Shown here: in pieces, positions 1 through 64,000 of the stretch
Layout of the letters: each line of letters opens with the position of its first letter
Numbering within the stretch: position 1 is the first letter of the stretch
Source of the DNA: Octopus vulgaris
Lineage: Eukaryota
DNA: 64,000 nt
Assembly (NCBI GenBank): GCA_951406725.2
Contig: OX597817.1
Span: 2,604,001 to 2,668,000 of the forward strand
Direction of reading: 5' to 3'
Made by a program: the position numbers and the translations under genes
The notes under the pieces: model-generated
Databases searched by the model: none
Told to the model about the DNA's origin: nothing
Seen by the model: the letters and a program-made list of their open reading frames with translations, nothing else

Positions 1-478
1 CCTATTTCAATAACGATTTCTTTTATCATATTTACATAACAGCAATTTCATTCATGTGTAGTTCACTCATTTGAAAAGAGAACCAGTATCTCTCCAGTAT
101 TTATTTTATCGAGCCACATGGGAATGAAGGGCAAGTTAACCTCGATGGAATTTGCGTTTAAATTCAGAATATGAAAATGTAAACTAGTCCTGTATGATTT
201 TTGCAATATCAAATCTATTCAACAGTAACAACAGCTATAACAAAACCTATAGCAACAAACTAGAACAACAAGCATTCTGGCAAGGCTCCTATTTCCATAA
301 AGTACCAGACGGAAGCATTAAATTGCCAACGAGAGGAAGTAACCAAACTGTTTATAAAGGAATTGTTGGAATATTTTTCAGTAAATAGCGAATGTAAAGA
401 CACGCAAAAAAGCTTTGGAATCCCACCAGCTGGTACACAGCACTTCTCCACTACGCTGTAAAGTTTGGAAGCACACAC

Positions 479-587
<109 letters not shown>

Positions 588-591
588 ATGC

Positions 592-2459
592 ACTTGTAAT
601 TATCGCATTCAATTTGGCATAAGATCGATATGGAACACCGGACAGACCGGTAACCGCAGCAATTGTAAGGAAACTTAGCAGAAGAGAAAGAGAGATGCAC
701 CGGCTGAGGAGATAGATCAAGACCTTCAATAAACAGTATAAGAGGGCCTTCACTGATTAAAGAAAAGGCATTAGGGTCTCGAAAAGTCAGCCCCTTAAAT
801 GCATGAGAAAGCCTAGAAGGGTAGAAAGCACCCAGGAGCGGAGTAAAGTGAGGGAGATCAAGCGAGTGCAATTTGTCAAGAACCCTTTTAGGTTCACACG
901 AACGCTGTTGAGGAACCAAATCAGGGAATTTGAAAAGCTTCAAAGAAGAAGTAAAATCATTTCTGAGGGAGACTCACAATGATGACCTCAGAAACGAAGC
1001 CCAAATGTCGGTAGAGTTGAAATACCAGTAAATAAATTCCACTTCAGCTGTCCTCCATCCTGGAAAGAAGTAGAACATGCCAGATCAAGATCAGATTCTG
1101 GCCCAAGTAGTATACCTTATAAAGTATACAAGAAATGCCCGTGGATGCTCTTTTGAAAGATCTGGATAAATGGTAACATCCTATCATGCTGGAAGAAGGC
1201 GGAAGGATGTTTTGTGCCAAAGGAAGAAAACTCCACAGCCGTTAATCAGTTCAGGACCATCTCCCTCTTGAGAGTTGAGGGGAAAATCTTCCTTTCTATA
1301 CTGGCCAAAAGGGTGACATCATACACGACTGAAGAAAGGGTATATAAACACATCTATCCAGAAAGGTTGGGTTCCTGGTTTCTCAGGATGTCTGGAACAC
1401 ACTGGAATTCTCAGTCAGTTGATTCAGGAGGCGAAGAGAAGTAAAGGTGACTTGACAGTGGTTTGGCTGTATCTGGAAAATGCAAACGGATCAATTCCTC
1501 ATTCCCTCATATATGCAGCCCTTCACTGCTATCATATTTCTCTTCATATCAAGGGAATAATCAGCAGTTATTTTGGAGCATCCAGTTACGTTTCAGAACA
1601 ACACATTTCATTTTACAACTCGGTGTCAAAACCTTGAGGAAGGAATTATAACTGGGTGCACGATTTCCCCCATTCTTTTTATCATGGGTGTGAATCTCCC
1701 CATGGCAACTGCTGATAGAGAAACCCAAGGACTAGTACTGGAATCAGGCATCTCTCAGCACCCAATGAGGAACTTTATGGATAATATTACGATAACAACT
1801 GCAAACCATGTGGATGCAGAAAGAGTGCTGACGTCACTAGAACACATGACGACATGAGCGAGTATGAGGTTTAAGCCCCCAAAATCGAGGAGGATGGTGA
1901 TAGGGTGGGGCGAAGTAACCAACAAAATCAGGCTGAAAGTGCAAGGAGAGGCCATTCCATCAATAGAGGAAAATCTTATTAAATGCTTTGGAAAGATGTT
2001 TGACAAGTCGCTGTGAGACCGATGTGACGTCACCAACATTGTGAAACAAGCAGAGGAGTGGCTGATGAGGATTGATATATCAGGGCTTCTAGGAAAGTTC
2101 AGGGCATGACTCTACCAATACGGACTGCTCCCAAGACACATATAGTTGTTGACGCTGTATGATGTTCTGATGACAAGTGTGGAAAAGGTGGAGAGGAAGA
2201 TAAATAAATACCTCCGAAGATGGTTAGGTGTTACCCCCAACCTTCATTTCAAAAGGCCAGTACATAAGATCGAAGCATCTACAACTTCCCCTGTCATCCG
2301 TAGTGCAGGAATTTAAAGTAGCAAAAGGAAATGTAATGATGTACACAGACTTTAAGAACGAGCTTGTTAGACATACTGATATTACTACAAGATCCGGGCG
2401 AAAGTGGATAGCTAGCGCCCCAGTTGCTCAGGTTGAAGGGATGTTGGAGCTGCGCGACA
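592..2459 (+). mobile_element. Decayed HERO-clade (R2 group) non-LTR retrotransposon, reverse transcriptase region
   Basis: Frameshifted pieces read FVKNPFRFTRTLL, PKEENSTAVNQFRTISLLRVEGKIF, KGDLTVVWLYLENANGSIPH, GIITGCTISPILF, NFMDNITITT (FMDD), SGLLGKF and LQLPLSSVVQEFKV..RSGRKW. This is the motif order of HERO RT proteins. Confidence 0.85.
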
Positions 2460-2569
2460 TGCATGCATACATGCATACATACATACATACAGACATACAA
2501 ACATCCATACATACATACATACATACAAACATCCATACATACATACATACATACATACATACATACATG

Positions 2570-2601
<32 letters not shown>

Positions 2602-2907
2602 CATGCATACATACATACATACAAACATACATATATACATACATACATACATGCATACATACATACATACACACATACATACACACACACATACATACAT
2701 ACATACATACACACATACATACATACATACATACATACATACATACATACACACATACATACATACATACACACATACATACACACATACATACATACAT
2801 ACATACATACATACATACATACATACATACATACATGCATACATACATACATGCATACATACATACATACATACATACATACATACATACATACATACAT
2901 ACATACA
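2460..2907. repeat. (TACA)n microsatellite interrupting the HERO element
   Basis: About 450 bp of slightly degenerate TACA repeats. Confidence 0.95.
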
Positions 2908-3100
2908 TTTGGGATATGTACCACACTGCCTAAATACCAATCTTGAGAAATTATGCTTCTCAAAATAAGAAAGGAGGAAGTCAATTCAAAGACTACAGAT
3001 CCAATTCATCGCTGGAACTGTAAAAGTCTGTAAAACTTACCAGAAGTTTATCATTAAAATATATACGAGCATGTCTATATATGTAACTATCTGCATGAGG
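2908..3100 (+). mobile_element. 3' fragment of an R4/Dong-like RLE non-LTR element, same family as 17791-18395
   Basis: Reads LGYVPHCLNTNLEKLCFSK..LQIQFIAGTVKVCKTYQKFII. DNA is clearly homologous to about 18020-18200. Confidence 0.75.
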
Positions 3101-3295
3101 AGTTACATGCAGGGTCGCCAGAGTCTTGGTTCTTCTTATTTCGAACAAGGGAAGAAAGCAGACACTAGGGAGAGACGGGCTATGACCCAGGAAGCGGGTC
3201 GTACCAGGGGGGAAAAAGAAGAAAGTCAAGAGCTGAGGAGTTAGTATCTCAGGGTGCATGGACTAAATGGGATCTCCCTAAGAGGAAGTTACAAG
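3101..3295 (+). mobile_element. Continuation of the HERO element after the insertion
   Basis: GRQSLG..KKADTRERRAM and VSQGAWTKWDLPKRK match the post-RT GRAGLG and QQGAWTRW motifs of HERO. Confidence 0.7.
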
Positions 3296-3327
<32 letters not shown>

Positions 3328-3971
3328 CATACATACATACATACATACATACATACGTACGTACATACATACATACATACATACATACATACATACATAC
3401 ATACATACATACATACATACATACATACATAATACGTATGTGTATATGTAAATATATTCAGTGTTGATCACAATTTGTTATGCTACGTAAAATAAAGCGT
3501 TCAATGTTAAAAGTCAAATAATATATAAATAAAAATTATTTATATATTAATTGTACTACATCACTCCATAATGCGTGTGGCTTGCTAATTACATAAAGTT
3601 ACTTTAGATTCCAACTTCAATTAAAAAACAACAAAGAGAAACGTTCCAAACAGTAAAGCGATTGTGCTGTTTAGCTGGCGCGAGAGTACGAGTACTCTGC
3701 TTTCCAACTGATTCTTATAAACAGTATATCAATCGTTGACTCTTGTTGAACTGTAACTGAATATTGAATTACGTACTTCCGCTTCATAAGCCACACACAT
3801 TCAGTAGAGTGGTCACATATTCAACTGATATTTATGCAATGAAAATTGGTGCGAAAACTCTAATGAAATCTTCATAACACATCATCTATGTATGTATTTG
3901 CATACATAAAGAAATACGCACACACATAATATATATACATACATACATACATGCATACATATATGTGTGTA

Positions 3972-4051
<80 letters not shown>

Positions 4052-4052
<1 letters not shown>

Positions 4053-5026
4053 ACTCAGAGATCAGCGTAAGATATCTGTCCCAAATGAGCGCGATCCGAA
4101 CAGTCATCAGGCGCTCGCTGACAGCAGTTGGGACGAATCTGTGTTGATCTACGAGTTTCGTTTTGATGGTAAAGCCAACTCCATGGATGCGTGGTTCGTT
4201 AGGATCCTTCTCCCTCTAAAAAATGGTGCATTTGGAGCCAGCTTCTCTGATACTGCCTTCTCTGGGAAGCCTAGTCTCGCTCAAGACTGCCACGTCAATA
4301 TTGAAGCGAGCAAGTTCCTTGCAGACGAGGGCTGTAGGTCGTCCCGGAAGATTTATTTCACTCATGTGCTGAAGAGTGCGGATGTTCCAGGTCTCGAGAG
4401 CGAGAGGTTGTGAAACAAAGGATGTACAAGTTGATGATAGATGAGTAGAAGTAGAGTTCCAACCGCTGGGTGAGAGGTCCGCCAGATGTGGGTTACTGGC
4501 CAGATCAAGTTGCCGTGTCTGATGCTAACTCCACCTCTTCTAGAGGCTCTCCCTTAAGGGGTGGGCTGCGATAATTCTAAAGAGACCAGCCCAGTCACGA
4601 GTCCAGCTGCCGAACTCCAATGTCACGGTTATTCATTGGAGAGCGATCTTCTAAGATTCGCCGCCAATGTCTCTCCGGCGTCCGTGATATGATCGGCATT
4701 AGGCATTTTTTTTTAGTAGAAAAACGAAGCCAGTCGCTTAGTAAATTGTTTCGTGTGATAGTGGCTCGCGACGACCACGTGCACGCACTTAGCCAGGAAC
4801 TCAAGAATTGAGACGTGTAGTCTTGTTGAGGCTGGTTTCAACGAGCTTCCGGAGTCTATCCGCCTTTGCCTGCCAAGCGTTGCCCTCTTCCGCCGGATTC
4901 ACTCCTTGGGGACTTGAGATTGCCCTCCTCTGCTTGCTTCGCCGTTGGGGTCCAGTTGCTTGTGTTGGTCGTGTTTAGTCTACGACCTCATCCTCGATCT
5001 CCACTAGGACAAAGGACGATCATCGG
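4052..5026 (-). mobile_element. 5' portion of an RTE/BovB-like LINE (GC-rich leader plus APE endonuclease N-terminus)
   Basis: Minus strand 4410-4055 reads TWNIRTL..RPTALVCKELARFNIDVAVLSETRLPREGSIRE..IHGVGFTIK..PTAVSERLMTVRI..YLTLIS. The 5' boundary is approximate. Confidence 0.85.
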
Positions 5027-5157
5027 ATATATATATATATATATATACATATCGGTGAAAGCCCCATTTCGAGAGCCTACTTAATAACCACTCACGCACT
5101 CCAGACGATCTCCCCTAAAACACCCCACAGCTCTCCATCCGCCATTGAATATCTCTC

Positions 5158-5375
5158 TTACCCTTGCCCCATGAGTACAACAAGTATTTTTTTATTAAGT
5201 AGAGGGAAATTGACCTTTAATATAAAAAGGATTTCACTTATATACAACATACATTTCATATTCTTTACATCATACTCAAGTTCTGAGGCTAAGATTTTCC
5301 AATGGAGATCATAGCTAAGGCCCTTATCTTTGAGGTCCCATATATAATTACTCAAACCAGTGGAATTCCTCCAAC
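5158..5375 (-). mobile_element. Penelope-like element GIY-YIG endonuclease C-terminal remnant
   Basis: NSTGLSNYIWDLKDKGLSYDLHWKIL..KCMLYISEILFIL..LLNK resembles the PLE pattern STELSKYIWxLK..CNLCLTEKLFIL..LLNKR. Confidence 0.75.
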
Positions 5376-5545
5376 TATTCGTTCATTTTTATTTATATTT
5401 TTATTTACTTATTTATTTGCTAATTTCATTCGATTATTTGGATCACATACACATATGATTGTAATCAATTAATAAAAAGATATAAATGAATGTTTACAGG
5501 CTGATGTTTGTTGATTGTTTATCCTCTTCCTTTTCTTATTTGCAT

Positions 5546-5592
<47 letters not shown>

Positions 5593-6252
5593 TGAAAGGG
5601 AGAGAGAGAGAGAGAGGGAGAGAGAGAAAGAGAGATAGACGTGCATATAAATATATTGATAGAGGAGAGGGAGAGGGAGAGGAAGGAGAGAGAAATGGTG
5701 ATTTGAGAATTTGAGATGTGATTTGATGATGATCTAATAGATACTCATATTTAACTTGAGGAACACGAAGCGGTTCCTTTATACATTCGATACGTCGAGG
5801 AGGGGCAGTGAATGGCGGCACCCTCGATGTGCTGCATATTTATCTTTGAAAACGTAAAGGGATTTCAGAATGTGCCTGGAATCTGTAATAGAAAACAAAT
5901 GGTTTATCACATCTGCTGATTCGGAGTTTTTTGTTCCATCAAAATGGCTACTATTTCGTATGAATATGCTTGCTCAAATTCGCGTACAGGCGCTCACATA
6001 TGCGTATGTATGTGTATATGTATTCACATACACAAACACAAACATGTTGATATGCTTACACACACATATATATATACACACACATACCCATATATATGTA
6101 TACATATACGTACACACGCACACACATGCGCGCGCGCGCACATATATACATGCGTATGCGTGTGAGAGAGAGAGGGTGACTGTGGCTTCAAGTTTCTCCT
6201 GTCTCGATGCTCTTCTGAATACATATTCTCGCGCGTATTTTAGTTTCACATG

Positions 6253-6306
<54 letters not shown>

Positions 6307-6448
6307 GCAAACTAAATAATACGAACAAATAGACAGGGACACTTCTTTTGTTTGTCTGACTCTCTCTCTCTCTCACTCTCTCTCTCTCACATAGATATAC
6401 ATAATTATGCATGTTTGTATGTTTGTATGTTTGTATGTATGTATGTAT

Positions 6449-6479
<31 letters not shown>

Positions 6480-8794
6480 AACAAATATATATATATGTGT
6501 TTATACGTAACTATGTATATGGATATGTATGTGTGTATGTCCGTCTGTACTGGTTTGTATGTACATATATACATACATACCTTTTCCTCTATCAAAGTAC
6601 CCAGACATTCATTATGACAAATATAAGCTCAGACATGCACCACTCCTTTCCCTATACATCCACACGTCCGCATGCGTACAAATATACATATACACTCATT
6701 CACACAAACTCAGCCATATGGAGATGTGATGCTGTTCACTCTAAGTCCAAAAGACCAGCACATACAGATTAGCGTCTGTCGTCTGCCTGAGGATGTCTGC
6801 CATCTGATAAAAGTTTGTTTACTAATGTACTTAGCTGACACACTATTTGGCTAGCGGTGGTGGTTAAATGTTGTCTTGGTAACCGACAAATATTTGATAT
6901 TATTCAACTCTGGTATACGTGAAAAGGGTAAGTTGGTGTGAATATATTTGATACATGTTCTACTAAAGGGCTAGTCAGACATTAAATAAATATGGAATGA
7001 AGAGAAAGTCACCAATATTAGCCAATCACTTATATGATTTCCAGTTTACAAGCAAATAACAGCGATAACATGCTTTAATATTATTCTGACTTCCTTAGTG
7101 AAGCGTAGCTCTGCCGTACTTGTAGAAGTAAAAAAACATGTATTGCTAAGTGTTCACTATTCCATATTTACGAGTAGGAATTTAATGCAAAGGGGCTAGC
7201 CTATGAAAATTAGAAGGTTATCCGGTGGACTCTATGGAAGAAATATTTATGGTTGCATGGAAGGGAAGGTGACCGCATGAACGCTTTGTGGAGTGGAGAG
7301 AGCAAGGTGAGGTCAGTAAGATATCTTGATCATCCACTTCCTCCATCTCCATCTTAGGTCGTCTTGACCTGGAGTGAAAATGGTCACAAACGAAAGAATG
7401 TGGTTGTCGCTATGTATCTCTTCTTCACTTTAAACAGGATAACCGCGCAAGTCATCAGTCACCCTTAAGGGTAACAACGTGGTCCTCGTCGCTCCGACGG
7501 ACGAACGTTGTCTAACAATGACCACTAATCATCTGAATATATGAATTATGCAGTTGGAAAGACTAATATTATTTGATGTCAACTTTTGCTTCTCATTCTC
7601 TGGCAAGTATAAGTGATGACTATTGACAGGTTCAAGTTTTATTCTGACCTCTTCAGCAAAGCATATTCTTCACTTTGGAAATCAATGAATTGCTGTGTAA
7701 TTGCAGATTGCACACTTTTTGGTGTATACAAAAAGTAACATTATCAAATGGTTATCGACGTATGCTTCACACATTTAAGTGGTCAACGAGAGAATCGCAG
7801 TTTGTTCCAGAGATCGAATCGAACAGGTATAGTTGTGGGATAAATTTTGTAACCACGCAGCCATACCACTGGAAAAAGACTTGCAAATATTTATCTTTTA
7901 AGCGCTTACAATTATAAGTAAGTAACACAATCACTATGGAATATGGGGAAATTTTTTAAATAATTAAAATAATAGTGAAATTCAACCCAATTTTATGATC
8001 CAAAAACTATTTCCACTTCAAAAGTACGTACGAACACACTTAGGCACATACACATGTACAACTATTCAAGCGTGTACACATAATACACGCGCATTCACAT
8101 AAAAGACGGAATCTGTTTCGTCAATGAGTAAGCCTCTACGTCGTCAGTCAACAAGCCTGAAATAGCAGCCATATTTTCTACAGATACCATTTGAGAGAAG
8201 AGGTTACATTAGTTAATTCTTTTTTTTTTTTTTTTTTTTTTGCTGATCTTAAAATGACGTCCTCATCTCAGCTTGAACGTTTTTCATCATAACCCGGCTC
8301 GAAGATGGTTGAGCTGGGAGAAAATAATATCAGCAACAACGACGATGACAGTAGCAACATATATATTAATTCTGTTAGGGAGATGATCTCTTCGGTATCA
8401 TTGTAGTGTTGTCTTTTCGTGGTATACACCATAATTAAAAGCATTCTAGACAGAACTAACCTTCACCATCCAACGCGTCCATTTTTATTATTATACGGTG
8501 TTATTTGGAGGAAATTTTCTATTTTAGCGAGACAAAACGAAGTTGGAATAACTTTCTTTTGTAGTTGTTTTGTCTCAAGTTATCAAAAGTCCGAACTTCA
8601 TAATTCCATGCCTTTTGTAGACATAGGTTAAAAAGACCATAAAATTCAACAAGCACTTTTAAATGATGATAGAGGGTGATTTGAGGAGTCTGTTAGTCGA
8701 ACGGTGTCTTTTAAGCTGTGCATACATGCATAAGAGCATGTATGTATGTATATACACATAGAAACACATACACACATACACACACACACACACG

Positions 8795-8828
<34 letters not shown>

Positions 8829-9055
8829 TAGAGTATTAGGTACGATGTACAGAAATTGAATATTAAGAAAAAAAGTCGACAGTGTTTTGAAAAAAAAACT
8901 TTTATTTCTTCGTTATTATTAGCGCTTTCGTTCTTTTCTCGAACTTGGCAAATGAAATTTTTTGAATGAACAAACAGCTTTTTCATTTATACAAAACATT
9001 ATTTTGGTGGAGTTTGTTTTGGAAGAAAACATTGTTTTTTTATTTTGTTTTTGTT

Positions 9056-9113
<58 letters not shown>

Positions 9114-9183
9114 CACACACACACACACACACATACACACAAACATATAAACACAGATTCATAAATATGTATATATATACATA

Positions 9184-9222
<39 letters not shown>

Positions 9223-9244
9223 CATCGTCGTATATATATATATA

Positions 9245-9586
9245 TACGATGGGCTTCTTTCAGTTTCCGTCTACCAAATCCACTCACAAGGCTTTGGTCG
9301 GCCCGAGGCTATAGTAGAAGACACTCGCCCAAGGTGCCACGCAGTGGGACTGAACCCGGAACCATGTGGTCGGTAAGCAAGCTACTTACCACACAGATAT
9401 ATATATATATATATATATATATAACTATTTTACTCTTTTATTTGTTTCTATCGTTTTGATTCTGGCTATGCTGGGGCACACCCTTTTAGTCGAAGAAATC
9501 GATTCCTGGACTTATTCTTTTTAAGCCTGGTACTTATTCTATCACTCTTTTTTGCCGAACCGCTATGTTACGGGAACGTAGGCACG
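9245..9586 (-). mobile_element. Fragments of SINE family A (tRNA head plus CORE-like ACCTTGGGCAAGTG, internal microsatellite)
   Basis: 5' half at 9245-9395 and a 3' half at about 9428-9586. Homologous to 10505-10810, 24205-24598, 30458-30875 and 60681-61490. Confidence 0.8.
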
Positions 9587-9951
9587 CTATTACTATAACG
9601 TCTCTAGGCTCACAGGCCCCAAACTAACCAATACATCCAGTTCTTCTTTCGGCCTCTGCTCAAATCTTACCCATAAAGATTCAAAAGGAACTTTAATGAT
9701 TTAAATCATATTGGTCTCACGTGGAGAATACGAAGACCATAGGTATTGCTCTTCCCTGTAGAACTACTAAAAAAAGAATTATTTAATTTACCGCCAACCA
9801 GGGAGATTAAAAATCTAAAGTTAACCGTCTGGCGAAATAAGAGCTCAGAATGTCTAGCTACGAAATTTAATTCCGAAACGTATTTATTTAAGAGTCATAC
9901 AACGTCGATAATTCTAATGTTCTAAATTCTAATTAATATTAAATTCCTGTA

Positions 9952-10156
9952 TCAGGTGACGAGCTGGCAGAATCGTTAACCCGCCGGGCGAAATACTTAG
10001 CGGAATTTCATCCGTCTGAGTTCAAATTTCGCCGAGGTTGACATTGCCTTTCATCCATTGGTGGTCCATAAAATAATTACCAGTCGAGTAGTGGGCTGAT
10101 GTAATCGACTAACCCTTGCCCCGAAATTTCTGGCCTTGTGCCAAAATTTGAAATCA
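9952..10156 (+). mobile_element. SINE family B (tRNA head plus Meta-like domain GCCTTTCATCC..GGTCGATAAA..TACCAG)
   Basis: Homologous to 36992-37390. Diverged TSD AATATTAAATTCCTGTATC / AATATTACATTCAAGTATC. Confidence 0.8.
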
Positions 10157-10504
10157 ATATTACATTCAAGTATCGATATAATGTACTTAGCTGGTACTCA
10201 TTTCAAAGACCCCGGAAGGACGAAAGACAAAGTTGAACTCAGCATTATTTGATCATTGAAGGAAAGAGACAGGCACATGCGCTTCCACGCTAAGGCATTT
10301 TATTTTAACATTGAGTAAACTTGGAATTTTTCATCAGCAAGGGATTGTACAAAAAGTAGTCAGTTACGAAACACTATTTAAATTTGATCCCACTCTCTAG
10401 CGTCATGGGTTATGGTTTTTCTTCGAGATTATACTCATATCAGATGTCCCGTCACCGTAATTTCACAGAACAGAATAATTAAGATAGATTAATTTAATTA
10501 ACAT

Positions 10505-10810
10505 AGGCACAGGAATGGCTGTGTAGTAAGAGGCTTGCTTCCCAACCACATGTTTTCGGGCTCGGTCCCACTGCGTGGCACCTTGGGCACGTGTCTTCTA
10601 CTATAGCCTCGGGCCAACCAAAGACTTGTGGGTAGACGGAAGCTGAAAGAATCCCGTCGTATATATATAAATATATGTGTGTGTGTGCTTGTATTTGTCA
10701 AATTCGATAGAATGAGTACGGGGTTTACAAAGAATAAGTCCTGGGGTCGATTTGTTCAACTAAAGGCGGTGCTCCAGCGTGGCCGCAATCAGACGACTGA
10801 AGCAAATAAA
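10505..10810 (+). mobile_element. SINE family A
   Basis: GGCACAGGAATGGCTGTGTAGTAAG head; GGCACCTTGGGCACGTGTCTTCTACTATAGCC; 3' GGCGGTGCTCCAGC. Confidence 0.85.
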
Positions 10811-11489
10811 ATAATTAGGTTTGGCTGAGTGAATGTTTCTTTGAAGTAGAATCTGCAGTTGACACGCTTTGTGATTCACACCAAAGTAGTCTTGATCTGT
10901 GAATGCCAAAACGTAGTCAGACATTATGAGGTGAAGGAGTGCCAGAAAGTGACATTTTGATGCGATTATATTTAGAGCCGATTTGAAAGCAATTTCGTAT
11001 TATTTGAAATTTTAGTATAGTCGATTTCCATTTATAGTTAAAACTAGAACTATAAATATAAGACACAATAAAGCAAAGCCCAAACACAAGTAATTGAACA
11101 CTTCAAATATATTATAGGATCTAAAAATCAATAATAATTGACAATCTACATTATCCAAAGTTACGTTTGATGTTTTAGTTCTACGGACGTGAATATTAAC
11201 ATATGCAGCTATAAGGCTTTAGTTATTTATCCAATGACTATTACACACTAAACTCTTCAATTTATAAGTGGAATCAACATATCTTTAATTCAATTATGTT
11301 GAATATAGCAGACAGACATTTCTTGTTGGTTACGGAGAGGCATTTTTCTCCCGTTTGTTTTAAATGTTCTTGTTTTTGTGTTGATTTCATGGTTTAACCT
11401 CCCTGGCTCAGCATTTATTCAGCAGATCTATAATCAAAGTATTCTAGTTTTGACTGTGACATCCTTTTGTATATATCTACGATTATCTT

Positions 11490-11640
11490 GTGGCTGTGTG
11501 CTAAGAAACTTGCTTCTCGAGCACATGTACCGGGTTCCGTTCCACTGCTTGGCACCTTTGGCAGGTGTCTTCTACTAGGTTTAGGGCCGACCAAAAACTT
11601 GTGAGTGGATTTGGCGGCAGAAACTGAAAGAAACCTATTG
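11490..11640 (+). mobile_element. SINE family A, 5' half
   Basis: Homology to the other family A copies. A matching 3' half lies at about 12190-12490, split by (GAA)n at 12306-12387. Confidence 0.75.
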
Positions 11641-11676
11641 CATGTGTGAGTGTGTGTATATACATACATACATACA

Positions 11677-11725
<49 letters not shown>

Positions 11726-11890
11726 CGAAACACGCATGGAGTCGAACCGGGGACAGCTAATGAAGGGGAATGTTCCTTGTGTTGTTGTCCTGTGTTCTGT
11801 TTTTTCGTTGTTAAAAAAAGTCCGTTCCCTTGTTTTTATGTTTTCGTTTCTCGTTGAGTTCTACGTCTATTTGTGGTGTCCTGTACTCAC
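11726..11890 (+). repeat. Dispersed non-coding repeat (second copy at 57470-57643, minus strand)
   Basis: GAATGTTCCTTGTGTTGTTGTCCTGTGTTCTGTTTTTTCGTTGTT..GTCCTGTAC aligns with the reverse complement of 57510-57643. Confidence 0.75.
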
Positions 11891-12357
11891 ATATATATAT
11901 ATTTATATATATATATATTTATATGCATGTATATATACATGTAGATGTAGGTACGTAAATATATGTATGTATGCATATATTTTATTGATTGTATGATTTT
12001 ATTGATTACATTATTGTATGACTGAGCGCCCTCGCATCGTTTCGTTTCGTTTCTTTCCTTTCTCCCAGTATGCTTTTATATATATATATATATACATATA
12101 TATGTATAAATATAAATATATATATGCGTGAGCGTATGTGTGCGTGCGTGCTTCTGTGTGTGTGTGTATGTGTGTGTGCTTTCGTGTGTGTGCTTTCGTG
12201 TGTGTGCTTTCGTGTCTGTGTTAGTCCCCCACCACCGTTCGACAACGGGTGTTGGTATGTTTACGCCGCCGTAACTTAGACGTACCAGGCTTAACAAAAC
12301 AAGATGAAGAAGAAGAAGAAGAAGAAGAAGAAGAAGAAGAAGAAGAAGAAGAAGAAG

Positions 12358-12389
<32 letters not shown>

Positions 12390-13097
12390 TTGCTTCTGGG
12401 GACAATTCATTCGATTAAGAATTCTGCAAGGCGGTGCCCCAGCATGACCGCAGTCTAATGAGTGAAACAAGTAAAAGTTAAAAGATGAAAGATAGTCTTG
12501 GATATCCTTGCTAATTTCTTAAAACAACAATGCAGAGTATCTTCAGCAGCAGAAAATGCCAAACAGAGGAAAGAGAAGAAAATGATTTCTGAATGGCTCG
12601 AATGAATGGAAGGTAAATGTGGATTTAGAAAACTCTTGTGCTTTCAAGCAGTTTAGTCACTACAGAGTAAATTCTCGAACATATGTGATCTGATAGACAA
12701 AAAATCCTTATTATGGACTTGAAGATGTCTTGGGAAAGTAATGTGGAATGGAGCGACAAAAGTAACGGGATAAAAAAACAACAAGAAAAAGAACCAAAAC
12801 TAACACAAGGAATTTATGAAGTCGTGCGTGACATGAATATGGCAACGTTCGGTGCATCCAGAATAGACACCAGGTTGTGGTTTTACAGCTCTGAATATGT
12901 AACTAGATTTGCAATATATAACTACAGAATCACGATCATATCGTTCCGTAAGGCAAATTCCAAAAGATTGAAACATTCTTTTGTTTGTAACTGAATATAA
13001 AATCTATAATGAAATATATATTCTGGGGGGATTTTTTTTGTTTTTAGTTTTCCTATCTTTTGTTTAATAGTTGCGACCAGTTTTGGTACTTTACATT

Positions 13098-13117
13098 CAC
13101 ACACACACATACTCACG

Positions 13118-13169
<52 letters not shown>

Positions 13170-13314
13170 AAGAGTACACAAATATATTCAAAAATTGCAC
13201 GGAGGGACGACAAAGGAACACAAAAAATTGAACATGGTCTTCCCTCATCTGTTCCCGTCCAAAAATCATAACAATTATGCGCCTTATGTATAGAGAAATG
13301 TATACACACACACA

Positions 13315-13364
<50 letters not shown>

Positions 13365-13493
13365 AAGAGTACACAAATATATTCAAAAATTGCACGGAGG
13401 GACGACAAAGGAACAAAAAATTGAACATGGTCTTCCCTCATCTGTTCCCGTCCAAAAATCATAACAATTATGCTCCTTATGTATAGAGAAATG

Positions 13494-13561
<68 letters not shown>

Positions 13562-13704
13562 AAGAGTACACAAATATATTCAAAAATTGCACGGAGGGAC
13601 GACAAAGGAACAAAAAATTGAACATGGTCTTCCCTCATCTGTTCCCGTCCAAAAATCATAACAATTATGCTCCTTATGTATAGAGAAATGTATACACACA
13701 CACA

Positions 13705-13754
<50 letters not shown>

Positions 13755-13888
13755 AAGAGTACACAAATATATTCAAAAATTGCACGGAGGGACGACAAAG
13801 GAACACAAAAAATTGAACATGGTCTTCCCTCATCTGTTCCCGTCCAAAAATCATAACAATTATGCGCCTTATCTATCGAGAAATGTAT

Positions 13889-13947
<59 letters not shown>

Positions 13948-14077
13948 AAGAGTACACAAATATATTCAAAAATTGCACGGAGGGACGACAAAGGAACACA
14001 AAAAATTGAACATGGTCTTCCCTCATCTGTTCCGTCCAAAAATCATAACAATTATGCGCCTTATGTATAGAGAAATG

Positions 14078-14125
<48 letters not shown>

Positions 14126-14256
14126 AAGAGTACACAAATATATTCAAAAATTGCACGGAGGGACGACAAAGGAACACAAAAAATTGAACATGGTCTTCCC
14201 TCATCTGTTCCCGTCCAAAAATCATAACAATTATGCGCCTTATCTATCGAGAAATG

Positions 14257-39880: not shown

Positions 39881-42800
39881 TAATATAAGCTATTTTAGCT
39901 CGCATTCATTCTTCAAGACGACATTCGACCTACAAAGCCTTTGCTTTACTATGTCTAGTGATTTCGTGATCATCGCGATTACACGCTTAATTGCAATAGA
40001 ATTACTTTTAAATATTTCATGATTGTAAATCCAACATCTAATTGTACTATTTTAGCTGTAACTAAGATCTCTCTCTCTCTCTCTCTCGCGCGTGTCTGTG
40101 TGTGAGTGTGCTGTGTCTATATTTACACTTGGAATGGTTGAGTCGAAATCTACAAATTATCTTACACAAAACGTCGTGTTGTTTTCAGGGACTTTTGATA
40201 GAAGTTACTTGTTTAAACACACATTCTCTGATGATGGATTAGTAAGTTCCAGATATATGTGTCCTTTATATAACTATATATATATGTGTTCTTTATTTCA
40301 CTCGTATGGTGATCAGTCTTCCTTTACCTTCTTCAGACGAGCTCCGAAGCAGTTTGAAACTTTTCAATGTTTTAACCCCTAAATTGATAAGGTTAATCAC
40401 TCGTTGATGGGTATGTCCAATAGAGCAAACTTAGAGCAATTGACTTCATTTATTTTCACTAGTACGTTGACAACTAAATAGGAAAATGATTTTGTAGAAC
40501 CCTTATTCAAAACAGAATATGAAAACTTCCATGTAATGTAAACGGTCAACATTGATAATAAAGACGTAAATATTATGACTGTTTCGATTTTACTGGCAAC
40601 AGTTCAATTCAGTTTACAAGCTCATTAGTCCAATTATTACACTGCGAACGCCTTCGAGAAATGAATTTGTGCTTCCTTATTTAGTTATTCTCTTCTCTCT
40701 AACATTAGGGGTTCCTATCAACTGAGTGGTCAACACTATTAGTTAATGATCTTCCCCTAAACATTCAGTTCATATATTTCCATGCAAGATATAAATGGAA
40801 TATTAAAGTGAGGATCAATAAATGAAGAGTGTATGTAATCAAGATAATTTTTTCACCGATATAATTACATCCTTTTTCTCAGTTGTGTTGAAGCAATCCT
40901 ATTCTTCATATATCTCGATACGTAACATTGTTTGTCAGTAAGTATGCACAACTGAGAAAATACAGAAAGACATGTCGATAGGCTACTGGATAAACAGTCT
41001 AAATGTCGTAACCTGTAACCGCATTGTATTGTGCCTGTGACTGAAACACTTAAGTCTTAAAAGCTCAGTCTACCTGGCTGCAAATAGGTGTCGTTATGGT
41101 GAAACAACTTCATGAATTTACAGCAGAACTATAAATTTGACTTTTCTATGAACTGAATTTGACATAGTTCATTCAAACTTTTCTAATCCGATTAAGATAC
41201 ACTACATGATTACCTCTGCACTTGTGATCTTATGACACCGTGGATTATGGAACACATCAAAATATGAAATAAATAAAAACTTTAATCGTACAGTTCTTTT
41301 TAGATCATAGAGATAAATGCAATCCTAGTAGTATATTCTTAGAAACCCACTATTTGAATAAGCTCATCTTAGAATAAGGTAATACAGTGTAGCATAGTGG
41401 TATAAAAACTGAAAATTAAGGTGAGGATTTTTGAACGCATTGATCCGTCATATCGATACAAGCCAGTAACTTAAAATAGGAAAGGAAAGTAAAATACTGT
41501 TACACACGTACCTTTCTCAGGGGCACTTGCAGTGCATTAAATAGAGCAGATTGCTCTTAATTTAACTGGGATAAAATTGTAGATGTAGCTCATATGTAGT
41601 TTACACCTTTATAGACTGTTCCCACTTTAATTATTCGAATTTGTTTTCTGTTTTATTTTTCTTTAATATTCTGTTCTGATTGATGAGGGTTTAATTCAGA
41701 TGCTTGTCACTTGGGTATTTTCTAAAATCATTTCCTACCAAATAAATATTTATTACTATTTTAGTCGTTTGCACTAATTCGGATAACTGAAATTAGTTTC
41801 TTGACCTGAAATATCCCTGAACAAGTGAAATATCCTGTTAATTTTATGGGAAAGAAGTGAGCAAGTTATATCAATCTCTTAACGATGAAAATATAAGTCG
41901 GCCTCAGAACAGAAATCGCGGCATCTAAATACTGCGAGATATTTTGTTCACAGCTTAATGATTCTACTAATCGACTTCCTTACAGATTGGTACTTCAAAC
42001 AGCATGTTTCCTAGCTACTAAGAATATTTGTAGTGAAGTTATCACTGTTGTATACAAAACAAGCAGAGTACTAGTTATAGGACGTTAGCTCATAACATTT
42101 CAAAGTAGAGGCTTGTACTTTAACTGCTCTGTCTGTCTAATTATGCAACAGATATCTATTTAGTGCGACGCTATCGTACGAAATGTTACGTAATCTTGAA
42201 GAAAAAGATAAAGATATGTGTGTTGTGACATGAGCAATTATAACGACAGCAGCCATCTGTTAATTTCAGATACGCAAACAAAGTTATTTTTGTTAAACTA
42301 ACACTCGGTCTCTTTCTAATTCCAACTTTCATTCATCCAATATTCATTCACCTTTCTAAAATTAAAACTGCTGTCGACTATATCGCCCATAAAACCATAG
42401 CTTAGAATCACTGGTAGAAATCATTACACACATTGATACTTTTCTCGCAAATCTATTGTTGCTGAACTCCTGTCATATTTACCGATGTGGGTTCGTATCC
42501 CACGAGCAGCCTTATACTTATTCTACCCAGAGGGTTTTAACTCAATATTTACACGTTCTTACTTATAGCTTTATTTGCTTCGAGATCTACCATTTCAAAG
42601 AAAGATTTATTGGTAGGTTACTTGCCGTTTTGTTATCTCCCAGGCAAACACTGACCGAGCAGCCACGGGGTTACTTCACAATCGTTCAAAAGCGTGACAA
42701 AAAATCTGCCCGATCCGGACTTCATTGTCCATGTGTCCTCTCAGGCTGCCATCGAATGTACTGTTAAGGGAAACTCCATGACTAGACTGTCACTCTCAGA

Positions 42801-43453
42801 TAGAACTAATCGAGAATCGCTCTGCTTGCAGGGTTTCAAACAGTTAGTGATATTTCGACTAAATCTTTTTTAAAACTTAGTTTGAGGAATGAAAGTAATC
42901 TCCACAGCATTTCAATGCCAATTCTGTTATGTTCGTATAATTTATATAGAGAATGGAATTTTGCCAAAGTAGTTTTCTTTCTTTTTTTTTAAAGGATTTC
43001 GTTGAGCGGTATCAATGATGTTTTGAGAAAGAAGCAACAGGGCAAATTACAAAAATGTAAGGTCACGAGAAGGTTAACAAGGGAAAGAGAGTTGAAATAA
43101 GTAGGAAAAATATGGTGGTAGTATACGCTCAGCTAGTTAAGAGGTTTGTTTTTAATATAGGTACAAGTTACTGAGAGACATATGGTTAATGAGTAACTCT
43201 GAGAATGTACTATCTTACTATTGGAGCAGTGACGAATACACAGACTACTATAGTACTAGATGCTTATATAATACACTAGATAAACTATGGTGACAGACGT
43301 GTTCGAACTCCGAAATGTGTGTCTGAATAGAGGGATAGCAACCAAATAGATGTGAGCATTAATCCATTGTGAAGTAAACATTTGTTTCTGTAAAATTCAT
43401 GTAGGAGTGAGTTTCTAAAATACTTTTTTGCTTTGAAAATAAAAGCAAATCTA

Positions 43454-43507
<54 letters not shown>

Positions 43508-43904
43508 AAGTAACGTTAAGGATATGTTTCTTTGAAAAGAATATTTTTATTTTTGCTTCAATGGAACTTAGTTGATCGTATTTGTGCTGAAGGGTTGTCT
43601 TCAAACAACATCTGTTGGGAAATGACTGGTTTGAATGCGAACGAATTTTCAAGACATTGAAATATGAAAGACTTTACTGTGGTGTCAACTGCCAGAAAAA
43701 CCCAGTCATAACTGACAGTGTGTAAATCATTAATGTAAAGGAGAAAAAAGGAGAAAGATAAATCAGTTTTGAGAGGAGAGATGCAGGGAACACTATCAAC
43801 ATATGCTAACGAATTTAGCTCAGAATCCTACAGCAAAATGTATAAGGAACAACAAGTTGACAGAAAATAAGCAATAAGAGAAGCTTAAATGTATCGACCA
43901 AAGC

Positions 43905-44300
43905 GATACCCTAAAGTCCAACCCCTCCTCAAAGCGGTAGGATGGTGTAAACCGGGCAGTGTCAGAGCTATGCCGTCGGGAACCTCGGTTCCTGGTAGGG
44001 CCACCCAAGGCGGATTGGTCTGGCACCGAGCGGTATTAGGGCCGTAGCCTGGCCAACGGGGCTCTGGTGAAAATTCCAAGAGGTGTCTGATCGGCAACCG
44101 GCAGCTTCGAGGTCGGTCTGTCCCTGTGTCTGTGGAGACGCCGCGGCAAACAGGGCATCCCGTCACTCGGAATATGCATGCGGGATGTCGGGGACCGATT
44201 GTGAATTCTATATTCCCACGAAACTTCTAGGAATCCTACTGTCTGGACCAGAGAAGAAGCCGGCTCAACCCGCCCTGGGTGAACGCCGTCACAAGTAAGT
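43905..44300 (+). mobile_element. GC-rich 5' leader fragment of an RTE/Expander-like LINE
   Basis: Contains GAGCTATGCCGTCGGG..CCTGGTAGGGCCACCCAAGGC, which I recognise from Expander/RTE 5' UTRs. No downstream ORF. Confidence 0.55.
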
Positions 44301-44640
44301 ACCAAAGCAATCGCAAATTGAGTAAATTTACTGCAGTATCAAAAATTTAGAAAGAAAATAAACATATATGTGAGAAATTAAGTATATAATACTAGATTAT
44401 AAATGAGGCACTGAGCTACAATAATTAAAGGAATAAAAAATGTTACAAATTTATTGCAAAATATTACATTGGAATCAGAATTGAATATCGTATTGAATGC
44501 AGTATATACATCCTATTGTAATTGATTATTTTATTGAATACAGTATTGAGTATTGTATTATATTGGAATTGATTATGTATTAAACAAAATATTGAACAAG
44601 TGTACATATTTACATACATACATACACACATACACACACA

Positions 44641-44694
<54 letters not shown>

Positions 44695-44699
44695 GTTAA

Positions 44700-44945
44700 G
44701 CCCCATACATTCTTTCTCCGTTTGTTTTTCTCTCTCCCTATTCTCCCCACTCACCTCAATCCTTTCTGCCGAAGGGCGTAGGCTTCAAACGTCAAAGATT
44801 TTTCCATTCTTCCCGACTGTCAAACATACAACTATTTGTTATTTCCTTACTTGTTTTCACCTTTTTTCTGTACGCCATAAAATATCGTTTTATGTTTATT
44901 CTAACTCGTAAAGGTTTATATTTTTTATTAATTGACATTTTTATC
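44700..44945 (+). mobile_element. PLE pseudo-LTR-like remnant with a degenerate hammerhead
   Basis: CTTT-CTGCCGA-AGGGCGTAGGCTT-CAAA-CG-TC-AAAG at 44762-44797, with the core mutated. Confidence 0.45.
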
Positions 44946-44979
44946 CTTCAGGCTCCTATATGTGACTGTTTAATCATTC

Positions 44980-45998
44980 CATGTACAAAAGATGCCTTGG
45001 AACTGTCTGAATTTCAAAGAGGCCGTATTGTGGGTCATTCTGAAGGTGAACATAGCGTAAAATCGCAGAAAACCTTGGAGTCCCGCTTTCTACAGAAAGA
45101 GGAAGGAGTCCACATCACCTCGCCTAGATCAACCAGGGCCTTGTGACAGGACCCTTCCCTTTGCTAAGAGAAGTGTGGAGGATAATCCTCATTACAAGGC
45201 CTCTGACATAGAACAAGTTGAAGTCAGTCTGAGAACAGCGGGCAGATATCTTCGCAAACTTGGTTACTATGGCAGAGCTGCAAGAAGGAAGCCACTTCTT
45301 CGACCAGCCAACATCAAGCGGAGAAAAGATTGGGCCAGTGAGATGGTGGAGAGGCCACTATCATTTTAGGACACTGTCATATTCTCTGATGAATCCAGAT
45401 TTGCTGTATTTCCTGACAGTGGTCAAGTGTGGGTCTGAAGACTGTGTGATCAAGAATTTAATGTGGAAGACTGCAACCAACAATGAAACACGGTACCTAT
45501 TCTGTAATACTCTGGGGAACAATTTGGAGCAGTAGTTGATCAGAGCTGGTGGAGTGTGAGGGAAACATACACTCAGATAAATAGGTGTCCATATTGCAGA
45601 AAGAATTCCTTCTAATCTTCTCCAGTAGTAAAATTATTAAAGAAAACTCTTTATTTATGAAGATGGAGGTCTTCGTCTCACGGCTAAAATGACCCAAGAT
45701 TTGTTGGACGAGAATAGCATCAAAACGTTTCTAAAGCCAGGTCAGTCATCAGATATGAATCCTACTGAACACCTCTGGGACATAATGGACAGGACACTTC
45801 ATAAAAAGAACAAGAAAGCATTTTTTATTCCTTTAATTATTGTTGCTCAGTGCCTCATTCATAATTTAATATTAAATATTTAATTATAGCGGCACGAATT
45901 CTCACATATATGCAGATCATTACGTGAAACTTGGCAAGGAATTCCGCAATATAGGGTCGTTGCATTGAAAATGCAAAGGTCAGGTCTACTAACTATTA
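44980..45998 (+). pseudogene. Decayed Tc1 (DD34E-type) transposase
   Basis: Reads ELSEFQRGRIVG, GYYGRAARRKPLLRPANIKRRKDWA, VIFSDESRF and PGQSSDMNPTEHLWDIM, with multiple stops and frameshifts. Confidence 0.88.
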
Positions 45999-46203
45999 AA
46001 TATTCACATTATAACAATTAATGAATAATTTGAATGTATAATTTCAGATTTAAATAAATTTTAATGATGATAAGGGCTTTTATTTGCTTCTGTTATGTCT
46101 TTGTATGTGTGTGAATGTGTATCATATATATATATATATATATATATACATACACACATACACATACATGCGTACATATATATATATTTATATAAAAATA
46201 TGC

Positions 46204-46240
<37 letters not shown>

Positions 46241-46294
46241 CATGCACACATACATACATACATACATACATACATACATACATACATACATACA

Positions 46295-46328
<34 letters not shown>

Positions 46329-46599
46329 CATGCACACACACACACAAATATATACTGCTTTATGGAGAATGAATGAGATCTCAATATTTTGTTCAGGATA
46401 TGGCTTTTCATTGAAAATGAAATTGAGAATTAGTCTCCCGACTCGAGTTTCTCACTGCGTGAAACTCGAGAAGCGAAGCAAATTCTCTTTTCAGTTTTTA
46501 ATAAAAACAAACCAGCATGTATGTGTATATACATACGTACATATATATCATAGGTACATACATATATATATTTATAAATATATATAATACATACAAACA

Positions 46600-47162
46600 T
46601 AGCCATATTCCTACCGCTCTATGTCACGCTGGTGAGACCCATATTGGAGTACGGGATTCAAACCTCTTCCCCTTATCTCCTCAAATACATACAGCATCTC
46701 GAAAGAGTCTAGAAGCTGTCTACCCGCATGGTTCTTGGTCTCAAGCATTTGTCTTATGAAGAAAGGCTGAAGATGCTCGACCTTTATTCTCTAGAAAAAC
46801 GACGACGCCGTGGTGATCTCATTCTTGCTCACAACATCATAAGCGGAACGTGTAACCTCTGGAAAGAGCTGTTCTTCACTCCTGTTCCAGAGCATCGGCT
46901 GAGGGGTCACTCCGAAAAGCTCTATCTGCGAGGATTTCATCTCAATCGAAGGAGAGGGGCTTTCTCCGTCCGGGTTGCGGATCCGTGGAATAAGCTGCCG
47001 GATGAGATAGTGAAGATGCCGACGACCGCTCGGTTCAAAGTCTCTCTTGTCCAGAAATGGCCTGAACTCTTTGCATGAACACCCTCCCTGTACATAACTC
47101 CATGTCCCCCTACATGGCCTTGCTATTTGCTTTTTGAGCCCAAAAATTAACTTAACTTAACT
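46600..47162 (+). mobile_element. 5'-truncated CR1-clade LINE 3' end
   Basis: Reads LYVTLVRPILEYG..LSYEERLKMLDLYSLEKRRRRGDLI..LRGHSEKL..FSVRVADPWNKLP. The 3' UTR ends in (TAACT)n. Confidence 0.92.
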
Positions 47163-47260
47163 ATATATACAAAAACACGCACATATATATATTTATATAT
47201 ATATTTATACACACATACACACACACATATACACACACACACACTCACACAGACAGACAG

Positions 47261-47294
<34 letters not shown>

Positions 47295-47299
47295 CTATA

Positions 47300-47394
<95 letters not shown>

Positions 47395-47609
47395 TGAGCG
47401 ACAGAAGTATAACTTCAAAACATCAATCTGAATATCATGCTTAAAGCAGATATACTGTGCTGCAAAGCGGATAAACTGAAGTATCTACGAAAGGATCGCT
47501 AACATATGTCTTGTGTTAGTGTATCGGCAGCAGAGGAAAATTGTCAGCAGCAATATGGCATTGGTAAATGCATATTTGTGCCTTTGGGTTTCGTCATCAG
47601 AAGGTTCAT

Positions 47610-47730
47610 TTGGTGGAGAAAAATAGTACCCGAATACCGAGTGTGGAGTAATGGGCTTTATTAATAAAGCTGCAAAGACATCGCAAAAACTGTTACTAAG
47701 TGTTTCACTTTCCTGTTCGTCGGACACTAA
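47610..47730 (-). mobile_element. Diverged copy of the hammerhead/AATAAA module of 62350-62501
   Basis: Minus strand reads GTGT-CCGACGA-ACAGGAAAGT-GAAA-CACTTAG-TA-ACAG..AATAAAGCCCATTACTCC..GGTATTCGGGTAC..CCACC. Confidence 0.65.
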
Positions 47731-47740
47731 CAGTTTTATT

Positions 47741-47794
<54 letters not shown>

Positions 47795-47827
47795 GTATAT
47801 AAATATATATATATGTATATGTATATA

Positions 47828-47874
<47 letters not shown>

Positions 47875-47929
47875 GCACACACATACACACAAACACGCAC
47901 ACACATACACACACACATATGTATATATT

Positions 47930-47976
<47 letters not shown>

Positions 47977-49129
47977 ACAAATTTAACTTCGGTAGAAACA
48001 GAAATCACAACATACAGATATGAAAGTAAATAGTAGAAAATATTTTCTTTGACTGTCTGCCGAGCCTGCCCACCCACGGGCCTTTAACTTTCTAAAATAT
48101 TGCAAAATAAACTAAAATAACTGGAATAAAAATATGAATTTCGCAAATCAAAGTTGTAGGTGGAATGTGTGGGAGTGAGCATTATCCGTTTCTAAAATAC
48201 ACACCTACATACAATATATAAACACATACAACTATAAATACATACGTAAATATTAACATACATGAATGCATAAATACATACAGCCACGTACGCGCAAAAC
48301 TACACATCCACAAAGATGCACGCACATATATAAAACATATGTGGCTACCTGCTGTCAACATGAGGATAATGGCGGCAAGAAGGGCAGATTAATTATCTGC
48401 TTGTGAAGCACAGTTCAACTTGTGTTTAGCTTACAGGACACCATATCTACTTTTACGCTCGTATGTTCTTGTGAGTGGAAACCTATATTACGTGTATGTA
48501 GGTTGTTATGTATGTATGTTTATGTATTCATTGTGTATCTACGTACGTATGTGTATGTGTGCGTATATTCATAGATAGATTACGTACATATACACGTATT
48601 TATTTTATGAATGTGTATATGTAAATATATAAAAGTATACATATGTGTGTGTGTTTGAGAGAGAGAGAGAGAGAGAGAGTGTGTGTGTTTTTGTGTGTGC
48701 ATATCTGCGCGTATACATGTATGTATGTATGTATGTATGTATGTATGTATGTATGTATGTATGCATGCATATGAACTCAGATATATATCAAATGCAAATA
48801 TAAATACACACATAATTAAGCCTGCATACAAATGTAGCTAATACACACACAAACACACACTCACGCAATGTACATACATATGCTCTTTCACACACACACA
48901 CACACACACACATATCGACAAAACTATCAGTGTAACCACAAGTCCTGCCATCAAATCATTTTTAACCAAGTAGATTCATTCTTTTTCATCCATGCGAAAC
49001 CTGGGAAAAGAGATTCAGAAAAGTATCTTGGTTATCACACTGCATCAACCTCACTTGCTGCCGTTAAGCCGTATGTTTCTTTCGAAGTTCTTGAAAATGT
49101 TCTAATTCATCAACCAACCTTCGTTTCGA

Positions 49130-51570
49130 CATTCTTACTAAATGTACGAGGCACCAACCCATCATTCAATGCTCCAAAATTGAAGGTTCGATACACAGAG
49201 TTTCAATTGCTGAAATGACACACTGCATTCCTTTCTTCATTTTGACAGAAACTCACCTAAATAATTCCCATAGAGTTGCTGAGCTCAACATAAAAATTCC
49301 ACTATATTTTGTGTAGCTCACACTCACCGAAATAAAAGAAGGGCTATTTTCTCTATGATACCTCTGCTGTGGATATCAAGGACATATTTTCCAATGGCTA
49401 CTGTGAATCTTCGTCCCAAGTCAACAAAGTTAATAACATAACCATTATTAACCTCTGAAGGCTTCTACAGTACATCGAAGAGTGCCCCAACAAAGTGAAT
49501 CTCTCCTCGAAAAATACGACTCTGAGAACATTAATAATAGGTAATTTTAACCTTCCTTAAGAGACTATGTCATGAAACAAAGTTACTACACTTCAATACC
49601 AGACAAAACAGAAAAAAAAAAAGGTTTTTAGTTTAAAGGATGAACCTTTCCTATCCCAACTTGAATTTGAGCCAACAAGACAAGATAAATATATCTCAGA
49701 CCTTAAATCAACAAAACACCCAAGCTTTATCCATAGTAATGCATTTGAAAAATCTGTTCCCTCTTATCACGAAAAGTTACTGTACAACCTTAGTTTCCGG
49801 CATACCAAAGCCAGGCCAATCCCTCTCACACAAGTCTATCTGTTCAGCAGCATCAATCTTCATTAAGCAGACTCGAGCGGGAGCAGTTAGGCAAGATCTG
49901 TCGCTTATCGGATGGTTCTTCACCAACAATTCCTCTAATATGGAAGCCAATATGGAAGACGTTTAAAAACATTGTCATCGATACCTGATCAAAACATGCT
50001 CTTAGCACGCGCAAGGAAATCCCAAGAGAGAAAATCACACACACACCAGGAGAACCAAAAGACTTAATAAAACAATCAACCAATGTTAAAAATACTTGAG
50101 TTGGAAAATATCGTCTGCAGAGCAGCATGAAAACTTCCATCGACAACCAAAGAGCTGCAGAAGAACAGTGGGATATTAAAAAAGCAAACATAACACTAAG
50201 TGTTCTATTCATTTTGCAACAAACACGGGACTGCTGATAAGTGGTAGCATCATTCTCCATCATGGAGCTAAAGAAATAGCAAAATTCCTACAGAAATAAT
50301 ATTGCTCTGCCTTTAGTGATACCACTGATATTGACGTAAGAGATTTCAACGAAGCAGTCCCCAACATATTCTTTGACATATCTTTCACTGCCTCAAACAC
50401 TATCGCAGCAATAAATGAAACAAAACATTGATCTGTAGCAGACCCTGATAGATTTCCCGCTAGTGTCCTGAAAGAATGCAGACACCAACTGGCATCCCCT
50501 CTAGCCAACGTTTGAAGATAATCTTTAGACTCAGGGTTTATACCGAAATATTATTTATCTCAGTCTGTGATTCCAGTCTTCAAAACGGGAAACCTTTCTT
50601 CTGCAGTTAACTATCGCCCAGTCTCGTTCCTTCCCATATAAACAAAATATTTAAAGGGGTGCTAAGACCAAAGCTAACTGGGTTCCTGGAGAATAATTAT
50701 TTCTTTAATCTCATCCAGCTTAGCTTCCGTTACGACAGAAATTTCTAACATAGCTTTCAAATCATTTGATGATATCCTCAAAGTTTTGGGAACTGGTTCG
50801 CACTCTGATGTTATATATCATAACTTCAGCTGTGTGTTCGGAAGAGTTGACTACAATATCCTACTGTAAAAGTTTTCATTAATGGAATCCAATGGAAACA
50901 GCTGCACTGCATTAAGTAATTTCTGGTGAACAGAACCCAAGTTGTGATCGACGGAATTCATGCAAAACCTGATTCTTTGTAGTCTATATAAATGACATCT
51001 CAAGTGTCATCAAAATAGAAACTTTGCATGGCAAAATAAAAATTTTCACAGATGACTCCAGGTTCCTAAAACTTACCAATAGAGAAGAAGAGCAAACTAA
51101 ATTCAGTCTGATCAGTATTCGCTATGCCAATGGGTGGAGAAACGTTAAATGAGCGAAAATTTGAACTCATTCACGTTGGAAAAGAGAATGCACTTAATCA
51201 ACCATATTCTCTTCTTTTTTATCAGGAAAACCACTCTCGGCGTTGAATAATATCAGAGACTTAAGAGTAATCGTTGCTAAGAATCTCAGCTGGAGCGTTC
51301 ACATCAGCAATAAATAAAGTCGATAAGACTCGCAAGATGAGATCCTCGATCCTCAGAAGTTTCCGGTCCAGAGAGCAAGATACTATCATTCCCTTTTTCT
51401 CCCTTTATATTTAGCCAAACGTAGAATGCTGCTGCCCCTTATAGTCTCCCTGCACAAAACAAAACATTACGAGAAGTGAGTCACCCCAAAGTGATATCAC
51501 TAAAAAGATAAATGGCGTGATTGATCTTGGTCATTGTGAAACATTGGAACTTAATTCTCTCCAATCATCT
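49130..51570 (+). pseudogene. Decayed CR1-type LINE ORF2 (APE plus RT)
   Basis: LLNVRG, LTETHLN, LIIGNFNLP, FFTNN, PDRFPASVLKEC..LASPL, VIPVFK.G..VNYRPVS, DVIYHNFS and KIFTDDS occur in order. Confidence 0.85.
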
Positions 51571-51608
51571 TGATCACTACATAATCTACATAATCTGCAC
51601 AATGTGAA

Positions 51609-51718
<110 letters not shown>

Positions 51719-52543
51719 ATGGTTGTATGAATATCAGGCGATTTAAATTTAAGCTCTATCTGCATAACAAGACATAAACTGATGCCATTGTCTTACACTG
51801 CCGTACATAAAAACATACCTACAGCCACTTATACACATATGTAACAGGATTCAGGATTCTTTGTGTATTCGCATTTGTATGTGTGGGTATATATTTTTCT
51901 AAAGACGATTTTGTCATCATCATTTTTCAAGATATAAAAAATAAAATTTGCATATATACTAACTCCAGTTATTTCTGTTGAAAAAAAATTCCATCTCTTC
52001 AAGTTAAATATTTCTTAGATTTTAATCCACGATTCATCAAAGAAGAATGAAAAAAAACAGAAGTAATAATAAATAATCTTCTTTTCCATACTTGTCCATC
52101 GATTGGTTGTTGATGATTTCTTTGTTAAGATAAAAACCAAATTTTGGTCCAGATATATTTATACTTCTTCGAAGGGGATATATGTGTGTTTCTGAATCTT
52201 CCTTACTCTCTCCATTTCCCAGACTCTTTCCCCATCCCCGCCTCTCTGTCTCTCTCTTTCTCTTTCTCTCTCTCTCATCCTTTCTGTGTGTGTTAGTATG
52301 TTAATGTGTTATTAGGTGGAATAAGATTTTTCGTTTTGTTTCTTGGCAACAGCTGCTGCAGACTGGTAAAAGAAATAATGCTTGTACTTTCGATAGGCTG
52401 AATATAATATAGAATGATATTCTTGGCACTGATGGGAAATGTTTTAATATGCTCACATCAGGGATCCTGCTATTAAAAGGCGTTCGGATGATAACAAAAC
52501 CGTTCGAATTTATTATCATTGACAGGAAAATGAAAATAAAAGA

Positions 52544-52596
52544 AATTATTATTATTATTATTATTATTATCATTATTATTATTATTATTATTATTA

Positions 52597-52676
<80 letters not shown>

Positions 52677-52688
52677 GTTATTATTAAT
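52544..52688. repeat. (ATT)n microsatellite
   Basis: Directly visible. Confidence 0.95.
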
Positions 52689-53154
52689 GATTTTATTGTT
52701 TATATGGTGGGCAACTCTACTAACGTTGTTCTCATTTTATAGTTATATCATTAGCAGCAGGCAAGTATCAAGGAATGGAATGAAAATTAGGGTATACACA
52801 CGCTCGCGCGCGTGCTTAGACTTCCATTGGCGTGCCCGGACGCAAACATACATATAGTGAAAGAAAAAGAGAGACACGGAGAACGAAAGGGATGGAGAGT
52901 GAGAAAGAGGGAAAGAGTCATAAAAACATACACATATATATATATATATGTAAGTATAACTACACACACACACACACACATATATATACATGTGTATATA
53001 TATATATATACGTATATATGTATATACATATATTGATATATATGTATGTATATATATATTGATATATATATATATGTGTGTGTATATACGTATATATATA
53101 TATATATATATATTTAAATATATATATATATATTTAAATATATATTTATATATT

Positions 53155-53358
<204 letters not shown>

Positions 53359-53860
53359 GTACCAGACAACTTGCTAGATCTGCCAACAGCAGTGATCTTT
53401 ATTATTTCCACACTATGTTTGCATACGTTCCAGTAGGTGGCCATCACTAAAAGCGCAGAATATATCTTTATAATAATATTTGCATTACATTAATTATTTC
53501 GGTTGCTTTTTTATTCGCAAACGCCAAAAGAAGTTTTCATATTGAAAATGCAATCTTTTGCACTCAAGCATTCTGCCGCTCAGCTTGCAAGCTTCATTGT
53601 TTTTACTATAAAGATGTCTTGCCATGATCTGTCTTTGAAATTTCATTTTATTTACTTAATAAACAGCGCCCGTCTTCGAAACGTTTATACATAACCACAC
53701 ACATACCTAAACGGACTCCCATATAGATACGCACATTTACATGTATGTGTGCTTGTGTGCATGTACATACACGTATATACGTATTATGTATGTATGTATC
53801 TATGTATCTATGTATTTGTCTGTCTAACTGTCTGTCTGTCTGTCTGATTGTCCGTCTATC

Positions 53861-53900
<40 letters not shown>

Positions 53901-53908
53901 CATACATG

Positions 53909-53955
<47 letters not shown>

Positions 53956-53968
53956 TTATATATATATA

Positions 53969-54520
53969 CAAGCAAAACGCCCCACATCCAATGGACAGTG
54001 CTGAATCATATCTGCTGAATAAAAAGCAATCAGTGTTTTCATTTCATAAAAAAATAATTAAGCATGCCTTTATTTCAATAAAATTTTGGGTTTTGATAAA
54101 CGAAGTTGAGGCAAAAAAAGCTTCTTGAGAAACCAAATAGTCTTTCCTTTTTTCATGCCAAGTTTGAAGAAAATATCTCTTTTGCATCTTACTTTTTTGT
54201 TCTCTTAAATATACTGCATTTTGTGGTATTATTTCAAGCCAGCCGGCTTCTTTGGCGCAAACTGCACGTGCATTTTTCTCGCGTACGCGTAGTATCGATC
54301 GCAACAGCTGATGTACTCGCGCGTACAAATGCACGTTCCCACGGCTTTATCGATCGCATTCTTACCTGGAATCGATTTTTATAATTTTTTGAAGACTCAT
54401 ACACGCCCTGATACCGTCGGTATCTACATATCAAATATGAGCGCAATCGGATGGAGGATGCCCGAGATCCTAGAAGACACATTCACACATAGACAGACAG
54501 AACGGATTTTATATAATAGA
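53969..54520 (-). mobile_element. Non-autonomous Helitron-like element, second family
   Basis: Minus strand begins TCTATTATATAAAATCCGTTCTGTCTGTC and ends TGTCCATTGGATGTGGGCGTTTTG-CTTG, with A|T insertion. Confidence 0.65.
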
Positions 54521-54600
54521 TATAAAATAGACCTCTGTGTGTATATTCGCTTGTCACTCGGAAGCGGCTGCGCGAATTGGATCTATACTTGTAATGCATG

Positions 54601-55072
54601 GGATCTTTTCGGTTTGAACGGCAGTTTTTTCTAGCAGTGTCATATGAAGTTGTCACCCATAATTGTGACCCTAGTATCGATCTATTGCTTTTCAATCTGT
54701 TTTAGGGTTAGGGTTAGTTAGGGTTAGGGTTAGGGTTAGAGTTTGGGTTAGGGTTAGGGTTAGGGTTAGGGGTGGGGGGGGGAAGGGTATCTTTTTTTCT
54801 TCAGAAATGTAAATAAACCCAATCTGTTTTTTAAACGAGGGACATATTCATACGGCACAGAATGTTTTTTAACTCAATGGACGTCATCGATTGGTTGAAA
54901 TTGCAGAAATTGAAAAAAATGTCTTACAAATATCTTACAACCTATAGAATTTTCTCAATAAAGCCAAGAGAAAAAGATGTTTTATAAACACATTCTACCA
55001 GTATACGAAGTTTAACATTTTTTAGTTACCTAGAAATTATGTTAAAAACTGCCGTTCAAACCGAAAAGATCC
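54601..55072. mobile_element. MITE with 28-bp TIRs, 8-bp TSD and internal (TTAGGG)n; Merlin-like termini
   Basis: TIRs GGATCTTTTCGGTTTGAACGGCAGTTTT / AAAACTGCCGTTCAAACCGAAAAGATCC with perfect TSD AATGCATG at 54593-54600 and 55073-55080. Confidence 0.92.
54702..54771 (+). repeat. Interstitial telomere-like (TTAGGG)n tract, about 11 units with some variants
   Basis: Directly visible. Confidence 0.92.
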
Positions 55073-55555
55073 AATGCATGAATAATTTGACCTCGGATAC
55101 CTAACAGGGTCTTCATTTTATATTTTTATTACAAATAAATAATATTATCTTATATATATATATGATTCACTTCTTTAAAAAGGTTTTTCAACCTCAGCTT
55201 CCGGTATTGACATAGCAACTACCTAATCAATATTAATTCGTTGCAGGAAAATGTTTTCCGTTTTCATTTGCGAAACCTCTCTCTACTTTAATGTTTTCAT
55301 TTCAAATTTTCATTCACTATTTGCAAACAACTACAATAAATTATTGAAAGAAATATTTACTAAACAAGTGAGATATTTCATAAATAGAAATTTTCAAGAA
55401 AATTTAAAATTTACTCCTTGAACTTCATTTTATTATTGAATATTTCAAGTTCACAAATTTAAATGTTTAGTACAAGATAGCTTTTAACGACCTTTTATTT
55501 AAACGATTTGTTCCTTTCGTGTTTATTTTATTCATTGCTTGCAATGTTCTCTCTC

Positions 55556-55599
<44 letters not shown>

Positions 55600-55790
55600 A
55601 CACACACGTATTGTCTCTCTAATATAAACGCACACATTGTCTCCGTAATATAAACACACACATTCTCCAGGTTTGATTTCTTTATTACACAAATATCCCA
55701 CGAGAATTTTGCAATTGAACATGAAGCGGCCAAAAACAATATGGGCATTCTTTCGCTTGAACCCGCACACTTCGTTAATTTCCTACGAAT

Positions 55791-56184
55791 GTGGATGGAT
55801 GGAAGCACTCCGTCGGTTACGACGACGAGGGTTCCGGTTGATCCGATTCAACGGAACAGCCTGCTCGCGAAATTAACGTGCAAGTGGCTGAGCACTCCAC
55901 AGACACGTGTACCCTTAACGTAGTTCTCGGGGATATTCAGCGTGACACAGAGAGTGACAAGGCCGGCCCTTTGAAATACAGGTACAACAGGAACAGGAAG
56001 TAAGAGTGAGAGAAAGTTGTGGTGAAAGAGTACAGCAGGGATCACCACCATCCCCTGCCGGAGCCTCGTGGAGCTTTTAGGTGTTTTCGCTCAATAAACA
56101 CTTACAACGCCCGGTCTGGGAATCGAAACCACGATCCTATGACCGCGAGTCCGCTGCCCTGACCACTGGGCCATTGCGCCTCCA
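55791..56184 (-). mobile_element. Full-length young SINE family C
   Basis: TSD CCTACGAAT and (TCCA)n tail. Nearly identical to 23359-23747. Confidence 0.92.
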
Positions 56185-56507
56185 CCTACGAATTTGTAGC
56201 CAGTCAGACACGCACACATGTGTTTTTGTATGTACGTTTGTATACATTTATGTGTGTGTATGATAGAGAGACAGACAGACAGAGTCAGTGAAGGAGTGCG
56301 TTGTCATGTATAGGTACATACATAAATACATATGTATATGTATGTGTGCGTGTGTGTCTGTGTGTGAGACAGGGAGAGAGAGAGAGAGTGTGATGTCTAA
56401 GTGGTACTCTCTCTCCCTCGCGCGCACACAGACATACAAAAAAGATGCATGCATATTTATTTATGTATGTATAGATGAACACACAACCCTTCATACACAC
56501 ACACACA

Positions 56508-56538
<31 letters not shown>

Positions 56539-56644
56539 TCTCTCTCTCTCACACACACACACACTCACGTCCATTTCATATACACATGCATGCATCTTTT
56601 ACTTTCTTCTCGCTTTCAGCTTGGAACAAAAGTAAATACATAAG

Positions 56645-56836
56645 AAAAATTTGAGGTGAGGGAGTAAGTCTATTACAATGACCCCCAGTACTCAGTTGGC
56701 ATTTATTTTATCTACCCCAAAAAGCATGAAAGGCAAAGTCGACCTTGGCGGAACTTGAGCTCAGAACATAAAGACGGACGAAATGCCGCTAAGCATTGTA
56801 CCTTGAGCGGTAACGATTCTGCTAAGCTCGCCGCCT
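56645..56836 (-). mobile_element. SINE family B monomer
   Basis: ATGAAAGGCAAAGTCGACCTTGGCGGAACTTGAGCTCAGAAC..GCTCGCCGCC. Confidence 0.8.
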
Positions 56837-57469
56837 TACCTCAACACATAATATCAATACAGAGATACTTCCCTCCGCACCATTGACATGCATATATACA
56901 CACGCGCGAACACTCGCACACCCACGCAGTAGGACATTCAATCACTCCCTTGCTTTCTAAAGTTGATAAGCAAGAACCAAATGTACTGTATATACTCATC
57001 ACCATGGTACACCATTGAATTTGTTAATTGTATACAGACCTTTTATTAGAGAGGATGGTTCATCAGAGGAATTTTAGAAAAAAATTGAGAAAATACTTAA
57101 AGATGAAATGAGGATGGGAAGAGAGGAGTGAGAGAACGGAGTACTAAGTAACGTATTTGGAATATAAACGAATAGAATTGAAATTAAATTCACTTGGTAT
57201 ATTGTTATGTAGCTAAAGGTTATTGCACCAAAATGACTAAGTTCAGTGTCTCTCTCTGCATATGCATGGCTGTTATAGGGAATGGCATATGTTTACGTTA
57301 CAAACACATTCACACGCACAAACACGTACACACACGCACACATTTAGGAATGTATACAAACATACTTACATAGAAACACACACACACATACACTCATACA
57401 TATACACATATATATGTACGTATAATAATATAAATAATATATAAATATATGCATATGTACATACATATA

Positions 57470-57643
57470 TGTACATACCTACATCTATATGTATATATAC
57501 ATGCATATATGGGTACAGGACATAAAAAAAACGTTGAACACAATGAGAAACGAAAACATAAAAACAAAAACATGGAAACGAACTTGTTTTCAAACAACGA
57601 AAAAACAGAGTACAAGACATACAACACAAGGAATATTCTCCTT
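57470..57643 (-). repeat. Second copy of the dispersed repeat at 11726-11890
   Basis: Direct homology to that locus. Confidence 0.75.
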
Positions 57644-57646
57644 ATA

Positions 57647-57799
<153 letters not shown>

Positions 57800-58283
57800 G
57801 GATGATACACACATATATGGCTCTATGTAAAAACATGGTTGCATGTATACTTATCACCATAGTACATGTGATAGGTAGGACTGAACATATTCTCTAACAT
57901 TATTTACATGCCTTTCATCCTCTCAGCGTCGAGAAAATAAGTACCAGTCAGATACTGGGGTTGATGTAAAAGACTTGTTCCTTTCCAACAAGATTTCAGG
58001 TGTTGTTTGCCAGTATAAAGGATTATTCACAGCAAAAACTAATTTCAGCCAAGTTTGCGTTTTCTTCGGTTCATTCCTGATGTACGGCACTGTAAGCAAG
58101 TTCTTTCTACTATACTTCCCGGGCGACCAAACCAATCTCTTTTATGGGCGTTTGATAGACGGAAACTGTGTTGAAGCCCACCGTACATTTATTTGAAAGA
58201 GAGAGATAGAGAGAGAGAGAGAGAAAGTGTGTGTATGTGTGTGTGTTTGTTTGTTTGTGAGTGTGTGTGTGTGTGTGTGCGTG

Positions 58284-58364
<81 letters not shown>

Positions 58365-59474
58365 CGTGTGTGTTTCCCCACCGCAGCTTGATAACTGATG
58401 GTTTGCTTGCGTAAAAAAGACCGATTCACCGATAGATTGAGTATCAGATTTTAAAAAAAAGCACAGGGATCGATGATTTGTACGACTAAACCATTGAACG
58501 CATTGCTCCAGCATGATCGCAGTGCAATGAATAAAATGAGTAAACATTAAAAATTTTAAAAGTTAAAAACCTATGAATAGGCTAGAAAGATCAAAGTCTG
58601 CTATTCAACTTCGTCTCCCTTGTTCACTGCTTGGAAGGATTGGGTCAAGGACACAACACAGCATCGGTAAAGGAAACCTGAACCCTGTCTCTTCGGCTTC
58701 TTTGATCTTCTCTCGATTGGGTCAAAAGTGGATTTTATCCAATTAGCGTAGACCAAATTAACACCACACATAAAGTCGTCAAATTTCGATTAATGATCCC
58801 CTTATTACTTTTGGATTTTCCTTGCGGTAAATCAAGAACTATTTCATCGTTGCAATTATATAAATGCAAGAATATCAAACGTTTTGCCAATTCCTGTTAA
58901 TATATGTTAATGTTCTTCTTTTTTTGAAAGTTAATTGTGTGTATTTTGGCAGATAACACAACAATAATAACTAGTGAATGGCGAGCTGTATTACTGAGGC
59001 AATTACGACCACAAAATATAGATTAGCGATATTTATTGCTGATTAATATATTGGTATGGCATGAGAGCAACGCAGAGCAAGATGTAAGCTTCCGGCAATT
59101 AGAGATTACGACGCGATTTCAATCTCCTGTTGAAAACTTTTCATTTCGTTTCCACTGCTTTTCTTGTATTAATATACATTGACTTTCTGATTGGCAAAAA
59201 CTAATAGACAAGGATTGGGTCGATAGGTTTGCTTCGTGACGTAAATTACGTAATGACAAAGGCAGTTAACACTAAAATTATCTACTCCGAGGAAGGCAGT
59301 TATCATGGGTATAGACGTCGACTGCGTGCAACGAAAACACTGAATATAGTTTTTATATTGATATTACACAATAATCTTCAACTAATTTTAATAAGCAGTT
59401 TAAAGTTTAATGAGAATTACAGTTTTGAAAGAGAAGTGCAATGTAAGTGAAGTGAAAATGAAGTGCAATGTAAA

Positions 59475-59563
59475 GGTTCAGTCCCACTGCGTGGAACCTT
59501 GGGCACGTGTCTTCTACTATAGCTTCGTTAGTGGAATTGGTAGACGGAAACTGAACAAAGCCC

Positions 59564-59612
<49 letters not shown>

Positions 59613-59785
59613 TGGGGTTGTCAGTGTTTGTCCCCACCCCAAGTTTCGCCTGGCAACCGGTTCGGCAAGGAGACCGATAGATTTAATACTAGGCTTACAA
59701 AGAATAAGTCCTGTGGTCGATTTGTTCGACTAAATGTGGTGCTGCAGCATGGCTGCAGTCAAATAACTGAAGCAAATAAAAGGAA
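59475..59785 (+). mobile_element. SINE family A (other decayed copies at 58140-58545 and 60340-60455)
   Basis: Homology to the other family A copies. Confidence 0.75.
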
Positions 59786-59802
59786 GAATCTATCTATCTA
59801 CC

Positions 59803-59854
<52 letters not shown>

Positions 59855-60474
59855 CGCACACACAGACGATAAGCAAACTAAACATCTATTTAGAGCAACA
59901 ATGGAAAGAAACTCGACAGAATTTCTTTTGTTTTGTAATTGTAATTCTAGTACCAGATGCACCATGGTACAATAGTTGCAGATGAATGAATCTCACACAC
60001 AAACAAAAGGAAAAAAAAAACTTCAAAAATATGTTTTGTGTTCGGTAGCAATAGTAATTTATAAGTATTGTTATTCTGTTGGAAATAAATAAAATCGTAA
60101 ACAGGTTATATTTACATTAATTAGGGGGACTGACTTGAAATCTTGGAAGCTAAATGGAATTCTAAAGTAGTTTTTCACTTTCAGTGCTTATTGTATCTCA
60201 ACGTCCTGTCAGAGGAACAATAGAGTTAATAAGGGGAAAACAAATGATGGAGTATGCTTAGGGTGTGATTATGTACATATGTATATAGTTGCGGGCATCG
60301 TTAAACCCAGAACCTTGTGATTGCTTTCTAGGAATATAGTTCTGGGTAGAGGCCCACTGCGTGGCGCCTTAGACAAGTGTCTTCCGCTATTGCCTCGGAC
60401 ATACCAAATCCCTGTGATTGGATTTGGTAGACTGAAACTGAAAGAAGCCCGCCATATTTACACATCCATCCATC

Positions 60475-60518
<44 letters not shown>

Positions 60519-60638
60519 AATATAAGAGAGTGTATAAAATTTTATCATAATCCAGGTTTTTTTGTGCACTGGGTCACTTGGTGCTAAATGGATGTACTAT
60601 TAAATTAGCATCCAATTTTCTCACCCTTATTAATTGAT

Positions 60639-60680
<42 letters not shown>

Positions 60681-61490
60681 GGCGCAGGCATGGCTGTGTG
60701 AATAAGAAACTTGCTTTCCAACCACATGCTTCTGTGTTCAGTCCCACTGCGTGGAACCTTGGGAAAATAACTTCTACTGTAGCCTCGGGCCGACCAAAGC
60801 CTTGTGAGTGGATTTGGTAGACGGAAACTGGAAGAAGTCCGTCGTATATATATACATATATATATATATGTATATAAGTGTATATGCATGTATGTATGTA
60901 TGTATGTATGTATGTATGTATGTATGTATGTATGTATGTATGTATGTATGTATGTATGTATGTATGTATGTATGTATGTATGTATTTATGTATTGTATGT
61001 TTGTATGTATGTATGTATGTATGTATGTATGTATGTATGTATGTATGTATGTATGTATGTATGTATGTATGTATGTATGTATGTATGTATGTATGTATGT
61101 ATGTATGTATGTATGTATGTATGTATGTATGTATGTATGTATGTATGTATGTATGTATGTATGTATGTATGTATGTATGTATGTATGTATGTATGTATGT
61201 ATGTATGTATGTATGTATGTATGTATGTATGTATGTATGTATGTATGTATGTATGTATGTATGTATGTATGTATGTATGTATGTATGTATGTATGTATGT
61301 ATGTATGTATGTATGTATGAATGTATGTATGTATGTATGTATGTATGTATGTATGTATGTATGTATATGTATGCGTGAGTGGTTTGTCTTTGTGCCTGTG
61401 TTTGTCCCTTACCACCGCTTGATAACGGGTGTTGATGTGTTTATGTACCCACTACTTAAAGGTTTGACAAAAAGTGATCGATAGAATTAG
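60681..61490 (+). mobile_element. SINE family A with a ~500-bp expanded internal (TATG)n
   Basis: 5' half at 60681-60845, microsatellite to about 61375, 3' half from 61380. Confidence 0.85.
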
Positions 61491-61689
61491 TAGAAAATGT
61501 GCTGAAATCGATGCATATGTGTATTTGCAGGGAGACCGATATATATACCATGATATATAAAGGAAAGATCCAAGGATCCAGGGGTAGGAAGTCAGTAAGC
61601 TTCGAGCAGTCTGTGGAAGGTATAAAAATAACTTTCAAGAACAATAGTGGTTTATTGACGCAGATGATTGTAATTTTTTTTTTTTCGTA

Positions 61690-62030
61690 TCGAAGTTCGA
61701 TAAGTTGATAAAATTGGTTTATAGCTTACGGTTAGCAACAAGGTTTACTTTGCATTCGAATAGAAATCCAAAATTAGGAAATGGAACAGATGAAAACCCA
61801 GCCTACATGTTTCTTGGCAAGCAGAATACCAAAAGTAATTATCCAAACGATGAGTAATTCGCTAGCTACGCTTTGGGTCAAGGATATTTTAATCAAATGA
61901 AGTTTACATTTTCGTTCAATCGAATCTCCTGCAAGTGTACATGGGAACCCTTGACGACAATGTAAACTCGTTTTGATCAAAGTATATTTGGCCCAACGAG
62001 TAACTAGTGGATTATTTCTCGTTTGCGTAA
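61690..62030 (-). pseudogene. Possible very decayed PLE reverse transcriptase fragment
   Basis: Weak remnants FDQNEF..RVPMYT (GVAMGT), HRLDNYF (RYIDDxF), SSVPF and TVSYKP occur in order. Confidence 0.3.
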
Positions 62031-62105
62031 CCACTACTTCCGAGGTTCTGATAGTTATGAAACATATGTAGCCTCGATTTTATCTACACCATTCCCTAAT
62101 TTGGG

Positions 62106-62226
<121 letters not shown>

Positions 62227-62301
62227 CATAGATATATATGTGTATATATATACATATATGTATATATATAAATATATATATGTATACATACTTATACAGA
62301 A

Positions 62302-62342
<41 letters not shown>

Positions 62343-62349
62343 CATATAC

Positions 62350-62877
62350 ATACCGGAGTAAACACATAAATGTGAAACAAGGTGGAAAAAAGAGTACTCA
62401 AATACCAGTGGTAGAGTAATATGCTTTATTTTAAGCAGCAGAAAATTCAACAAAATCTGTTACTCTGAGTTTCTCGTTGCTGTTCATCAGACAGTTTTTG
62501 CTAGAATGGAACTGATATATCAATTCAATCTAGACTCTTACAAATGCTACACCTTTAAAAAGAAATGGACTTGTTTGATTGGCCCTTTAGAAAAAACCGT
62601 CAATCTTCGAGCGATAAACAAAAAGGTCAAAAATATATGTATATATATATATATATATATAAAAACTTATAAAAATTATAAAATCCGAGGAAAAAACCTT
62701 ACATTGAATAAAATACATATTGACGTTAATGAAGAAAGTATAAATTAATGCATAAAAATTAAACCTGTTATAAATATTACACTGCAATACATATTTATAT
62801 TAAAATGTACATATATTCACGCAAACCATCTCGCACGCAAGTTAAAAATCATCTATGTAGCGATTCTCATATACTGA
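62350..62877 (-). mobile_element. Left arm of a long inverted repeat, hammerhead-bearing and pseudo-LTR-like
   Basis: 62425-62877 is the near-identical reverse complement of 63457-64000. Confidence 0.9.
62450..62501 (-). ncRNA. Minimal type I hammerhead ribozyme with a stem II mismatch
   Basis: Minus strand reads CTGT-CTGATGA-ACAGCAACGA-GAAA-CTCAGAG-TA-ACAG. Confidence 0.65.
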
Positions 62878-63456
62878 GCAAGGGGGGGGGGGCGAAAGAA
62901 AGGAAGAGAGAGAAAAAGGAACGAAGGAGGAGTGGGGAAAAAAACGAAATAAGAAAAAATTATGCATACAAGCTGTGTAACGGCATTATTGGCATATATG
63001 GAGACAAGTATACAAACACAAGTTCGAATGGATACATATACATACAGTCGTGTATATGTGTGCTTAAGTACAAACATACTCTCACTTACACATACACAGA
63101 TACGCATGCTTACAAATACATATCCTTGGCTATACACATACTTATATCAACATTCTAATTTTGACAACATTGCTTTTTTAAAAAAAACATTGCTTTTTTT
63201 TAAAAAATGGGTGCATTAATAAAAATATATACGAAAGACATATAAAATAAAATATAACACCCTATTTTGGATCATTTATAAATAATCAAGGTAATATAAA
63301 TAATCAAGGTAATCCTATACAATACAATAAAATGAAAACAAGGTCGAAGGTTTTTCCTAATGTATATGTAGAAACATAAGACTTTGCTATACGGATTAAG
63401 ATCCGCATCGCTTGGAAACAAAATCCATCGTAGCGCTCATCGTTCAAGAGTCAAAA

Positions 63457-64000
63457 TCAGTATATGAGAATCGCTACATAGATGATTTTTAGCTTGCGTG
63501 CGAGATGGTTTGCGTGAATATATGTACACATGCATTTATGTGTATATTTAGATTTATATTCATACGTTTGTATATGTATGGCGTTTGCGCGCATCCTTTT
63601 GTGTATGTTGATATATATATGTACATTTTAATATAAATATGTATTGCAGTGTAATATTTATAACAGGTTTAATTTTTATGCATTAATTTATACTTTCTTC
63701 ATTAACGTCAATATGTATTTTATTCAATGTAAGGTTTTTTCCTCGGATTTTATAATTTTTATAAGTTTTTATATATATATATATACATATATTTTTGACC
63801 TTTTTGTTTATCGCTCGAAGATTGACCGTTTTTTCTAAAGGGCCAATCAAACAAGTCCATTTCTTTAAAGGTGTAGCGTTTGTAAGAGTCTAGATTGAAT
63901 TGATATATCGGTTCCATTCTAGCAAAAACTGTCTGATGAACGGCAACGAGAAACTCAGAGTAACAGATTTTGTTGAATTTTCTGCTGCTTAAAATAAAGT
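63457..64000 (+). mobile_element. Right arm of the long inverted repeat, running off the window end
   Basis: Inverted match to the left arm, plus 97 extra bp at 63529-63625. Confidence 0.9.
63922..63973 (+). ncRNA. Minimal type I hammerhead ribozyme
   Basis: GCAAAAACTGT-CTGATGA-A-CG-GCAA-CG-A-GAAA-CTC-A-GAG-TA-ACAGATTTTGT. Full conserved core, about 10-bp stem I, GCAA-capped stem II and a GUA cleavage site at 63960-63962. Confidence 0.78.

What the first reader, a model, noticed from the sequence alone, without database searches (positions are those of the whole stretch)
62350..64000. Young non-coding foldback element with an outward-facing hammerhead ribozyme in each arm
Seen: two near-identical ~500-bp arms are inverted around a 580-bp spacer with no recognisable protein. 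Each arm has a minimal type I HHR (63922-63973 plus; 62450-62501 minus) followed by AATAAA. Known: minimal HHRs with tiny stem III loops mark Penelope pseudo-LTRs and non-LTR retrozymes and are thought to cleave as dimers; inverted pLTRs arise in PLE insertions. Inferred: this is a non-autonomous ribozyme-bearing retroelement. A transcript from either strand would carry one sense HHR near its 3' end and could fold into long dsRNA, a possible ADAR or siRNA substrate.
Basis: partly seen in the sequence, partly recalled or inferred. Interest (0 to 1): 0.8.

Follow-up and report, generated by a model that had tools for sequence, protein, structure and literature searches.

The report
Head-to-head Penelope retroelement tail pair
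This mirror-image insert is real, but it is two cut-short tail ends of a common Penelope-type jumping gene joined head to head in a TA repeat, a known layout; the fixed way its two outer ends differ suggests that both DNA strands of the target were likely used to start copying.

Summary
The inverted arms and hammerhead motifs are real. The reading 'non-autonomous foldback element' is not supported. Both arms and the 'spacer' are 3' UTR/pseudo-LTR of one high-copy, autonomous Penelope-like element (PLE) family with Hydra-clade features. Its 3,430-bp unit encodes a 710-aa RT plus GIY-YIG protein. The insert is a long minus-strand copy (62353-63459, with a 71-nt tail) joined through 3 nt of overlap to a shorter plus-strand copy (63457-63999, no tail). 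It sits in (TA)n with a probable 13-nt target duplication. The junction is unique among 40 scored hits. Inverted truncated copies with a one-sided tail are published PLE anatomy (PMC8557442, PMC3846280), and this scan noted the layout before in this genome and others. Added here: 25 of 25 scorable pairs have one tailed and one tailless end, and the tail is on the shorter arm in 11, which simple fold-back cannot produce. The hammerhead keeps all core bases but has only a 2-bp stem II, which is broken in the left arm; cleavage is untested. Verdict: a new member of a known kind, with a testable hint about the integration mechanism.

The parts
62340..62352 (+). Left copy of a probable 13-nt target-site duplication in an interrupted (TA)n tract; the right copy lies just beyond the window (64001-64013), one base after the element end
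   Evidence: interrupted duplication of 8 nt or more in 2 of 25 true flank pairs against 2 of 600 mismatched pairs
62353..62423 (-). 71-nt tail (long terminus). In tandem source copies this sequence follows the short terminus and leads into the next unit's 5' region and ORF
62395..62418 (-). Predicted bulged hairpin starting 5 nt past the short terminus; a hairpin of the same shape starts 7 nt past the long terminus in tandem copy L036
   Evidence: z -1.6 and -2.4; weak on their own; lead from e1-8673755
62424..62877 (-). Left arm: PLE pLTR/3' UTR end, with a 97-nt deletion found only at this locus among the 120 loci held
62457..62494 (-). Hammerhead motif of the left arm; core intact, one of two stem II pairs broken by a substitution at 62481
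62878..63456 (-). 'Spacer': the further-5' part of the same 3' UTR; the minus-strand copy begins about 35 nt after the family's ORF stop codon
63457..63459 (.). Head-to-head junction of the two 5'-truncated copies, with 3 nt of microhomology
   Evidence: full-length match only at this locus among 40 scored
63457..63999 (+). Right arm: 5'-truncated PLE 3' UTR/pLTR ending at the short terminus, with no tail and no poly(A)
63929..63966 (+). Hammerhead motif of the right arm (family majority form): 4-bp stem I extendable by about 11 imperfect pairs, full core, 2-bp stem II, palindromic stem III with a 1-nt loop, predicted cut after 63962
   Evidence: compared by eye with File S2 of PMC8557442
63993..63998 (+). 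AATAAA hexamer one base before the short terminus; a role in polyadenylation is not shown

Best explanation
The insert is two 5'-truncated copies of the 3' end of a Hydra-type Penelope-like retroelement joined head to head in a (TA)n tract, likely made in one insertion event in which both target strands primed reverse transcription. Shown: the identity of arms and spacer, the two fixed outer termini 71 nt apart, the one-tailed/one-tailless pairing, the variable inner breakpoints, and intact coding copies elsewhere. Inferred: the family's RT-GIY-YIG protein (predicted to be a dimer in the Anolis relative) nicks both strands of (TA)n with a stagger of about 13-14 nt. One 3' end starts cDNA at the long (tailed) site and the other at the short site of a tandem or circular RNA from the same source lineage. 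Each site lies just before a small bulged hairpin and a 4-nt stretch that could pair with TA repeat. Both cDNAs stop early and are joined at their inner ends through a few bases of microhomology. The hammerhead is the usual pLTR motif, carried along. It would act, if at all, in tandem source transcripts, and is likely masked by arm-to-arm pairing in any RNA read across this locus.
For: Arms and spacer map without a break on the tandem unit in L036. That unit's ORF has RWK, DKT, YRDD, a C-terminal GIY-YIG-type domain and CxxC/CxH, the Hydra features of PMC8557442 section 11. 1,933 of 7,990 scored database proteins match at E<=1e-20, the best at 43-58% identity. Of 59 distinct 9.9-kb loci (60 fetched, L033 a duplicate), 25 hold a head-to-head pair with both outer ends readable, and all 25 have one tailed and one tailless end (L116 and L118 read where the regex failed). 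The tailed arm is the shorter one in 11 of 25 (my count), so the short arm cannot simply be a copy of the long one. Partner arms are closer to each other than to other loci's arms on average in 23 of 23 scored pairs, and share more minor alleles in 19 of 23. A probable TSD is present here and at L117. PMC11167929 (passages) shows in vitro that a PLE protein cleaves and extends both strands and starts at two internal RNA sites that delimit the tail.
Against: No reads of this individual were available, and no listed contig of four other runs bridges the junction. PMC11167929 found no difference in start-site use between the two strands in vitro, so the strict pairing is not predicted by that work. 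Allele sharing between arms could come from later gene conversion. For this locus alone the sharing is weak (1 shared minor allele; 10% of other arms are as close). An interrupted TSD was seen in only 2 of 25 pairs; most flanks are pure TA and uninformative, and several interrupted ones show none. The hairpins are individually weak (z -1.6, -2.4). The linker reads CxF-x5-C in 27 of 34 copies rather than the Hydra CxC-x5-C. The 3.43-kb unit is longer than the 'generally <3 kb' stated for Hydra.
Confidence: 0.8

Rival explanations
1. Same element, different route: one first-strand cDNA (or an antisense template) folds back on itself through microhomology and self-primes, making the second arm as a copy of the first.
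For: PMC3846280 (passages) proposes self-priming for head-to-head PLE inversions. Short overlaps are common at the junctions, partner arms share alleles, and L088 has a small palindrome at its 5' end.
Against: A fold-back copy can hold only sequence present in the long arm, yet in 11 of 25 pairs the shorter arm carries the tail that the longer arm's outer end lacks.
Confidence: 0.12
2. A non-autonomous, non-coding foldback retroelement or retrozyme that moves as a unit with two ribozymes.
For: The insert has no ORF, a hammerhead in each arm, near-identical arms and a probable TSD. PLE-derived non-autonomous retrozymes are described (10.64898/2026.07.22.740005, first fifth read).
Against: The junction is locus-specific (1 of 40 scored, from 1,284 candidates), breakpoints differ between loci, and the spacer is the parent's 3' UTR. 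The cited preprint defines non-LTR retrozymes as tandem direct repeats, which this is not.
Confidence: 0.04
3. Two independent insertions that landed in the same TA tract in opposite orientation, later trimmed by deletion.
For: The family is abundant and targets (TA)n, and solo copies with either terminus exist.
Against: There is no TA repeat between the arms. Pairing is 25 of 25 tailed/tailless, where independent ends would give at most 0.5 per pair. Partners share subfamily alleles, and one TSD spans the whole unit.
Confidence: 0.02
4. An assembly or read artefact (a palindromic chimera).
For: No independent contig bridging the junction was listed.
Against: The arms differ by 5 substitutions and three indels, have different fixed ends, and lie between distinct flanks with a probable TSD. 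24 other loci show the same layout with other breakpoints.
Confidence: 0.02

Closest known systems
Hydra-clade Penelope-like elements (Craig et al. 2021, PMC8557442), e.g. Hydra-1_Obim, Hydra-2_Amil, Penelope-13_HM
   Same: Single RT plus C-terminal GIY-YIG ORF with RWK, DKT and CxxC/CxH; (TA)n target; 3' hammerhead. By eye, stem I, core and stem III nearly match those listed for Hydra-2_aMil. Penelope-13_HM is listed with a 5'-truncated inverted copy and a hammerhead on both strands.
   Different: A different family from Hydra-1_Obim (different hammerhead and protein; three short DNA motifs and one peptide motif absent from the supplement). 3.43-kb unit with a 1.16-kb 3' UTR, 71-nt tail rather than 30-40 nt, CxF linker in most copies, and a 2-bp stem II, shorter than in any Hydra row I read in File S2.
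Inverted 5'-truncated pLTR with one-sided tail in EN+ PLEs (PMC3846280; PMC8557442 Fig. 2 legend)
   Same: Head-to-head copies, variable 5' truncation, tail at one end, TSD of about 9-10 bp in some cases.
   Different: [quoted passage not shown]
Poseidon_Ac in vitro system (PMC11167929)
   Same: Two fixed termini that bound a tail, AT-rich targets, a hammerhead upstream of the termini.
   Different: A different clade. There the start sites lie 111-118 nt inside the ORF; here both lie upstream of the start codon.
Non-LTR retrozymes (10.64898/2026.07.22.740005)
   Same: Non-coding, with a type I hammerhead related to PLE pLTRs.
   Different: Retrozymes are tandem direct repeats of a monomer family; this is a one-off inverted pair of parent UTR.

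Membership tests
Hydra-clade PLE | Single ORF, RT then C-terminal GIY-YIG endonuclease, no N-terminal EN | tested here: met
   L036 ORF, 710 aa from the ATG. Domains were read from motifs and alignment; Pfam gave no hit. The window itself holds no ORF sequence.
Hydra-clade PLE | RWK and DKT motifs | tested here: met
   against section 11 of PMC8557442
Hydra-clade PLE | Linker CxC-x5-C | tested here: inconclusive
   CxC in 5 of 34 copies read, CxF in 27, CxY in 2; 11 of 11 aligned homologues keep CxC. Read as a family-internal loss.
Hydra-clade PLE | CxxC and CxH around the conserved E and N of the EN | tested here: met
Hydra-clade PLE | Insertion into (TA)n | tested here: met
   TA-type repeat at the outer ends of 25 of 25 pairs
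Hydra-clade PLE | Canonical hammerhead near the 3' end | tested here: inconclusive
   Position, core, stem I and stem III fit; stem II is only 2 bp; no Rfam hit
Hydra-clade PLE | Phylogenetic placement within the Hydra clade | not tested
   No tree with the published reference proteins was built; placement rests on motifs and a by-eye comparison with supplement text.
Type I hammerhead ribozyme | Conserved core C3-A9, G12-A14, A15.1-U16.1, H17 | tested here: met
   Both arms; 77 of 91 fully covered copies identical over 37 nt, the other 14 each unique
Type I hammerhead ribozyme | G10.1-C11.1 pair closing helix II | tested here: not met
   A opposite A, then 2 bp. PMC4209133 calls G10.1-C11.1 highly conserved, though several Hydra rows show a T/T mismatch there.
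Type I hammerhead ribozyme | Self-cleavage at the predicted site | not testable with these tools
   All listed runs are contigs, which cannot show RNA ends
Non-LTR retrozyme | Tandem direct repeats with a hammerhead in each unit | tested here: not met
   Inverted arrangement, hammerheads on opposite strands
Non-autonomous element family (MITE/foldback-like) | Dispersed copies sharing the same internal structure | tested here: not met
   Junction matched full length at 1 of 40 scored loci; only the best candidates were scored

The most novel reading that the evidence does not exclude
Penelope-like elements integrate by a two-ended, asymmetric reaction: a protein dimer primes reverse transcription on both target strands at once, and two twin hairpins on the RNA assign one subunit to the tailed start and the other to the tailless start. 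Every two-ended insertion therefore has exactly one tail, whichever arm is longer. The near-absent stem II would mean the hammerhead is kept as a structural or protein-assisted signal rather than as a free-standing ribozyme.
Probability: 0.4. Interest if true: 0.6.

Novelty: new member of a known kind. Interest (0 to 1): 0.28.

Why it matters
As an object it is ordinary: PLE insertion debris in a layout described in print. Its value is as data on an open question, since PMC8557442 and PMC11167929 both say the steps that build tandem and inverted PLE insertions are not established. The 25-of-25 pairing, the tail on the shorter arm in 11 pairs, and the presence of intact coding copies give a concrete prediction and a ready family to test it in. 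The family's conserved but very short stem II hammerhead also tests whether PLE hammerheads must cleave. More than a thousand candidate loci, many inverted, could be a source of long dsRNA, but no expression evidence was obtained.

Tried and rejected
Rfam: no hammerhead family hit; the hits were microsatellite-driven miRNA models. Pfam and PDB sequence searches with the ORF: nothing at threshold. My first hammerhead descriptor had a matching bug and missed the motif; corrected. The constrained-fold energies left out outer stem I pairs and are not used. Sequencing runs: no RNA holder listed; all runs are contigs, so starts, ends, strand and editing cannot be read. Family sequence was covered in 30 of 30 bins in all four runs, one of them only guessed to be RNA; the A>G differences also occur in DNA runs and are not editing evidence. 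Junction check: in four runs the listed pieces stop at 63459 or begin at 63457 or later, none bridges it, and 55 pieces were not shown; a hole proves nothing. Naiad/Chlamys membership was rejected because the EN is C-terminal. The 131-codon frame across the left arm and spacer was rejected as a low-complexity antisense frame. HHR-specific selection is not established: shared-variant sites are 0 of 65 columns in the hammerhead region against 99 of 1,066 upstream, but a neighbouring 100-nt block is also 0 of 100. Dropped before the 25-pair count: L033 (duplicate of L032), L111 (left end deleted), L040 and L094 (inverted fragments without two outer ends), L089 (diverged pair) and L050 (8-nt partner); the last two also look tailed/tailless. 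The remaining loci are solo or direct-tandem copies. Six of the 25 pairs (L115-L120) were picked because they had opposite-strand EN hits. Look-ups in the scan's notes by sequence and by place returned nothing. Literature searches listed no paper on this family; I did not see the strict pairing counted in the passages read, but most subscription papers are not searched.

Full report
1. Observation. The window is G000:C4:2604001-2668000. Self-comparison shows inverted arms at 62424-62877 and 63457-63999, with 5 substitutions in 446 aligned columns, a 97-nt deletion in the left arm and two small indels. Each arm has a type I hammerhead motif with a full core, a 4-bp stem I that can extend imperfectly, a palindromic stem III with a 1-nt loop, and AATAAA 31 nt past the predicted cut. 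A descriptor written after seeing the motif finds these 2 hits in the window against 0.04 per shuffle (200 shuffles). Rfam does not recognise them. Stem II is 2 bp with an A/A mismatch at its base, and the left arm has lost one of these pairs by a change seen only here. The sequence beyond the window shows that the right arm ends at 63999, followed by TA-type repeat.

2. What it is. The arm is a high-copy repeat: 1,058 first-look candidates, with the 40 scored at 99-100% identity. I fetched 60 stretches of 9.9 kb (59 distinct). L036 holds a direct tandem with a 3,430-bp unit: a 71-nt tail, a short leader, a 710-aa ORF and a 1.16-kb 3' UTR that ends in the hammerhead and AATAAAG. Mapped on this unit, the window's insert is tail plus body 2235-3359 on the minus strand and body 2816-3359 on the plus strand, overlapping by 3 nt at 63457-63459. 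The 'spacer' is therefore 3' UTR present only in the longer copy. A 161-nt query across the junction matched in full only at this locus; the other 39 scored hits began at the junction. The endonuclease region has at least 150 matches at 97% identity or more, and 17 of them lie in open frames of 726-728 codons (my count). The family is thus autonomous and recently active.

3. Classification. The protein has RWK, DKT, YRDD, a C-terminal GIY-YIG-type region and CxxC/CxH. These are the features given for the Hydra clade in PMC8557442 section 11. The linker is CxF-x5-C in 27 of 34 copies, CxC in 5 and CxY in 2, while 11 of 11 aligned homologues keep CxC. The paper's File S2 lists Hydra hammerheads with the same build, and File S1 notes an inverted 5'-truncated copy in Penelope-13_HM. 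The listed octopus family Hydra-1_Obim is collinear by eye but clearly distinct. No tree was built. The host was not identified by any search; an earlier scan note on this genome calls it an octopus, which fits my recollection of the SINE-like repeats in the window.

4. Architecture across copies. There are two fixed outer termini, a short one right after AATAAAG and a long one 71 nt further, each followed by TA repeat. Of the 59 distinct loci, 25 (this one included) have a head-to-head pair with both ends readable, and all 25 combine one long and one short terminus. Inner breakpoints vary from under 100 nt to more than one full unit. The tailed arm is longer in 14 pairs and shorter in 11 (my count). 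Partner arms are closer than the mean to other loci in 23 of 23 scored pairs and share more minor alleles in 19 of 23; the other 4 overlap only in the nearly invariant end. An interrupted target duplication is seen here (13 nt, offset by one base) and at L117 (14 nt): 2 of 25 true flank pairs against 2 of 600 mismatched ones. Rows dropped and the selection of loci are given under Tried and rejected.

5. Mechanism. Shown: the anatomy above. Taken from papers: inverted 5'-truncated copies and a tail often at one end only (PMC8557442 passages; PMC3846280 passages); cleavage and extension of both target strands, two internal RT starts bounding the tail, a predicted dimer, and a protein-assisted hammerhead that is dispensable in vitro (PMC11167929, parts 1-2 of 4). 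Inferred: both target strands primed cDNA synthesis in one event, one at each start site, on RNA of one source lineage, and the two truncated cDNAs were joined by microhomology. Simple fold-back cannot explain a tailed short arm. Both give a 5-bp stem, a 3-nt bulge and a 3-4-bp top stem, starting 5 and 7 nt past the ends. The z-scores are weak (-1.6, -2.4), so the matching shape and position carry the argument. The bases just past each end could also form about 4 pairs with TA repeat (read; inference). I put the identity of the insert at about 0.95 and the two-ended priming model at roughly 0.6-0.7.

6. The ribozyme. 77 of 91 fully covered copies are identical over 37 nt and the other 14 variants are each unique (this set is partly selected on this region). 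In 40 loci not chosen by the hammerhead-end query, shared-variant sites are 0 of 65 columns over the hammerhead and extended stem I, against 99 of 1,066 in the upstream UTR, while singleton rates are similar (8.6 vs 6.1 per kb). This points to constraint in transposing lineages, but a nearby 100-nt block is equally invariant. PMC4209133 (parts 1-2 of 4) reports no monomer cleavage and low dimer cleavage for a minimal PLE hammerhead, calls G10.1-C11.1 highly conserved, and already mentions dual motifs close together on opposite strands. PMC544870 (passages) shows that engineered hammerheads tolerate a helix II of 1-2 bp when that G-C pair is kept. Here it is not kept, so activity is open. At this locus the two motifs are on opposite strands, and in a folded read-through RNA all 38 bases of the sense motif pair with the other arm.

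7. Limits. There are no reads from this individual and no raw RNA reads. Genome searches score only the best candidates. The supplements of the bioRxiv preprint (first of five parts read) were not seen; they could list related pLTRs.

8. Verdict. A real, young, one-off head-to-head insertion of a Hydra-type PLE family: a new member of a known kind, in a layout this scan has already noted elsewhere in this genome and in others. Interest 0.28, owed mainly to the pairing rule and the short stem II as tests of how PLEs integrate.

Noticed in passing
L115 (G000:C4:134760500-134770400), L116, L117: Head-to-head pairs in which one or both arms run longer than one full unit (body, tail, more body), which needs a tandem or circular template; L115 has two full-length open frames facing outward.
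   Followed up: partly
L097:9345 (+), L046:1674 (+), L083:4957 (+), L100:2500 (+), L105:7920 (-), L111:2125 (+), L037:1592 (+): Other hammerhead-like motifs with different stems turned up in flanking DNA; the one in L097 has a regular 5-bp stem II. Probably other PLE families of this genome.
   Followed up: no
L044:7337-7993 (-): A second, divergent GIY-YIG PLE fragment with an intact CxC-x5-C linker.
   Followed up: no
L088 and L050, 5' ends of the element: Very short inverted partners: a small palindrome at the 5' end in L088, and an 8-nt piece of the tail end in L050. Some 'solo' copies may be two-ended insertions with a tiny second arm.
   Followed up: partly
solo copies in L037-L110: Solo copies with the short terminus often have TA repeat on their 5' side too, while several tailed solos have non-TA 5' flanks; not counted formally.
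   Followed up: no
window 58069-58168, 59476-59560, 60321-60460, 60711-60845: Four diverged copies of a SINE-like repeat ending in (TA)n (families D14-D16), and a long (TATG)n tract at about 60890-61370.
   Followed up: no
L032 and L033 (G000:C16:20674000 and 20403000): A 9.8-kb stretch at 98.6% identity occurs twice about 270 kb apart: a segmental duplication or an uncollapsed haplotype.
   Followed up: no
window 61530-61665: A short non-repetitive segment between the (TATG)n tract and the element begins after TA repeat and may be the end of another TA-targeting element.
   Followed up: no
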